DNA from: Roseibacillus sp.
Lineage (GTDB): Bacteria; Verrucomicrobiota; Verrucomicrobiia; Verrucomicrobiales; Akkermansiaceae
Assembly: GCA_051251855.1 (NCBI GenBank)
Contig: JBPOGI010000002.1
Coordinates: 320,001-384,000, forward strand
Reading direction: 5' to 3'
DNA length: 64,000 bases
Below, piece after piece: positions 1 through 64,000 of this stretch (its first letter is position 1; each line of letters opens with the position of its first letter). The notes beneath the pieces are model-generated. The model worked only from the letters and a program-made list of their open reading frames with translations. It was not told where the DNA came from and ran no database searches. Made by a program: the position numbers and the translations under genes.

Positions 1-960
1 CACTTCGGCGATTTCCATGGGGTTGTCGTCGATGAAGACAAAGGAATCGAGGGCGAGATTGAGCTGCTCGGCGAGGGCGGCGATATTTTTGGACTTAGCC
101 TCCCAGTTGACTTTCCAGCCCACGATGTCTTCTTCGCGAAGAATCATGCCGGAATTCTTTTGGAAAACCTCGCGAACGTCGCTCTCTTCGTTTTTGGAGG
201 CGAGACAGAGAATCATTCCAGCATCCATGCGTGACTTGAGGAAGTATTGCAGAGCTGCGTAAGGTTTAGTTATTTCGAGTTGTTCGGCGCCAATTTCGGC
301 TGCGACTCCGGGCCAGAGGGTGGAATCGGCATCGACGACGAGGACTTTGGCGGGAGGAACGAGAGTGGCGTGAATCCGCCGCGCGATGAGGGTGGCGAGA
401 GCATGGAAGTAGTCGTCGCGGTAGGGGAGGTGACCTTCTTGATCGGCGATGGGATCGAGGATGTCTTCGACTGGGTAGGAGCTGAGGAGCTTTTTCTCAG
501 AGACGATTTGAAGCTTTAGCGTGCGGCATTGTTCGACAATCTCCGTGGAGAGCTCTTGGACGAATGCTGCGAGGACGGGGTCTAGGGCGATGCCTTCCGA
601 AGGCTCTGTGAGAATGATGAGGTATCGTGAAGGAGTGGGGCTGGCTTGGGAGCGCAGAATGTCGAGGAACTCGCGAGTGTTCTTGCGGAGCTCCTCCTTC
701 CATTCGGATGAGCCGAGCTCCCCAAAGCGCTGCCAGTCCTCGGGACGAAGGAGAATAAGGTTGAGGCCGTTTTCGTTGCGATGGAAGGGGGAGTTGGGGT
801 CGAGAAGGCTTTGAAAAACTTGGTTGTAGGGAGCGTAATTGATGTCCGCTGGGAGATGGAGGCGCTTGAACCAGTGGTTGAGGGCAGGGGTGAGCGGCTC
901 TGCGGTGAAGGTGGCCGAGATTTCGAGAGAATATCGGGAGCTGGAGGGGGATAGGCTCAT
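1..960 (-). CDS. FkbH-like HAD-IIIC phosphatase/glyceryl transferase domain protein (partial, continues past window start)
   Basis: Not in ORF track because it runs off the edge. Manual translation from ATG 960: MSLSPSSSRYSLEISATFTAEPL...APYNQVFQSLLDP...KVLVVDADSTLWPGV...ASKNEESDV...KVNWEAKSKNIAALAEQLNLALDSFVFIDDNPMEIAEV, which are FkbH motifs (DxD, SKN, FIDDNP). Confidence 0.88.
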   Translation of the reverse strand, partial: MSLSPSSSRYSLEISATFTAEPLTPALNHWFKRLHLPADINYAPYNQVFQSLLDPNSPFHRNENGLNLILLRPEDWQRFGELGSSEWKEELRKNTREFLDILRSQASPTPSRYLIILTEPSEGIALDPVLAAFVQELSTEIVEQCRTLKLQIVSEKKLLSSYPVEDILDPIADQEGHLPYRDDYFHALATLIARRIHATLVPPAKVLVVDADSTLWPGVAAEIGAEQLEITKPYAALQYFLKSRMDAGMILCLASKNEESDVREVFQKNSGMILREEDIVGWKVNWEAKSKNIAALAEQLNLALDSFVFIDDNPMEIAEV

Positions 961-963
961 GAA

Positions 964-1755
964 CTAGAGGATGTTTTGGACGCCGATGTTGACGGGATCG
1001 TGGCGATCATTACTGGCAGGGAAGTCTTGCCGCCATTTTCGGACAGAGGCGAGGTCGAGAGGTGCGGAAAGGATTTCGACGGAACCACTGCCCTCTGCGA
1101 GTACTTCGCCTTTGGGATCGACGATGAGAGAGCAGCCAGGGAAGTCGAGATTCGGATCGGAACCCACGCGATTGACGCCGATAACGTAGGCTTGGTTCTC
1201 GATGGCGCGTGCTTTAAGCAGGGTGACCCAGTGTTCGACGCGAGGAGTAGGCCAATTGGCGAGGACGATGAGAAGCTCGGCAGCAGGAGTGGCGAGGCGA
1301 AAAATTTCGGGGAAGCGTAGATCGTAGCAGACGAAGGGAGCGAGGGTCCAGTCGCCGAGCGGCATCGTTTTGACCCAAGAACCAAAAGAGCCAGCATCTT
1401 TCTCACCAGAGGGGGTGAAAGGGTGGATTTTGGCATAATCGCCGACTACTTTCCCAGATGAGTCGATGAGGATGGCCTCGTTGGTGAGGAGATTTTCACG
1501 ATTGGAGACCATTCCGGCTATGATTGCGGCTTGGTATTTTTGGGCGATTTTGGAGAGAAAATCGAGTGTGGGTGAGTTGGCCGGGGTTTCAGCAATCTTT
1601 GCGAAATCCATGCTGAATCCTGTCGCAAACATCTCAGGGAGAACGATTAAGGAGTTTGGTTCAATTTTTTGGCCAGACAGTAGGTTCTCCAAGATCTCGA
1701 AGTTCGAGGCCTTGTCTTCCCAAATGGGATTAAGCTGACAGCAGTATACGCGCAC
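964..1755 (-). CDS. Carbon-nitrogen hydrolase (nitrilase superfamily, omega-amidase-like)
   Basis: E-K-C triad motifs LPEMF, YAKIH, VCYDLRFPE; ARAIENQ; GTG start; stop 3 nt before the FkbH start. Confidence 0.92.
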   Translation of the reverse strand: MRVYCCQLNPIWEDKASNFEILENLLSGQKIEPNSLIVLPEMFATGFSMDFAKIAETPANSPTLDFLSKIAQKYQAAIIAGMVSNRENLLTNEAILIDSSGKVVGDYAKIHPFTPSGEKDAGSFGSWVKTMPLGDWTLAPFVCYDLRFPEIFRLATPAAELLIVLANWPTPRVEHWVTLLKARAIENQAYVIGVNRVGSDPNLDFPGCSLIVDPKGEVLAEGSGSVEILSAPLDLASVRKWRQDFPASNDRHDPVNIGVQNIL

Positions 1756-1783
1756 GGAGAGTCGGGACAGAATTACCGTGATG

Positions 1784-1818
1784 ATTATAGTTTAATGACA
1801 GAAGAATTAAACTATAAT
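1784..1818. promoter_or_regulatory. Perfect 13-bp AT-rich inverted repeat, putative operator
   Basis: ATTATAGTTTAAT-gacagaaga-ATTAAACTATAAT, about 30 bp upstream of the nitrilase start. Confidence 0.55.
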
Positions 1819-1913
1819 TGAGTGTTTTTTGAAGCGAGCCCTGTCAGCGAGGAAGGCAGGTGTCAGAAGGGGCTCTCAGAATAGTGAGTTTAGCTCTCTC
1901 TAAGTTATTCGTG

Positions 1914-2597
1914 CTAAGCTAAATGAAGCGTCGAATGGTGCAACTTGGGTTCGTGGGAAAGGTTGGGAAATTCTTCCCAATAGTTCCATGCGATTTCGGT
2001 GTCGGTGACCTTGAGATATGAGCGAGACCATGTCTGAGCGTCGGGTCGGTTCATGCGTACGGTGAAGGCGGAAAGAGGGGTCTGCTGGGGGTTCTGAAAG
2101 TTCTCAAGGTTGTTGCTTTCTTGAAATGCTTTTTGGCGAGCGGCTCTTACCTTTTCGAAACAAAAGGAGGAGCTGGTGACCGGAATCTGAGGTTGGAACG
2201 TGTTCAAGGTTTTCCCGCTCCAGCTAAAGGCTGCGACCTTACCTTTCTGAAAGAAGACGAGGTCAAAAGGTTTGGCTCCGGAGCACTTGGCTGAGAAGTT
2301 TTCTCGGATACTCGCGAATGACTTACAATCTGCGAGTTCCGTGACAACAAGTCCTCTGCTTTTTGAAAAAAACTGGCCGCTTTCCTCGTGCCAGCGGTTG
2401 AGAAGACAGGCGACCAAGCCATGCTCGTTAGCCAGTATCCAAGTGCCGCCCGCCTCTGGGTCGGTGGGTGCCAGATAGCGGGTGCCATTTTCAGTTTTAC
2501 GAGCGCTGGGGGGCTCAGCTCGACGGCGTGTTTTCAGCTCGTCTCGATTAAAAAAGACTTCGAGGCTATCTTGGCCGCGCCAAGTGAGTGTACACAT
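1914..2597 (-). CDS. NRDE/TANGO2 family protein
   Basis: N-terminal MCT, FNRDE motif, D-x-x-A-GGTW, LLN, SRG. Confidence 0.92.
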   Translation of the reverse strand: MCTLTWRGQDSLEVFFNRDELKTRRRAEPPSARKTENGTRYLAPTDPEAGGTWILANEHGLVACLLNRWHEESGQFFSKSRGLVVTELADCKSFASIRENFSAKCSGAKPFDLVFFQKGKVAAFSWSGKTLNTFQPQIPVTSSSFCFEKVRAARQKAFQESNNLENFQNPQQTPLSAFTVRMNRPDAQTWSRSYLKVTDTEIAWNYWEEFPNLSHEPKLHHSTLHLA

Positions 2598-2639
2598 TCT
2601 TTAAGGGGGAAGCCGTGTTTTGGCTTACCTTTGAGAGTA

Positions 2640-2903
2640 TTATTGAGCGAAGGGGTCTGCGACTTCCACTTTAGGAGCTTCCGCTTCTGGCTCTTCAGGT
2701 TCGCTTTTTTCGGTGTTGCCGACCGGCAACGCTGCGCCTGCTTTTCCTCATGTGCTCCCGCCCGGGGAGTTTCCAGAAGACATTCATGTAGAGACGCCCA
2801 TAGAAGGCAGAATCCACAACTGAGCAGCGAAATAGAGCCCGACGATAGCCACGAGGGCAAGAACGCCGGTGAGACTGCTTCCTCTTTGGTTCATTGTATT
2901 CAT
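2640..2903 (-). CDS. Candidate small membrane-anchored selenoprotein with two Sec (U40, U52)
   Basis: MNTMNQRGSSLTGVLALVAIVGLYFAAQLWILPSMGVST-U-MSSGNSPGGST-U-GKAGAALPVGNTEKSEPEEPEAEAPKVEVADPFAQ-TAA. TGA at 2784-2786 and 2748-2750, each followed by a SECIS-like hairpin. Fills the DoxX-NRDE gap on the same strand. Alternative ATG at 2894. Confidence 0.75.
2715..2730 (-). promoter_or_regulatory. SECIS-like hairpin 2 (GUUGCC-GGUC-GGCAAC)
   Basis: Perfect 6-bp stem, GGUC loop starting 24 nt after the second UGA; closely resembles the E. coli fdhF SECIS upper stem-loop GUUGCAGGUCUGCAC. Confidence 0.7.
2755..2769 (-). promoter_or_regulatory. SECIS-like hairpin 1 (CUCCCC-GGGC-GGGAG)
   Basis: 5-bp stem with G-rich loop, first loop G 21 nt after the first UGA; same CC-GGKC-GG apex as hairpin 2. 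Confidence 0.6.
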
Positions 2904-2971
2904 CTCAGGTAGGATAGTCGGGATTCGAAATTATTCCCGTTAAAAGTGCGATCTAATTGTCTGGGAGGGAT

Positions 2972-3382
2972 TTAGGCCGATGCACACTTATTACATTTAA
3001 GGTCGAAGCTCCAAGAGCCTGCGCCTTTCCAAATTACAAAAATGGAGAGGGCAATGAGGAGGAGAGGCAGGGCTAAGGGTGGTTCATCAGCCCAATCGTA
3101 GACGAGGTGAGTGTAGGTTGCCATTCCCATGGCTGGAATGGTGAGAGCTGCACCCACTCTGGCAAAATAGCCGGATACGAGAAGTGCTCCTGCTAGGAGC
3201 TGGAGGACGGGGCCAACAATGGCATTGAGTTCGGGAAAGGGGACCCCAGCGCCTCGCAAGATGGGCTCCAGGGGAGCAATACCAATGAGATGCTGGCTGC
3301 TGATGGCTAGGAGGGGAACAGCGATGAGGATGCGCGCAATGGCGGCTGATTTCTGGTTGGTGGTTTGGGTAATCTGTTTCAT
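2972..3382 (-). CDS. DoxX family membrane protein
   Basis: Four hydrophobic segments, ARILIA...G.FAR.GA...H...GAGSWSFD signature; C-terminal CNKC; start taken at ATG 3382. Confidence 0.88.
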   Translation of the reverse strand: MKQITQTTNQKSAAIARILIAVPLLAISSQHLIGIAPLEPILRGAGVPFPELNAIVGPVLQLLAGALLVSGYFARVGAALTIPAMGMATYTHLVYDWADEPPLALPLLLIALSIFVIWKGAGSWSFDLKCNKCASA

Positions 3383-3483
3383 GTTCACAGGGAAGAAGCG
3401 CGAACTTGGGCCTTTATTCCTTCTAACCACTCAGGCCTTGCGAATTCCGTTCATTTCGGGCAGAGTGCTTTTATTACGTAGTT

Positions 3484-4953
3484 ATGGAAATTTTGATAAA
3501 CTTAATCGCCATTGTGGTGGTTGTCCTCTTGTTCAACTTCATGATCTTCATTCATGAACTGGGCCATTTTTTAGCTGCCAAGTGGCGGGGATTAGAAGTC
3601 GAGAAGTTCTATATTTGGTTCGGAAAACCTCTTTGGAAAAAAACGATTGGCGGAGTGGAGTATGGCATCGGAAGTATTCCCGCAGGGGGATATGTGGCCT
3701 TGCCGCAAATGGCACCAATGGAGGCGATTGAAGGAGGAGATTCCGAGCGACGAAAGCAGCTTCCTCCCATCAAGCCGATTGATAAAATTATCGTCGCGTT
3801 CGCGGGACCGCTTTTTAGTTTCCTACTGGCCTTTGCGGCTGCGTGTGCAGTCTGGGTGTTTGGTAAACCTGCGGATACGGTTCATTCAACAGTGGTTGGC
3901 TACATTCAGGAGGGCAGCCCAGCAGAAAAATCGGGTATTGAGCTTGGAGACAAGATCGTTGCAGTGGATGGAGAAAAGGTCGGGCGCTTTTTGGGAGGCT
4001 TGGATGGTCTGAGTGAAAAGATTATGCTCAGCAAGAACAAGTCGGTGGAGATCACGATCTTACGTGATGGTGTCGAGAAGACGGTGACCTCTACTTTTCT
4101 GGTTGATGATACTTCTTGGTGGCAGCGTCGCGCGATGCGTCGGATTGGGGTGAGCTATGCCGATCCGCTTGTTATCGAAAATATTGAGAAGGAGAGTCCC
4201 GCTGAGCGAGCTGGTTTTCAAAAGGGGGATATCGTGGAAACAATCAATGGAGTGAGAATTTATAGTGTCCCGCAGATGAGCGATTTGCTGAAGGCGAACA
4301 TCGGAAAGAACGTGAACCTAGTGGTGCAGCGGGCTGGGGAGGACGTGGCGATTACGGTTGATTCGGTAGTGCCCAATGACAAGGTGACGGGTAAGGCGCA
4401 TCCTGATGGCCGCGCCATGATCGGAGCAAGATTTGAAACAGCCTTCGACCTTTCCCTAGTGAAGCCAAGTCCGGGTGAACAGGTAAAGGAAGGTTTGTTG
4501 TTGATGTTGACGACCTTGCAAGCAATCACCGCCAAGAATTCTAACGTTGGGATTCAGCATCTGAGCGGACCAGTAGGAATCGGTCATGCCATGTTTGGAT
4601 TCATTCGCACCGACGAGGCCTTGCGGCGAATTCTGTGGTTCATGGTGGTGCTTAACATCAATCTCGCGATTATGAATATGCTGCCTCTTCCTGTCCTGGA
4701 TGGTGGACATATTGTGCTGGCGATTGGCGAGCAGATTATGGGGCGTCCTGTGCAGTTGCGTCTCCTTGAAATTATTCAGACTGGCTTCGTTGTCGTTCTA
4801 TTGACCCTCTTTGTTTACATTACGAGTAAGGATATCGGCGGGCTAATACCTGGAGCCAAGGAAGAGCCTTGGGGTGAAAGAGGAATCGTCTGGCCCATTT
4901 TGACACCGACTGAACCAGCTCTCAATGGAGAGCTTTCCCCTACGTCGGAATAA
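3484..4953 (+). CDS. rseP: RIP metalloprotease RseP (M50, PDZ domains)
   Basis: HELGH, GGYV, AGP, two PDZ-like segments, NMLPLPVLDGGH. Confidence 0.95.
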   Translation: MEILINLIAIVVVVLLFNFMIFIHELGHFLAAKWRGLEVEKFYIWFGKPLWKKTIGGVEYGIGSIPAGGYVALPQMAPMEAIEGGDSERRKQLPPIKPIDKIIVAFAGPLFSFLLAFAAACAVWVFGKPADTVHSTVVGYIQEGSPAEKSGIELGDKIVAVDGEKVGRFLGGLDGLSEKIMLSKNKSVEITILRDGVEKTVTSTFLVDDTSWWQRRAMRRIGVSYADPLVIENIEKESPAERAGFQKGDIVETINGVRIYSVPQMSDLLKANIGKNVNLVVQRAGEDVAITVDSVVPNDKVTGKAHPDGRAMIGARFETAFDLSLVKPSPGEQVKEGLLLMLTTLQAITAKNSNVGIQHLSGPVGIGHAMFGFIRTDEALRRILWFMVVLNINLAIMNMLPLPVLDGGHIVLAIGEQIMGRPVQLRLLEIIQTGFVVVLLTLFVYITSKDIGGLIPGAKEEPWGERGIVWPILTPTEPALNGELSPTSE

Positions 4954-4977
4954 TTTCGACTCGTATCATCTGTTCCC

Positions 4978-6075
4978 GTGAAACCAATTAAGCTTCTTCG
5001 GTCGCCCTCCTCTGTCAATGTGGCAAGGCTGGGTTTCCTCCTCCTTTGTCTTCTGACAGGCGTCGCCCTGCACTACGGTTTTGGCGTCGATAATACGGGA
5101 ACTGATCTTCTGTCTATGACCCAAGCATTAGCTGGGGCGCTCCTGGTGGCGGGAACATTGATTTGGGTCGAGTCCTTGATTCGGGATGTCTCTCTGCGTG
5201 AGTTTTCGACAGGAACCTTTGGTCTTGCGGTGGGCGTTTTTTGCGGATGGTTGCTCACTCAGCTGAAGGTGGAGGAGGTTCTGTTTAAGCTCATCGAAGT
5301 GAATAGCGGGGCAGATTCGCCTTATATGGATAGCAGTATCCAAGACCTGATAGCGCTGGCTTTTCGGGTGGTCTTCATCGGGGGGATGGGTTTCATTGCA
5401 TCTACTCTCGCGCTTCGCAGCGGCAAGGAGGATTTCGCGTTCGTGGTGCCCTATGTTCGCTTTCGACAGGACGGAACTTCGGGCGCTCCCATTATCGTGG
5501 ATCGTGAGGCAGTCTTGGACGGACGGATTGAGTCGGTGATGAGTTCTGGGTTTCTAGCTGGGCGTATTGTGGTGCCGCGCATGGTTCTGGATGATTTACA
5601 GGCAATGGTGGATTCGCCTGAGGCCCAAGATAAGCAGAGGGCGCAGAGAGCCTTGGATGCCTTGGCCCGTATGAAGGCTAATGGCGACTATCGTCTCACC
5701 GTGCATGAGCACCCTGCCAATACTTCTGCAGATGATCCGAAGAGCCAGTTAGTGCGTATTTCGCAAATGCTGGCAGGGCGTATTCTCACCGTGAGCGACG
5801 AGACTGCGAAAATCGCGGAAGTGCAAGGGGTCGATGTGCTCAACCTTCACGAGCTGGTCGAGGCCCTGAAGCCAAAGGTGATTGTCGGTCAGCAAGTGCG
5901 CCTAGCGCTCGTTCGTAGCGGGCGGGACGAGCATCAAGCGGTGGGATATTTAGCAGATGGAACCATGATTGTGGTCAATAATGCCGCTTCTCGGATGAAT
6001 AGCACTCAGGATGTGGTGGTGATTTCCAAGCTAGAGACTACCAGTGGTGAGATGGTGTTTGCTGAGTTGGCTTAG
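4978..6075 (+). CDS. PIN/TRAM domain membrane protein (YacL-like)
   Basis: N-terminal TM helices, degenerate PIN (VDREAVLDGRI), QAVGYLADGTMIVV TRAM motif. Confidence 0.85.
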   Translation: MKPIKLLRSPSSVNVARLGFLLLCLLTGVALHYGFGVDNTGTDLLSMTQALAGALLVAGTLIWVESLIRDVSLREFSTGTFGLAVGVFCGWLLTQLKVEEVLFKLIEVNSGADSPYMDSSIQDLIALAFRVVFIGGMGFIASTLALRSGKEDFAFVVPYVRFRQDGTSGAPIIVDREAVLDGRIESVMSSGFLAGRIVVPRMVLDDLQAMVDSPEAQDKQRAQRALDALARMKANGDYRLTVHEHPANTSADDPKSQLVRISQMLAGRILTVSDETAKIAEVQGVDVLNLHELVEALKPKVIVGQQVRLALVRSGRDEHQAVGYLADGTMIVVNNAASRMNSTQDVVVISKLETTSGEMVFAELA

Positions 6076-6137
6076 AGTGTTGCAGCGAGCGAGAAGAGAC
6101 TCTGGATTAGCCCGAAAGCAAATTTAGTTGAGAGACC

Positions 6138-7028
6138 CTATTTTTGGTCCGAGGTTTTGTTCTCGATGATTTGTAAAAAAGGTTGGGAGGGTTCGTTGAG
6201 GCACCATGCAAATGCTCGCATCATGACGATCTGGAAGCTCACGCTAAAGGCGACTTCATCAGGATGGCCGATGACGCAGCAGAATACCTTGCCTGGGTTC
6301 TGTCCTGCCTTCGTAGCGTGCTCGACTGTCCAGAATACGGGCCATTTCGTTGCGTCCGGTACTCCTTCCGATTTGTTCTTTTCCTTCGGGGCACTGGTTT
6401 CTCCAAGAATGGAAATTTTTCCCTGTGCTCCCTTTGTTAGATTCCAATAGAGTTCGTCGCTCACACTAATGGTTTCAGGGAATCCACGGAAAACCTCATG
6501 CTTTTTGTCGAGTTTGATTTCGAGTTCTCCTCGTCCCCACTTTGACTTCGCTGAAGATTCTGCCCAGGAGAAGGCTAAGCCAATTCGTTGGGCCCATTCT
6601 TCGTAGCCGACTCGTTGCACTAGTGCTTGATGGACGACCATGATCGAGCCTCCTTGGGCTAGGTGGTTGTCCATGGCTGCAAGCTGTTCTTCGGAGAGGT
6701 TACTTTGTGTGAGGTTAAAAACGACTAAGTCTGCCGATTCCCACTGCGTCGAGCTTGGAAAGCCGTTGACGGCGGAAGTCTGCACCTTACCTACTTTGCT
6801 GAGTAGGGAGGAGAATCTCTGAGCAAAGGGCTGGTAAGAGTGAGTGTGCTTCGGGTGATCTGCTTTTGACCAACAGAAGAGAACACTCTTAGGTGAGGAT
6901 ATCTCTCTGTTTGTTTCCCTTTCGAGTTGGAGAAGTTCTTGAATTTTTTCGGAAGTAAGAAACTCCTTTGCTTGCGAAAGTGGAATAATCGTAAGAATGA
7001 ATAACAAAGATAGAAATGCGTGATTCAT
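6138..7028 (-). CDS. ThuA-like (class I glutamine amidotransferase-like) secreted protein
   Basis: Signal peptide from MNHAF; DH..H.H.Y, GG.I.VVH, DELY, PVFWT, G.VF....GH motifs. Confidence 0.8.
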   Translation of the reverse strand: MNHAFLSLLFILTIIPLSQAKEFLTSEKIQELLQLERETNREISSPKSVLFCWSKADHPKHTHSYQPFAQRFSSLLSKVGKVQTSAVNGFPSSTQWESADLVVFNLTQSNLSEEQLAAMDNHLAQGGSIMVVHQALVQRVGYEEWAQRIGLAFSWAESSAKSKWGRGELEIKLDKKHEVFRGFPETISVSDELYWNLTKGAQGKISILGETSAPKEKNKSEGVPDATKWPVFWTVEHATKAGQNPGKVFCCVIGHPDEVAFSVSFQIVMMRAFAWCLNEPSQPFLQIIENKTSDQK

Positions 7029-7158
7029 AAAGATGACGGAGGCAGGAATGTCCCTTGGTGATGAGTAATGCAGATGGGGTCCTTGTGTCAATTCGGTAGG
7101 AGATGAGCACTAAGGAGAAGGCTGACTCGGTTTCATTCTGGATGGCTGAAGAAGTACG

Positions 7159-7605
7159 TTATTGCGGTCTGACTTGGACAAATTTTCTTACCTTGCGAAT
7201 CGTTATTCCTAGGCCAGGAAATTCTGAAAAGACTCCGATGGAAGCGTCCCAATAGTCGTGTTGAGTGGCCACCATTCCGTTTTTGTTGAAAGTGAAGTAG
7301 CTGACACCTGGAAGTTCGCGTTCTTTGCCGCGAAAGCGATAGCGCATTACCCACTTGAGAAAAGCGGCTTGTTCATCGCCGCGAGAATCTGTGACGTCGA
7401 TACGGATATGTTTGAGTTGCTTAAAGAGGTCTTGAAAGATCACAGCCAGATCTTTCAAGCCGTTTCCCTCATTGATGGGATCGATAAAGTGAACCCGATC
7501 GGAGTAAAAGTTTTCTAACCGTTCGACGGAGTCGGGTTGGAGGTCAGTAAGAAAGGAAGTGATTCTCGCGATCGGGTGAAGAGTCGTCGAGGGCGTGTTT
7601 TCCAT
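7159..7605 (-). CDS. SnoaL-like / NTF2 family protein
   Basis: FYS..V.FIDP, W.M, HDYWDA motifs; start taken at MENT. Confidence 0.85.
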   Translation of the reverse strand: MENTPSTTLHPIARITSFLTDLQPDSVERLENFYSDRVHFIDPINEGNGLKDLAVIFQDLFKQLKHIRIDVTDSRGDEQAAFLKWVMRYRFRGKERELPGVSYFTFNKNGMVATQHDYWDASIGVFSEFPGLGITIRKVRKFVQVRPQ

Positions 7606-7680
7606 GTGTTGATAACAACCTACTAACTTCGTGGGCGAATCTTGCGGAATATTCGCTAGATTCCGATTCACATCAAAGTG

Positions 7681-9918
7681 TTAGAAGGTTCCGTTCAGCT
7701 TGCGGCCGGTCCAGAACAGACCGAGAAGAATGATGAGGAAGATGGCAACGAAAGGATGCGCCCAGAGGCGGAGGGGGATGACTTGAGGGCGAGGGGTGGG
7801 CAAGAGTTGAAGGTCTTTGAGGAGGCCTGGAAGGTCGGCAGTGGTGGCAACATTGCCGCGAGAGATGGAGGAGAGTTCGGAGAGGACATCGATTTTGGCG
7901 GGTTGGCCGATTTTTTCGAGTTGTTCGTCTTGGGCGAGAATGACGGTGCTGAGTTGTGGGGTGTCGCGGCTTTCTCCGGGGAGAAAGGCGTCAATGGTCC
8001 ATTCGCCGGGCTGGGTAACGGTGAAGCGAGTGCTAAAGGTGCCCCAAGTGTTGTCAGCTTGCTCGGCTTTGAGCTCAATGCGGGTGGTCTTTCCCGAGGG
8101 TTGGGTCAGTTCGAGAGGAATGGGGCCTTCTTTGAGGGGAGCGCCGTTGGCATCGAAGACGTTGGCGGTGAGAGTGACTTTATCGCCGGGTTTGGGACGC
8201 TCGGGCGAGAAGTAGAGGCGGATGCGTTGGTCGGTAGCGATGTTGCGCTGATAGGACATCCAGCGGGCGACTTGGCCCCAGAAGCGATAGTGATAGAGGT
8301 CTTCTACGCCGCGACGCCAGCGCCAGGCAGAGTCGTGGCCTAGGAAGAGAACCTTGCCGCTGCCGACGCGATTGGTGACGAGGAGGGGGATACGTCCATA
8401 GTCGTTGCGGCGGTTGGAGTGGACGGCGAGGACTTCGGTTCCAGACTTGGCGCGGACGACGGGGGCGTGCCAGAAAAAGCCGGGGAGGGAGGACCAGACG
8501 GAGGGGTTCTGGTCTTCGCTATCGGCGAGCATGGTGAGGAGTGAGGAGCGGCCTTCGGAGGTGAGTTCGAGGGGAGCAGCGGATGCTTCGGCGAATCCGT
8601 TGGGCTGCTTGTCGTCTAACAGAACAGGAAGAAGGTCGCCGAGGGGGGATTCGATGAGGCTTTGCCAGTTGCCTTGGCTTCCGGGAATAAAGACGAGTCC
8701 GGATGCGAGGTTCTCGACGAGGCCTTTGAGTAAATCGGCTTGTTCAATAGTGAGCTGGCCTTCGCCAATGCCGATGTCTCCAAGAAAGATGACGTCGTAT
8801 TTTTGAAGGTCTTCCGGCTTTTCTGGGAACTCTTTGATGTAGTCGGGTCCGTCGCCGGCACCGAGTTTGGGGTGGAGGAGGAGACAATCGACTTTAACGC
8901 CGGGGTCCCGGGAAAGGGCGTTGCGGATGAAGCGATACTCCCAGCGGGGAAGGGTTTCGATGACGAGGACACGAATGTCTTCAGGTTTTCCTGAGAGGGT
9001 GAAGCTGCGGCTGTTGTTGTCGGGGAGGAGTTCACCATTAGCGGGAGGAAGGGTGAGGGTGAGGGTGTTGGAGCCTTCCTTTTGTAAGCGGTAGAGGATG
9101 GATTCGTAAACAGTGCTGCGGGCTGGGATGGTGAGGTCTTTGGAAATCTCATTCCCGCTGGAGTCGCGCAGGCGAACGATGGTGCGCAGGTCGCGGTCGA
9201 GGGAGGAGCGGACAGTGAAGGGGATTTGTACATTCTCGCCCACGATGCCGTAGGTGGGAGCGGAGACGGCGACGAGTTCTAGGTCAGGGAGGCGGGTCTC
9301 GGAGCCAATGGGGACGGTGAAGATGGGGACGTCGCGGAGGCGATACTTTTGGGCAGCAGTGACGGGGGGCTTGCCTTGGTTCCAATCGCCATCGCTGAGG
9401 AGGACGACGGAGCGGAGATTGGGGCGGTTTTCAAGAAGATTGGAAAGCGCTGCTTCTAGGTTAGTTCCGGTTTGAATACCGGGCTCGGGGTTTTCGGGCG
9501 GGGAGCCAAAAGTCTCGATGTTGACAGTGGTTTTTCCGTCTTCGAGGAGGGGGAGATAGAATTCAGACTCAAGAACACTTTGAGCCAGAATGGAGCGGGG
9601 AGTGATTTCAGGACGTGCGCTTTCGGGATCTGATTTGGCGTCCACGGTCATCATTGAGCCGGAGGTGTCGGCGAGGATGACGATTTCGGGTTCCTCGGTG
9701 GGATTTAGAACGCGGTGATACTCAGGCTGAAGGAGGAGAAGAACGACAAGTGCGGCAATGAGAAAGCGGAGAAGCTCCAAAAGACCAGTTCTTACAGGGC
9801 GAGCAGCGCGTCGGAAAGCGGTGAAGCAGTAGAAGCCGATGGCGGCTAGAAAGAGGAGACCCAGCCAGACAAAGATGCTGGGAGCCGCGAAATGGAGTTG
9901 GTTGATTTGAAATTGCAC
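7681..9918 (-). CDS. Membrane protein with vWA and glutamine-amidotransferase-like domain
   Basis: N-terminal TM, MIDAS DTSGSM and LSDG, PRWEYRF, WRWR...YRFWGQ, C-terminal TM; common PVC family. Confidence 0.85.
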   Translation of the reverse strand: MQFQINQLHFAAPSIFVWLGLLFLAAIGFYCFTAFRRAARPVRTGLLELLRFLIAALVVLLLLQPEYHRVLNPTEEPEIVILADTSGSMMTVDAKSDPESARPEITPRSILAQSVLESEFYLPLLEDGKTTVNIETFGSPPENPEPGIQTGTNLEAALSNLLENRPNLRSVVLLSDGDWNQGKPPVTAAQKYRLRDVPIFTVPIGSETRLPDLELVAVSAPTYGIVGENVQIPFTVRSSLDRDLRTIVRLRDSSGNEISKDLTIPARSTVYESILYRLQKEGSNTLTLTLPPANGELLPDNNSRSFTLSGKPEDIRVLVIETLPRWEYRFIRNALSRDPGVKVDCLLLHPKLGAGDGPDYIKEFPEKPEDLQKYDVIFLGDIGIGEGQLTIEQADLLKGLVENLASGLVFIPGSQGNWQSLIESPLGDLLPVLLDDKQPNGFAEASAAPLELTSEGRSSLLTMLADSEDQNPSVWSSLPGFFWHAPVVRAKSGTEVLAVHSNRRNDYGRIPLLVTNRVGSGKVLFLGHDSAWRWRRGVEDLYHYRFWGQVARWMSYQRNIATDQRIRLYFSPERPKPGDKVTLTANVFDANGAPLKEGPIPLELTQPSGKTTRIELKAEQADNTWGTFSTRFTVTQPGEWTIDAFLPGESRDTPQLSTVILAQDEQLEKIGQPAKIDVLSELSSISRGNVATTADLPGLLKDLQLLPTPRPQVIPLRLWAHPFVAIFLIILLGLFWTGRKLNGTF

Positions 9919-10026
9919 CAGAAAGGGTCCACAGAGCTTCTCCGCGATTCGTATTTAGTCAACGATTCGATGCGGCTAGCTCAGGTGCTCCTTCAGGCTT
10001 TAGCTCAAAAACTATTGATTGTTTGC

Positions 10027-10046
10027 CGTCAGGTTGAAACCTGACG
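10027..10046. repeat. Palindrome CGTCAGGTT-GA-AACCTGACG (REP-like or terminator)
   Basis: Perfect 9-bp inverted repeat just downstream of the comM stop. Confidence 0.5.
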
Positions 10047-10057
10047 CTCAATATTGG

Positions 10058-11593
10058 TTAAAAGGCGAGGCGGCGGTCGAGGGAGCGGTATTGGATGGCT
10101 TCCATGATTTGGGCGGAGCCGATGTTTTCTTCGCCGGCGAGGTCGGCGAGGGTGCGGGCGACTTTGAGGATGCGGTCGTGGGCGCGGGCGGAGAAGTTGA
10201 GGGTTTCCATGGCTTGCTCAAGGAGGTTGGAGGAGTCTTTGTCGAGTTGGCAGTGGGCGCGGACTTGGCGAGAGGGCATGGCGGCGTTGGTGAGGAGGCC
10301 GGTGGTGCCTTTGAGGCGTTCGGCTTGGACGGCGCGTGCGGTGATGACGCGTTCGCGGATTTTTTCGGATTTTTCGCCGCTGGCGGTGCTGGCGAGTTCT
10401 TTGTATTCGACGAGGGGGACTTCGACATGGAGGTCGATGCGATCGAGGAGGGGGCCGGAGATGCGTTGGCGGTAGTTTTCGACTTGGCGCGGATTGCAAC
10501 GGCAGTCGCGTTTGGTGTCGCCGAAGAAGCCGCAGGGGCAGGGATTGAGGGCGGCGACGAGGACGCATTTGGCAGGGAAGGAAAGGGAGCCAGCGGCGCG
10601 GGTGATAGTGACTTCACCGTCTTCGAGGGGTTGGCGGAGGACTTCGAGGGTGGAGCGGCGGAATTCGGGGAGTTCGTCAAGGAAGAGGACTCCGTTGTTA
10701 GAAAGGGAGATTTCGCCGGGGCCGGGGTTGGAGCCGCCGCCGAGGAGTCCGGCGTCGGAGATGGTGTGGTGGGGAGAGCGAAAGGGTCGGGTGACGAGGA
10801 AGGATTTTTTAGGGTCGAGGAGGCCGGCGATGGAGTGGATCTTGGTGGTCTCGATGGCTTCGTCTTCGCTCATGTCGGGCATGATGGTGGGAAGGCGTTT
10901 GGCGAGCATGGACTTGCCGGTTCCGGGAGGCCCTACCATCAAGATGTTGTGGCCGCCGGCGACGGCGACTTCGAGGGCGCGCTTGACGTGGGCTTGGCCT
11001 TTGACGTCTTCGAAGTCGACTTCGTAGCTGCGTTGGGAGCTAAAGAATTTTTGACGATCGAGTTGGAAGGGGGCGATGGGGCGTTCGCCGGTGAGGTAGT
11101 GATAGGCTTGGTTGAGGTTGGTGATGGGGATGACTTCGATGCCTTCAGTGATGGCGGCTTCGGGGGCGTTCTGGGCGGGGACGAGGATTTTCTTGCGGCC
11201 GCGGTTCTTGGCTTCGATGGCGATGGAGAGGACGCCTTTGACGGGGCGGACGGTTCCGTCGAGGGAGAGTTCGCCCACGATGGCGAAGTCGTCTTCGTTG
11301 GGAAAGGCGGTTTCCATGCCGTTGGCCGCGATGGCGAGGGCGATAGGAAGGTCGAAGGAGGGGCCTTCTTTTTTGAGGTCGGCGGGGGCGAGATTGACGA
11401 CATTGACGACGCAGTCGCGAAAGCCGGAGGAGGTGATGGCAGAACCGACGCGCATGGCGGACTCGCGAACGGCGGCGTCGGGGAGGCCGACGACGATGGT
11501 TCCGGGCTTTTCGCCGTCGCGGCCGTGGACTTCGACTTCCACTTCGACGGCGTCCACCCCGCGTAGGGCGGCTGAGAACAATCTCGTTATCAT
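10058..11593 (-). CDS. comM: YifB/ComM family Mg-chelatase-like AAA+ ATPase
   Basis: VGLPD, NLAPADLKKEG, Walker A GPPGTGKS, FLDELPEF, NPCPCG, ARTLADL. Confidence 0.95.
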   Translation of the reverse strand: MITRLFSAALRGVDAVEVEVEVHGRDGEKPGTIVVGLPDAAVRESAMRVGSAITSSGFRDCVVNVVNLAPADLKKEGPSFDLPIALAIAANGMETAFPNEDDFAIVGELSLDGTVRPVKGVLSIAIEAKNRGRKKILVPAQNAPEAAITEGIEVIPITNLNQAYHYLTGERPIAPFQLDRQKFFSSQRSYEVDFEDVKGQAHVKRALEVAVAGGHNILMVGPPGTGKSMLAKRLPTIMPDMSEDEAIETTKIHSIAGLLDPKKSFLVTRPFRSPHHTISDAGLLGGGSNPGPGEISLSNNGVLFLDELPEFRRSTLEVLRQPLEDGEVTITRAAGSLSFPAKCVLVAALNPCPCGFFGDTKRDCRCNPRQVENYRQRISGPLLDRIDLHVEVPLVEYKELASTASGEKSEKIRERVITARAVQAERLKGTTGLLTNAAMPSRQVRAHCQLDKDSSNLLEQAMETLNFSARAHDRILKVARTLADLAGEENIGSAQIMEAIQYRSLDRRLAF

Positions 11594-11706
11594 CTGGGGA
11601 GGCTAGCGAGGGGGAGTTCGGGTGAAAAGTGTTTTTTTGAACACCTCTCATAAGCCTAGTATATTAAGGGTGCAACTTTGGCGCTGGCTTGGGTGTATGG
11701 TTCGGC

Positions 11707-12984
11707 ATGAAGCGATTTTCGGTGCTCGTTCTTTTAGTGAGCCTTTCTACTCAGTTGCTCTCCGCTTGGGAGGCGGCCACGAAGGAGGATGAGGGCATTT
11801 TTCCCAACCCTGAACGGGGTTTTTATTTTTTCCAAGACTTGGCCCTTTCTCCGGGGGACTGGAATGCGGTTCGCAAAGAGAAGGGGATCTCTTTGATCGG
11901 AGGGAAGGTGGTGTTGGAGAAGTTCCGTGAGGTGGCTGTGCTGCCGGATTCGTTTGTGGAGAAGGTGGAAGCTGGTTTTAAGAAGGCGCGACAATCGGGA
12001 ATGAAGGTGGTGGTGCGGGTGAATTACGGTCACAAGGGGCCGGGGGGGGATTATAAGACTTATGAAGATCCGGCGAAGGAGATTATCTTGGGGCATATCG
12101 AGCAGTTGGCTCCGGTTTGGGAAAAGAACGCGGATGTGATCGCGTTGTTCGAGGCGGGATTCGTGGGGCCGTGGGGGGAGTGGCATTCGACGACGATTGC
12201 CAACGAGCCAGAACTGCAGCGGGAGGTTTATCTGAAGATTGTGGGGAATACTCCCAAGAATCGGATGGTGCTGTTGCGTTACCCTGAGCTGAAGCGGAGC
12301 ATTTTTGAGAAGCGTGAGGCGTTGACGGAGAAGGACGCTTATCAGACGAGTGATTGGGCGCGGACGGGACATCACAATGATTGTTTTTTGTCTTCGGAAA
12401 ATGATGTCGGAACTTATGGCCGCGGGGATGATGACCGTGAGGGGGAGGTCGATTATTTGGCGCAAGAGACGCGCTTTACTGCCTATGGTGGCGAGACTTG
12501 TGCGGTGCATGACTTTAATGATGCCGCGCGAACGTTGGTGGAGTTGGACTTGCTGAATGCGAGCTATCTGAATTGGAGTTATCATCCCAAGGTCTTGGAG
12601 AAGTGGCAGGCGCAGGGTTGTTACGAGGAGGTGGCGAGGTTGTTAGGTGCTCGGTTTGTTCTTTGTGATTTTGATGGGGAAAAGGTGCAGCTTGAGAATG
12701 TGGGGTTTGCTTCTCTTTACAATGAGAGGAAGGCTTATTGGGTTTTGGAGAAGGAGGGAGAGATTGTGGAACGGATTCAAATTGCGGCTGATCCGCGGAG
12801 GTGGAAATCGGGAGTGAAAACCGAGTTAGAGTTGCCTGCGGAGCTGGAGGGAGTGAGTCGAGTGGGGCTTTGGATGCCGGACTTGGCGGAGAGTCTGCGG
12901 GAGGATTCGCGGTATGCGATCCGGTTCGCGAATGAGGGGTGTTGGGATGAGAAGAGTGGAGTGAATTGGATTTTGAGCCGGTAG
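11707..12984 (+). CDS. DUF4874/DUF4832 secreted protein (glycoside-hydrolase-like)
   Basis: Signal peptide; NPERGF, AGFVGPWGEWH, GHHNDCFL, GGET motifs. Confidence 0.8.
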   Translation: MKRFSVLVLLVSLSTQLLSAWEAATKEDEGIFPNPERGFYFFQDLALSPGDWNAVRKEKGISLIGGKVVLEKFREVAVLPDSFVEKVEAGFKKARQSGMKVVVRVNYGHKGPGGDYKTYEDPAKEIILGHIEQLAPVWEKNADVIALFEAGFVGPWGEWHSTTIANEPELQREVYLKIVGNTPKNRMVLLRYPELKRSIFEKREALTEKDAYQTSDWARTGHHNDCFLSSENDVGTYGRGDDDREGEVDYLAQETRFTAYGGETCAVHDFNDAARTLVELDLLNASYLNWSYHPKVLEKWQAQGCYEEVARLLGARFVLCDFDGEKVQLENVGFASLYNERKAYWVLEKEGEIVERIQIAADPRRWKSGVKTELELPAELEGVSRVGLWMPDLAESLREDSRYAIRFANEGCWDEKSGVNWILSR

Positions 12985-13032
12985 GCAGAATTTTTTTGAA
13001 TGGGTGAGGTGTTTGAGTGGTCTAAGGAGACT

Positions 13033-13446
13033 ATGACAACTCTTGCGCGTATTGCTTTGATGGCTTCGTTTGTTTCGGCGATTGGTTTTTCAGGGCTGAT
13101 GGCTTCAGAAGTTTCGACAGCCCCGCAGGTGCGCCCGGCGACGCCGTCGAAGGATTTGGTGATTCGCTTGTTGAGTGAGAGGGACGAGCGTTTTGCGAAG
13201 GATTATGAGGTGGCCTTGATTTTACCTGGGGAGACGGAGTTCCAAGGGATGACGGTTGCGAATGCGGCAAGGGTGACTTTTTTTGGCCCAGCTACGAAGA
13301 AGGGGCAGAAGAAGCGGACTCTTTCCAAGGAGCTTTTCTTGTGGAACGAGGAAAATGGGTGGTTTTTATGCGAGATCGGAGAGCGTTTGGGGCGGACGAC
13401 CGTGTTCATTTGGAGCGAGCTGCGGGGCGAAGTCGAAATCGACTAG
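13033..13446 (+). CDS. Hypothetical secreted protein
   Basis: Signal-like N-terminus, same strand as neighbours; start could be 13000. Confidence 0.65.
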   Translation: MTTLARIALMASFVSAIGFSGLMASEVSTAPQVRPATPSKDLVIRLLSERDERFAKDYEVALILPGETEFQGMTVANAARVTFFGPATKKGQKKRTLSKELFLWNEENGWFLCEIGERLGRTTVFIWSELRGEVEID

Positions 13447-13520
13447 AATTTGACTCAAAAGGGCCTCATTTCGTTGCATTTTGGGTTTTGCGTTTCGCGT
13501 AGCCGTGGCATCTTGCGCCC

Positions 13521-14720
13521 ATGACTCCCGCAGAATTGCAAGCGACTCCTGACTCCTCTGGCCACTACGGCGACTTTGGTGGAATGTTTGTGCCTGAGAC
13601 CTTGATGGCTCCTTTGCAGGAACTCTCGGAGGAATACGAGAGGGCAAAGAAGGATCCGGCATTTCAGGCGGAGCTGGATGGGTTGTTGGCTGACTTCTGT
13701 GGGCGCAAGACACCTCTCTATTATGCGGAGCGTTTGACGGAGAAGCTTGGGGGGGCGAAAATCTATCTCAAGCGCGAAGACCTTCTTCATACGGGTGCGC
13801 ACAAGATTAACAATGCTCTCGGGCAGGTCTTGATTGCAAAGCGCTTGGGCAAGACGCGCATTATTGCGGAGACGGGCGCAGGTCAGCACGGGGTGGCGAC
13901 GGCGACGGTGTGTGCGCGGTTCGGGTTGGAGTGCGTGGTCTACATGGGCGCGGTGGATATGGAGCGGCAGGCGCTCAATGTGGCGCGGATGCGTCTGATG
14001 GGTGCGGAAGTGCGTGGAGTGGAAGCGGGACAACGGACTTTGAAAGAGGCTGTCAATGAGGCGATGCGCGACTGGGTAGCGACGGTTGATCATACTCACT
14101 ACATTATTGGTTCAGCGCTTGGTTCACATCCGTTCCCGATGATGGTGCGTGATTTTCACCGCGTGATTGGGGTGGAGGCTCGCGAGCAGATTTTGGAGAA
14201 AGAAGGGCGTTTGCCTGATATCTTGGTGGCTTGCGTGGGTGGAGGTTCGAATGCCATTGGGTTGTTCCATCCCTTCTTGGATGCGGAGGATGTGCGTATG
14301 GTGGGCGTGGAAGCGGGAGGCGATGGTATCATTCCAGAGCGCCACGCGGCTCGTTTTCAGGGAGGTAAGTTGGGAGTGCTGCAGGGGACCAAGACTTGGT
14401 TGTTGGCGAATGATGATGGTCAGATCGAGTTGACCCATTCGGTGAGCGCGGGCTTGGACTACGCCGCTGTTGGGCCAGAGCATGCCTTTTTAGAGCATGA
14501 AGGTCGGGTGGAGTATACCTACGCGACGGATGAGGAAGCTTTGGCTGCGTTCAAGGAATTGGCGCAGACGGAGGGAATTTTGCCGGCGTTGGAGACGAGT
14601 CACGCGATTGCGTATGGGATCAAGGTGGCGGGGAGTTTGCCGAAGAGCGATATTATGATCATCAATTGTTCGGGCCGAGGAGATAAGGATGTCGAGACGG
14701 CGGCGAAGCATTTGTTGTAG
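13521..14720 (+). CDS. trpB: Tryptophan synthase beta chain
   Basis: [36 protein letters not shown]. Confidence 0.98.
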
Positions 14721-14742
14721 TGGGTAAGTCTCTTGATGAGCA

Positions 14743-14843
14743 GGAGTGACGACTTGAGTCGTCATCTTCTGTCGTTTTTGGTCGATGATGGAGGACTGAA
14801 GTCGACCCGCCTATCCAAAGCGGCGCGCAGCGCAGCACTCCAA
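14743..14843. repeat. Degenerate GGAG-type REP-like palindromic cluster
   Basis: GGAG-TGACGACT-TG-AGTCGTCA hairpin, a degenerate inverted copy, and CCAAAGCGGCGCGCAGCGCAGCACTCCAA. Confidence 0.5.
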
Positions 14844-14849
14844 GAGACG

Positions 14850-14883
14850 AAAAAGCCGCACCTCGGAGAGATGCGGCTTTTTT
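14850..14883. terminator. Bidirectional intrinsic terminator trpB/ndk
   Basis: AAAAAGCCGCA-cctcggagaga-TGCGGCTTTTTT between convergent genes. Confidence 0.85.
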
Positions 14884-14903
14884 GAGAATGATAGGTCGAT
14901 GGG

Positions 14904-15338
14904 TTAGGCAAACACTTCGCCTTCGCCGAAGAAGCGCTTGATTTCGGCAGCGGCGGCTTCGGGGCTGTCGGAGGCGTGGCAAACGTTGCGCATCTTGGAG
15001 TCGCCGGATTTATCGCCAAAGTCACCACGGATGGTTCCAGCAGCTGCGACGGTGGAGTCAGTGGGTCCGATAAGGTCTCGGACCTTGTTGATGACGTCTT
15101 CGCCAGCGAGGGCGAGAGCGATGACAGGGGTCTCCTGCATAAAACCACGAACGTCAGGGAAGAAAGGCATCTCAGCGATGTGAGAGTAGTGCTCGGCGAG
15201 GATTTCGTCGGAAAGGGTCATCATCTTGATGCCTTTGATTTGAAAGCCAGCAGCTTCGTAACGAGCGAGGACGGTTCCGACGTTGCCTTTGGAGACTGCG
15301 TCGGGCTTGAAGAGGATGAGTGTGGTTTCTTGAGCCAT
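14904..15338 (-). CDS. ndk: Nucleoside diphosphate kinase
   Basis: KPDAV, GTIRGDF, RNVCHASDS with catalytic His. Confidence 0.97.
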   Translation of the reverse strand: MAQETTLILFKPDAVSKGNVGTVLARYEAAGFQIKGIKMMTLSDEILAEHYSHIAEMPFFPDVRGFMQETPVIALALAGEDVINKVRDLIGPTDSTVAAAGTIRGDFGDKSGDSKMRNVCHASDSPEAAAAEIKRFFGEGEVFA

Positions 15339-15394
15339 GTTGATGCGGGATTAGCGCGAAAGAGGGCCCTTGGCAAGACTGGGTTTGTCGCTGC

Positions 15395-16243
15395 TTAGAG
15401 CGGCTGAGCGTAGGTGGCGCATCGATTTTGCCAGCCAGCGTTCCAGCGGACGTCTTTGCCTCCGGAGTTGGCGACGCGGCGTGCCATCACTTTCTTGGCT
15501 GAGGCGGAGAATTCCGATGCGGCGGCTTGTCCCGTGGAAGAGCCTCGCATCTCTTGGAGAACTTGGAGTAAGCCCCAACCTTGGCCGTTGTATCGCTCAT
15601 TGGTGTTGATTCCTTCGCCCTTAAAATTGACGTAGTCGATGAGGGCGTATTGGCCGCTGGCGCTGGTGGCGGTGCGGTTGTAGTTGCCTTGCACTCGAGC
15701 GGCGTCGCTTCCGGCTGCTTGGAGGATTTTGGGGAGGGAGGCGCGGGATTTGGCGATGATGAAGTCGGTTTGGAGAGCGACGTTGTTGGCGAGCCAGTCA
15801 CGGAGGCCGGTCATGGCGCGGCCGTTGAATTCGCTTTTGAAGGCGATCTGGGTGGGCCAAGGAGCGCCGCGACTGAGGGCGATGGCGGGTGGATTGGCGC
15901 CTTGTTGGCGCGCGAAGGCAATGAATTGGGGGAAAGATTCGGTATAAGGACCGCTTTTTCCGGCAGGATACCAAATGAAGTGTCCGATTCCGAGAGAGGG
16001 GAAGGCTTCGCCGTCGTTCCAGGCGGTGAGGCCGTTGCGGGTGCCGCCGGACTCGTTTTGCCAGATTTTACGGCCGATGGTGGCCTTTTGGCTGGCGGTG
16101 AGGGTGCTGCGAGTGGTGGCGACTGCCATAGTGCGAGCAGGTTGAGCTGCGGCAGACCCTTGGTTGGCGCGGGGGCCGTCGGCTGGGGTGCAGGCGATGA
16201 GATTGACGATAATTACGGGAGAGAGGAGGAGAATGGCTTTCAT
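15395..16243 (-). CDS. Lipoprotein, possible lysozyme-like fold
   Basis: Lipobox LIAC; IWQNE...SLGIGHFIW; DYVNFKGEG; GWQNR. Confidence 0.75.
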   Translation of the reverse strand: MKAILLLSPVIIVNLIACTPADGPRANQGSAAAQPARTMAVATTRSTLTASQKATIGRKIWQNESGGTRNGLTAWNDGEAFPSLGIGHFIWYPAGKSGPYTESFPQFIAFARQQGANPPAIALSRGAPWPTQIAFKSEFNGRAMTGLRDWLANNVALQTDFIIAKSRASLPKILQAAGSDAARVQGNYNRTATSASGQYALIDYVNFKGEGINTNERYNGQGWGLLQVLQEMRGSSTGQAAASEFSASAKKVMARRVANSGGKDVRWNAGWQNRCATYAQPL

Positions 16244-16324
16244 CACTTGTGGGACAGCTCAATGAATTGAGCTGCAAGAGTCAAGACGGCTTGAGGACAG
16301 CGTTTATTCAGATAAGGTGGGCGA

Positions 16325-16723
16325 ATGAAAATCGATTGGAGTGCGCTTGGTCGTGAATTGATGACGTGGAGCTGGATGGATGGGGCTAAGTTGCTGCTGA
16401 GCGCTCTCATTATTGTATTAGTGACCAAGGTGCAGGTGGTGAATGACAAGATGTCGGCGCTGCTGATTGCCCTGCCGCTGACGTCTCTTTTGGCGATGAT
16501 GTGGATGAATAGCGAGAAGCAGGGGAATGAGCGCATTGCGAATCATGCCGAGGGAACGTTCTGGTTCGTCTTGCCGACTTTGCCGATGTTTTTGGTGCTG
16601 CCTTGGATGCTGCGTAAGGGTTGGGGTTTTGGTTGGTCGCTGGCGGCGAATTGTTTGCTGACCATCGTTTTGTTCTGGGTGATGGTATGGTTTTTGCGGA
16701 AGGTGGGAGTGAAGGTGATTTAA
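16325..16723 (+). CDS. DUF3147-like small membrane protein
   Basis: ALLIALPLTSLL, TFWFVLPTLPMFL, four TM segments. Confidence 0.8.
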   Translation: MKIDWSALGRELMTWSWMDGAKLLLSALIIVLVTKVQVVNDKMSALLIALPLTSLLAMMWMNSEKQGNERIANHAEGTFWFVLPTLPMFLVLPWMLRKGWGFGWSLAANCLLTIVLFWVMVWFLRKVGVKVI

Positions 16724-16794
16724 GGAGAGGGGGGCTTTGATTTGTCTTTTGTGCTTGAGGTGGAGGAGCGGTTCAACGAATTCTCTTTCTCAGA

Positions 16795-17187
16795 ATGGAT
16801 CTGGATTTTTTTGCAAAACTCCTCTTGTTTTTACTCGTTGTGGGAACAGGAGTGCTGCTGGCAGCGGCTTGGCGTGCTGATAGCGCGAATTCGACTTGGG
16901 CGACGAGGTGTCAGCTTTTTTCGGGTTTGGGTCTCTTTCTTTCGATAGGTCTTGGATTTCTGTTTATTGTTTTAGATGCGGACGCCGGAAATTCTGCTTC
17001 GAACGCTTGGGCGGTGGTGGTGGGGATTTCTGCTATCGTTTTTATCATCGGGGTTATCGGCTTTTGCGCTCGGTTTGGTGCCACCTGTCGACGAATCACC
17101 CAGCTGGAGGAAATTGAGAGTGCCTTGAGTACGGCGGTGGCTCATTCCGCTGCACAATCTCAAAGAGATGAGGGGCAGTCGTCATGA
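16795..17187 (+). CDS. Hypothetical 3-TM protein with C-terminal coiled coil
   Basis: Three hydrophobic helices; ATGA overlap with the next gene. Confidence 0.7.
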   Translation: MDLDFFAKLLLFLLVVGTGVLLAAAWRADSANSTWATRCQLFSGLGLFLSIGLGFLFIVLDADAGNSASNAWAVVVGISAIVFIIGVIGFCARFGATCRRITQLEEIESALSTAVAHSAAQSQRDEGQSS

Positions 17188-17612
17188 ATTCCGAGATGAT
17201 TTTTGCAGTGGTCCTGGTGCTTGGTCTCGTGGCCATTCCTATTGTCCCTCCGCTTTTAGTTCTCCGTGGACGGCGTTTTTGGGCTCCTTGGACGATGTTG
17301 GGGGCGGTGGTGCTCTTCGCGCTGACTTTGGTTTCTAATATTGGGGTGCAGTTCTATTTGGGGAAGAGAATGCGAGAGGTGACGGCAATCGGAGGAGCTG
17401 CGATCTATGAATCACCTGAGTGGGAGCGCATCCTTGAGCTGATGCAACTCGCTGCCGTCGTTTTCGGCGGGCTAGTGGTGTTGTCCTTGATCGTCTATGC
17501 GGCTGGGCTTCTCGGGGTGGCTTGCCGTTGGAAGGAGACTTCTCGGCGAGCGAGGGAGTTGGAGGCAAAGACGGCCGAACTGGCCCGCCTTCGTGAAACG
17601 GGATCACCCTAA
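17184..17612 (+). CDS. Hypothetical 3-TM protein with C-terminal coiled coil
   Basis: Three hydrophobic helices; architecture similar to the previous gene. Confidence 0.7.
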   Translation: MNSEMIFAVVLVLGLVAIPIVPPLLVLRGRRFWAPWTMLGAVVLFALTLVSNIGVQFYLGKRMREVTAIGGAAIYESPEWERILELMQLAAVVFGGLVVLSLIVYAAGLLGVACRWKETSRRARELEAKTAELARLRETGSP

Positions 17613-17648
17613 GGGTTGTGGAGGCTTTTGTTCTGACAAGAAAGTTGG

Positions 17649-19262
17649 CTATGATTCGGCCTTGCGGTGTTTTGGGAGTTTGGCCTTTTTGACAAGTGTC
17701 AGGAATTCTTTGCGGAAGCCGTTGGGGTCGTGGCTGAGGCCCGCCTTGGCCCATTGGCGAATGTTGCTGGGGGTGGTGATTCCCTTGTGGGTGGAGTCAC
17801 GGAGCAGCATGCCAAAGGCGGCCACGGAGGAGGCAAACTGGAATTCGTCGGAGGCTTTTTGGAAGGGGTTTCCGCTGTCGCTGATGGGGACGGTTTGGAG
17901 TTTGCTGCGAGTCGAGGTGGGAGCTTTATGGCGGACTTTGAGGGTGAAGAGTTGGCCGGTGGTTTGGGGTTGAGGCTCGATTTCGTAGAGGGCGGTGACG
18001 CGGTGGCCGGCTCCCATTTCTCCGGCGTCCTTGCGATCGTTGTCGAAGTCCTCGGTGGCGAGGAGACGGGTTTCGTAACCGACAAGGCGGTAGCTTTTGA
18101 CTTTGGCGGGGTCGAAGACGACTTGGATTTTCACGTCTTTGGCAACGATTTGGAGGGTGGCTCCGAGTTGGGTGACGAGAACTTTTTTGGCTTCTAAGAG
18201 GGAGTCGATGTAGGCGGCTTGGCCATTTCCGTTTTGCGCCAACGTTTGCATGGTGTCGTCGCGGTGGTTGCTCATGCCAAATCCGAGAGCGGTGAGGGAG
18301 ATGCCGTTTTGGGCTTCTTTCTTGATAAGGGCTTTCAGCTGCTCTTGGTCGCTGATCCCGACGTTGAAGTCCCCGTCGGTGGCGAGAATGATGCGATTGA
18401 TTTTTTCGGATCGAAATTGTTTGCTCGCAATTTGGTAGGCTTTTTTGAGCCCGCCTTCGCCGTTAGTGGAACCGCCTGCACTGAGGTCTTCGAGGGTGCG
18501 CAGGATGCGGTTACGTTCCGAACAAGGAGTTGAAGGGAGGGCGACCCGCTCTTCGCCGGCATAAGTGACGATGGCGACGCGGTCGCGGTCATCGAGTTGA
18601 TCAAGGAGGAGACGAAAGGATTTTTTAAGGAGAGGAAGCTTGGAGGGGGAGTCCATCGAGCCAGAGACATCGAGTAAGAAGACGAGGTTAGCAGGCGGGC
18701 GTTCGATGGAGGGGACTTCGGCGGCTCGGAGTCCGATGAGAGCGAGTCGGTTGGTGGGTTGCCAAGGACAGCTTGCGACCTCGGCGGTGATGGCGAAGGG
18801 AGCATTGCCTTGGGGTAGGGGATAGTTGTAGTCGAAGTAGTTGACCATCTCCTCAATGCGGACGGCGCTGGCGGGTGGGACCTGCTTGGCTTTGAGGTGG
18901 CTTCGAAGATTGGAGTAGGAGGCGGTGTCGACATCGACCGAGAAGGTGGAGGTGTTTTCTTTGTGGGTGGCGATGAAGGGGCTTTCTTGGAGTTTCGGGT
19001 AGGATTGGCTTTGTGGGGAGAATTTTGAAGAAGCTCGGTTGGGATTGTTGAGCACTGAGTCGATGGAGTTCTGAGTGATGGCAAAATCACCTGACCGCAA
19101 TCCTGCAGTGGCGCTGCCGCTTGCACTCGACATGCTGTAGGCTGGGGCACCAACGGTGACGGATGGGACTACAGAGGCGCCTTTGGCGAAGCGATGGTTG
19201 TTTGTTTGTGAGCAGCCAGCGACACAGAGAAAGGCGAAAAGCGGCCAAGAACGTTCGGTCAT
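17649..19262 (-). CDS. YfbK-like vWA domain lipoprotein (vWF_A, DUF3520)
   Basis: Lipobox VAGC; STFSVDVDTASY, RIEEMVNYF, DVSGSM, TDGDFNVG, DAGEMGAGH. Confidence 0.9.
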   Translation of the reverse strand: MTERSWPLFAFLCVAGCSQTNNHRFAKGASVVPSVTVGAPAYSMSSASGSATAGLRSGDFAITQNSIDSVLNNPNRASSKFSPQSQSYPKLQESPFIATHKENTSTFSVDVDTASYSNLRSHLKAKQVPPASAVRIEEMVNYFDYNYPLPQGNAPFAITAEVASCPWQPTNRLALIGLRAAEVPSIERPPANLVFLLDVSGSMDSPSKLPLLKKSFRLLLDQLDDRDRVAIVTYAGEERVALPSTPCSERNRILRTLEDLSAGGSTNGEGGLKKAYQIASKQFRSEKINRIILATDGDFNVGISDQEQLKALIKKEAQNGISLTALGFGMSNHRDDTMQTLAQNGNGQAAYIDSLLEAKKVLVTQLGATLQIVAKDVKIQVVFDPAKVKSYRLVGYETRLLATEDFDNDRKDAGEMGAGHRVTALYEIEPQPQTTGQLFTLKVRHKAPTSTRSKLQTVPISDSGNPFQKASDEFQFASSVAAFGMLLRDSTHKGITTPSNIRQWAKAGLSHDPNGFRKEFLTLVKKAKLPKHRKAES

Positions 19263-19448
19263 GGCTAGGAAACTAGCATTTCGAATCGGGGTTAAAAGCT
19301 AAAAATGTAGCATTTTAAAGTGAGAGGTCTGGAGAGGCTGGTAGTTTTGGATGACTGCTCGGCCTCAGAGCTTAGCGAGTTCGTGGGTCACCTTTCGCGC
19401 TTCGGGCTTGCATGAGGGGCGGGGGAATGGTTTTTCAGCTGGAGAAAG

Positions 19449-21329
19449 ATGGCAGACGAGAAACAGCGGAAGACTTTGGAAGAGCGGCATGGAATGTCGG
19501 ACTTGGAGCGATTGCGGCATTCCTGCGCCCATGTTTTGGCGACGGCAATTGCGCGGATTTGGCCGGATGTGCAGTTTGCGGCGGGGCCTCCGGTTGATGG
19601 TGGCTTCTATTACGATATGCTGCTGGAGCACCGGATTTCGCCGGACGACTTCGAGAAGATCGAGGCCGAGATGAAGAAGATCGTGAAGGAGAACCAGACT
19701 TTCGAGCGTATGGTGGTTTCTCGCGATGAGGCGATGGTGATGGCGAAAAGTGGTCGCTTGGCCGCCAATGGCGAGCGGGAGGTGGAGTCGACGTTCAAGG
19801 TCGATTTGCTGGATAGCATTCCCGAGGGCGAGGAGATTTCGATTTTTAAGAATGGCGACTTTTGGGACCTCTGCGCGGGGCCTCACGTGGGCCGGACGGG
19901 CAATTGCAAGGCTCACAAGCTGATGAGCGTGGCCAGTGCCTTTTATAAGGGGGATAAGGATAATCCTCAGTTGCAGCGGATTTACGGAACGTGTTTTCCT
20001 AATAAGACGCAGCTGACTGAGCATTTGGAGCGTCTCGAGGAGGCGAAGAAGCGTGACCACCGTAAGTTGGGCAAAGAGTTGGGTCTCTTTACTTTCGACG
20101 AGATGGTGGGGCAGGGCTTGCCGCTTTGGAAGCCGAAGGGTGGTCTCGTGCGCCGTGGGTTGCAGGACTTTATTACCGAGGAGTTGGACAAGCAGGGTTA
20201 CTCGCAGGTCTTTACCCCGCATATTGGTAAGCTGGATCTTTATCGTACGAGTGGGCACTTTCCTTATTACGAGGACAGCCAGTTTCCACCGATGGCGGAG
20301 CGCGATGTTTGGGAAAAGCTCGCCGATGAGAAGGCGGATTGCGGCACTTTGCTGAATGGTCTGCGCACGGGCGAGTTCGAGGGGTTCATGCTGAAGCCGA
20401 TGAATTGTCCTCATCACATCAAGATTTATGGCAGCGACCGTCACAGTTACCGCGACCTGCCGGTTCGTTTGGCGGAGTTCGGGACGGTATATCGCTGGGA
20501 GCAAAGTGGTGAGTTGGGTGGCCTGACTCGGGTGCGGAGCTTTACTCAGGACGATGCGCATATTTTCTGCACCCCGGACCAGGTGGCGGCCGAGATTCAG
20601 GGATGCTTGGGTCTTGTGAAAAAGGTTCTCGGGACTCTAGGAATGGAGGATTACACGGTGCGTTTGTCGCTTCGGGATCCGGATTCGGACAAGTATATTG
20701 GGGAGCCTGAGAATTGGGACAAAGCCGAGGATGCTTTGCGTGAGGCGGTCAAGGTAATGGGCGTGGAGGCGATTGAGGAGCCCGGCGAGGCGGCTTTCTA
20801 CGGTCCTAAGATTGATTTTGTGGTGAAAGATGTCATCGGACGTGAGTGGCAGCTGGGCACGGTGCAAGTGGACTACAATTTGCCTGAGCGTTTCGACCTT
20901 TCCTATATTGGAAGCGACAACAAGCCGCACCGTCCAGTGATGATTCACCGAGCGCCGTTTGGTTCGCTGGAACGCTTTACGGGACTGCTTATTGAGCACT
21001 TTGAGGGGAAGTTCCCGACGTGGCTTTCTCCGGAGCAGGTGAGGGTGTTGCCTATCTCTCAGCAATTTAACGATGAGGCCCAAAAGGTGGTCGACAAGCT
21101 GGCGGCGATTGGGGTTCGAGTGAAGCTGGACGGCAGTGGCGACAAGGTGGGGGCCAAAATTCGTCTTGCGAGGCTAGATCGAGTGCCCTATATGTTGGTC
21201 TTAGGCGCACGTGAGATTGAAAATAATCAAGTGAGCGTTCGCCACCGGGACCGCGAGGATCTCGGAACCCAATCGGTGGATGACTTTGTTGCTAGCATAC
21301 AAAAAGAAATTTCGGAGCGGTCGCTTTGA
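19449..21329 (+). CDS. thrS: Threonine--tRNA ligase
   Basis: RHSCAH, DLCAGPH, RDHRKLG, KPMNCPHH, AFYGPKID, HRAPFGSLERF. Confidence 0.98.
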   Translation: MADEKQRKTLEERHGMSDLERLRHSCAHVLATAIARIWPDVQFAAGPPVDGGFYYDMLLEHRISPDDFEKIEAEMKKIVKENQTFERMVVSRDEAMVMAKSGRLAANGEREVESTFKVDLLDSIPEGEEISIFKNGDFWDLCAGPHVGRTGNCKAHKLMSVASAFYKGDKDNPQLQRIYGTCFPNKTQLTEHLERLEEAKKRDHRKLGKELGLFTFDEMVGQGLPLWKPKGGLVRRGLQDFITEELDKQGYSQVFTPHIGKLDLYRTSGHFPYYEDSQFPPMAERDVWEKLADEKADCGTLLNGLRTGEFEGFMLKPMNCPHHIKIYGSDRHSYRDLPVRLAEFGTVYRWEQSGELGGLTRVRSFTQDDAHIFCTPDQVAAEIQGCLGLVKKVLGTLGMEDYTVRLSLRDPDSDKYIGEPENWDKAEDALREAVKVMGVEAIEEPGEAAFYGPKIDFVVKDVIGREWQLGTVQVDYNLPERFDLSYIGSDNKPHRPVMIHRAPFGSLERFTGLLIEHFEGKFPTWLSPEQVRVLPISQQFNDEAQKVVDKLAAIGVRVKLDGSGDKVGAKIRLARLDRVPYMLVLGAREIENNQVSVRHRDREDLGTQSVDDFVASIQKEISERSL

Positions 21330-21470
21330 CCGTGCCAACCACCTTCGCGCTCAACGATGAACCCTGTTTCGTCAGTGGCGCTTGCCTTTCGAAACCAGCC
21401 AGGAGGCAATTTTCTCGAAATGAGGAACACTTTCTGCGGTTTTAAAAACTGAACCAAAACCACAAAAGCC

Positions 21471-22289
21471 ATAGCTAAGAAAAAGAGACCGAAAAGACAG
21501 CGGAGAGAAATCATCCGGATTAACGACAAGATCCGCGCCAACCGAGTGCGTGTGCTTGCCCCCGATGGAGCTCAGCTGGGAGTGATGGACCTGCGTGATG
21601 CCGTGAAGGCCGCGAAAGAGAGAGGTCTCACTTTGGTAGAAGTGGCCGGCAAGGTTGACCCACCTGTTTGTCGAATCGTCGACTATGGTAAGTGGCGTTA
21701 CGATCAGTCTAAGCTGAAGAAGAAGAAGGACATCACTGCCAAGATGAAGGAAGTGAAGTTCCGAGTCCGGACTGAGGAGCATGACTACAACATTAAGATG
21801 GGTCGTCTTGAGGAGTTCTTGGATGCTGGTTTTAAGGTCCGGGTGCAGCTTCAGTTCCGTGGTCGTGAAAACGCGCACAAAGAATTGGGAGTCGTTGTTC
21901 TGAAGAAGGTGAAGGAGGACGCTAAGTTGATGGGTCATTGCGATCAAGAGCCTCGCATTGCGGGTCGTGCGGTCAACATGGTGCTCTCACCGCTGCCGAA
22001 AGGTCAGCGCAAGCGCCGCTTCAAACTGATTCATGGTGATCTCATCGATCCTGATGAAGATTACGAGGATGATGACGACGATTTCGAAGAGGACGAGCAC
22101 GAGGAGGGAGTCGCTGAGGCTTCTGATGTGCCCGCGCCTGACGACGCTTCTGATGAGGCGGAAGAGCCAAAGTCTGAGAAGGCAGAGGAGTCCAAGGCTG
22201 AAAAGGCTAAGGAGTCCAAGGCTGAAAAGGCTAAGGAGCCAAAGCCTGAGAAAGCAGTGAAGCCAAAGTCTGAGAAAGAAAAAGACTAG
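21471..22289 (+). CDS. infC: Translation initiation factor IF-3 with long acidic/repeat C-terminal tail; probable ATA start
   Basis: IRINDKIRA lies upstream of the GTG in the ORF track; ATA at 21471 is in frame, bounded by TGA at 21450; PPVCRIVDYGK, KEVKFR, FRGRE. Confidence 0.93.
   Translation: MAKKKRPKRQRREIIRINDKIRANRVRVLAPDGAQLGVMDLRDAVKAAKERGLTLVEVAGKVDPPVCRIVDYGKWRYDQSKLKKKKDITAKMKEVKFRVRTEEHDYNIKMGRLEEFLDAGFKVRVQLQFRGRENAHKELGVVVLKKVKEDAKLMGHCDQEPRIAGRAVNMVLSPLPKGQRKRRFKLIHGDLIDPDEDYEDDDDDFEEDEHEEGVAEASDVPAPDDASDEAEEPKSEKAEESKAEKAKESKAEKAKEPKPEKAVKPKSEKEKD
22164..22283 (+). repeat. Five 24-bp tandem repeats in the infC 3' end
   Basis: GAGTCCAAGGCTGAAAAGGCTAAG twice exactly (22188-22235) plus three variants; encodes (E/K)(P/S)KxEKxx. 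Confidence 0.9.
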
Positions 22290-22305
22290 AGAAACGATTT
22301 GCTAG

Positions 22306-22353
22306 ATGTCATTGGACTGTGAGCTTTTGCTTGGTCCAATGGCATTTTTTTTT
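22306..22353 (+). terminator. Intrinsic terminator after infC
   Basis: ATGTCATTGGAC...GTCCAATGGCAT followed by a T run. Confidence 0.85.
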
Positions 22354-22406
22354 GGTAGGCAGGGCGCGCTGACGCTCGTGGTTTGCTGGGAACCTTAACT
22401 TTTGAA

Positions 22407-23093
22407 ATGATGGAAGAACGACTACTCCTTTTTGATATTGATGGCACTCTTGTGGATACGGGTGGGGCGGGGATGGCGGCGCTGGTGGATGCTACTCGCG
22501 AAGTTTTTGGGGATGATGGGCCAAAGTTGGACTTGGCGGGTGCCACTGACAGCGGGCTTTTGAAGAATATCTACCGAGCCTTTGATCGAGAAGAAGATGA
22601 GGCAACGACGGCTCGGTTTTTTGACCTTTACCTTGCGAGGCTGGAGTTGAATTTGGGGAATACCTGCTTTTCTGGATGCGCGCTGGAGGGGGTGGTTTCG
22701 ATTTTAAAAGAAGTGGAGGCGGCGGGAGTTTGCAAAGGACTTCTTACGGGAAACATCGCTGCTGGTGCAGAGGTGAAGATGAGGCACTACGGCATGGATG
22801 GATTCTTTGCTTTCGGAGCCTATGGCGATGATCACCATGATCGGAACAAGCTCGGACCTATTGCGCTGGAGCGGGCGAAGGGGGTGGCTGGAAGGGGTTT
22901 CCAGGGGCAGCACGCGATTGTGGTGGGAGATACTCCGAAGGATATTTGGTGCGCACAGGCGTTTGACGCGAAGTCGGTTTGTGTGGCAACGGGGAGCTTT
23001 ACCGCCGAGCAGTTAGAGGCTGAGGGGGCGGATGTGGTGTTCGAGGATTTCTCGAATGTTGAGGCGGTGCTGGCGGAGTTGTTGGAGCGTTGA
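22407..23093 (+). CDS. HAD-superfamily hydrolase (phosphoglycolate-phosphatase-like)
   Basis: FDIDGTLV, LLTGN, VGDTPKD. Confidence 0.9.
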   Translation: MMEERLLLFDIDGTLVDTGGAGMAALVDATREVFGDDGPKLDLAGATDSGLLKNIYRAFDREEDEATTARFFDLYLARLELNLGNTCFSGCALEGVVSILKEVEAAGVCKGLLTGNIAAGAEVKMRHYGMDGFFAFGAYGDDHHDRNKLGPIALERAKGVAGRGFQGQHAIVVGDTPKDIWCAQAFDAKSVCVATGSFTAEQLEAEGADVVFEDFSNVEAVLAELLER

Positions 23094-23169
23094 CTTAAGT
23101 CGTCGAAGGGGTGGCTAGTTTGCGGGAGAGGGTGATCAAGTTGGCTTTGGACGACTGAAGTTGACCCTC

Positions 23170-23934
<765 letters not shown>

Positions 23935-23940
23935 GGCGGA

Positions 23941-24927
23941 CTATTTTTTGCCTTTGTATTCGAAGGAGCGGCCTTCGGCTTCGTCTTTGCCGGGGAAGTC
24001 CTTAGGAATCTCTTGGGTGACTTGTCCGCTGGCAGCCCACTCGGAACCACGCAGGAAGGTGACGATGAATCCGACGCCTTCGAAGGCTTCGGTATCGTGT
24101 CCGAGGGTGGTGTGAAAGACGCGACCTTTGCCGTAGTCGATGGTCATGAGGATAGGTTCGTTGCGGCCTTCTTTTTGCAGGGCAGGGGTGTCGGCTGCGG
24201 TGGCGAGGATGGTCATGTTTTCACCGGGTCCGCGAAGCTTGGAGTAGCACTCGTCTTTGCTGTGCATCCAGAAGTCGGGGAGGCCTTTGGTGATAGGGTG
24301 GTCCTTGACACGCATGGTGATCAGGAACTCGGACTGGGGTCCGTGGTGTCCACACTTACCTTCGCTCTCGTCACGGACGATATTGCCGTCGGCATCGTAG
24401 TAGACGTAGGGTCCGTGCTTTTCGTTGCGTCCGCCCCAGCCGCCGAGGCCGATCATTTTGTTGAACTCAGGCCAATCAGCCCAGCTGTTGTTGGCGGCAT
24501 GTACGATGGAGAGTCCGCCGCCGTTGTTCATGTATTCTTCGAGATTACGCTTGGTCTTTTCAGGCCAACCAGCGGCATTGTAACCGAAGTTACTGACGAC
24601 GAGGTCATACTGGGAGAAGTCAGGGTCAAAATTTGGATCGGCTTTGGGCTTTTTGAGGCCTTCCCATTCACCGGTTCCGGCGTATTCTAGCCACTTTTCC
24701 TCGCGCTCGTGCTTCCAGAGGAATTTGGTGCGCTCGATATCCACTTCGAAGAGGCCGGTTTCTTCGAGATACTGCTTCATCATGATGGTGGACTTGGGCC
24801 AGACCGCGTGGTTGTTTTGACCGTCGACGATGAGAGCTTTGAGCTTCTCTGCTGCGGTGAGGGGGGCGGCCAGCGCGCAGAGGGTTGCGGTAAAAGTAAG
24901 GATGTTCTTCATGTTGATAGAATTCAA
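23941..24927 (-). CDS. ThuA domain secreted protein
   Basis: LIVDGQNNH, GGGL..VHAANN, DECY, GKGRVFHTTLGH. Confidence 0.88.
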   Translation of the reverse strand: MNSINMKNILTFTATLCALAAPLTAAEKLKALIVDGQNNHAVWPKSTIMMKQYLEETGLFEVDIERTKFLWKHEREEKWLEYAGTGEWEGLKKPKADPNFDPDFSQYDLVVSNFGYNAAGWPEKTKRNLEEYMNNGGGLSIVHAANNSWADWPEFNKMIGLGGWGGRNEKHGPYVYYDADGNIVRDESEGKCGHHGPQSEFLITMRVKDHPITKGLPDFWMHSKDECYSKLRGPGENMTILATAADTPALQKEGRNEPILMTIDYGKGRVFHTTLGHDTEAFEGVGFIVTFLRGSEWAASGQVTQEIPKDFPGKDEAEGRSFEYKGKK

Positions 24928-25025
24928 ACAGGGAACGGTCGCACGAAAAGGAATATTTCGAGTTCTGCGGAATTCGGCATCGTTTTTGCCAAAAGGGATT
25001 GGTAAGCGGGCTACTGCTGAAAGCT

Positions 25026-25352
25026 TCAGCTGCGTTTCTTTTTACGACCAGTCTTGTCGCGAGCGGCGAGCTGTTTTTCTCGGGCCAAGAAGCGGGGGAG
25101 GAGTTTTTCCTCGATCCAGTCGAATCCTGCTTGAAGCCCCTGTTCGTCGTAGACACGGCCGATTTCGGCTTCTACTGAGGTGGGGTTGCCTTGGAAGCGA
25201 AGGAAATCATTCGATGTGAAGCGGATGAAGGCTTGCCCGTCGAGGCCTTCGCCTTTGGCGAGAATCCATTTGCGGACATAGAGGGCGAGGACTGCATCCC
25301 CGATCCAAGCTTCTTCGCGCTCCTTGGTGAGCGCGTCTTCGTCAACTTTCAT
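25026..25352 (-). CDS. Minimal RNase III-domain protein (Mini-III-like)
   Basis: AWIGDAVLALYVR and TSVEAEIG; no dsRBD. Confidence 0.75.
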   Translation of the reverse strand: MKVDEDALTKEREEAWIGDAVLALYVRKWILAKGEGLDGQAFIRFTSNDFLRFQGNPTSVEAEIGRVYDEQGLQAGFDWIEEKLLPRFLAREKQLAARDKTGRKKKRS

Positions 25353-25969
25353 GAGCCGGAGGTCGCGTCTTGTGCTTCCATTTTTGAGCGGAGTTTTTTC
25401 TCCGAGCTTTGGTCCCAGAAGCCACTATCGAGTTCGATAAAGATGGAGGAATAGGGGAGGGCGGTCTTGGTTTTGATGACTAAGACGGCAAAGGTTTTGG
25501 AGTCGTCTTCGAGTACGACGGAAAGGTAACGGTATTGGAAGTCGCGAATCTCATGGCCGCGAAGGGCTTGGGTGATATTGGCGCGATAGGTGTCGATTCC
25601 TGGCGCGGCGTCGTTCTCGACAAAACCGAGTTCGCGCGTGCGGTAGAACACGGGGGTGACATGTTGCTGACTCTCGAGGACGTCGATCACTCCGCTGAGG
25701 ACTTCAGGGATTTCTTTGTCCACAAGGAGGGTGCGCACTCCGCGGCGGGTATGAAGGGGAAAGGATTCGTCGGCGATGACAATCCAATTGCGGTTGCCAA
25801 GGGCTCGGACTTCGCGAACGAGACCGGGGTCCAGTTCTTCGTATTGTTCACCCTGTTTCTTCCCCAATACGCCGCAACCTGACAAAAAAAGGGAGGTTAG
25901 AAGGATGGTGATGGAGAGAAGGGAGCGCACGTCAAGAGGGGATAGTAGGAGGGGATGCTCGAAAGTCAA
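25349..25969 (-). CDS. RbsD/FucU-like lipoprotein
   Basis: Lipobox LSGC; LGNRNWIVIAD..FP; KT.TALPYSSIFIELD. Confidence 0.75.
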   Translation of the reverse strand: MTFEHPLLLSPLDVRSLLSITILLTSLFLSGCGVLGKKQGEQYEELDPGLVREVRALGNRNWIVIADESFPLHTRRGVRTLLVDKEIPEVLSGVIDVLESQQHVTPVFYRTRELGFVENDAAPGIDTYRANITQALRGHEIRDFQYRYLSVVLEDDSKTFAVLVIKTKTALPYSSIFIELDSGFWDQSSEKKLRSKMEAQDATSGS

Positions 25970-26021
25970 TTCGTGTAAATGCCTTTCATCTTTCAGAAAG
26001 CCTAAGAATCAGTTGTCTAGG

Positions 26022-27548
26022 TTACATCATTTGGGCGCCGGCTTCGGCGAGGGGGCTTCGTTCGCCTCGGCTGAGGGAGACGTGAGCAACGAAAGGTTGG
26101 CCTTTGAGGCGTTTACGCGTGTAGACGAGGCCGTTGCTGCGGCTATCTACATAAGGGTTGTCGATTTGGGCGGGGTCGCCCACGAGGACGAGCTTGGAGC
26201 CGCGGGACATCCGAGTGACGATGGTTTTGGCTTCTTGAGGGGTGAGTTGCTGGGCTTCGTCGAGAACGAAGAAGCGATTGGGGATGGAGCGTCCGCGAAT
26301 GTAGGCGAGGGCCTCGACTTCGATAATGCCTTGCTCGATGAGTTGGTCGTATGGCTTGCGGCCGGCCTCGGTGGCGGGTTCGGGTTTACTTTGCTTTCGC
26401 TTGGGGCCTTTGGTGGCGGGGGGGACCATGAGAAGGTCGAGAGCGTCATAAACGGGCTGGAGCCAAGGACGCATTTTTTCCTCGAGGGTGCCGGGGAGAA
26501 AGCCCATCTGTTCGCCCATGGCGACGACGGGGCGGCTGATGGTGAGGCCGTTGTAGTTGCGGGCAAAGACTTCGCTGAGTCCGGCAGCGATGGCGACGAG
26601 GGTTTTTCCGGTTCCGGCTTGGCCGTAGCAGGTGACAAGTGAGATGTCGGGATTAAGAAGGGCGTCGATGAGGCACTTTTGCCCGAGATTGAGCGGCTTG
26701 AGATTGGTTCCGCCGGAGATGCGGATGCTCTCGGGGATGGCGAGGCGAACGAACTCGTTGCGGTCGTTGAGGCGGGCGGGCATGGTCTGCTTGGGGCCGG
26801 CTTCGAGAAGGACGTATTCGTTGGTGGCTACGAAATCGATTACTTCGGGGAGTTCCACGCTGCCGGAGCTGGCGAAGCGTTGCAGGTCGTTGGGGTCGAT
26901 TTCGATGCGGCGCAGGTCGTAGTTGGAGACTTCCTGAGGGTCGACCTTGTCGTTGAGGTAGTCATCGCACTCGATGCCTACGGCCTTGGCCTTCAATTGC
27001 ATGTTGAGGTCCTTGGTGACAACGACGACGGGTGGACTATTGAATTCAGCTACTAACAAGGCGGCGGCTAAAATACGGTGGTCAGCGCGACTGCGGTCGG
27101 GAAAGACGCGGAAGAATTGTTGCATTCTCTCGGTTGTTTTCCCGCAGAGGTTAGGGTCAAAAACAACGAGGCGAATGGAGCCTCCCCCAGTGGTGGGGAC
27201 GCCGGTGGTGGGGCTTTGTCCGTTGGAGAAAAGGGCAGTGAGGTCGCGATGAACCTGACGGGCGTTGGCTCCGCGCTCGCTTTGCTCGTTCTTAAATCGG
27301 TCGAGTTCGGAGAGCACGTCGGCTGGGAGGCAGACGTGGTTGTCTGCAAAGCGGTCGATGCAGCCGGGGTCGTGCAGCAGGACGTTGGTGTCGAGGACGA
27401 AGTTTTTTCCGTGTTCGGAGGGGGCAACGAATCCGAATTCGCGAGCTTTGGCCTTGGTCAGGCGAGGCGGGTTGGTGCCGGCGGGGAGATTGCTTGTGGG
27501 CGAGGCTTCATCAAGGAGTTGGATCTGCGATCCGTCAGCGGTCTGCAT
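26022..27548 (-). CDS. PIN-PhoH (PhoH2/YlaK-like) ATPase
   Basis: VLDTNVLLHDP, VTKD.NMQLKA, GQAGTGKT, IRGRS, DEAQ, GDPAQID. Confidence 0.93.
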   Translation of the reverse strand: MQTADGSQIQLLDEASPTSNLPAGTNPPRLTKAKAREFGFVAPSEHGKNFVLDTNVLLHDPGCIDRFADNHVCLPADVLSELDRFKNEQSERGANARQVHRDLTALFSNGQSPTTGVPTTGGGSIRLVVFDPNLCGKTTERMQQFFRVFPDRSRADHRILAAALLVAEFNSPPVVVVTKDLNMQLKAKAVGIECDDYLNDKVDPQEVSNYDLRRIEIDPNDLQRFASSGSVELPEVIDFVATNEYVLLEAGPKQTMPARLNDRNEFVRLAIPESIRISGGTNLKPLNLGQKCLIDALLNPDISLVTCYGQAGTGKTLVAIAAGLSEVFARNYNGLTISRPVVAMGEQMGFLPGTLEEKMRPWLQPVYDALDLLMVPPATKGPKRKQSKPEPATEAGRKPYDQLIEQGIIEVEALAYIRGRSIPNRFFVLDEAQQLTPQEAKTIVTRMSRGSKLVLVGDPAQIDNPYVDSRSNGLVYTRKRLKGQPFVAHVSLSRGERSPLAEAGAQMM

Positions 27549-27614
27549 AAGTGGTTTTTCCGAACAAGGGTGAAAGTGTAGGACTTAAAAAAAGCGCACA
27601 CGCAGGAACCCGCT

Positions 27615-27630
27615 AGCAAGGGAAGTGCCA
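27615..27630 (-). promoter_or_regulatory. Sigma-54 -24/-12 promoter
   Basis: TGGCAC-TTCCC-TTGCT, exact consensus, about 65 bp upstream of the PIN-PhoH start. Confidence 0.75.
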
Positions 27631-27678
27631 GTTCGAGTTGCTGCGACATACTTCTTAAAATTTTAGAGACCTCTATAG

Positions 27679-28752
27679 TTAGACTGAGCCTTGAGTATCA
27701 GGCAATAAGGAATCTTGTTCATTCGTGACTTGTTCTGAGAGTGTGCGGTAATCGACTTTGCCTAAGGGAGTCAGCGGCCATTGTGGAATGAAGGTGGGAG
27801 AGAGGCAGCGGGAGAAGGCGGGCAGCGTCTGGTTCCAGTCGGAGATGATATCGGAGAGGCTGTTGTCGGGAGGGCCTTCGATGACGGGTATTAAGGAAAA
27901 GTTGCGGCGGAGATCGGGAAAGGGGAGAACGGTTGAGCGATGGTTTGGAAGTGTTGAGGCAAGGCTTTTTCGCAGTTGGGCAAGGTCGACGAGTTCTCCG
28001 AGGATTTTGATTTGGTCGTCGCTACGGCCTCGAATAGTGAGGGTGTGAGCAGAGACTTTGGCAAGATCTTGGGTCGTGAACGGGGGGAGTGTTTTTTTGA
28101 GCCCGTCTGCATTGAGGTAGCCTTGGAAGAGGCCGGGGCTGGTGATGGTGAGGAGGCCTTGCTCGTTTGTTTGGAGATCCCATCCGGGAAGGGAATTAAG
28201 GTCCTTTTTTCCGATTTCAGAGGCCGCGACGAGACCTGCGGTTTCGGTCATGCCGTAGCTAGCGACGAGAGGCCAGCCGAGAGCGACAGCTTTTTCGAAA
28301 AGAGAGTCTGCGAGGTTTTCGCCGCCAATGAGGGCGAGGCGGAGTGCTGGAGGCGCATTTTTGCGAAGCGAGACGAGGTCGAAGATTTGGGTGGGGACGA
28401 GAGAGGTGATGGTGGCCTGAGATTCGATGAGCCATTGATGGAAGGCTTGGGCATTCCATTTCTCTTGGAAACGGGCGAGGTCTCCTCCGGCAAGTTTGGC
28501 ACGGTGGGTAAGGCAGTAGCCGCCGACATGGAAGTGGGGGAGGGCGAGGCCCCAGATGTCTTTGGATGTGCAGTCGAAGTGCTTGTTGACCGTTTCGGCG
28601 CACCAATCGAGGCCTTCTTGGGAGTGGAGCACCCACTTGGGCTCGCTGGTGGTGCCGCTGGTAGCAAAGAGGGAGCCATCGAGTTGGGGATGGGCTTGCG
28701 CGAGCTCTTGGGCGATCTCCGTAAGATGAGGAGGGGTGAAAAAGCGCGCCAT
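27679..28752 (-). CDS. menE: O-succinylbenzoate--CoA ligase-like AMP-binding protein
   Basis: TSGTTSEPK, LPHFHVGG, SLVPTQ, SYGMTET, GRSDDQIK, GK; short MenE-type architecture. Confidence 0.72.
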   Translation of the reverse strand: MARFFTPPHLTEIAQELAQAHPQLDGSLFATSGTTSEPKWVLHSQEGLDWCAETVNKHFDCTSKDIWGLALPHFHVGGYCLTHRAKLAGGDLARFQEKWNAQAFHQWLIESQATITSLVPTQIFDLVSLRKNAPPALRLALIGGENLADSLFEKAVALGWPLVASYGMTETAGLVAASEIGKKDLNSLPGWDLQTNEQGLLTITSPGLFQGYLNADGLKKTLPPFTTQDLAKVSAHTLTIRGRSDDQIKILGELVDLAQLRKSLASTLPNHRSTVLPFPDLRRNFSLIPVIEGPPDNSLSDIISDWNQTLPAFSRCLSPTFIPQWPLTPLGKVDYRTLSEQVTNEQDSLLPDTQGSV

Positions 28753-28758
28753 GCCTTG

Positions 28759-28787
28759 AGTCTGGCTCTCTTCGAGTATTTTGGCAA
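28759..28787 (-). promoter_or_regulatory. Putative sigma-70 promoter, leaderless, for the menE-like gene
   Basis: TTGCCA-17 nt-CAGACT-6 nt-ATG. Confidence 0.5.
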
Positions 28788-28823
28788 GGGGGAGACGATG
28801 GGGAGAAAGGGCAAGGAAAGGCG

Positions 28824-28852
28824 TTGCGGGTTTTGGTCAAGATGTCCAAGCT
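28824..28852 (+). promoter_or_regulatory. Putative sigma-70 promoter, leaderless, for the E1 alpha gene
   Basis: TTGCGG-17 nt-CAAGCT-7 nt-ATG(28860). Confidence 0.5.
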
Positions 28853-28859
28853 GACGGGG

Positions 28860-29867
28860 ATGGCCCCTGGGGAAATGACGGAAGAGTTCAAAGAGTCGGC
28901 GTGCCGTGCGGCGCGGGCGATGATTACGGCTCGGATTCTGGAGGATAAGCTGCGCAGTCTCTATAAGGCAGGGCAGATTGTGGGGGGAGTTTATTTAGGG
29001 CGTGGGCAGGAGGCGCTGAGTGGGGTGTTGGGAACGCAGTTGCAGCAGGGTTCTGATGTCTTTGCGCCACTGATTCGGGATCAGGCGGGTCGGACGGGGT
29101 TTGGTGAGGAAATTTTAGATGTCACGCGAACTTATTTGGGTTCAGTGGAAGGGCCGATGAAGGGGCGGGATGGCAATATTCACCGAGGTCGACCCGAGAT
29201 GGGGATGCCGGCGATGATCAGTCATCTTGGTTCGGCGGTGTCGGTGGTGACCGGGATGCTTTTGGCTCGGCGATTACAGGGGAAGTTAGAAGGAGTGGTG
29301 GGCGCGACTTGTATTGGTGATGGCGGGACTTCGACAGGGGCTTTTCATGAGGGATTGAATTTGGCAGCGGTGGAGAAGCTCCCGTTGGTGGTCTTGGTGG
29401 CGAACAATCAGTATGCTTACTCGACGCCAAATACGCGGCAGTTTTGTGGCGACCTTTTTGCGCGAGCAGAAGGTTACGGCATCCAAGGTTGGAAGGCGCG
29501 GGGGAATAGTCTGTTAGATTGTTTAGTGCAGGTGGGAGGCGCAGTGGCGGCGGCTCGGAAAGGCGGAGGTCCTCAGATGGTGGTGGCTGATTTGTTGCGG
29601 TTGAGCGGTCACGGAGAGCATGATGATGGAGCCTACGTGGAGGACGCTTTGAAGGCTGGAGAGTTGGGGCGTGATTGCATGGAGGTGGCGAAGGAAGAAT
29701 TGTTAGAGGCTGGTCTGATTGATGAGGTGACTTGGAATGGATGGGAAGAGCAGGCTCGTGAGGAAGTGACGGCGGCGGTGGCGCAGACGCAACGCGAGTC
29801 GGCTCCGGATTCGCGAAAAGAGAATTGGCGTGCGATGAAGGATTTGGCTCCGGAGGGAACATTTTAA
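28860..29867 (+). CDS. 2-oxoacid dehydrogenase E1 alpha (TPP-dependent)
   Basis: GQEA, GDG...NN TPP motif, RLSGH; start uncertain (28842/28860/28875). Confidence 0.92.
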   Translation: MAPGEMTEEFKESACRAARAMITARILEDKLRSLYKAGQIVGGVYLGRGQEALSGVLGTQLQQGSDVFAPLIRDQAGRTGFGEEILDVTRTYLGSVEGPMKGRDGNIHRGRPEMGMPAMISHLGSAVSVVTGMLLARRLQGKLEGVVGATCIGDGGTSTGAFHEGLNLAAVEKLPLVVLVANNQYAYSTPNTRQFCGDLFARAEGYGIQGWKARGNSLLDCLVQVGGAVAAARKGGGPQMVVADLLRLSGHGEHDDGAYVEDALKAGELGRDCMEVAKEELLEAGLIDEVTWNGWEEQAREEVTAAVAQTQRESAPDSRKENWRAMKDLAPEGTF

Positions 29868-29876
29868 GAGGGAGAG

Positions 29877-30845
29877 ATGGGAGAAGTTACTTATATCGAT
29901 GCCATTCGGGATGCTCAGCGCGATTTGATGCGCGAGGATGATCGGGTGTTTATTTATGGTCAGGACGTGGGTTCTTTTGGAGGAGCCTTCAAGGCGACTC
30001 AGGGGTTGAAGGTGGAGTTTCCAGAAAGGGTATTAGATACGCCGATTAGTGAGGATGCCATGGTGGGGGCGGCGATTGGGGCGGCGATTGAAGGGATGCG
30101 ACCGATTGTGGAGATGCAGTTCGCGGACTTTTCCTCGATTGCTTTCAATCAAGTGGTCAATCATGCCGCGACTTATTTTTGGCGGACGGGGACTTCGATC
30201 CCGATCACGCTGCGCTTGCCTTCGGGTGGGACTCCGGGTTCGGGGCCTTTTCACAGTCAAATGATGGAGGCGCTCTACTCGCACTATCCGGGTATGATGG
30301 TGGTGGCTCCGGCGACGGTGGGGGATGCCTACCACATGCTCAAGCAGTCGGTGGCGTTCGACGATCCGGTCATCTATTGCGAGCACAAGTTTCTGTATCG
30401 CTGGCTCAAGGCTGATAGCTATGAGTCGGATGGCCTGCCCTTAAATCAAGCGCGTATCACTCGAGCGGGCAAGCATGCCACGGTGGTAACTTATGCGGCT
30501 ATGGTTCATGAAGCGGTGAAGGCTGCTGAGGAGTTAGCCAAGGATGGCTGGGAGATCGAGGTAGTGGACCTTCGTTGTGTGAAACCCATCGATACCGATA
30601 CCATCATGGCGAGTGTGGCTCGGACGGGACGACTTTTAGCGTTGGGAGAGGCATTTCCTTGGGGAGGCGTGACTGCGGAAGTGGTTTCGCGAGTGGTGGC
30701 GGAAGGTTTTCATTTGTTAGATGCTCCACCGGCCCGTCTTAATGCGAAGGATACTCCGATTCCTTATCATCCCAATCTCTGGCGTGCTCATCGGCCGACT
30801 CCGGAAACGATTATCGACGCTTTACGTAAACTCTTAAACTTCTAA
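29877..30845 (+). CDS. 2-oxoacid dehydrogenase E1 beta
   Basis: GQDVG.FGGAF, DTPISE, EMQFADF, FHSQ, EHK.LY. Confidence 0.95.
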   Translation: MGEVTYIDAIRDAQRDLMREDDRVFIYGQDVGSFGGAFKATQGLKVEFPERVLDTPISEDAMVGAAIGAAIEGMRPIVEMQFADFSSIAFNQVVNHAATYFWRTGTSIPITLRLPSGGTPGSGPFHSQMMEALYSHYPGMMVVAPATVGDAYHMLKQSVAFDDPVIYCEHKFLYRWLKADSYESDGLPLNQARITRAGKHATVVTYAAMVHEAVKAAEELAKDGWEIEVVDLRCVKPIDTDTIMASVARTGRLLALGEAFPWGGVTAEVVSRVVAEGFHLLDAPPARLNAKDTPIPYHPNLWRAHRPTPETIIDALRKLLNF

Positions 30846-30851
30846 ATAACG

Positions 30852-32087
30852 ATGCCTCTAGTAGCTGTTACCATGCCCCAACTGGGCGAGTCTATTGCCG
30901 AAGCCACTGTCATTCGGCTCGATGTTGAGCTCGGGAGTGAGGTCGTTGCGGACCAAGAAGTGATCGAAGTGGAGACCAACAAGGCGACGATGGGAGTGAC
31001 GACTCTTTGTGGCGGAGTGGTGAAGGAGCTTTTTGCGGAAGAGGGCGAGACCTATGCAGTGGGGACGATACTTGGGCTCTTGGAGGTGACTGAAGAAGAG
31101 GTCGAGCGCACGGGTGTGACGGTGCATGGAGGCGACGAGGCGGAAGTGGAACCGCTAGCCGAGGAGGTGAATCGGCCGCATGACTACCGTCCTGGTGAGG
31201 AGGAAGACAGTTATACTCCTCCGAAGGTGGAAGTGGAGCCGAGTGTGCAGGGCTACAAGGTGCCTGCGGGAGGTTTGCAAGGAGCGCATTATATTTCGCC
31301 AAGAATGCGGGCGCGCATGAATGAGCTGGGTTTACAGGGGGCGGATGTTTCCGCGATTGCGGGTAGTGGTGCGGGTGGACGCGTGACGGTGGAGGATCTG
31401 GAGAGCTTTTTGTCCTACATCGAAGGATGGCCGAATACGAAGTCGTCTCCGATGAGGCAGGCGGTGGCGGATGCGATGCGTCGGAGTTGGACGAGACCTC
31501 TGGCGACAGTGGGGATGGCAGCGCCTCTAGAAAAGTTGTTGGCCTACCGCAAGACACTGAACCCAAAGCCGGGATTGACTTTGTTTTTACTTCGAGCGTT
31601 CGGAATTGCGCTCAAGGAGCATCCTGCTACGGCGGGCTTCTTGGTCGGACAAAAGATTGTGCACCCTAAGGCCTACGATATCGGAGTGGCGGTGCAGGTG
31701 GATGGTGGAGTGGTCGTGCCTGTGCTCCGCAATGTGGACGAGAAGAGTGTTGTTGCGCTTTCGGCCGACTACGAGCATGTCGTGACCCAGTCGCGTGACA
31801 AGAAAGTGCCGGAGAGTGCGGTGGGCGGTGGAATCGCTACCGTGACGAATTTCGGAACCTTCGGTTTGAAGTGGGCGACGCCGGTGCCCTTGCCGAGTGA
31901 GACTCTGATTCTTGGAATGGGTTCCGGTGAAAAGCGACCCAAGTGGGACGAAGCTGCTGGGCGGTTTGTTCCGGTGTTAGAGGCTGAGCTGACTCTGACT
32001 TTTGACCACCGAGTAGTCGATGGCGGGGGAGCAGGAGTGCTTCTCTCACGCGTGGTGGAGTTGCTGCAGAGCCCAGAGGAACTTTAG
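30852..32087 (+). CDS. 2-oxoacid dehydrogenase E2 dihydrolipoamide acyltransferase
   Basis: MPQLGES lipoyl domain with VETNKA, GSGAGGRVT subunit-binding domain, FDHRVVDG. Confidence 0.95.
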   Translation: MPLVAVTMPQLGESIAEATVIRLDVELGSEVVADQEVIEVETNKATMGVTTLCGGVVKELFAEEGETYAVGTILGLLEVTEEEVERTGVTVHGGDEAEVEPLAEEVNRPHDYRPGEEEDSYTPPKVEVEPSVQGYKVPAGGLQGAHYISPRMRARMNELGLQGADVSAIAGSGAGGRVTVEDLESFLSYIEGWPNTKSSPMRQAVADAMRRSWTRPLATVGMAAPLEKLLAYRKTLNPKPGLTLFLLRAFGIALKEHPATAGFLVGQKIVHPKAYDIGVAVQVDGGVVVPVLRNVDEKSVVALSADYEHVVTQSRDKKVPESAVGGGIATVTNFGTFGLKWATPVPLPSETLILGMGSGEKRPKWDEAAGRFVPVLEAELTLTFDHRVVDGGGAGVLLSRVVELLQSPEEL

Positions 32088-32094
32088 GGGAATT

Positions 32095-32179
32095 GAGAGG
32101 CGGCTTTTATGGCCGCCTTATCTGCTTTGCTCGACTGATTTGCTCGACCGTTGGTGGGCGGCAGTAAAGGTCGCCCCTC
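32095..32179. repeat. Inverted REP-like doublet
   Basis: GAGAGGCGGCTTTTATGGCCGCC resembles the reverse complement of GGGCGGCAGTAAAGGTCGCCCCTC; each arm is itself a hairpin. Confidence 0.55.
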
Positions 32180-32186
32180 CGGTATA

Positions 32187-32241
32187 AAAAGAAACCGCTC
32201 GCTTGGCTCCCGAGTCAGTCGGGCCAAGCGAACGGTTCTTT
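32187..32241. terminator. Long hairpin, probable bidirectional terminator
   Basis: AAAAGAAACCG-c-TCGCTTGGC...GCCAAGCGA-a-CGGTTCTTT between convergent genes. Confidence 0.7.
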
Positions 32242-32262
32242 CATGGGTTTGCCGAGGGATTC

Positions 32263-33456
32263 TTAGAAGTTCTTTTTCGCAAGCCACTGATGCACGGCGT
32301 CTTTGCCGCCGAGACCGAAGGCGATGCCTCCGCCGAGACCAAGGGCCAAGGCAAGTCCAGTGAGGGCTGCTTGATACGGTGCGCCGGTTACGTCAGGAGC
32401 GATTCCAGAACGGTTGAGGGCGGCGATGCTGGAAACAACGATGATGGCAATCTTGGCTACCTTCGCAAGAAGAGGGCTGCGACCGCTGAGAGCATTGTAG
32501 GCATAACGAGCAGCAAGGAGACCTACTCCAATGATGAGGAGGGCGAGAAGGACATTGAAGTATCCCGGGACAATCTTACCAGCAATGCCGGCGAGCATTT
32601 CGATTTTGAGGGACTCAAGCGCGGCGGCGCCCATGATGACGACGATGCTGACGAAGGTGAGCATTCCGGCCATCGCCGAGACTGAGCGCGAGCCTTCAGT
32701 GGGAATATTGAGGCCAATACGCTCAGGGTAGGAGTCTGCACCAATGCCTGAGAGAAGATTGGTGATGAGGTCGCGCACTAGGGAAGCGACGAAGATACCA
32801 ATTCCTAGGACGACCACGGCAACGAGGATGTTGGGGATGGCGGCGAAGACGCTGTCGACGATGCTCTGGACTGGTGCCGAGATGGCTTCAATCTTGAGGA
32901 TGTTGAGAGCGGCGGTGATTCCCATCAAAAGGATGAGGGCGAAAGCTGCCGTGGAAAGGCCTTTGGCAACAGGGGCGTTACCGCTGGCAAAGCCGAGGCG
33001 CTCGTCGATTCTAGCCGCTTCCAAGACATTGCTGAGAATGGTCTTGATGACATTGGCGAGGAAGAAGAAGAGGTAACCCACGATTCCTGCTCCAACGAGG
33101 TTGGGAATGTAGCCCATGAACTTTCCGAAGAGGTCATTAAGGGGCTGGGTGACTTGGCTCAGTCCTGCAAAGTCGAGCGCGAAGATGATCACGAATAGTA
33201 GAAGAACGTAGCGCACGAGGAGTCCAATCAGGCCAGAGACGGAAGTCCCGCCATCGCCCACATATTTGGAGAGCTTGGTATCGAGTCCTGAGGTGACTTT
33301 GGTGACGGTTTTCCCTAGAGTTTTGGCGACGATGTTTCCGATGATGAAAATCACCAAGGCTCCGACATATTTGCCGAGGGGGCCGATGGCGTCGAACCAG
33401 GATTTAATAGTGCCAGCAATGTCCGGTGCGCCGGCTGCGAGGTAGGTTGTAATCAT
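32263..33456 (-). CDS. TM_helix-repeat membrane protein (CmpX / mechanosensitive channel TM-like)
   Basis: Repeated YIPNLVGA / AIPNILVA units; C-terminal GIAFGLGGKD. Confidence 0.85.
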   Translation of the reverse strand: MITTYLAAGAPDIAGTIKSWFDAIGPLGKYVGALVIFIIGNIVAKTLGKTVTKVTSGLDTKLSKYVGDGGTSVSGLIGLLVRYVLLLFVIIFALDFAGLSQVTQPLNDLFGKFMGYIPNLVGAGIVGYLFFFLANVIKTILSNVLEAARIDERLGFASGNAPVAKGLSTAAFALILLMGITAALNILKIEAISAPVQSIVDSVFAAIPNILVAVVVLGIGIFVASLVRDLITNLLSGIGADSYPERIGLNIPTEGSRSVSAMAGMLTFVSIVVIMGAAALESLKIEMLAGIAGKIVPGYFNVLLALLIIGVGLLAARYAYNALSGRSPLLAKVAKIAIIVVSSIAALNRSGIAPDVTGAPYQAALTGLALALGLGGGIAFGLGGKDAVHQWLAKKNF

Positions 33457-33516
33457 TTTTATATATTGGGGGTTGTTCTTCCGTGCCCGAAAGAGGCGAT
33501 CGGAGGAGAGGGGTTG

Positions 33517-34749
33517 TTATTGCTTTGGAGGGGTCGCTGGGATTTGCCAGATTTCGACAACTCTATTTTCGGCAGCTGGTCCAAAGCGGGCGGTTTGACC
33601 AATGTAAATGGCTTGCACGCGGCTATTACCGACTTTTTTCCCAAGTTGTTCTGCCACGAACTTGGCTCTTTTGGATGAGAGGCGACGATTGCCACTGGCG
33701 CTTCCTGAGCGGTCCGCAAAGCCGACGATGAGGAATTGACTATCGGTTTTGGAAGCCTTCGCGAGTTCCTCAATTTTAGCTACTTCGGTGGCATTTGCTT
33801 GGGAGCTGCCACTGACAAAACGCACGCGGCCAGAACTCTTGGTTCCGAGTTTTGTCTCGAGTTCCTGATAGCGAGTTGCGAGTGCGTCACCTGATAGAGC
33901 ATCCATATCGCGAATGGCATTGACGAGAACACGGCGGCTTTGATCGAGGTCGTCGTCGGACTGAGCGAAAGCGGGTGCCTGAGGGGGCTGACCTTCTTGA
34001 GGGGAAGGGGTTGGTGAGGGCTGTGCTTCTTGAGGAGTTTCGGAAGTATTGGGTCCTGACAGTGCGGCCAGTTTTTCTGCCAGAAGTCTGTTTTCCTTTT
34101 GAAGAGCGAGAAGCTTTTGTTGTTGCTGATCGCGTGCGAACTTGAGGGTGGCGGCATATTCGTTCTTTGTTTCGGCAAATTTTGAAATTCTCTCTCTTCG
34201 TTCTTTCTTGAGGGCATTGGTTTCTGCGGCAAGCTCTTCGATTTGTTGGAGGAAGTCTTCGTTCTGTTTTTGTGCGTTTTCTTGTTTTTGCGCGGCTATG
34301 AGAGCTTCTTGCTGAGAGTCACGAGGCGAGGGAGTGGACTCAGTGCTCTGGGGAGTAGCAGGGCCTGCTGCGGAGCTCGCGAGGGAGTTGAGAACTTCTG
34401 CCTCGGTAAGTCTACTCGATGACCATTCGAGGGGGCGTGTGCGAGACACTTGGCCAGAATTTGGGGGAGGAGAGCTGGCGTAGTCTGTGTTTTGGGCTAC
34501 GACTTGAGAGGAAGCTTTGGTGACAGGTTGTTGCCTTAAGGGGTCTTCTGTAGTGCTATTTTCTGTCGGGGCAGTTTTGGTATTTGAATGGTCCTCTACT
34601 TGAGAGGAAGAACGCATTGAAGAAAGAGAAAACGCGGTTGCGCCAGGCTTGCATGAGAGGGGGGCAAAGAGGAGGAAGAGAATGCCAATGAGGCATGCGA
34701 GTGCGACGACGATCCTTTCTTCGGAGCTGATGGTTATGGGGGAGGACAT
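33517..34749 (-). CDS. OmpA-like C-terminal domain protein with coiled coil
   Basis: N-terminal TM, low-complexity and coiled-coil middle, VGFADRSGS...N..LS.KRA...NRVVEI; start taken at MSSPI. Confidence 0.85.
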   Translation of the reverse strand: MSSPITISSEERIVVALACLIGILFLLFAPLSCKPGATAFSLSSMRSSSQVEDHSNTKTAPTENSTTEDPLRQQPVTKASSQVVAQNTDYASSPPPNSGQVSRTRPLEWSSSRLTEAEVLNSLASSAAGPATPQSTESTPSPRDSQQEALIAAQKQENAQKQNEDFLQQIEELAAETNALKKERRERISKFAETKNEYAATLKFARDQQQQKLLALQKENRLLAEKLAALSGPNTSETPQEAQPSPTPSPQEGQPPQAPAFAQSDDDLDQSRRVLVNAIRDMDALSGDALATRYQELETKLGTKSSGRVRFVSGSSQANATEVAKIEELAKASKTDSQFLIVGFADRSGSASGNRRLSSKRAKFVAEQLGKKVGNSRVQAIYIGQTARFGPAAENRVVEIWQIPATPPKQ

Positions 34750-34969
34750 GGCGAGGGAGGGGGTGACAAAGGTGAGCGCTCTATGTAAGTCGCCGAAAAT
34801 GACCCTTTGTTGTCCTATTAGATGAGCGAAGCCTTCAAATGGCCACATGCATGGCACAGTTGGATAGTCAGATGAGATTAAGCTCTTCCTCCTATGTCCC
34901 AAAAATACCTCCCGAAGCGAAGGTCGCTAGAGGAAGACGATTATTTTGAAAGCGCTCAGGTAAAGGGAA

Positions 34970-36658
34970 TTAGCGTTGAAAGCGCGGGTCGCTGAGAGTC
35001 TTTAGAAAGGCGACGAGGGCCGCTTGTTCTTCTTTATCAAGATCGAGTCCATTTCCTGGGTGCTTGGCGATGTTCGGGTCGAGGGTGGGGGAACGGTGAA
35101 TTTGCGAAGAATAGAATTGGACGACTTCCTCGAGGGTGTCGAAGCGACCGTCGTGCATGTAGGGAGAAGTGATGGCGATGTTGCGAAGGGAGGGGGTAGA
35201 AAACTTGAATCGGTCGTTCCTTTTTCCAGTGGTATGTTCTCGGCCGAGGTCTTCGTTGGCCGGTGGGAGGCCGTTGTTGTGAAAGCGGTGGTTGGTGAAG
35301 AAGGCGCCTGAGTGACAGTGAAAGCAGTCCGCACCGCGCAGGCCGAGGCGGGGATCATTCTCGGTCATGAAGAGCTCAAAGCCACGCTTTTCCTGCTCAG
35401 TGAGTTCGGCCTTGCCTTTGGCGGCGCGGTCGAATTTGGAGTCGAAAGACGTAAGGGAGAGGAGAAACTGTTCGATGGCGATGGCAAGACGCTCGGAAGT
35501 GATCTCGCGGTCTCCAAAGGCGCTTTCGAAGAGGCGGGGGTAGTAGGAAATCTTTTCTAGCTTCTGGATCACGTTGGGAAGCTCTTCGCCCATTTCAAGA
35601 GGGTCTTCGATGGGTTTGAGGATTTGGTCGCGCAGAGAGGGGCTGCGTCCATCCCAGAAGAAGGGGGTGGTCTTCCAAGCGAGGTTGAGCAAGGGCATGG
35701 AATGTCGCTTCGTTTTTTCTCCAAGGAAGCCGAAGGACTTGGCGGTGTTGTCTACGAATGCGTTTTGAGAAGGATGGCAGGAGGCGCAGGAGGTGGCGGT
35801 GTTTTTAGAGAGGGCGGTTTCGAAGAAGAGTTCGCGACCGAGGCGGACACGTTCTTTGGTGAGGGGGTAGTCGGTAGGCAGTTTGGGGTGAGGAAAGTTG
35901 CGCGGCATGGTGAAGGGGTAGGGAGTGCCTACTTGGTCGGCTGTTGCGACTTGGGTGTTGGGTGCTTTTTTTTCGGTGGCTATGGGGGTGAGGGTGAAGG
36001 CCTGCTGGAGGGTCTTCTTGAAGTGAGGAACGAGTGGGTCTTCGGGACGGGAGTGGGTTGAGGTGCGGTCAGCGATTCGAAACGGCGCAGGGAACAATCG
36101 TTCGAGATGAAGAGTGAGCTGATAGAACCCGTTGGGGTCGAAGGGGCCTTCGAAGTTGAGGGCGAGTCGGTTCTCGTTGTTTCCGTAATGATAGGCAAAG
36201 GCGAGTTCGTCATTGGGGAGTTGGCCTTCGATGGCGAAGAAGATGTAGCCGCTTTGCGGTGACCAGTGGAGATTGTTGTGGAGTGGGTTGAGGGCGTGAC
36301 CTGATGGATATTGGTTGGAGTCGGCGTTGTTGATTTCGGGTGAGGGCCCAAGATGAAGGGTGAATTCTTTGATGCTGTCCTCTGCGAGATGAGGAAGGCG
36401 CATGACTTCGGGCTTTTTGCCATGAATATAGGCGTGCCATTGGGAAGCGGTGATGCTGCGGCCGGACTGGAGCGTGAGATGGGGTTGGTTGAGCAGCAAG
36501 TCGAGTCGGGTGATGTCAATCTTCTCTCCGCTGGGGGTGATGAGTCCGGAGGTGGGGATCGATAGGGGCTTGTCGTGCCAGCGAAAGTCGACTTGTAAAT
36601 TGAGAGCCGAGAGAGCAGAGCTCAGTAAGAAATATGCGGCTAGGATGCGGAAAATCAC
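34970..36658 (-). CDS. MbnP-like domain fused to MbnH/MauG-like di-heme cytochrome c peroxidase
   Basis: N-terminal HAL...NNLHWSPQSGYIFFAIEG...YHYG; C-terminal LGRELFFE, CASCH, FFWDGR, CFHCH, TPSLRNI, PYMHDG; GTG start gives a signal peptide. Confidence 0.88.
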   Translation of the reverse strand: MIFRILAAYFLLSSALSALNLQVDFRWHDKPLSIPTSGLITPSGEKIDITRLDLLLNQPHLTLQSGRSITASQWHAYIHGKKPEVMRLPHLAEDSIKEFTLHLGPSPEINNADSNQYPSGHALNPLHNNLHWSPQSGYIFFAIEGQLPNDELAFAYHYGNNENRLALNFEGPFDPNGFYQLTLHLERLFPAPFRIADRTSTHSRPEDPLVPHFKKTLQQAFTLTPIATEKKAPNTQVATADQVGTPYPFTMPRNFPHPKLPTDYPLTKERVRLGRELFFETALSKNTATSCASCHPSQNAFVDNTAKSFGFLGEKTKRHSMPLLNLAWKTTPFFWDGRSPSLRDQILKPIEDPLEMGEELPNVIQKLEKISYYPRLFESAFGDREITSERLAIAIEQFLLSLTSFDSKFDRAAKGKAELTEQEKRGFELFMTENDPRLGLRGADCFHCHSGAFFTNHRFHNNGLPPANEDLGREHTTGKRNDRFKFSTPSLRNIAITSPYMHDGRFDTLEEVVQFYSSQIHRSPTLDPNIAKHPGNGLDLDKEEQAALVAFLKTLSDPRFQR

Positions 36659-36721
36659 GGCCCGCTTTTTGTAGCAGGTGAGTTTGCTACGGCCAAGAGG
36701 GAATGGGCTGATGGAATCTAT

Positions 36722-36758
36722 AAAAAAAAGCGGGGACGACCGTTTGGCCATCCCCGCT
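36722..36758 (-). terminator. Intrinsic terminator after the large surface protein gene
   Basis: AGCGGGGA...TCCCCGCT followed by T run on the minus strand. Confidence 0.85.
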
Positions 36759-36781
36759 AAAGTATTTTGAGATCAGAATGG

Positions 36782-39751
36782 TTAGTTTAAGGGAACTTCG
36801 ACGACTCGGAAGAATGTTTTCGTGTTCGAGCTGAAGTCAAAGGGGAAGGTGAAGGCCACTTCGTCAGGGATTGAGAAATCGAGCGGATCTGCGGTCACTG
36901 TGGTCACTCCGGAGGTGAAGTCGAGGTCGTCGGTATACTCGATGTCGTAGTCCGTAAAGGTGTCGACCCAGCGGAGGGTGATCATGTTGTTGGTAGTATC
37001 GAAGTTACAGTCGATGATTTCCAATTGAGCAGGGACTTCTGCGATAGGAGCGCGTGCGATCACGCGGACGTTGTCGATGAAGCGGTAAGAGTCACGAGTC
37101 TCGTTGTTGTTGAAGCGGAAGCTGAAGGTGTTTCCAATCCAAGGACTCCCGCGGACGATGGGGGGAGTCGTGAAGGTGACGCGGGTGTAGGTTGCGTCGT
37201 TGATTCCTGGATTCTGGTTTGCCGAGATGATTCGACTCGGGTTGACTTGTCCATTAATGGCATCGCTTACGAGCGCTCCGTTTTCATTTCTACAGTCCGC
37301 GATGACTCCAATGCCGCCCAGGGTCAAGCCGTCTCCGATGACATCGACTTGGAACTCGATGACGTGTCCTTCTTGGAGAACCCAATCGTCGAGAGTGAAG
37401 ATCTGAGTGGGCTGCAAGCGGTCAATAGCGGGATCGACTTGGACGAAGCCCGAGGCACGGCTGTGCTGGGTTCCAGTGGCAGGGTTGGTGTCAAAGAGAG
37501 CGGGAATATCAAAGCCTTCGGTGGGTCCAATGTTCGTCCACTCGGGAACGAAGAAGATGTCGTCGCCAACCATCACGGTACCGTCATCATCTTCGAAGCC
37601 GCCATTACGGATAGAGGCGTCGTGGATTCCGTTGCCTGCAATTTCGTCATCGAAATCAACAAGAATCCTCTGGCCTCCAGCAACGGTGAGAGCTTCGGCC
37701 TGGACCTCAATGACGTTGCCGAAGACATCATTGCTGGTGAGAGTAAGAGTGTCTGTGAAGGTGCTGTCGGCTACGATTCCTGCAGCATTTGCTTTGACGA
37801 CAAACTCTTGAGTTGAGCCAACCGGGATAGAGACTGGTAGGGCAGGGCTTTCGAGAATGAAGTTGGTGTTGGTGGTGAAGTCGGCGGCAGTGACTTCGAG
37901 GTCCGCACCAATTCCGATATTTCTGATGGAGAAGGCTCCTAGAGCACAGTCTTCCGGCGCCACCGTGATAGGTGAGAGGTTGGTTACCTGCTCGGCGATG
38001 GCCACGGGGAGGGTTTCGGTCAAGGCTGCTTGGAACTTATCGACCCAAAAGGAGGCCGGAATGGCTAAGCCTGTTGGGTTGGTTAGCGAGTCCGCTGCGA
38101 AGTCGTTAGTGGTCACTGCAACAGTAGCAATTTTGAAGAATTCAGGGGAGGAAGCGGTGGTGTTGTAGAAGGCGGTAAGAGGTCCGGAAGAAGCTGTTCC
38201 AGTAATGCCGGGGCCGGATAAGGTGATGGTGTAGCTGGCGGAGGTTGATTCGAAATCTCGGGCCGCGAGATTGAGCTCGTAGACGTTGAGGGTCTCAGGA
38301 GGTTCGACACCTGAATAGGTTCCTGATGCATTCGTTGAAGCTAAGAGAGTGCCGAGCGCTGGAAGGTGTTGAAAGCTACCGGTGGTTCCATCTCCTTGGT
38401 AAACATACCAGCCAGGGGTGGCGCTATCCACATTTCCAGCAGGGAAGTAGAGGAGGCTAAGAAGGGCGTTGCCTTGATTGACAGGATTATTGACAAAGTT
38501 GGCTCCAGCGAAACGGCCCAGAACAAGTTGAAAGGAGCGGTCATTGTTGGCTGCATCGGCGGGGTCTCCGGTGTAGGCCTCAAAGTCAGGGATGGCAAAA
38601 GACACTTTGATGTCGAGGTCAGTGGCGCTATTACTGAGAGTCTGTCCAAGATTGCTAACAAAGTTGTTGACCGTGTCGTAGCCTTCGACAATCGCGCCGG
38701 TAGGTGAGGTGAGGCCGGCGGTCGCAAAGACCTCGCCTTCCCATCCGTTGATGCCGTCATCAAAGCAGGGGTTCTCTACCAAGGAAAAGGGGTCTCCGGT
38801 GGTGAGAATAGTGGCTGAAATGGGGACAGTGGTGTCTTCGCTATCGGGGCTGGTGTCGACGAGAAGAGCGCCGGGGAGGAGGGCTCCACCGCCGCCGCCG
38901 GTGGCGGTGATTTCGACATCAAAGGTGGTGCCTGCGGCGATGGTTGCGGGGAGGGTAGGTGCAGATGTGATGGTGTAGACGCCTCCGCCATCGTCGGTCA
39001 GAGTCAACGCGTCAACGGTGAGATCTCCACTCGCCCCGGCGTTGCGGAAGGTGACGGTGCGGGAGGCACTATCGGTGCCTTGGAGATGTATGAGTTGGCC
39101 AAAGGTGTAGTCGCCAGAATCGATTGCAAGCTCAGGTCCGGCCGATGCTGCGGTGACGATAAGTTCGAAATTATCGACGCGACCGAAGCCAGTGAGAGAG
39201 CTGTTTCCATCTTGGCTATCAACGGCGACAAAGAGACGTTTGCCTTCGGCCTCGGGGAAGAATACGGTTTGGTCGACACTTTCCCAGACATTGTTTCCCG
39301 TGGAAGTTCCCGAGAGCAGGATCTTCTCATCTACAATATTACCGAGAATGAGTCCGTCATCTGTAGTAAAGAGTCGAATGGCGATTTGGTCACTGGCATC
39401 GTCCCAGTTGAACGCGTCGCGCCAGACATACTTGACGTTAAAGGAGTCTCCCGCGACGACGTTGTATCCAGTATCTTGGCCGGCTGCTCTATTCGCCACT
39501 TCGTAGATGACGCAGCTGCGAGTGCCATCCACTTGGATGTTTGTGCGGGTGCAGTCAAAGGTCTGAGTGGCACTGTTTGCGTTTTCCCAGAAGTCGGTGC
39601 GGTCGAAGGGAATAACGTCAGTCGAAGTCTCTCCGGCTTGTTCGGCATTGAAGTCGCCGTTGCGAAGGGTTCCTCCGATAATGGTTGTTTGAGCGAAGGA
39701 TGTGTTCGCGAAGAGGGCGAAGATGGTTGGTATGATAACTCTCTTTTTCAT
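36782..39751 (-). CDS. Large acidic secreted protein with CBM-like and Ig-like domains
   Basis: Signal peptide MKKRVII...SFA; RNGDFN / ENPCFD / RNGGFE domain starts; two Ig-like units (TFRNAG..DLTV, SIRNIG..DLEV); C-terminal TLRW...TDDL...FFRV tail. Confidence 0.85.
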   Translation of the reverse strand: MKKRVIIPTIFALFANTSFAQTTIIGGTLRNGDFNAEQAGETSTDVIPFDRTDFWENANSATQTFDCTRTNIQVDGTRSCVIYEVANRAAGQDTGYNVVAGDSFNVKYVWRDAFNWDDASDQIAIRLFTTDDGLILGNIVDEKILLSGTSTGNNVWESVDQTVFFPEAEGKRLFVAVDSQDGNSSLTGFGRVDNFELIVTAASAGPELAIDSGDYTFGQLIHLQGTDSASRTVTFRNAGASGDLTVDALTLTDDGGGVYTITSAPTLPATIAAGTTFDVEITATGGGGGALLPGALLVDTSPDSEDTTVPISATILTTGDPFSLVENPCFDDGINGWEGEVFATAGLTSPTGAIVEGYDTVNNFVSNLGQTLSNSATDLDIKVSFAIPDFEAYTGDPADAANNDRSFQLVLGRFAGANFVNNPVNQGNALLSLLYFPAGNVDSATPGWYVYQGDGTTGSFQHLPALGTLLASTNASGTYSGVEPPETLNVYELNLAARDFESTSASYTITLSGPGITGTASSGPLTAFYNTTASSPEFFKIATVAVTTNDFAADSLTNPTGLAIPASFWVDKFQAALTETLPVAIAEQVTNLSPITVAPEDCALGAFSIRNIGIGADLEVTAADFTTNTNFILESPALPVSIPVGSTQEFVVKANAAGIVADSTFTDTLTLTSNDVFGNVIEVQAEALTVAGGQRILVDFDDEIAGNGIHDASIRNGGFEDDDGTVMVGDDIFFVPEWTNIGPTEGFDIPALFDTNPATGTQHSRASGFVQVDPAIDRLQPTQIFTLDDWVLQEGHVIEFQVDVIGDGLTLGGIGVIADCRNENGALVSDAINGQVNPSRIISANQNPGINDATYTRVTFTTPPIVRGSPWIGNTFSFRFNNNETRDSYRFIDNVRVIARAPIAEVPAQLEIIDCNFDTTNNMITLRWVDTFTDYDIEYTDDLDFTSGVTTVTADPLDFSIPDEVAFTFPFDFSSNTKTFFRVVEVPLN

Positions 39752-39852
39752 GGGCTGATCACCCTGCAAGCTAGAGTGTTACTCGTTGGATGGAAGAAAA
39801 AACACCCGTACTTTTTTTCGGAAGGTTTGCATGTAAAGAAGGCGTGTATTTG

Positions 39853-39868
39853 TGCAAAAATACTGCCA
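39853..39868 (-). promoter_or_regulatory. Sigma-54-type promoter
   Basis: TGGCAG-TATTT-TTGCA, about 100 bp upstream of the surface protein ATG. Confidence 0.6.
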
Positions 39869-39952
39869 TTGAATTGTTTGGTAGTTTCCCGTTGGCTTCA
39901 AAATCGCAGAAATCGCAGTGGCTCACGAGAAGGCGGCATGGCAAATAGAGTC

Positions 39953-42900
39953 TTAGGGAACGATGATGATTTGGATGGCGTCGAATTGTCGGACATCGCC
40001 GGTGTTGGGATTGTTCCCATAATCGACGTTGATGACGGAGGTGGCTGGATTGATGGCTGAGGCATCGGTGACGGTGGCTTTGACCCAGAATTTACTGTAG
40101 GCGTCCGTCTGATCGAAGCGTGCGACGTAGGTGGCGTTGAACTCATCACCAGAGACATTTGGGTCTGGGTCCACGAGGATAGCAGTGACCCCAGCATTTA
40201 CGTTGTTCGGGACCCCTGCTGGTCCGGTGACGTTGGGCATCTCGAGGTAGAGCACGATTTCCACTGGTGCTACGAAAGGAACGAGGGATTGGTCTTTGGC
40301 TACGAGCGCATTGTAGGCGTTTTCCCAAGCGTCGCCAGGATTGGGAGGAGTGGTGAGAGTGTTGGCTTCCACTCCGTCGCTGCCGAGGAGATACATTTGG
40401 TAGCTGGGGATGTCGTTGGGGTCGGTGACGTCTTGAATCGATACTAGCTTATACTCAGGCCAGTCATCCATCATAAGTGCGCGTCCGTCAGTGGCGGCGT
40501 TGAGGTTAAACTTTTCGGAGACAATGCAGCGGTCGCTCATGTCTGATCCTTGAAAGATGGGGACGATGGATTGGGAAAGAATGTCGATGCCTGCGGTTGC
40601 AGTGGCGACGTTGACTCCGGTGAGGTCGAGGATGGTAGAGAAGAGATCCACAACGTGAACCATGGTGTCGGTGGTTCCGGTCTGAATGATGTCGGGGCCG
40701 GTTGCAAAGAAGGGGACGTGGATTCCTCCTTCGTTGAGGGAGCCTTTAGCGTTGGCGATTCCTCCAGCAGGAGCTTGGTCGACTTGTCCAGGGGTTCCGT
40801 TGTCGCCGACGACGATGATGTTTGTTTTGCTGAGGTCAACGCTCGCGAGTAAGCGTCCGATTTCGGTGTCGAGAGCCTCGAGCATTTTTACGTAGAGGTC
40901 TTTGTTTGCTGTTCCGGTAGTGGAGTAGCCGCCGGCAGGGGCTAGCGCTGCGGGGGGCTCTTGGAAAGGGTCGTGGGGAGCATTGAAGCCCATCCAGACG
41001 ACCCACGGGTCGGAGCCTTGGGAGTTGATGAAAGAGACTGCTTCGTCGACTTGGACGGAGGTCGCGTAGGGGCTGGGGTAAGTCCCGTTGCCGACGAGAT
41101 CAGTGACGGGTGTTCCTGAGTCGACGAGAATGTCGTTCACGATTTTGATGCGGGTCCAGTCGTTGTAGTCTGCCACGCCACCAGCGAGCGTTCCGGTGAA
41201 GTTAGGCCAACCTCCGGTATCGCGGGCACCGGTATCACCCGAACCAAGGTGCCATTTTCCAAAGGAGGCGAGTCCATAGTTGGGTGCTTCGGTGGAAATG
41301 ATTTCGGGAAAGGTCAGTTCTGAGGCTGGCAGGGTATTGTTCGCTTGTGGGTTGCCGACTCCATGCTGAAAGGGTTGGCGTCCGGTCAAGGTGGTGGCTC
41401 GGGTGGGAGAACAAATGGGCTGAGAATAGCCACGGGTAAAGAGGAGGCCTTTGTCAGGGGTGTCCGCAGGAGTGGCGTTGGAGTTCGAAAACAGGAGGCT
41501 CTTCAGGATGGGCATATTGGCTAGTTGGATGCCGGGTCCAGCCTCAGTGTTGTAGAGATTCGAGGAGTCAATACCCCAGTCGTCTAAAATAAGAAGAAGA
41601 ACGCTATTTTGAGGGCCTTCGCTGATGATGGAGCTGTCGTAGTCGAACCCTGTATCGTCGAACGGTTGGATGTAGTTAAGACCGACTTGATAGAAGTGTT
41701 GGTCTTCGGTCCCTGCCCGAGCGAGGTCGGTGACGGGAGTGGTGGCGTCAGCTCCTTCGGCTAAAGCGAGAGGATCCCAGGTTTCGAGATCGGAGCTGTG
41801 TGAGACGGTGTAGTTGCCGCCTTCGACCGAGGTCCAAGTGAGGGTGACGTTGTCGTTGGTGTCGTCGACTTCGATATTGCAGATTTCCAGCTCCTTCTCG
41901 GGGCCGCCTTCCCAGAGCACCTCGGCGGCGGCAGGGGCTCCGCCGTTGACATTGCCGCCGGTAGGGTTGCCGTAGAAGTGGCGAGCGAGGTTGTAGGGGT
42001 AGACTGGAGTTCCTTCAGGAAGGCCCTCACCATTGGGTCCGATGATGTTGGAAAAGTAAGCCCACGTGCCCGCGGGGAAGTCGGGAGTGACGCAAAAGCG
42101 AACGTTGTATTCGTTAAGGTCGAAGTCGGTTCCTAAGGTCATCCCCAAGTTGCCCTTGTAAGCGTAGTCCTCAATATAGTGACCGAGAGGAAAGTTGTTA
42201 GAGACTGGGGGGGCATATTGATTTGAGTTGTTGATTTGGGTTCGGCCATTGTTGACGGCCCATTGCGGAAGAGAAGTTCGTCCTGTTTGTTGGAAGTTGG
42301 CAGGTTCAACCCCGGTGTTGATGGTCAAATCTGTGGAACCGTTGGTGCCGTCTCGCTTTTGATAACCGGAAACCATTCGTCGAACGGAGCTATTGGCGTC
42401 GAGAGGGTCGCTGTAGCCGTATGGACCGTAGAGGGGGAGGCCGTCTTGGGCCCAGCCGAGGATGGGGGAGTGTGTGCCATTAAAGCTCTCGGTGTAAGTA
42501 TTGCTGGAGGCGTCATAGCTCACGGAGTCACCAAGGAGATGGCGGAGACCGGGAGGGTTGGCGTGGTAGTGGTGATTGTTACCAGCTTGATGCGCGAAGG
42601 CGGGGTCGAAGGTGTCCGATTCGTTGACGTAAGCGTCGCGGTTCCAGATGTCGTCGCCATTGACCGCGGCGGCGGCTCCGGGGCCGTCGTCGACTCCTTG
42701 CGAGGTGTCGTAGGAGAAGGCATCCCGAGAATCGAACATGGAGACCCCGTCCACAAAGAGGCCAACTGTTCCGAGGCCTGTTTCGACTTTGGGGGTGACG
42801 CTTGTATCCGGGGTGCGAGGAAGACGGAATTGAGCCGCTCGATTAGAAGGGTAATTAGGAAACAGGTTTCCGTTGCCACCATACCAAGGGCCCATGATGT

Positions 42901-43153
42901 GAAAGGCGAGACCGGTAGTGCTTACGTAAAGACTGTTCGCCGTGGCTGAGATCTCATGAATTCCCGCGTAGGTGGGATTTGCTTGGGTTCCCTGACCCCG
43001 GGACCAGGTGGTGACGGGAGCCTCGGCATTCATGGCCGCATTGTCGGGGTAGATGCGGGCGTAGCGGCCGGAGAGTTCGGTAAGCCAGGAATCGAGAAGG
43101 GGTTCTGCGCCAAGAGGAAGGGAACAAATGAGGGCAGTGAGAAGGACTTTCAT
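39953..43153 (-). CDS. YHYH domain - sulfatase fusion, secreted
   Basis: Signal peptide MKVLL; HHYHANP, HSPILGWAQDGLPLYGPYGY, DLNEYN.RFCVTPDFP; then ILDDWG, ICSPTRATTLTGR (CxPxR), GKWHLG, GDNG. Confidence 0.9.
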   Translation of the reverse strand: MKVLLTALICSLPLGAEPLLDSWLTELSGRYARIYPDNAAMNAEAPVTTWSRGQGTQANPTYAGIHEISATANSLYVSTTGLAFHIMGPWYGGNGNLFPNYPSNRAAQFRLPRTPDTSVTPKVETGLGTVGLFVDGVSMFDSRDAFSYDTSQGVDDGPGAAAAVNGDDIWNRDAYVNESDTFDPAFAHQAGNNHHYHANPPGLRHLLGDSVSYDASSNTYTESFNGTHSPILGWAQDGLPLYGPYGYSDPLDANSSVRRMVSGYQKRDGTNGSTDLTINTGVEPANFQQTGRTSLPQWAVNNGRTQINNSNQYAPPVSNNFPLGHYIEDYAYKGNLGMTLGTDFDLNEYNVRFCVTPDFPAGTWAYFSNIIGPNGEGLPEGTPVYPYNLARHFYGNPTGGNVNGGAPAAAEVLWEGGPEKELEICNIEVDDTNDNVTLTWTSVEGGNYTVSHSSDLETWDPLALAEGADATTPVTDLARAGTEDQHFYQVGLNYIQPFDDTGFDYDSSIISEGPQNSVLLLILDDWGIDSSNLYNTEAGPGIQLANMPILKSLLFSNSNATPADTPDKGLLFTRGYSQPICSPTRATTLTGRQPFQHGVGNPQANNTLPASELTFPEIISTEAPNYGLASFGKWHLGSGDTGARDTGGWPNFTGTLAGGVADYNDWTRIKIVNDILVDSGTPVTDLVGNGTYPSPYATSVQVDEAVSFINSQGSDPWVVWMGFNAPHDPFQEPPAALAPAGGYSTTGTANKDLYVKMLEALDTEIGRLLASVDLSKTNIIVVGDNGTPGQVDQAPAGGIANAKGSLNEGGIHVPFFATGPDIIQTGTTDTMVHVVDLFSTILDLTGVNVATATAGIDILSQSIVPIFQGSDMSDRCIVSEKFNLNAATDGRALMMDDWPEYKLVSIQDVTDPNDIPSYQMYLLGSDGVEANTLTTPPNPGDAWENAYNALVAKDQSLVPFVAPVEIVLYLEMPNVTGPAGVPNNVNAGVTAILVDPDPNVSGDEFNATYVARFDQTDAYSKFWVKATVTDASAINPATSVINVDYGNNPNTGDVRQFDAIQIIIVP

Positions 43154-43271
43154 GAATGTGGAATAGGGAAACCGCGAAAGAGGTGAATAGTTGCGGCTTT
43201 CGGTAAAGTAAAAAGACCTTGTTATGCTGGCGGGCTTGCCCTGTGAAGGGAATTGACCTTCATTGGTTGGC

Positions 43272-44363
43272 ATGAAAGGGGTTGTCGCCTTGCTATTAAT
43301 GACCATGTCTGCGTTCTCCCAGTCTCCTCATTTTGATTCCAAAGAAGCGGCTCGCTATGTCGAATTGGCTTTGGCGGGGATTGACCGTGAGTTTCCCAAC
43401 AAGCCGGGCCATGTGTGGAACTCTGCCGAGGATGGAAAGACGCCTCGCGAGTGGAATCCGGTGTTCTACGGTCATTTCGATTGGCATTCCTCGGTTCATG
43501 GGCACTGGACTCTCGTACGTTTGCTCAAGCTTTTTCCCGAGGCGGAATGGGCGGAGGAAGTGAGGAGAGTGTTAGACGGGAGGTTTACCAAAGCGGCTTT
43601 GCAAGCGGAGGCTGAATATTTGAAGGAACACAAAAGCTTCGAACGCATGTATGGGTGGGCTTGGGCCCTGCGATTGGCATTGGAGCTTCGCACTTGGGAT
43701 GATGCACAAGGGCAGTCGTGGGCCGCGCGGTTTCGACCTCTGGAGGAGGTGATTGTGGATCATGCGAAGGACTATTTGCCGAAGTTGGATTGGCCGATTC
43801 GATGTGGTTTTCATCCGGAGTCCGCATTTCCCCTGAGCCAGTTTCTGGACTACGCACGAGGGGTGGGTGATGTGGACCTTACTCGGTTGTTGGTAGCGAA
43901 AGCGAAGGCCTTCTATGAGAGCGATAGCAACTATCCCGTTCGCTACGAACCCTCGGGGAACGATTTTTTCTCTCCGGGACTTAACGAAGCGGATTTGATG
44001 AGGCGAGTTCTTGATGAAGACGAATACTCGGATTGGTTGAACGGGTTCTTTCCGGGATTGGAGAAGGGAGAGATGGGCAATCTGCTGAGTCCGGTGACGG
44101 TTTCCGATCTAGATGATGGCCACTTGGTGCATCTGGTAGGGCTCAATTTGACTCGGGCTTGGACGATGAGGTCAATTGCGGGAGTGCTGCCGGAAGAGGA
44201 TGAGCGTCGAACTGTTTTGGAAAAGGCGGCAGAAGCTCATGCGGGGAAAGGGCTGCAACAAGTTTGGAGCGGAAGTTATGCGGGGGAGCATTGGCTGGGC
44301 TCGTTCGCGGTTTATCTGGAGACGGGAGTGGGATTTGATAGTCCTGCCGCGCGAGGCGAGTAG
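43272..44363 (+). CDS. DUF2891 family secreted protein
   Basis: REFPNK, FYGHFDWHSSVHGHW, FERMYGWAW, HLVGLNLTRAW, YAGEHWLGSFA. Confidence 0.88.
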   Translation: MKGVVALLLMTMSAFSQSPHFDSKEAARYVELALAGIDREFPNKPGHVWNSAEDGKTPREWNPVFYGHFDWHSSVHGHWTLVRLLKLFPEAEWAEEVRRVLDGRFTKAALQAEAEYLKEHKSFERMYGWAWALRLALELRTWDDAQGQSWAARFRPLEEVIVDHAKDYLPKLDWPIRCGFHPESAFPLSQFLDYARGVGDVDLTRLLVAKAKAFYESDSNYPVRYEPSGNDFFSPGLNEADLMRRVLDEDEYSDWLNGFFPGLEKGEMGNLLSPVTVSDLDDGHLVHLVGLNLTRAWTMRSIAGVLPEEDERRTVLEKAAEAHAGKGLQQVWSGSYAGEHWLGSFAVYLETGVGFDSPAARGE

Positions 44364-44372
44364 AGTAGGTCT

Positions 44373-45827
44373 GTGCAACGTTCTTCTCTTCAAAAAAATG
44401 TGGTTTCTGGGTTGGTAGCGCTGATGGGTTTGGCGCTGGTTGAGAGAGGTCACGGGAAGAGCCCGAATTTTGTTTTCTTCTTAGTCGATGATTTGGGTTG
44501 GGCTGATGTGGGGTGTAATGGAAGTCCTCTTCACCAGACCCCTCACATTGATGCTTTGGCGGAATCGGGAGTTCGTTTTACCGATGGCTATGCAGCTGCA
44601 TCGATTTGTTCGCCGACGCGGGCGAGTATTCTCACGGGGCGGCATCCGGTGAGGGTGGAGATTACGGATTGGATACCCGGAACGCATCGCGAGGGGCGGT
44701 TTGAGAAGGTAGAAGATCGTGATGCGTTGGCTTTGGAGGAGGTGACGATCGCAGAGGCGTTGAGGGATAATGGATATCGCACTTACTTTGCGGGTAAGTG
44801 GCATTTGGGGGGAGAAGGGTATTATCCCGAGGACCAAGGATTCGAGGTGAATATTGGCGGGCACCACAAAGGAAGCCCTCCGGGAGGTTACTACGCGCCT
44901 TGGACAAACCCTAAGTTGAAGGCGAAGGCGGAAGGAGAGTATCTCACGGAGCGTTTGACTGAGGAGACGAATGCGTTTTTGGAAAAGCACCAGGGGAAAG
45001 AGGAGCCGTTCTTTGTCTATTTGAGCTACTACAATGTTCATACTCCGATTCAGCCCTACAAGAAGCGGATTGGGGAATACGAAGAGGCGGTCGCGCAGTT
45101 AGAGGGGGAGACTCCCTTGATCGAAATGCGCGACGGTCTGTCGCGCGGACGACAAGATAATGCTCAGTTGGCCTCGATGGTGGCGGCCGTGGATGATAGT
45201 GTGGGTTCGGTTTTAGCGAAGTTGGAGTCCTTAGGAATGAGCGAAAATACGGTGGTGGTCTTCTTCTCGGACAACGGCGGTTTGTGTACGTTCCCTTTGG
45301 CGCATCAGAAGCGAAAGCGAATAGGGCCAGGATGTAACTTGCCCCTGCGTTCCGGGAAGGGGTGGCTCTATGAGGGAGGGATTCGGGAAGCTACCATTGT
45401 GCGGGCCCCGGGTGTTTCGAAAGCGGGTGGGGTTTGTGCGTCGCCTGTGGTGAGCATGGATTTTTTTCCGACGATGCTGGAGTTGGCTGGTATTGAGACA
45501 GATTCTGTTAGAGAGCTGGATGGGGAGAGTTTGATCCCGTTGCTTAAGAATCCGACGACGGTGAAGGAGCGATCCTTGTTCTGGCACTACCCGCACTATC
45601 ATGGCTCGGGTTGGAGCCCCGGCGGGGCGATTCGGCAGGGCGAATGGAAGTTGATCGAATTCTGGGAGCACGATGATGCCCAGCTCTATCACTTGGGAGA
45701 AGACCTCGGTGAGCAAAATGATCTGAGCAAAGAGAATCCCGAAAAGGCGGAGGAGCTTGCTCAGGAGTTGGCAAGCTGGAGGAAAGCGATGTCTGCGGTG
45801 ATGCCTCTGGAAAAGGCGAAAGAGTAG
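44373..45827 (+). CDS. Sulfatase (S1, formylglycine-dependent)
   Basis: [40 protein letters not shown]. Confidence 0.95.
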
Positions 45828-45944
45828 CTGCAAGAAGGAATCGATGAGCCCTGACCTCTTTGAAAGTGGGCTTTGCCGATTTTTGTTAAATTTTCGAAAG
45901 AATTTCCTGTCGAAAACTCTGCCGAAGCTCTGTATCACTCTCTC

Positions 45945-48900
45945 GTGAAAGTACTTTCCACCCTTGTTCTGACAACTGGCCTCGTTTTCGGGGATGCCAC
46001 GCAGCCTCTGGCTCAAGAAAATCTCGTTTTTGCCGAGAAAGGGGGAGTGGTGGCTATTGAGGCTGAGCATTTCACCAAGCAGGAACTCACTGAGAAGCGC
46101 GCTTGGTATTTGACCACCAAAGAGAATGCCCCTGACGTGAAGCCCGATGGAGACCCTTCTCATATTGCGGGTGCTTCGGGTGGTGCTTATTTGGAGATTT
46201 TGCCTGATACGCGGCGCACTCATGGAGATAAGCTGATTAAGGGGGAGAATTTCACCGAGGAAATGGGCCAGATGGCGTTGTTGAGTTACCCAGTTCATTT
46301 CGAGACGGCAGGGACGTATTGGATTTGGGCGCGGGCTTGCTCGACCACTTCGGAGGATAATGGACTCCACTTTGGCATCAATGGAACTTGGCCGGCGACT
46401 GCGCGTCGCTGGCAGACCGTGGTGAAGAATAAGTGGCACTGGAAGTCAGCTCAGCGAACGGAGAAGGTGCATGTGGGAGTGCCAGGGATTCTGACGCTGG
46501 ATGTTCCATCGGCAGGAGTTCACACGATTCAGGTTTCGATGCGGGAGGATGGGATTTCGTTGGATAAGATTTTGTTGGCCAATCGCAAGGACTACACGCC
46601 TGAAGGCTTGGGGCCGGATTCGGTAGTTCACGCGGGTGAGTTTCCTAAAGCTTTTCCTTTTGTGAAGGCCCAGGCGGAACCAAAAGCGGCACCGAAGAAA
46701 AAACAGGTGGCTGCGCCTAAGCCGGTGAGTTTACCAGTCAAGAGTTTCCAGTTAGAGGGCTCGGACTACTATCTCGACCAAGGAAAATGGGCGGCCATCA
46801 ATCCTGAGAAACATCAAGCGGCGGTCACTTCAGCATCATCTCCATTTCCTGCTGGGCGCTACGATATTGTTCTCGAGGCTGTCGGGGAGAACGATGGGCA
46901 ATGCACCTATACGGTGGCGGTTAATGACGAGGTGTTGGGCGTTCACATTGCGCCTTTAGCAAAAGAGACTTTCGAGGAAGGGCCCAAGTATCATGGCACT
47001 TTCAAGAATATTGAGGTGAATCCTGGCGATGTGATCAAAGTGGCTTCCGTGGTCGCGAGCGCGGATGGAAAAGAGTATTCCCGAGCACGTTGGTCTGGAC
47101 TGACCTTTCGCGCAGCGGACAACGCGACCAAGAAAGCGCTTGCTGGTTATCAGGCTCCCACGAAAAAAGCTGCGCCAGCCAAACCTGCCGGACCTCCTCT
47201 CCAACAACCCCGCCAGCCGGATGGCGACGGGTCGGTGGTGGTCAGTGGCGAACTGAAGCAGTGGCATGCGGTCTCGCTGACTTTCGATGGCCCTTTTGCG
47301 CACGAGCTCGATCGTCAGCCTAATCCTTTTACTGATTATCAGTTCGACGTCGTTTTCACTCATGAGTCAGGCACTTCGATGAAGGTTCCTGGCTTCTTTG
47401 CTGCCGATGGCAATGCGGCGGAGTCCTCAGCGCAATCGGGCACCCAGTGGCGTGTCTTCTTCAGTCCTAACCAGACCGGAAAGTGGAGCTACGAGGCTTC
47501 CTTCCTCACGGCTCCACAAATCGTCAATGGAGCCAAGGGTGCTCAACCATTGAAGCCTTTACATGGGGTGAAAGGCAGTATCGAGATTGCTGCTTCTGAT
47601 AAGAAGGCTCCTGACTTTCGTGGGCGAGGGCGTTTGGCTTATGTCGGTAAGCACCTGTTACAGTTCCAAGGCGATAAGAGTTACTTCTTAAAGGCGGGCG
47701 CTGATGCTCCAGAGACCTTTTTGGCCTATGTCGATTTTGATGACACCACGACTTTGAACGCCAAGAAAGGTCCGCTGAAGACTTGGTCCGCTCATGAGCA
47801 GGATTGGAAGGCTGGCGACCCGACTTGGAAAGGTGGCAAAGGGAAGGGCATGATTGGGGCGCTTAACTATTTGGCTGAAGAGGAATGCAATGCTTTCTCT
47901 TTCCTTCCCTACAATGTCGATGGGGATGGGAGTAACATATGGCCCTTTGCGGCTCCGCGTGAAAAGTTTCACTATGATTGTAGCAAGTTAGACCAGTGGA
48001 ACATCGTGTTTGATCATGCGATGGTGAAGGGCCTCTATCTCCACTTTAAAATGCAGGAGACCGAAATTGATGACAACCGGGGAGGTCACCGAGGGAAAGA
48101 GGGAGTCGTTGCTTCCTCCTTGGACGGAGGAAAGTTAGGACCGGAACGAAAGCTTTATTGCCGCGAGTTGATTGCTCGTTTTGGGCATCACCTTGCGCTG
48201 AACTGGAATCTCTGTGAAGAGAGCACTCAATCCACGGAGGAGCAAGTGGCTATGGCGGATTACATTCAAGAGTTGGATCCTTACGACAATCATTTGGTGC
48301 TCCACACCTACCCTGACCAGCAGGACAAGGTCTACAATCCGCTCCTTGGGAACAAATCCTTCACGGGTGCTTCTTTGCAGAACAGTAATTTGAAGGACTG
48401 TCACAAGCAGGTGCTCAAGTGGGTGTCGAAGTCGCAGGAGAAGGGGCAACCTTGGGTTGTGGCTTTTGATGAGCCAGGGAACGCTCAGATCGGAATGCCT
48501 GCGGATCCCGACTATCCCGGGATGCCCAAGAACTATGACGGCCCCAGTATTCACGATTGCCGCAAGTATACCCTCTGGGGAACTTTGATGGCTGGTGGCG
48601 CTGGGGTGGAGTATTACTTTGGTTACAAACTTCCTCAGAACGACTTGATTTGCGAAGACTGGCGCTCGCGGGATAAGAGTTGGGACTATTGCCGCTTTGC
48701 TCTCAACTTTTTCCGCGACCAGAACATTCCAGTGGAGGCAATGACGAATCGCAATGAACTCGTTGGAAATACAAAGGACGATAACTCCAAGTATTGCTTC
48801 GCGAAGGAAGGGGAGGTCTATCTCGTTTACTTGCCGACGGGTGGAAAATCGGAACTGAAGATTGCGAAGGGAAATTATACCACGGCGTGGTTTAATCCTC

Positions 48901-48992
48901 GCACGGGCGAAATGGGGAAAGCCTCCAAGTTCGTTGCGCCACTGCAAGCGCCTGATGGCGAAGATTGGTTGGCGGTTATTCGGAAGAAGTAA
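45945..48992 (+). CDS. Multidomain DUF5060 putative glycoside hydrolase
   Basis: N-terminal IEAEHF CBM-like module, NPF...VPGFFAADG (DUF5060), TIM-barrel-like WNLCEE and AFDEPG, C-terminal WFNPRTG...DWL. Confidence 0.85.
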   Translation: MKVLSTLVLTTGLVFGDATQPLAQENLVFAEKGGVVAIEAEHFTKQELTEKRAWYLTTKENAPDVKPDGDPSHIAGASGGAYLEILPDTRRTHGDKLIKGENFTEEMGQMALLSYPVHFETAGTYWIWARACSTTSEDNGLHFGINGTWPATARRWQTVVKNKWHWKSAQRTEKVHVGVPGILTLDVPSAGVHTIQVSMREDGISLDKILLANRKDYTPEGLGPDSVVHAGEFPKAFPFVKAQAEPKAAPKKKQVAAPKPVSLPVKSFQLEGSDYYLDQGKWAAINPEKHQAAVTSASSPFPAGRYDIVLEAVGENDGQCTYTVAVNDEVLGVHIAPLAKETFEEGPKYHGTFKNIEVNPGDVIKVASVVASADGKEYSRARWSGLTFRAADNATKKALAGYQAPTKKAAPAKPAGPPLQQPRQPDGDGSVVVSGELKQWHAVSLTFDGPFAHELDRQPNPFTDYQFDVVFTHESGTSMKVPGFFAADGNAAESSAQSGTQWRVFFSPNQTGKWSYEASFLTAPQIVNGAKGAQPLKPLHGVKGSIEIAASDKKAPDFRGRGRLAYVGKHLLQFQGDKSYFLKAGADAPETFLAYVDFDDTTTLNAKKGPLKTWSAHEQDWKAGDPTWKGGKGKGMIGALNYLAEEECNAFSFLPYNVDGDGSNIWPFAAPREKFHYDCSKLDQWNIVFDHAMVKGLYLHFKMQETEIDDNRGGHRGKEGVVASSLDGGKLGPERKLYCRELIARFGHHLALNWNLCEESTQSTEEQVAMADYIQELDPYDNHLVLHTYPDQQDKVYNPLLGNKSFTGASLQNSNLKDCHKQVLKWVSKSQEKGQPWVVAFDEPGNAQIGMPADPDYPGMPKNYDGPSIHDCRKYTLWGTLMAGGAGVEYYFGYKLPQNDLICEDWRSRDKSWDYCRFALNFFRDQNIPVEAMTNRNELVGNTKDDNSKYCFAKEGEVYLVYLPTGGKSELKIAKGNYTTAWFNPRTGEMGKASKFVAPLQAPDGEDWLAVIRKK

Positions 48993-49605
48993 CGCGCTTC
49001 GATGCTAAGTTTGAGCCTGTCTGGAGTTCAGGTAGGCTTTCCTCCTGCCATGCTCTTTTCTGTCTGGCTGAAACAAACAGTAGGCAGAAGAAGGAGAGCA
49101 TGAAGAGGGCGAAGGACAGAATGCCACCCTCAAGAAGAGTCCAGATAAGGGTCGTCAGGAAGTTCCCGGAAGTGGGAATGACTTCAGTAAAGCCGAAAAA
49201 GCCACCGCTGTAATTCAAGATAGTGAGCGCGAGCATTCCTGCCCAGTAGTCAGGAACGAAAGTGATGATTTCTCGAGGATCGCGTCCACCATCGCTCATT
49301 GTGCTTAAGATAAGAAGGAGGCTAATCGCGGAAACGGCAAAGCGGATCTTGAGTGCGAGCCGAAGAGCTCGTGAGAGAAGGTGATTTGGATCGTGGAGAG
49401 GTTTCCAAAATGTGCTGATAGCTGAAAAGGCGAGAATGAAGGCTGTGACCCCAAAGAGCATGGCCGCGGTATTAACGGGAGAGCCAAAGAATCCCAAGTA
49501 AAGGCCTGCGATGGCAAAGCTGGGAGCCGCGCAGATCGCGCAATGAAGTCCCCAGTGGTGGAACTGTTCGAAAAATCGTTGAGCGGTTTCATTCATCAAG
49601 TTCAA
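48976..49605 (-). CDS. Hypothetical multi-pass membrane protein
   Basis: About five TM segments; follows nuoF on the same strand. Confidence 0.7.
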   Translation of the reverse strand: MNLMNETAQRFFEQFHHWGLHCAICAAPSFAIAGLYLGFFGSPVNTAAMLFGVTAFILAFSAISTFWKPLHDPNHLLSRALRLALKIRFAVSAISLLLILSTMSDGGRDPREIITFVPDYWAGMLALTILNYSGGFFGFTEVIPTSGNFLTTLIWTLLEGGILSFALFMLSFFCLLFVSARQKRAWQEESLPELQTGSNLASKRVTSSE

Positions 49606-49674
49606 ATTGCCGAGGCAAGATGAAGTCTTGATGAAGCGGAGGTGAAGACTTTGGTGTTCTCACACTCTCTCCAA

Positions 49675-51069
49675 CTAAGCGGGCTCGAGGAACTTTTCGC
49701 GCTCGGCTTGTTCGGACGACTTGGTGACGTTGTCTTCGCTCGTTTCGGCGATAAGCTCGTCGCGGTATTTCGCGATGATGGCTTCCACGGGCCAGGCAGA
49801 AGCTTCGCCGAAGGCGCAGATGGTACGTCCGTCGATTTGGTAGGCGATGGATTCGAGGGTGTCGATGTCTTCGGGGCGCGCTTTGCCGGAGGCGATGCGG
49901 TCGGAGACTTTCTTCATCCAACCATTTCCTTCGCGGCACGGGGTGCACTGGCCACAGCTTTCGTGGGCGTAGAAGTGGTTGATGTTGTTAAGGACCCAAG
50001 AAATTTTGCGGGAGTTATCAATGACGATGACACCACCGGAGCCGGCCATGGAGCCACAGGCGGCGAGGGTGTCGAAGTCCATGGGGATGTCCCAGAAGTC
50101 GAGGTTCTTGGCGTCGTCGCCTTTGCCGATTTTGAAACTTTCGTCGCAGCGGAGAATCTTGGAAGAAGAGCCGCCGGGAATGACTGCTTTGAACTCTTTG
50201 CCATCTTTAGGTCCACCGCACATGTCGTAGAGAAGTTCACGCATGGTGATTTTTCCAACCTGAATCTCGAAGTATCCGGGCTTTTTGACATCGCCAGAGA
50301 CACAGAGAATGCGGGTGCCGGTGTTGCGGGCCACGCCCAGTTTGGCGTACTCCTCGCCTCCCATTTCGAGAATGTGCTTCACGTGGCAAAGGGACTCCAC
50401 GTTGTTCACGATGGTCGGAGCCATGTAGAGCCCGAGAGCGGCAGGAAAGTAAGGGGGCTTAATGCGGGGGTAGGGGCGTTTGCCCTCAAGGGACTCGATG
50501 AGGCCCGTTTCTTCGCCGCAAATGTAGGCAGCAGCACCACGATGAATATGGATCTCGAGGTCAAAGCCGGAACCTTGAATGTCTTTGCCGAGAAAACCCT
50601 TTTCGTGACACTCCTCGATCGCCTTTTCGACAATGTGGGCGGCAGCGGGAAACTCTTCCCGAATATAAATGTAAGCCACGTGTGCTCCCACTGCGAAAGC
50701 GGAGATGATCATCCCTTCGAGGAGTTGGTGAGGGTCTTGATGAACCACGTATCGGTCCTTAAAGGTGCCGGGTTCAGATTCGTCGCAGTTGCAAATGAGG
50801 TAGACGGGCTTGGTGTTGTTGGGTGGGATGAACCCCCACTTCACGCCTGTTGGGAAGCCAGCTCCGCCACGGCCACGGAGTCCAGAAGCCTTGACCTCGT
50901 CAGTGACGGCTTTGGGCTCCATTTTGAGAGCCTTTTTCATCTGCTCGTAGTAGCCGTCCTGCAAAGCGCGATCGATGGAGGGATTCCAGTCAACGCGGTC
51001 GATGTTGCGGAAAATGAGACGGTGCTCCTGGGCGAGAGGCTCTTTGCCTTCTTTGTATTGAATAGACAT
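49675..51069 (-). CDS. nuoF: NADH-quinone oxidoreductase subunit F
   Basis: GLRGRGGAGFPTG, NCDESEPGTFKDR, YICGEET, ESCGQCTPCREG. Confidence 0.97.
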   Translation of the reverse strand: MSIQYKEGKEPLAQEHRLIFRNIDRVDWNPSIDRALQDGYYEQMKKALKMEPKAVTDEVKASGLRGRGGAGFPTGVKWGFIPPNNTKPVYLICNCDESEPGTFKDRYVVHQDPHQLLEGMIISAFAVGAHVAYIYIREEFPAAAHIVEKAIEECHEKGFLGKDIQGSGFDLEIHIHRGAAAYICGEETGLIESLEGKRPYPRIKPPYFPAALGLYMAPTIVNNVESLCHVKHILEMGGEEYAKLGVARNTGTRILCVSGDVKKPGYFEIQVGKITMRELLYDMCGGPKDGKEFKAVIPGGSSSKILRCDESFKIGKGDDAKNLDFWDIPMDFDTLAACGSMAGSGGVIVIDNSRKISWVLNNINHFYAHESCGQCTPCREGNGWMKKVSDRIASGKARPEDIDTLESIAYQIDGRTICAFGEASAWPVEAIIAKYRDELIAETSEDNVTKSSEQAEREKFLEPA

Positions 51070-51086
51070 TTCGAGGTCAGGTGAGG

Positions 51087-51659
51087 TTAGGCCTTGGGAT
51101 ACTTGTTGAGAAGTTCCTGTGCTTTTTCAGCAGGAATATCTTCGTGGAAATCATCGTTGACGAGACAGACGGGCCCGGTGCCGCAAGAGGCGAGACATTC
51201 GGCGAACTCGACGGAGTAGTTTCCACAAGGGGAAACGACGATGGGACTTTCGTGAGAGGTTTGAGAACGGTCGATACCGGTCAGTTCACAAACTTTATCC
51301 ATGAGCTCATGAGAACCAGCCATGGCACAGGAGAGGGTGCGACAGACGCGGATATGAAATTTTCCAGGAGCACTTTGGCGGAGTCCGGGATAGAAGGTGA
51401 CCACTTCGACGACCTGTATCGGTTCGATTTCAAGTTTGCCGGCGACCCAGTCGATGGACTCAGCGCTGATGAAGCCAAACCTGTGCTGCACGTCGTGAAG
51501 CAACATGAGGACCGCAGAGCGTTTTTGGTCCGCGGGGTAGTGACTGATCCAGCGGTCCGCCTTTCCGTTCAGCTCATCGTCAGCGACGAAGGGCGGAAAG
51601 TTTTTCGACCCCGGGGTTTCCGGAGAGGCGATGTTTTTATCGAGAATGCTTTGAGACAT
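51087..51659 (-). CDS. nuoE: NADH-quinone oxidoreductase subunit E
   Basis: VTFY, CRTLSC, ECLASC 2Fe-2S ligands. Confidence 0.95.
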   Translation of the reverse strand: MSQSILDKNIASPETPGSKNFPPFVADDELNGKADRWISHYPADQKRSAVLMLLHDVQHRFGFISAESIDWVAGKLEIEPIQVVEVVTFYPGLRQSAPGKFHIRVCRTLSCAMAGSHELMDKVCELTGIDRSQTSHESPIVVSPCGNYSVEFAECLASCGTGPVCLVNDDFHEDIPAEKAQELLNKYPKA

Positions 51660-51692
51660 AGCAGGTGATTGTTTGCAGCTGAAAAAATTGAA

Positions 51693-52955
51693 CTATCGAT
51701 CGCACTCGCCCATCACGAAGTCTAGGGAACCCAGGATGGCGGGGATGTCGGAGACCATGTGCCCGGGAAGGAGCACGTCGAGGAGAGAAAGGTTGATGAA
51801 AGACGGGCTGCGGATTTTGAGGCGGTAGGGGACTCCTCCGCCTTTCGAGCAAATGTAAAATCCAAGCTCGCCTTTGGGGTTTTCGGCTCCGAAGTAGACT
51901 TCGCCTTCAGGGGCGTCGATGCCTTGGGTGGAGACGATAAAGTGGTGAATCAATTCTTCCATGCTCATCATCACACGTTCTTTGTCGGGAAGAGTGCCCT
52001 TAGGATCGATGAGGTTGATGGGGCCGTCGGGAATGGTTTTGAGAACCTGGCGGATGATGCGAATGGATTGGCGCATTTCTTCCATGCGGACTTGATAGCG
52101 GGCGTAGCAATCGCCTTCGTCAGCAATGGGGACGTCGAAGTCGTATTGCTCGTAACCGAGGTAGGGATTGTCTTTGCGGAGATCGCGAGGAACTCCTGAG
52201 CCGCGCAAGTTGGGGCCAGTGATGCCGTAGGCGATAGCGTCTTCTTTGGTGATGACGCCCACATCGGCCATGCGGTTGATGAAGATGGTGTTCTTGTCGA
52301 GAAGCTTTGAGACCTCGTCGATGGCGACCTCGAACTCGTCGAGGTTTTTGAGAAGAGTCTCTTCGAAGCCTGGAGGCATGTCGCGCAGTTGGCCGCCAAC
52401 GCGAGTGTAAGAAGTGGTGAAGCGGGCTCCGGTGAGCTGCTCGCAGAGGTTGTAGATCTTTTCGCGCTCGGTGAAAGTGTAGAGAAAAACAGTCATCGCT
52501 CCCACGTCCATGGCGCAGACGCCGACTCCGAGGAGGTGGGCGGAGATGCGGGCGAGTTCGCAGCAGAGAACGCGCAGGGCTTGGCCGCGAGGGGGGAGTT
52601 CCCAGCCCATGAGCTTTTCGACGGCGCAGGCGTAGGCGACGTTGTTGGCGAGAGGGGCAAGGTAATCCAGTCGGTCGGTATAGGGAACGAACTGGTTGTA
52701 GTGCATGTTCTCCGCGATCTTCTCGTCACCACGGTGCAGGAAGCCCACGTCGGGGTCTGCTTTGGTAACGATCTCGCCATCGAGTTCAAGGATCAGCCTC
52801 AAAACACCGTGGGTCGCCGGGTGGGACGGCCCCATGTTGAGGACCATTTTTTCGCCAAGGAGGTCGGTAGTCTCAGCCTGATAATCCTCGATCGCAGTCG
52901 CCGCGCGGGCGGCTACATCGGGGGCCTCGTAAGTGGTGGTCGCAGAATCGCTCAT
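51693..52955 (-). CDS. nuoD: NADH-quinone oxidoreductase subunit D
   Basis: NMGPSHPATHGVLR, GFLHRG, DRLDY, ENPKGELG, DFVMGECDR; start taken at MSDS. Confidence 0.97.
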   Translation of the reverse strand: MSDSATTTYEAPDVAARAATAIEDYQAETTDLLGEKMVLNMGPSHPATHGVLRLILELDGEIVTKADPDVGFLHRGDEKIAENMHYNQFVPYTDRLDYLAPLANNVAYACAVEKLMGWELPPRGQALRVLCCELARISAHLLGVGVCAMDVGAMTVFLYTFTEREKIYNLCEQLTGARFTTSYTRVGGQLRDMPPGFEETLLKNLDEFEVAIDEVSKLLDKNTIFINRMADVGVITKEDAIAYGITGPNLRGSGVPRDLRKDNPYLGYEQYDFDVPIADEGDCYARYQVRMEEMRQSIRIIRQVLKTIPDGPINLIDPKGTLPDKERVMMSMEELIHHFIVSTQGIDAPEGEVYFGAENPKGELGFYICSKGGGVPYRLKIRSPSFINLSLLDVLLPGHMVSDIPAILGSLDFVMGECDR

Positions 52956-53003
52956 GCCTAATTTGCCAGAGAAATAAGGCCGCAAGACAGCCCTCCTCGC
53001 AAG

Positions 53004-53029
53004 GACTTTGTGAAAAATTTCACAAAGTC
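53004..53029. promoter_or_regulatory. Rex-type (or CRP-family) operator upstream of nuoD
   Basis: GACTTTGTGAAA-AA-TTTCACAAAGTC; core TTGTGAA-N4-TTCACAA. Confidence 0.7.
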
Positions 53030-53160
53030 GGATGTCATGGCCGAGAAGTATTCTCTTCGGCACCAGTGATTTGATCGAAAACGCGACAGGGATCTCACAA
53101 TTCTGTCTTCGAATGGTCGAAAAGTAGAGCCGCTGTCGCGTAGACAGTGAATGCAGTGGC

Positions 53161-53853
53161 CTAACGGCGACGGCGAATCAGCGCCAAACTCGAAAGGGTA
53201 GCGAGGAGTAGAGAACTCGGTTCTGGGATGGCGTTAATCTCGAGAACGGGGTCACCAGGATCGAAGGTGTTGCCTACGCCAGAGTAGGTTACATCGTCCT
53301 CATCGTTGACCGGAGCTGCAAGAATCTGAAAGTCCGAGCTCGAATTGATCGCAGCAATGAGCGCGGTTTCAGCAGCTCCCCCAAAACTGAGAGTGAAGTC
53401 ATCCTCAAGGCCTCCGGCGCGGCCAGCCATCTCGGCGATGGTAAAAGTTCCAAGAAGAATCGGTGCGGACGAAAATTCGCTATTGTTGATGCCGCTCGTG
53501 ACTGAAGTGTCGAACGCGAGGTCGTCATAACCAGTGCCTAGGTCGGAATCTTCAGAAAAATAGAGCGCGACCATCGTCCCATCCGAGAAACTACGGTCGT
53601 TGACCGTTAGGGTAAGGGTCGCGTCGGTAACGATAGAAATGGTGGGGCTGCCGAAGTCGCTCGCAGAGAAGTTGAAGGTGGCAATGGCATAGGAGGCAAA
53701 AGCATCGTCGTTGCCAGAGGCATAGAAATCGCTGCTGCCGCCGGGACCGGTGGTGCGAATGCGATCACTATCAGTAGCGGCCTCAGATACGAGTGCCGCT
53801 TTCACTTGAGTTATGGTTGCCACTCCAATGAGGAGGCAAATGGTATATTTCAT
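53161..53853 (-). CDS. PEP-CTERM sorting domain protein
   Basis: Signal peptide; C-terminal IPEPSSLLLATLSSLALIRRRR. Confidence 0.93.
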   Translation of the reverse strand: MKYTICLLIGVATITQVKAALVSEAATDSDRIRTTGPGGSSDFYASGNDDAFASYAIATFNFSASDFGSPTISIVTDATLTLTVNDRSFSDGTMVALYFSEDSDLGTGYDDLAFDTSVTSGINNSEFSSAPILLGTFTIAEMAGRAGGLEDDFTLSFGGAAETALIAAINSSSDFQILAAPVNDEDDVTYSGVGNTFDPGDPVLEINAIPEPSSLLLATLSSLALIRRRR

Positions 53854-53895
53854 AGTCTTAAATCGGGGTTGTGTTGTTGTCCGACGCCAACGTTC

Positions 53896-53911
53896 AGCAG
53901 CTTTCTTGCCA
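53896..53911 (-). promoter_or_regulatory. Possible sigma-54 promoter for the PEP-CTERM gene
   Basis: TGGCAA-GAAAG-CTGCT keeps GG-N10-GC spacing. Confidence 0.4.
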
Positions 53912-54076
53912 TCAAAACGGCGGTGTTGTCCCTCAAGGCAAATTCACAAATGGTATCGGGATCTGAGAAGAAAAGTGGCTCGTGGGAAAATACGCCCGAG
54001 CAACTGTTGAAAAACAAACGCTCACAAAGATGGACTTTTCCGAAAAATCAGGGCAGACAGCGCGCCGAATCTACTT

Positions 54077-55900
54077 ATGAGCGCTCTCGAAACACTCCGC
54101 AACGTGGCTATTATCGCGCACGTTGACCATGGCAAGACCACCCTTGTTGACGAACTTCTCAAGGCCGGTGGTGCGGTTGAGGCGCACCAGCAGCTCGCTG
54201 AACGTGCCATGGACTCCATGGACTTGGAGAAAGAGAAGGGCATCACCATCAAGGCCAAGAACACGGCCGTGAACTGGAAAGATTACACCATTAACATCGT
54301 CGACACCCCTGGACACGCCGACTTCGGTGGTGAGGTGGAGCGCGTGATGCGCATGGTGGATGGCGTTTTGGTGGTGGTTGATGCTTATGAAGGGCCTCAG
54401 GCTCAGACTCGCTTTGTGCTGCGGAAGGCTTTGGAGGCAGGATTGCTCCCCATTGTGGTCATTAACAAGATTGACCGTGATGCGGCTGACCCTCTTGCGG
54501 TGGAAGACAAGGTGCTTGAGCTTCTGATGGAGCTGGGAGCGACTGAAGAGCAGTTCGAGAGTCCTGTCGTTTACGGTTCTGCGAAGAACGGCTTTTTTAT
54601 TCGTAATCTCGATGACCCCCGCGAGTCGGTGGAGCCACTGCTCGAGGTCATTGCCGAGCGTGTTCCTCATCCCACGGCGGATCCTGATGGTGACTTCCAG
54701 ATGCTGGTGAGTAATATCGACTGGGATGATTATGTGGGTCGAGTTGCACTTGGAAAGATTCAGGCTGGTGTCGTGCGTAAGGGCGACAGCCTCTTCCGCC
54801 TCCTCAAGGATGGCACCAGCAAGCGTGCGAAGGTGACGAAAATTTTTGAATACACCAAGCTCGGTCATTTGGAGACTGATATTGGGGAAGCTGGTAATAT
54901 CGTTGGTATTGCGGGTTTCGAAGACGTCGATATTGGTGAGACTCTGGTTGCCAATGAAGAAGTGGAAGCGCTGCCCTTCATGGACATCGATCCCCCAACC
55001 GTCCAGATGCAGTTTGCGGTCAACGACGGTCCTTTTGCAGGCCTTGATGGTAAGAAGGTGACTTCACGTGCGATTTGGGATCGTCTCATGCGCGAACTCA
55101 AAACCAATATTTCGATTGAAGTCTCTGAGTCTGATCAGGGTGGTGTCTTCAACGTTTCTGCTCGGGGAGCGATGCAGATTTCCGTTCTTGTCGAGACCAT
55201 GCGTCGTGAAGGGTTCGAGGTTCTTGTTTCTCGCCCAACGGTCATTACCAAGGAGATCGATGGTCAGACCATGGAGCCCTACGAAACTCTTTACTTGGAG
55301 CTTCCCGAGGGAACTCAGGGTGGCGTTATTCAGGCTCTTGCTTCTCGCAAAGGCACCGTCGAAGTGATGGAGCCACGCGGCACTATGAGTTACATCGAAG
55401 TCGCGATTCCAACCAAAGGTCTGATTGGTTTCGAATTCGAACTCATGAACTTGACCAGTGGTCACGGGGTCATGTCTCACCTCTTTAAAGAGTATCGCCC
55501 TGAGATTGGCCGTATCCGGACTCGCCAGAACGGAACTCTCGTTTCGATGGCACAGGGTAAGGCGATGGCCTATTCCTTGGAAGCACTTGAGACGCGCGGA
55601 ATTTTATTCGTCGGGCCACAGGAAGACATCTACGAAGGAATGGTCATCGGGCAGAACTCACGTGATGGCGATCTTCCCGTTAACCCTGTCAAAGCAAAGA
55701 ACCTCACGAACCACCGTTCGGCAGGTAAGGATAACTTCTCAGGCCTCAAACCACCTCTTAAGATGAGCTTGGAACGTGCTATCGAATACATCGAAGGAGA
55801 CGAGTTCGTGGAAGTGACTCCAAATCATATCCGCCTTCGTAAGCGCATCCTCGATCCCAACGTGCGCAAGCGCTCGGAGAAGAACGAGAAGGACGCTTAA
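54077..55900 (+). CDS. typA: Translational GTPase TypA/BipA
   Basis: [43 protein letters not shown]. Confidence 0.97.
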
Positions 55901-55906
55901 GGAAAT

Positions 55907-55979
55907 GGAGCAAGGGCATTCCTGTCCTTGTTTGTTTGCAATCGTTGGTAGTGGTCAGGGACAGGAATGTCCCTGCTCC
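55907..55979. repeat. GGAG-type REP-like inverted doublet
   Basis: GGAGCAAGGGCATTCCTGTCCTT ... AGGGACAGGAATGTCCCTGCTCC, 23-bp arms with 3 mismatches. Confidence 0.7.
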
Positions 55980-55984
55980 GTTGA

Positions 55985-58225
55985 CTACTTCACTCCCCAG
56001 TTCTTGTTCGGCTCAGGTCCAAGCTCGAGCTCGAGGGTGCCGCCTTTGATGAAGGTCTCGTGGGGGACTTGGAAGGAGCCCCAATCTTTGCCGTTGAGCT
56101 TGGCGGATTGAATGTAGCAATTCTCGGGGCTCTGGTTCTTGGTGGTGATTACGAACTCGCCGCCTTTGTGATAGTCGGGATTGAGTTTGATGGTGACCTT
56201 GTCGAAGACTGGGGCGGTGAGGTCGTAGGCGGGGTTTTGTGACGCTCCACCGGTCATGTCAAAGAGTCCCATCGCCATGAGGGCGCTGAGGGCTCCCATT
56301 TGGCCTTGGTCTTCGTCTCCATTGTAGCCGCCGTCGGGAGTGACATCGGAGAAGGTCTTGGAGTGGACTTCGCGCACCCAGTATTGGGAGAGCCAAGGCT
56401 TGTCGATGTGGGAAAACACGTGCGCCATGCCGGTAGCGGGTTGGTTTTGGTAGTCGACCCAGGAGATGGCGTGGTTGCCATGCTCGGCGATGAAGCGGAC
56501 GGGGGCCGCTTTCTCGAAGTTGCTATTGAGCTTCTCGGCCATGGCGTCCTTGCTGCCGAAGAGTTCGGCAAGTCCGCCTAGGTCATGGGGAATGTAGAAA
56601 GTGTAGATCGCGGAAGCCGACTCGACGAAACCGGGTGAGGTGAAGCCGCCTTCTGCGTTGATGGGAGAGAAGGGCTCGAGCCAGGAACCGTCCATGTTGC
56701 GGGGGCGAATCCAGCCGGTTTCGGGATCCCAGAGGTTTTTGTAGTTGTCGGCGCGGGCTTCGAGGAGGGCGGCTTCCTCATAGCGTTCGAGAGACTTGGC
56801 GAATTGGGCGAGGCACCAATCTTGGTAAGAGTATTCGAGGGTCTGGGCCGCTCCTTCGCGGTGGCCTCCTTTCGATTTAGGAATCTTGAGGGGAACGTAA
56901 CCACGATTGACGTAGTAGCTCATGCCGCCGCCGTTGGAATAAGTCTGGGTTTCGTAACCGGCGTGGTCGCGGATGCCGCCAGGGAAGGCGTTGCGCATGA
57001 GACCGTCGAGGGCCTTGTCTTTATCCCAGTTGCGAATGCCTTTGTGGTAAGCGGCGGAGAAGAAGGAAGAGGCGGGGTCGCCAATCATGACGAAGGTGTA
57101 GTTGCCGCCGGATGGGCCGCGGGGAATCATACCGCCGTGCTCGTAGATATTGAGCATGGTGTCGGCGAAGTCGTCCATGAGCTCGGGCCAGGCCATGGGC
57201 CAAAGAACGTTGAGGGACCATTGAGCGCCCCAAAGAGCGTCAAAGTTGTAGTGTGGGCGCTCGCCTTTGCGGACTACGGTGGCGGGGCCGGTGTTGTCGG
57301 CGTATTTGCCGTCGACATCGCTGACAATGCGGCGACCGAGGTGGGCGTGCCAGAGGTCGGTATAGAATTTGGTTTTTTGGTCGTCGGTGCCGCCTTCGAC
57401 TTCGATGCGGCCGAGCCAGCTATTCCAAGCGTCGTAGGATTCTTGCACGATTTGGTCGAAATCCCATCCGGGGAGTTCGGCTTTGAGGTTGTTGATGGCG
57501 CCGGCTTTTCCGGTGTAGGAAAGAGCGACCTTCATCAAAAGGGGCTCGGTGAGTTGGCCGCAGTCGACGACTACTTTACCGCCGCTCCAGTCGCCAATGC
57601 GTTGGATGGGCTGGTTGAACTCGGCAACGAAGTAGACTTGGAAGGGCTTCTTGCGGCGACCGGTGGGGCCCATGGTGAAAGTGCCGTGGAGAGCTTTGTT
57701 GCCGGCGGCGATGCTTGCGGAGTGAGCAATCATCTCGTGGTCCATGAGCTTGCGGCCGAGGTCGAGGATGACGCGGGCAGAGTTGTCGGTAGGGTAGGTG
57801 TAGCGGTGAAAGCCGACTCGGGTGGTTGAGGTCAGCTCGGCGGTGATACCGTGGTCTTGCAGGACCACCTTGTGGTAACCGGCTTTGATGATTTCGTCGT
57901 CGTGAGAAAACTTGGACGCATAGTTGTCGACGTCGGTTTTCTCGGTGACGGGCATCACGGGAAGACCGGCGATTTGCCAGCCGTGAATGTGGCTGAAGCA
58001 TTCGATTTTTTCGTCGTAGTAGCGGTAACCAGAGTCCCATGTTTTGTCCGGCTGGGTGTCAGGGCTGAGGTTGACCATGCCAAAGGGGCGGCAGGCGGAG
58101 CTAAAGTAGAAGAAGCGGGGATCAACGGTGTCGATTTCAGGTTTGACCCAGTCGACGGGTGTTTTTTCCGCTTGGACGAATCCAACGGTGAGGCTGGCGA
58201 GGAGAACAAAGGCGAGTTGTTTCAT
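55985..58225 (-). CDS. GH92 alpha-mannosidase
   Basis: PFGMVNLSPDT, FSHIH, TLEYSYQD, FVES, NQP, GDEDQGQM. Confidence 0.93.
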   Translation of the reverse strand: MKQLAFVLLASLTVGFVQAEKTPVDWVKPEIDTVDPRFFYFSSACRPFGMVNLSPDTQPDKTWDSGYRYYDEKIECFSHIHGWQIAGLPVMPVTEKTDVDNYASKFSHDDEIIKAGYHKVVLQDHGITAELTSTTRVGFHRYTYPTDNSARVILDLGRKLMDHEMIAHSASIAAGNKALHGTFTMGPTGRRKKPFQVYFVAEFNQPIQRIGDWSGGKVVVDCGQLTEPLLMKVALSYTGKAGAINNLKAELPGWDFDQIVQESYDAWNSWLGRIEVEGGTDDQKTKFYTDLWHAHLGRRIVSDVDGKYADNTGPATVVRKGERPHYNFDALWGAQWSLNVLWPMAWPELMDDFADTMLNIYEHGGMIPRGPSGGNYTFVMIGDPASSFFSAAYHKGIRNWDKDKALDGLMRNAFPGGIRDHAGYETQTYSNGGGMSYYVNRGYVPLKIPKSKGGHREGAAQTLEYSYQDWCLAQFAKSLERYEEAALLEARADNYKNLWDPETGWIRPRNMDGSWLEPFSPINAEGGFTSPGFVESASAIYTFYIPHDLGGLAELFGSKDAMAEKLNSNFEKAAPVRFIAEHGNHAISWVDYQNQPATGMAHVFSHIDKPWLSQYWVREVHSKTFSDVTPDGGYNGDEDQGQMGALSALMAMGLFDMTGGASQNPAYDLTAPVFDKVTIKLNPDYHKGGEFVITTKNQSPENCYIQSAKLNGKDWGSFQVPHETFIKGGTLELELGPEPNKNWGVK

Positions 58226-59331
58226 GAGTTGTTAGGAAGTTGATCGAGAGCGTAAGCGTAGGCACCGACGGCGACGGCGTTGCTGGTGCCGAGACGGGAA
58301 ATGCCAACTCCGGTGCGAGGGAGAGGGTCGTAGTTGAGAGTTTGTGAAGTGCCAGGAACAGTGATTTCGCGGCTTTCGCCGCGGCAGAATTCGGCGAGTT
58401 CGTTGCTGTCTTCGAGGTTGAAAGACTTTTGAACGAGGCGGGGAAATTCTTCGCCTGAGGGTGAGCGGTAGCTGCCGTTCATCTCGGCGAGCAGAGCGGG
58501 AAGGAAGAGATCGCCTGCGCCCGAAAGACCGCCGCCGATAACGACAAGACCGTCGGTGAGAGTGACGAGTTGGGAGAGAGTATCGCCCACGTTTTCGCCG
58601 AGCTTTTGGTAGGCGGAGCGGGCGGCTTCGGTATTGCCTTCCAACTCTCCTTGAGCGATTTCACCAATTTCTTTGGGGGAGGGAGAATCTTCGAAGGAGA
58701 TGCCAGCTTGCTCGCAGTAGCTGCGTTGTACCGCGCGGATACAGGCTCCTTCTTCGGCGTTGGTTTCGGGATTGAGTTTGTTGCGCATGAGCCAAACCTC
58801 TGCACCGGAAACGTTGTCACCGCGTAGGAGTTTGCCGTCGATGACGATGCCTCCGCCAAAGCCGGTGCCCAAGGTGACACCGCAGAGATTGCGGTATTGT
58901 TTGGGGCTGCCGGATTGGGCGAGCTGCTCGTTGATTTGAGGAAGAAGTCCCGCCATCGATTCACCGTAGACGAAAAGGTCGCCGTCGTTGTTGATAAAGG
59001 TGGGAATCTTGAAATGGTTTTCAAGGAAGGAGGCGAGTGCCACTCCACCGCGAAAGCAGGGGAGGTTGGGCAAATCGCCGATGATGCCGCGGCGATAATC
59101 GCAAGGGCCAGGGAAGGCAAAGCTGATCGCGACGGGTGGAACGGAAATCTCCGATCGGACTCGCTCGAACCCCTCGACGAGCGTCCGCAAGCAAGCGTCG
59201 AGGGAGTGAGTGTTTGAAGGGAGAGCAAAGGGCTCGATGATGAGCTTGCCGCCCTGCATGGCCGAGAACTTGAAGCTGGTGCCCCCAGCATCCAGCGTCA
59301 TCACGGCGCGTTGGTCGGTTGATGGGCTCAT
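58222..59331 (-). CDS. ROK family sugar kinase
   Basis: LDAGGT, AFPGP, NNDGD, TLGTGFGGG; ATGA overlaps at both ends. Confidence 0.92.
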   Translation of the reverse strand: MSPSTDQRAVMTLDAGGTSFKFSAMQGGKLIIEPFALPSNTHSLDACLRTLVEGFERVRSEISVPPVAISFAFPGPCDYRRGIIGDLPNLPCFRGGVALASFLENHFKIPTFINNDGDLFVYGESMAGLLPQINEQLAQSGSPKQYRNLCGVTLGTGFGGGIVIDGKLLRGDNVSGAEVWLMRNKLNPETNAEEGACIRAVQRSYCEQAGISFEDSPSPKEIGEIAQGELEGNTEAARSAYQKLGENVGDTLSQLVTLTDGLVVIGGGLSGAGDLFLPALLAEMNGSYRSPSGEEFPRLVQKSFNLEDSNELAEFCRGESREITVPGTSQTLNYDPLPRTGVGISRLGTSNAVAVGAYAYALDQLPNNS

Positions 59332-60779
59332 GCTCCTTTGGCTGCCTCTTGCTGGAGAAGTTCTTCTGCGGTGGGTTCCTTTCTCTTCGAACCAATAAAT
59401 CCGAAGTAGGCGAGGTAGAGATAACCAATCAAAACAACAATGAGAGAAGCCTTAATCGAGAAGGCGTCTGCAAGGCCACCTTGCACAACGGGAAGAAGAG
59501 CTCCACCCACGATCATCATTACGAGTAGGGAGCTGCCTTGCGCGGTGTCTTTGCCCAAACCGCGAATGGAAAGGGTGAAGATGTTGGACCACATGATGGA
59601 GTTGAAGAGGCCAATTCCGATGATTCCCCAGAGGGCAAATTCGCCCGAAGCAAACATTGCGAAAACGGTTAGGACTGCCGCAACCATTGCAAAAAGCCCT
59701 ACCATGCGACCAGGAAGGGAGCGGCCGAGAATGAAGAAGATGAAGCTGAGCCCAATCATGAGCAAGTAGGGCCAGATATCTGCGAAGGCGAGGTGTTCCC
59801 CGCTGACGTTGAGCTTCTCACTGAAGGAGGCGTTGACGTAGATGATGATGAAGGAGACGACAGCAGCCGCAATCATGAGAGGCATCTTTTTACTATCGAC
59901 GATGGCGCTGAGAGAAATGGCTCCCATTAAACGACCAATCATAGCTCCACCCCAATAGAAGGCGAGATACTTGGTGGCTTGTTCCTCGGTGAGGCCCATC
60001 ACATCTTTCGCCCCCAAGTAGTTGATGAGGATACTTCCGATGGTGACTTCACAACCCACATAGAAGAAAATGGCGATCATGCCCCAGACAAAGTGCTTGT
60101 GGCGGAAGACCTTGATGCCGCGCTCAATGGTTCCTTCAACTTTGAAGGTGGGGAGTTTGATGAACTTGATGGCCAGCGCGAGGCCGAAGAGAATAACGGC
60201 TAGGCCGACATAAGGTGCTTTGACTGCTTCCACTCCGGGCTCAGCAGCTCCTTCGGTGGCTTTGGAAAAGAGAAAGAGGCCACCGATAAGAGCAGTGATC
60301 ACGTAACCCAATGAGTTGAGCCCTTGAGAAAGATTGAGGCGGGAGGGGGCCGAGGATTCGGGCCCGAGAATCGAGACATACGGATTGGCCGCAATTTGAA
60401 TGACCGTAATGCCTCCACCCAAGATAAAGAGAGCTCCTAGGAAGAGGGGGTATGAGTGAGCTTCCGCAGCAGGGTAGAATAGGCCACATCCGATACCGGC
60501 GACGCAGAGGCCGAGAATGAGTCCGTTTTTGTAACCAATCTTATTAATGGGGTCACCGCTGGAAGCAGAGATGAGGAAGTAGACGAGAGAGATGATGAAG
60601 TAAGCACCGAAGAAAGCGAATTGAACAAGGTTGGCTTGGAGCTGAGTCAGATCGAAGTCCTCTTTGAACTTCGGGATGAGCAGGTCGTTCATGCAACTGA
60701 TGAACCCCCACATAAAGAAAAGCGAGGTGACGATGGTAAACGCAAAGCGGTTTCCTGAGGTTTTCGATGAATCTGACAT
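59328..60779 (-). CDS. Sugar MFS transporter (FucP/GluP family)
   Basis: LFFMWGF, QFAFFGAY, ANPYV, FYVGCE, NSIMWSNIF; start taken at MSDS. Confidence 0.93.
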   Translation of the reverse strand: MSDSSKTSGNRFAFTIVTSLFFMWGFISCMNDLLIPKFKEDFDLTQLQANLVQFAFFGAYFIISLVYFLISASSGDPINKIGYKNGLILGLCVAGIGCGLFYPAAEAHSYPLFLGALFILGGGITVIQIAANPYVSILGPESSAPSRLNLSQGLNSLGYVITALIGGLFLFSKATEGAAEPGVEAVKAPYVGLAVILFGLALAIKFIKLPTFKVEGTIERGIKVFRHKHFVWGMIAIFFYVGCEVTIGSILINYLGAKDVMGLTEEQATKYLAFYWGGAMIGRLMGAISLSAIVDSKKMPLMIAAAVVSFIIIYVNASFSEKLNVSGEHLAFADIWPYLLMIGLSFIFFILGRSLPGRMVGLFAMVAAVLTVFAMFASGEFALWGIIGIGLFNSIMWSNIFTLSIRGLGKDTAQGSSLLVMMIVGGALLPVVQGGLADAFSIKASLIVVLIGYLYLAYFGFIGSKRKEPTAEELLQQEAAKGA

Positions 60780-61041
60780 GGGTTGGTTTTTTTTAGATGA
60801 TTCGCGCGACCAGAATTCCCAGTGAGCGAGTGATTCTGCGAAAATTAGGAGGTTCAAGTTGATACGACAAGGCCCTTCTGAGGTGGTGGCAGAGACTCCT
60901 TGCTCACTTCCCAGTTGGGTTACGGGTTTGAGCAAGTTTTTGGCCGGAAAGGTCAAGGCGCTTTGGTGGAAGGGCGCGGCACTGCTCTCAGGTCCCTTGT
61001 GAAAAGGATCTTTTTCCTGAAATCGGTGTTTGGATCCGTGA

Positions 61042-62496
61042 CTAAAGAAGTTTCCCTCGAATGGCGTCAGTGACGAGCTTCGGGTTGGCTTTGCCTTTGC
61101 TGGCTTTCATGACTTGGCCAGTGAGGAAGTTGATGAGCTTCTCGTTGCCTCCTTGGATGGCGGCGACTTGGTCAGGGTTGTTGGCGATGGCCTCATCGAT
61201 GAGGGCGTCGATGGCGGAATTGTCTGCGGGCTCGAAGCCCATCTCCTTAGCGAGAGCCGCCGGGTCGCTCTCGGGTTTCTCCCATAGGGCGGTGAAGAGG
61301 TCTTTTGCTTGGCTGTTAGAAATGGTTCCGGCTTCCACGAGGGAGAGGACTGCCGCCGTGGATTCGGCCTTGATGGGGGAGTCGGTGATGTCGGTGCTGT
61401 TTTCCTTGAGGATGGCCAGCAGGTTGTTGATGACCCAGTTGGCGGCCTTTTTGGGAGGGGCTTTGGTGGTGGTGGCGACAGTCTCGAAATAGTCGGAGAG
61501 CGGGCGCTCGGCGGTGAGTACTGAAGCGTCGTAGGCGGTGAGGCCAAAGTCTTTGACGAAGCGATCCGACTTATGGTGGGGAAGCTCGGGAACAAGAGGG
61601 CGCACTGTTTCTAACAACGGTTCGGTGCGAATCGGGAGAAGATCGGGGCAAGGGAAGTAGCGGTAGTCGTGGGCGTCTTCCTTGGAGCGCATCATTTGTG
61701 ATTCGCCGAGGTCGTCGTCCCAACGCCAGGTGCCTTGCTTTTGTCCGATGCCTTGGTCGAGTTCAGCGGACTGGCGGTCGATTTCGTAGTGGATGGCACG
61801 ACGAACGGCGGAGATGGAGTTGAGGTTTTTGAGCTCGATACGCTCGCCGAGTGGGTCGTCTTCGTTCTTACGGATAGAGATATTGACGTCGCAGCGCAGT
61901 TGGCCTTTTTCCATGTCGGCATCGGAAATGTCGCCGTAGATGAGGATTTGCTGAAGGGTCTTGATAAAGGCGAAGGCTTCTTCAGCGGAGTCGATGTCGG
62001 GTTCGGTGACGATTTCCATCAGGGGAGTGCCAGCGCGGTTGAAATCGACGAGGGAGTTCTTAGCGAGGTGAGTAGACTTGGCGACGTCTTCCTCGAGGTG
62101 AATGCGGTTCATCTCCACGACCTTGCCGGGGCGAACGATGTTCTTTTGATGGTCCTTGGGATAGTTGGTGTCGTAGAGAGGAACACCGCCACCGAGGCAG
62201 AGGGGGAAGTCCATCTGGGTGGTTTGGTAGTTCTTCGGCATGTCGGGGTAGAAGTAGTTCTTCCGATCCCATTTCGAAATTTCAGGAGAGCCGCAACCGA
62301 GCATGAGGCCGGCGAGGAGGGTTTTCTCGATGGCGGTCTGGTTGAGAACGGGGAGGGCACCAGGAAGTCCGAGGCAGGTAGGGCAAGTATTCGTGTTGGG
62401 CTCGTCCCCAAAAGAGGTGGGACAGGCGCAGAACATTTTGGAGTTCGTTTTGACCTGGCAATGGACTTCGAGTCCGATGGTGGGAATATACTTCAT
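61042..62496 (-). CDS. gatB: Asp/Glu-tRNA amidotransferase subunit B
   Basis: IGLEVH, RKNYFYPD, HLEED, NRAGTPLMEIV, RSKEDAHDYRYF, GQVMK. Confidence 0.98.
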   Translation of the reverse strand: MKYIPTIGLEVHCQVKTNSKMFCACPTSFGDEPNTNTCPTCLGLPGALPVLNQTAIEKTLLAGLMLGCGSPEISKWDRKNYFYPDMPKNYQTTQMDFPLCLGGGVPLYDTNYPKDHQKNIVRPGKVVEMNRIHLEEDVAKSTHLAKNSLVDFNRAGTPLMEIVTEPDIDSAEEAFAFIKTLQQILIYGDISDADMEKGQLRCDVNISIRKNEDDPLGERIELKNLNSISAVRRAIHYEIDRQSAELDQGIGQKQGTWRWDDDLGESQMMRSKEDAHDYRYFPCPDLLPIRTEPLLETVRPLVPELPHHKSDRFVKDFGLTAYDASVLTAERPLSDYFETVATTTKAPPKKAANWVINNLLAILKENSTDITDSPIKAESTAAVLSLVEAGTISNSQAKDLFTALWEKPESDPAALAKEMGFEPADNSAIDALIDEAIANNPDQVAAIQGGNEKLINFLTGQVMKASKGKANPKLVTDAIRGKLL

Positions 62497-62621
62497 CGCG
62501 CGGCCCTGTTTTGACCGTGAAAGCTAGCGAAGGCACGAAGATTTTTCAGCAAAATGCCTGAAAACCAGTGCCGCATTGCACGCTTGCCCAAAAGGAGGCG
62601 GGGTGATGCCATGCAGGGAGA

Positions 62622-64000
62622 ATGTTCGCTGAGTTCCGGCCCCTTTTTCCTCATCTCAAGCCTCTGATCCCGAGGTTTCTTTTGGGAGTGGGGGCCGGAG
62701 TGGTCTACGGACTGGCCACGGGAGCAGGGCTGCCCTTGCTTTCCAAGACCGCGCTTCCGGTGATTTTTGAACGCGAGGGAGAAACAGCGGATGTCCCCCA
62801 GTGGTTTCGTGACGCCAACGAGACCCTCTTTGGTGGCGATATTGACCGGCTTGTCATTGCGAGCTGCTTTTTTATTCCCTTCGTTTTTCTGGTGCGTGCT
62901 GTGGGTAGCTATTTGAGTGGCTTTTTCATGAAGGAGGTGGGGATTCGCGCGATTGAGAACTTCCGCTGTGAAGTCTTCGATCGTTTACTCAAGCTTCCGC
63001 TGGGCTTCTTTGGCCAACATGCCTCGGGAGAGCTTCTTTCGCGGGTTCTGGGTGATACGGGAGCGATGCAAACCGCCGTCACAAAGTCGGCGGGCGACAC
63101 CATCAAGCAGCCGATGGTGTTGGTCTTTGCGATGGCTTTTCTCATCAACGAGGCCATTACCAAGGAAGGCGTTTTCTTTGCTCTGATTGGCGTTGTTACG
63201 GTGCCTTTACTCATTTTTCCCATTCGGATCCTCGGCAAACGTCTCAAAAAACGCTCCTTAGCGATGCAGGAGAAGAACGGAGAAATCACGGGGATGACTT
63301 CCGAGGTGATTCAAAACCCCCTCGAAGTGAGGGCTTACAATTTGGAACGGCAGTTGGGACGGACCTTTGGTAAACTCTCCGCCCAACGACGCAATTTGGA
63401 ACTTCGTCTCGTGCGCTATCGGGGATTGCTCTCGCCCATCGTGGAAGTAGTGGCCGCCATCGGTTTTGCATTCTCCCTCTATCTCGGAGCGCAAAAAGGC
63501 ATGGGGTTGGATGATTTTATGGGCATGCTCACGGCTCTTTTCTTGAGCTACGAGCCTATCAAAAAGCTAGGTGCACTCCATGGCATGCTCGAGCAAGCGA
63601 AGGCCTCCATGCAGCGGGTCAGATTGATTATCGATAGCGAAGATGAGATTTCAGAACCAGAGAAGCCGGTTGCCATCGACAGGCTACGGGGTGAGATTTC
63701 CTTTGAAGATGTGCGTTTTTCCTATGGAACAGAAGAGGTTCTCAAGGGGGCTTCGGTGCACATTTCTCCGGGAGAAACAGTGGCTTTGGTGGGTGAAAGC
63801 GGAGGGGGGAAGACCACTTTTGTGAATCTCATTCCGCGCTTTTATGAGGTCGCCAGTGGAGCAATCAAGGTCGATGGCCATGATGTTCGCAGCATACGCA
63901 AACACGAGTTGAGGTCTCAAATCGCCCTCGTTCCGCAAATGCCCGTTCTTTTTCGAGGCACCATTCGTGAGAATATTCTGATGGGACGGCCAGAAGCCAG
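62622..64000 (+). CDS. ABC transporter permease/ATP-binding protein, MsbA-like (partial, runs off window end)
   Basis: Not in ORF track; ATG 62622 MFAEFRPLFPHLK..., TM domain, Walker A GESGGGKTT, LIPRFY, VPQ Q-loop. Confidence 0.92.
   Translation, partial: MFAEFRPLFPHLKPLIPRFLLGVGAGVVYGLATGAGLPLLSKTALPVIFEREGETADVPQWFRDANETLFGGDIDRLVIASCFFIPFVFLVRAVGSYLSGFFMKEVGIRAIENFRCEVFDRLLKLPLGFFGQHASGELLSRVLGDTGAMQTAVTKSAGDTIKQPMVLVFAMAFLINEAITKEGVFFALIGVVTVPLLIFPIRILGKRLKKRSLAMQEKNGEITGMTSEVIQNPLEVRAYNLERQLGRTFGKLSAQRRNLELRLVRYRGLLSPIVEVVAAIGFAFSLYLGAQKGMGLDDFMGMLTALFLSYEPIKKLGALHGMLEQAKASMQRVRLIIDSEDEISEPEKPVAIDRLRGEISFEDVRFSYGTEEVLKGASVHISPGETVALVGESGGGKTTFVNLIPRFYEVASGAIKVDGHDVRSIRKHELRSQIALVPQMPVLFRGTIRENILMGRPEA

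Follow-up and report, generated by a model that had tools for sequence, protein, structure and literature searches.

An initial annotation of the window, the 64,000-nucleotide stretch of Roseibacillus sp. DNA analyzed here, raised the question whether the short gap between a DoxX-family gene and a TANGO2/NRDE gene encodes a small membrane protein with two selenocysteine (Sec) residues. The proposed frame lies on the minus strand and contains two TGA codons, each followed by a hairpin resembling the bacterial SECIS element. Our comparison with relatives points to both internal TGA codons of the 87-residue gene almost certainly being read as Sec. The Sec machinery of the genome, the homologues, and the conservation and covariation of the hairpins all agree with this two-Sec reading. 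The features of the locus are collected in Table 1.

Table 1. Predicted features of the two-Sec locus and its neighbors (window coordinates)
Feature	Position	Strand	Basis or remark
Coding frame, 87 aa	2903..2640	-	ATG 2903 to TAA 2640; predicted U40 and U52
Predicted single membrane helix, residues 10–34	2802..2876	-	AlphaFold2, Kyte-Doolittle
Family motif W-I-L-P-x-x-G-V-x-T, residues 30–39	2787..2816	-	precedes first predicted Sec
TGA40, predicted first Sec codon, at the family's conserved Sec/Cys position	2784..2786	-	homologue Cys/TGA alignment
Putative SECIS hairpin 1, upper stem and G-rich loop	2755..2769	-	also spells linker N-S-P-G-G-S
TGA52, predicted second Sec codon	2748..2750	-	four bases past hairpin 1 upper stem
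Acidic Pro-rich tail, 35 residues	2643..2747	-	predicted coil
Putative SECIS hairpin 2, six pairs and GGUC loop	2715..2730	-	also spells L-P-V-G-N
DoxX-family membrane protein, upstream neighbor	2972..3430	-	PF07681, E 4e-8; stop 68 nt before ATG
TANGO2/NRDE protein, downstream neighbor	1914..2597	-	PF05742, E 1e-13; start 42 nt past TAA

An unannotated gene for a small membrane protein

The frame proved to be as first described: it is 87 residues long, its codons 40 and 52 are TGA and each is preceded by ACA, the translation contains no Cys, and the tail has 35 residues. ATG 2903 is preferred to ATG 2894 as the probable start. It has the same distance to the conserved Trp as the homologue starts in genomes G001, G003, G004, and G006, and no clear Shine-Dalgarno sequence was seen upstream of it. 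The AlphaFold2 model has one helix, with mean pLDDT values of 90 and 88 for residues 11–30; the rest is coil, the loop is without predicted fold, and the pTM is 0.35. The Kyte-Doolittle maximum, 2.34, falls at residues 14–32. Across 60 aligned members of the family, L32, P33, G36, T39, and position 40 are invariant.

The 87-residue protein has no match in Pfam or NCBIfam, and neither does the family part of any of 24 relatives; one relative, P0081, is matched via its thioredoxin part only. An ESM Atlas query with P0006 returned one unnamed cluster (0.85), a lead only. The Trx fold with UxxC/CxxU that marks thioredoxin-fold selenoproteins was not found in the model, which consists of one helix and coil. 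The tail has a coding score of +18 over 34 dicodons, and its D-P-F terminus is shared with G001, G004, and G005. Among 24 genes of genus g11, the ratio of synonymous to non-synonymous single-base differences is 0.8–1.1 in the tail after U52, versus 4.2 in the helix. Judged by these ratios, the helix and motif are under purifying selection and the tail appears to be under little protein-level constraint. On the sequence comparison as a whole, the 87-residue membrane-protein gene is real and unannotated.

Positively charged residues follow the helix on its C-terminal side in 105 of 120 members, mostly outside the window's taxonomic family, and are found only on the N-terminal side in G000, G001, G003, and G004. 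With flanks unequal in length, this distribution weakly suggests that the Sec loop may face outward in this genus and inward, with a cytoplasmic U-x4-C, in most other members.

Selenocysteine machinery and genetic code

Selenocysteine machinery, which the initial annotation had suggested looking for, is present in full: the genome encodes selA (E 2e-136), selB (E 1e-98), selD, and tRNA-Sec(UCA). All three proteins score above curated cut-offs, and selD carries an in-frame TGA of its own. TGA terminates 649 of 2541 long frames and hence is an ordinary stop here; the tRNA-Trp anticodons are CCA, and the UCA tRNA is tRNA-Sec. This use of TGA as a normal stop excludes a Trp code.

The first TGA occupies the conserved Sec/Cys position of a widespread family

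A profile built from 18 relatives of the gene found 1006 representative proteins at E values up to 0.001. We inspected position 40 in the best 150 of them. After subtraction of our own two proteins, and with 6 of the 150 missing the motif pattern, 96 have Cys, 39 terminate just before this position, 8 have Trp, and one has Arg. The Trp entries are most simply explained as gene calls made with code 4. The Arg entry, P0015, otherwise equals the printed sequence of a TGA gene (L131) and reflects either true variation or a sequencing error.

Scanning species genomes with a DNA pattern yielded at least 120 loci. Among the 120 listed, the first Sec position is TGA in 99 and TGC or TGT in 21. The 80 loci with titles come from Planctomycetota, Acidobacteriota, delta-proteobacteria, Verrucomicrobiota, Chloroflexota, and others. 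A G-loop hairpin of −5 kcal/mol or lower follows 87 of the 99 TGA codons versus 2 of the 21 Cys codons, and one of −7.5 or lower follows 65 versus none. Presence of a SECIS thus tracks the codon type. Cys at +5, which was outside the search pattern, is found in 94 of the TGA loci and in all 21 Cys loci, and the query gene appears to descend from this widespread T-U(or C)-x4-C family.

Within the window's taxonomic family, the gene was found in 100 of 401 genomes, with TGA in 101 of 102 matches. Of 99 TGA-form genomes, 95 have selA and the remaining four (70–89% complete) have selB. The sole Cys-form genome of the 401, G025, is 96% complete, and selA, selB, and tRNA-Sec were not found in it. 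As the TGA-form genomes are kin, they represent few independent events, not 99. Sampling of the order gave matches in 27 of 301 genomes and sampling of the phylum in none of 400 other genomes; the latter blank reflects which genomes were drawn, since the order and family samples did match. TAA or TAG, which would have spoken for termination, was met at the TGA40 position in none of the genomes read. From these comparisons, UGA40 can be regarded with near certainty as a Sec codon, recoded in the SelB manner with hairpin 1.

Four single-Sec members (L159, L199, L204, and L236) are without any Cys; a resolving residue is therefore not obligatory. A metagenome sub-type, T-U-(A/G/S)-x-P with a single Sec and no +5 Cys, is represented by L204, L208, L236, L238, L261, L270, and L291, and its hairpins are mostly very strong. 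P0081 is a Cys member fused to thioredoxin, and in the Sec members L167 and L198 an in-frame stretch follows that reads like a thioredoxin start.

Both hairpins resemble bacterial SECIS elements

The bacterial SECIS (bSECIS) consensus, for which we used the Fig. 2 legend of PMC13188914, has a loop of 3–9 nt with a G in loop positions 1–2, a stem of 4–16 bp, and a distance of 16–37 nt after the UGA. Both hairpins agree with this model and share its short upper stem: their loops start after 19 and 23 nt, and their stems have 5 and 6 pairs. The loop G lies 21 nt past TGA40 in hairpin 1 and 24 nt past TGA52 in hairpin 2, exactly as first annotated. Different from the usual bacterial arrangement, the query packs two full UGA-SECIS units into 75 nt. 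The upper stem of hairpin 1 (CUCCC-CGGGC-GGGAG) has an energy of −6.5 kcal/mol, and longer windows give −7.6 and −12.5 kcal/mol, values lying around the model threshold of −7.5. The upper stem of hairpin 2 (GUUGCC-GGUC-GGCAAC) is below this threshold at −7.8 kcal/mol.

Within this genome alone, such stability is ordinary. Shuffle z-scores of the hairpins range from −0.95 to +0.80, and among 6000 sampled TGAs 10% have a hairpin reaching −5 and 3.4% one reaching −7.5 kcal/mol. The apex motif YCGGKCGR, picked from these same hairpins, lies 3' of 495 of 175,622 TGAs (0.28%). It is the recurrence of both TGAs and their hairpins in relatives that lifts the observation above chance, so that the case rests on comparison.

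Hairpin 1 is found at the same position in G001, G003, G004, G005, and G007. In an alignment of 26 distinct sequences, five of the seven stem pairs of hairpin 2 show changes on both sides and 93.4% of cells are paired, a value reached by none of 500 shuffles and compared with 32–53% for slid partners; these figures are inflated by relatedness, and the structure was derived from the query gene. The SECIS-like character originally ascribed to the hairpins is thus borne out in the relatives. The fdhA and selD genes of the same genome likewise carry hairpins with a GGUC apex. Hairpin 2 presumably also resembles the SECIS of E. coli fdhF. An Rfam scan of positions 2400–3600 returned six matches, all far under the gathering scores and none to a SECIS family.

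The second TGA defines a probable multi-Sec branch

In 47 genomes, with one locus read per genome, the gene contains two or more in-frame TGAs and a separate hairpin for each of them (two TGAs in 44 genomes, three in two, and four in one). These are eight of the nine genomes of the window's genus, all 35 g11 genomes with the gene, two of six in g12, and two of 19 in g15, where 19 of 29 genes were read. No multi-Sec gene was found in G002 (79% complete), a member of the window's genus; the one in G008 is divergent and was recovered by a single-protein search alone. A metagenome search with a pattern requiring the second TGA recovered more sequences of the g11 type.

The +5 residue of the query is Asn and the second TGA lies at +12. 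None of the 47 multi-Sec genomes has Cys at +5, and TAA, TAG, and Cys are all absent from their second Sec position. The GGUC loop after the last TGA begins at 24 nt in 42 of these genomes. Successive Sec codons are separated by 8–12 codons in 50 of 51 intervals. Homologues with either TGA or Cys, anticipated by the initial annotation, exist for codon 40; at codon 52 conserved TGA was confirmed, and a Cys homologue was found neither in the genomes read nor in a word-based protein search with P0001, which covered lengths of 47–153 only and gave two candidates, none significant. The usual Cys/Sec test therefore holds for U40 only. Taken together, the comparisons make it very probable that UGA52 also specifies Sec by SelB-type recoding, with hairpin 2 as its SECIS.

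Four metagenome sequences with a nearby second TGA (L217, L218, L234, and L241) were rejected as chance, their hairpins being absent. L356 (G752:C2:1148329-1148948) is a two-Sec gene with a frame shift after the second TGA and the hairpin one base further; the shift is an assembly error or decay.

We then inspected how the units are arranged. Hairpins of single-Sec relatives either spell S-P-G at 19–20 nt or spell P-V-G at 20–23 nt, and the query gene has one of each type in series. G006 has four units, three similar ones reading S-Q-S-G-S-T-U and one P-V-G; G716 and G721 have three, with S-A-G-G-G-U repeated; G714 has a second P-T-U-x4-C unit, and in G773 a T-U unit occurs twice. In genus g11, the base of the first hairpin extends into the second UGA. 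We infer that a unit of UGA plus SECIS was repeatedly duplicated, the extra units probably having several origins; a tree from the 81 nt before the first TGA is too short to count the origins of the second Sec. The multi-Sec branch would accordingly have arisen by loss of the +5 Cys and repetition of a UGA with its own SECIS. With such a unit repeated, the Gly/Ser residues that link one Sec to the next are mostly dictated by the sequence of the RNA hairpin, and SECIS geometry sets the spacing of 8–12 codons.

These genes would show how bacteria fit several Sec codons into a short stretch when each needs an in-frame hairpin, the same nucleotides serving as linker peptide and as SECIS. With natural cassettes of two, three, and four units spaced 8–12 codons apart, one can test directly how efficient and processive consecutive SelB recoding is, and the cassettes could inform the expression of multi-Sec proteins.

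Relation to known selenoprotein families

The published sources compared here were available in part, and statements about them refer to those parts. An 'Unknown (Geobacter lovleyi)' family is counted in five organisms in PMC5029168 (2016), and an 'Unknown' family of 15 sequences with no Cys homologues is given in PMC2398784 (2008). The query shares with the printed members of the family a short chain, one N-terminal hydrophobic helix, and a low-complexity tail. By eye, the helix end also agrees, [WY]-[IV]-L-P-x-x-G-[IV]-x-T-U in those members and WILPSMGVST-U in the query. Seven of the 15 GOS sequences of PMC2398784 were compared, and all are single-Sec members. P0093 and P0098, two proteins picked up by the profile of the gene's relatives (E about 2e-8), match printed family sequences closely by eye. 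That the 2016 row, which comes without sequence, denotes the same family as the deep-Sep and GOS labels is our reading.

The printed members (six deep-Sep and seven of the 15 GOS sequences) have one Sec followed by Cys five or six residues on. U-x4-C describes these members; no formal family definition was found in the sources. In contrast, the query has two Sec and no Cys, and relatives have three or four Sec. The family was thus already catalogued in single-Sec form as predicted and unstudied, and the multi-Sec branch is a variant for which the sources consulted gave no description. That the whole family is uncatalogued, as the lack of a match in Table 1 of PMC13188914 might suggest, is contradicted by the supplements of other surveys. 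In the parts consulted, the 2026 review PMC13188914 has no row recognizable as this Sec family, the 2022 review PMC9312934 does not contain 'lovleyi', and the text and supplement of BSepDB (PMC13326102), its online content aside, lack the family motifs. A literature search for the family motif, the multi-Sec form, or tandem bacterial UGA-SECIS units found no description.

More than one Sec per chain is also known from the selenobacteriocin TIGR04081, MbdU NF045648, TsoB NF045694, and UXX-star NF041114 (PMC13188914, Table 1). The query resembles them in this respect and differs from them in having no NCBIfam or Pfam match. The maximum of Sec in that table is three, and G006 has four candidates. 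The comparison enlarges a neglected family, which is without a Pfam or NCBIfam model although 1006 representative proteins match its profile with E values up to 0.001, the best 150 of them inspected here.

Genomic context and possible function

In the window's taxonomic family, TANGO2 is the usual neighbor. A DoxX gene is near 4 of 29 multi-Sec loci and also beside the Cys form in G025, which shares the order DoxX-gene-TANGO2 with the query. TANGO2 is near 14 of 29 multi-Sec loci versus 5 of 23 related loci of single-Sec or Cys type, although many of the loci end too soon to show it. The function of TANGO2 is disputed (PMC10470608, PMC11867700, and PMC12782551, as far as available), so this neighbor yields no firm clue. 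Within about 4 kb, a gene for rhodanese, MBL-rhodanese, SQR, TauE, YeeE, or CoA-disulfide-reductase-rhodanese occurs at 14 of 80 loci from many phyla, self hits excluded, against a background of 0.6% of random windows in the query genome; that background comes from a single genome of a different lineage, and the 80 loci are related to one another. The loci with sulfur genes nearby are those of single-Sec and Cys members from other phyla, and the query gene is far from its own genome's rhodanese/SQR cluster (C7:584-591 kb). A thioredoxin gene is near six loci. The sulfur-transfer neighbors are a first functional clue for the family.

The reading that we prefer, at a probability of about one half, is a membrane-tethered selenol redox or sulfane-sulfur carrier in which U52 replaces the lost Cys. 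U40 would attack a persulfide, polysulfide, disulfide, or peroxide close to the membrane; U52, on its flexible loop, would substitute for the lost Cys as the resolving or second reactive group, giving a diselenide or Se-S adduct; and a thioredoxin-type partner would re-reduce the U40/U52 adduct. The diselenide loop suggested at the outset is conjectural, and strict pairing cannot account for everything. The odd Sec numbers of G716 and G721, with three each, count against a simple diselenide, and together with the Cys-less single-Sec members they show that members of the family need not have one diselenide pair.

It is doubtful, though conceivable, that the Sec residues instead bind soft metals (Cu, Hg, Ag, Zn) as a membrane-anchored multivalent chelator or hand-off site, with the double recoding kept. 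Two to four Sec on flexible Gly/Ser linkers would be a better match for multidentate binding than for a defined catalytic pair, the same genome has another double-Sec gene, and ArsR-type regulators are near 10 loci and RND pumps near six. However, the protein has no His or additional Cys ligands, no metal P-type ATPase or copper chaperone appears among the neighbor clusters listed, and the recurrent neighbors are sulfur-transfer genes.

A selenium store or gauge is unlikely. Here, the number of UGA-SECIS units would set the selenium held or steepen the dependence of translation on Sec, and in the gauge version the downstream TANGO2 gene would through polarity also depend steeply on Sec supply. 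The unit number does vary from one to four with several apparent origins, linkers and tail hold little protein information, and TANGO2 follows closely in the 14 multi-Sec loci counted above. But the helix and motif are selected, downstream genes vary across the family, and G025 retains its Cys version in the same gene order with no Sec machinery found, so a thiol or selenol matters even without selenium. A related idea, improbable but slightly less so, is a poly-Sec membrane anchor in which one to four copies of UGA plus SECIS would store or gauge selenium, or act as a multivalent selenol array, and not as an ordinary two-residue redox site. Animal selenoprotein P, with its Sec-rich part, would be the functional analogue.

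It is very unlikely that only TGA40 encodes Sec, that TGA52 is a true stop at which the protein ends after 51 residues, and that hairpin 2 serves termination or stability. The lack of a Cys homologue, the weakly constrained tail, and the frequency of TGA as a stop would fit such an end. Against it, the codon is TAA or TAG in none of the 35 g11 and 8 g1 genomes with the gene, and the frame past it stays open for 22–29 codons in all 24 g11 genes examined. The loop of hairpin 2 is fixed in position and its stem covaries; a promoter and terminator scan gave nothing exceeding shuffles, with the minus strand blank and no U-tract at hairpin 2. Finally, that TGA means Trp (code 4), or that the frame is a pseudogene or the shadow of the overlapping 174-codon plus-strand frame 2388-2912, can practically be dismissed: the eight Trp entries and the UGA-to-Trp change reported for some Verrucomicrobiota (PMC13462651, available part) are outweighed by the stop usage and tRNAs of this genome, by the alignment of position 40 with Cys, and by stops interrupting the opposite-strand frame in G001, G003, G004, and G006.

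Other candidate selenoprotein genes in the genome

A genome-wide scan for TGA plus hairpin, flanked by coding potential before and after, returned 320 candidates. Among the 90 listed, about a dozen are selenoprotein-like by motif, including fdhA and several thioredoxin-like genes. Those at C11:42440, C1:1584111, C9:31937, C11:99365, C10:234380, C8:303832, C1:1403243, and C7:93121 comprise U-x-x-C thioredoxin- or peroxiredoxin-like genes, fdhA (U-H-A-P), and selD, all named by motif except selD. Two large neighboring frames, C6:415249-417987 and C6:418561-422811 (plus strand), have TGA in D-L-U-S-V-Y-W with hairpins of −9.6 and −9.5. An exported protein at C6:711623-712339 (plus strand) has two TGA-plus-hairpin sites in repeats, and another at C11:155654-156466 (minus strand) has its TGA at 155881 in G-G-G-U-G-G-G, with a GGUC hairpin at 24 nt. 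The TGA at C9 position 357797 (plus strand) has 522 codons before and 314 after it, reads G-P-P-U-D-C, and is followed by a −7.6 hairpin. Among the tRNA genes, ten lie within 1.5 kb at C10:114076-115599, and a second tRNA-Trp(CCA) call of 87 nt is at C1:686953-687039.
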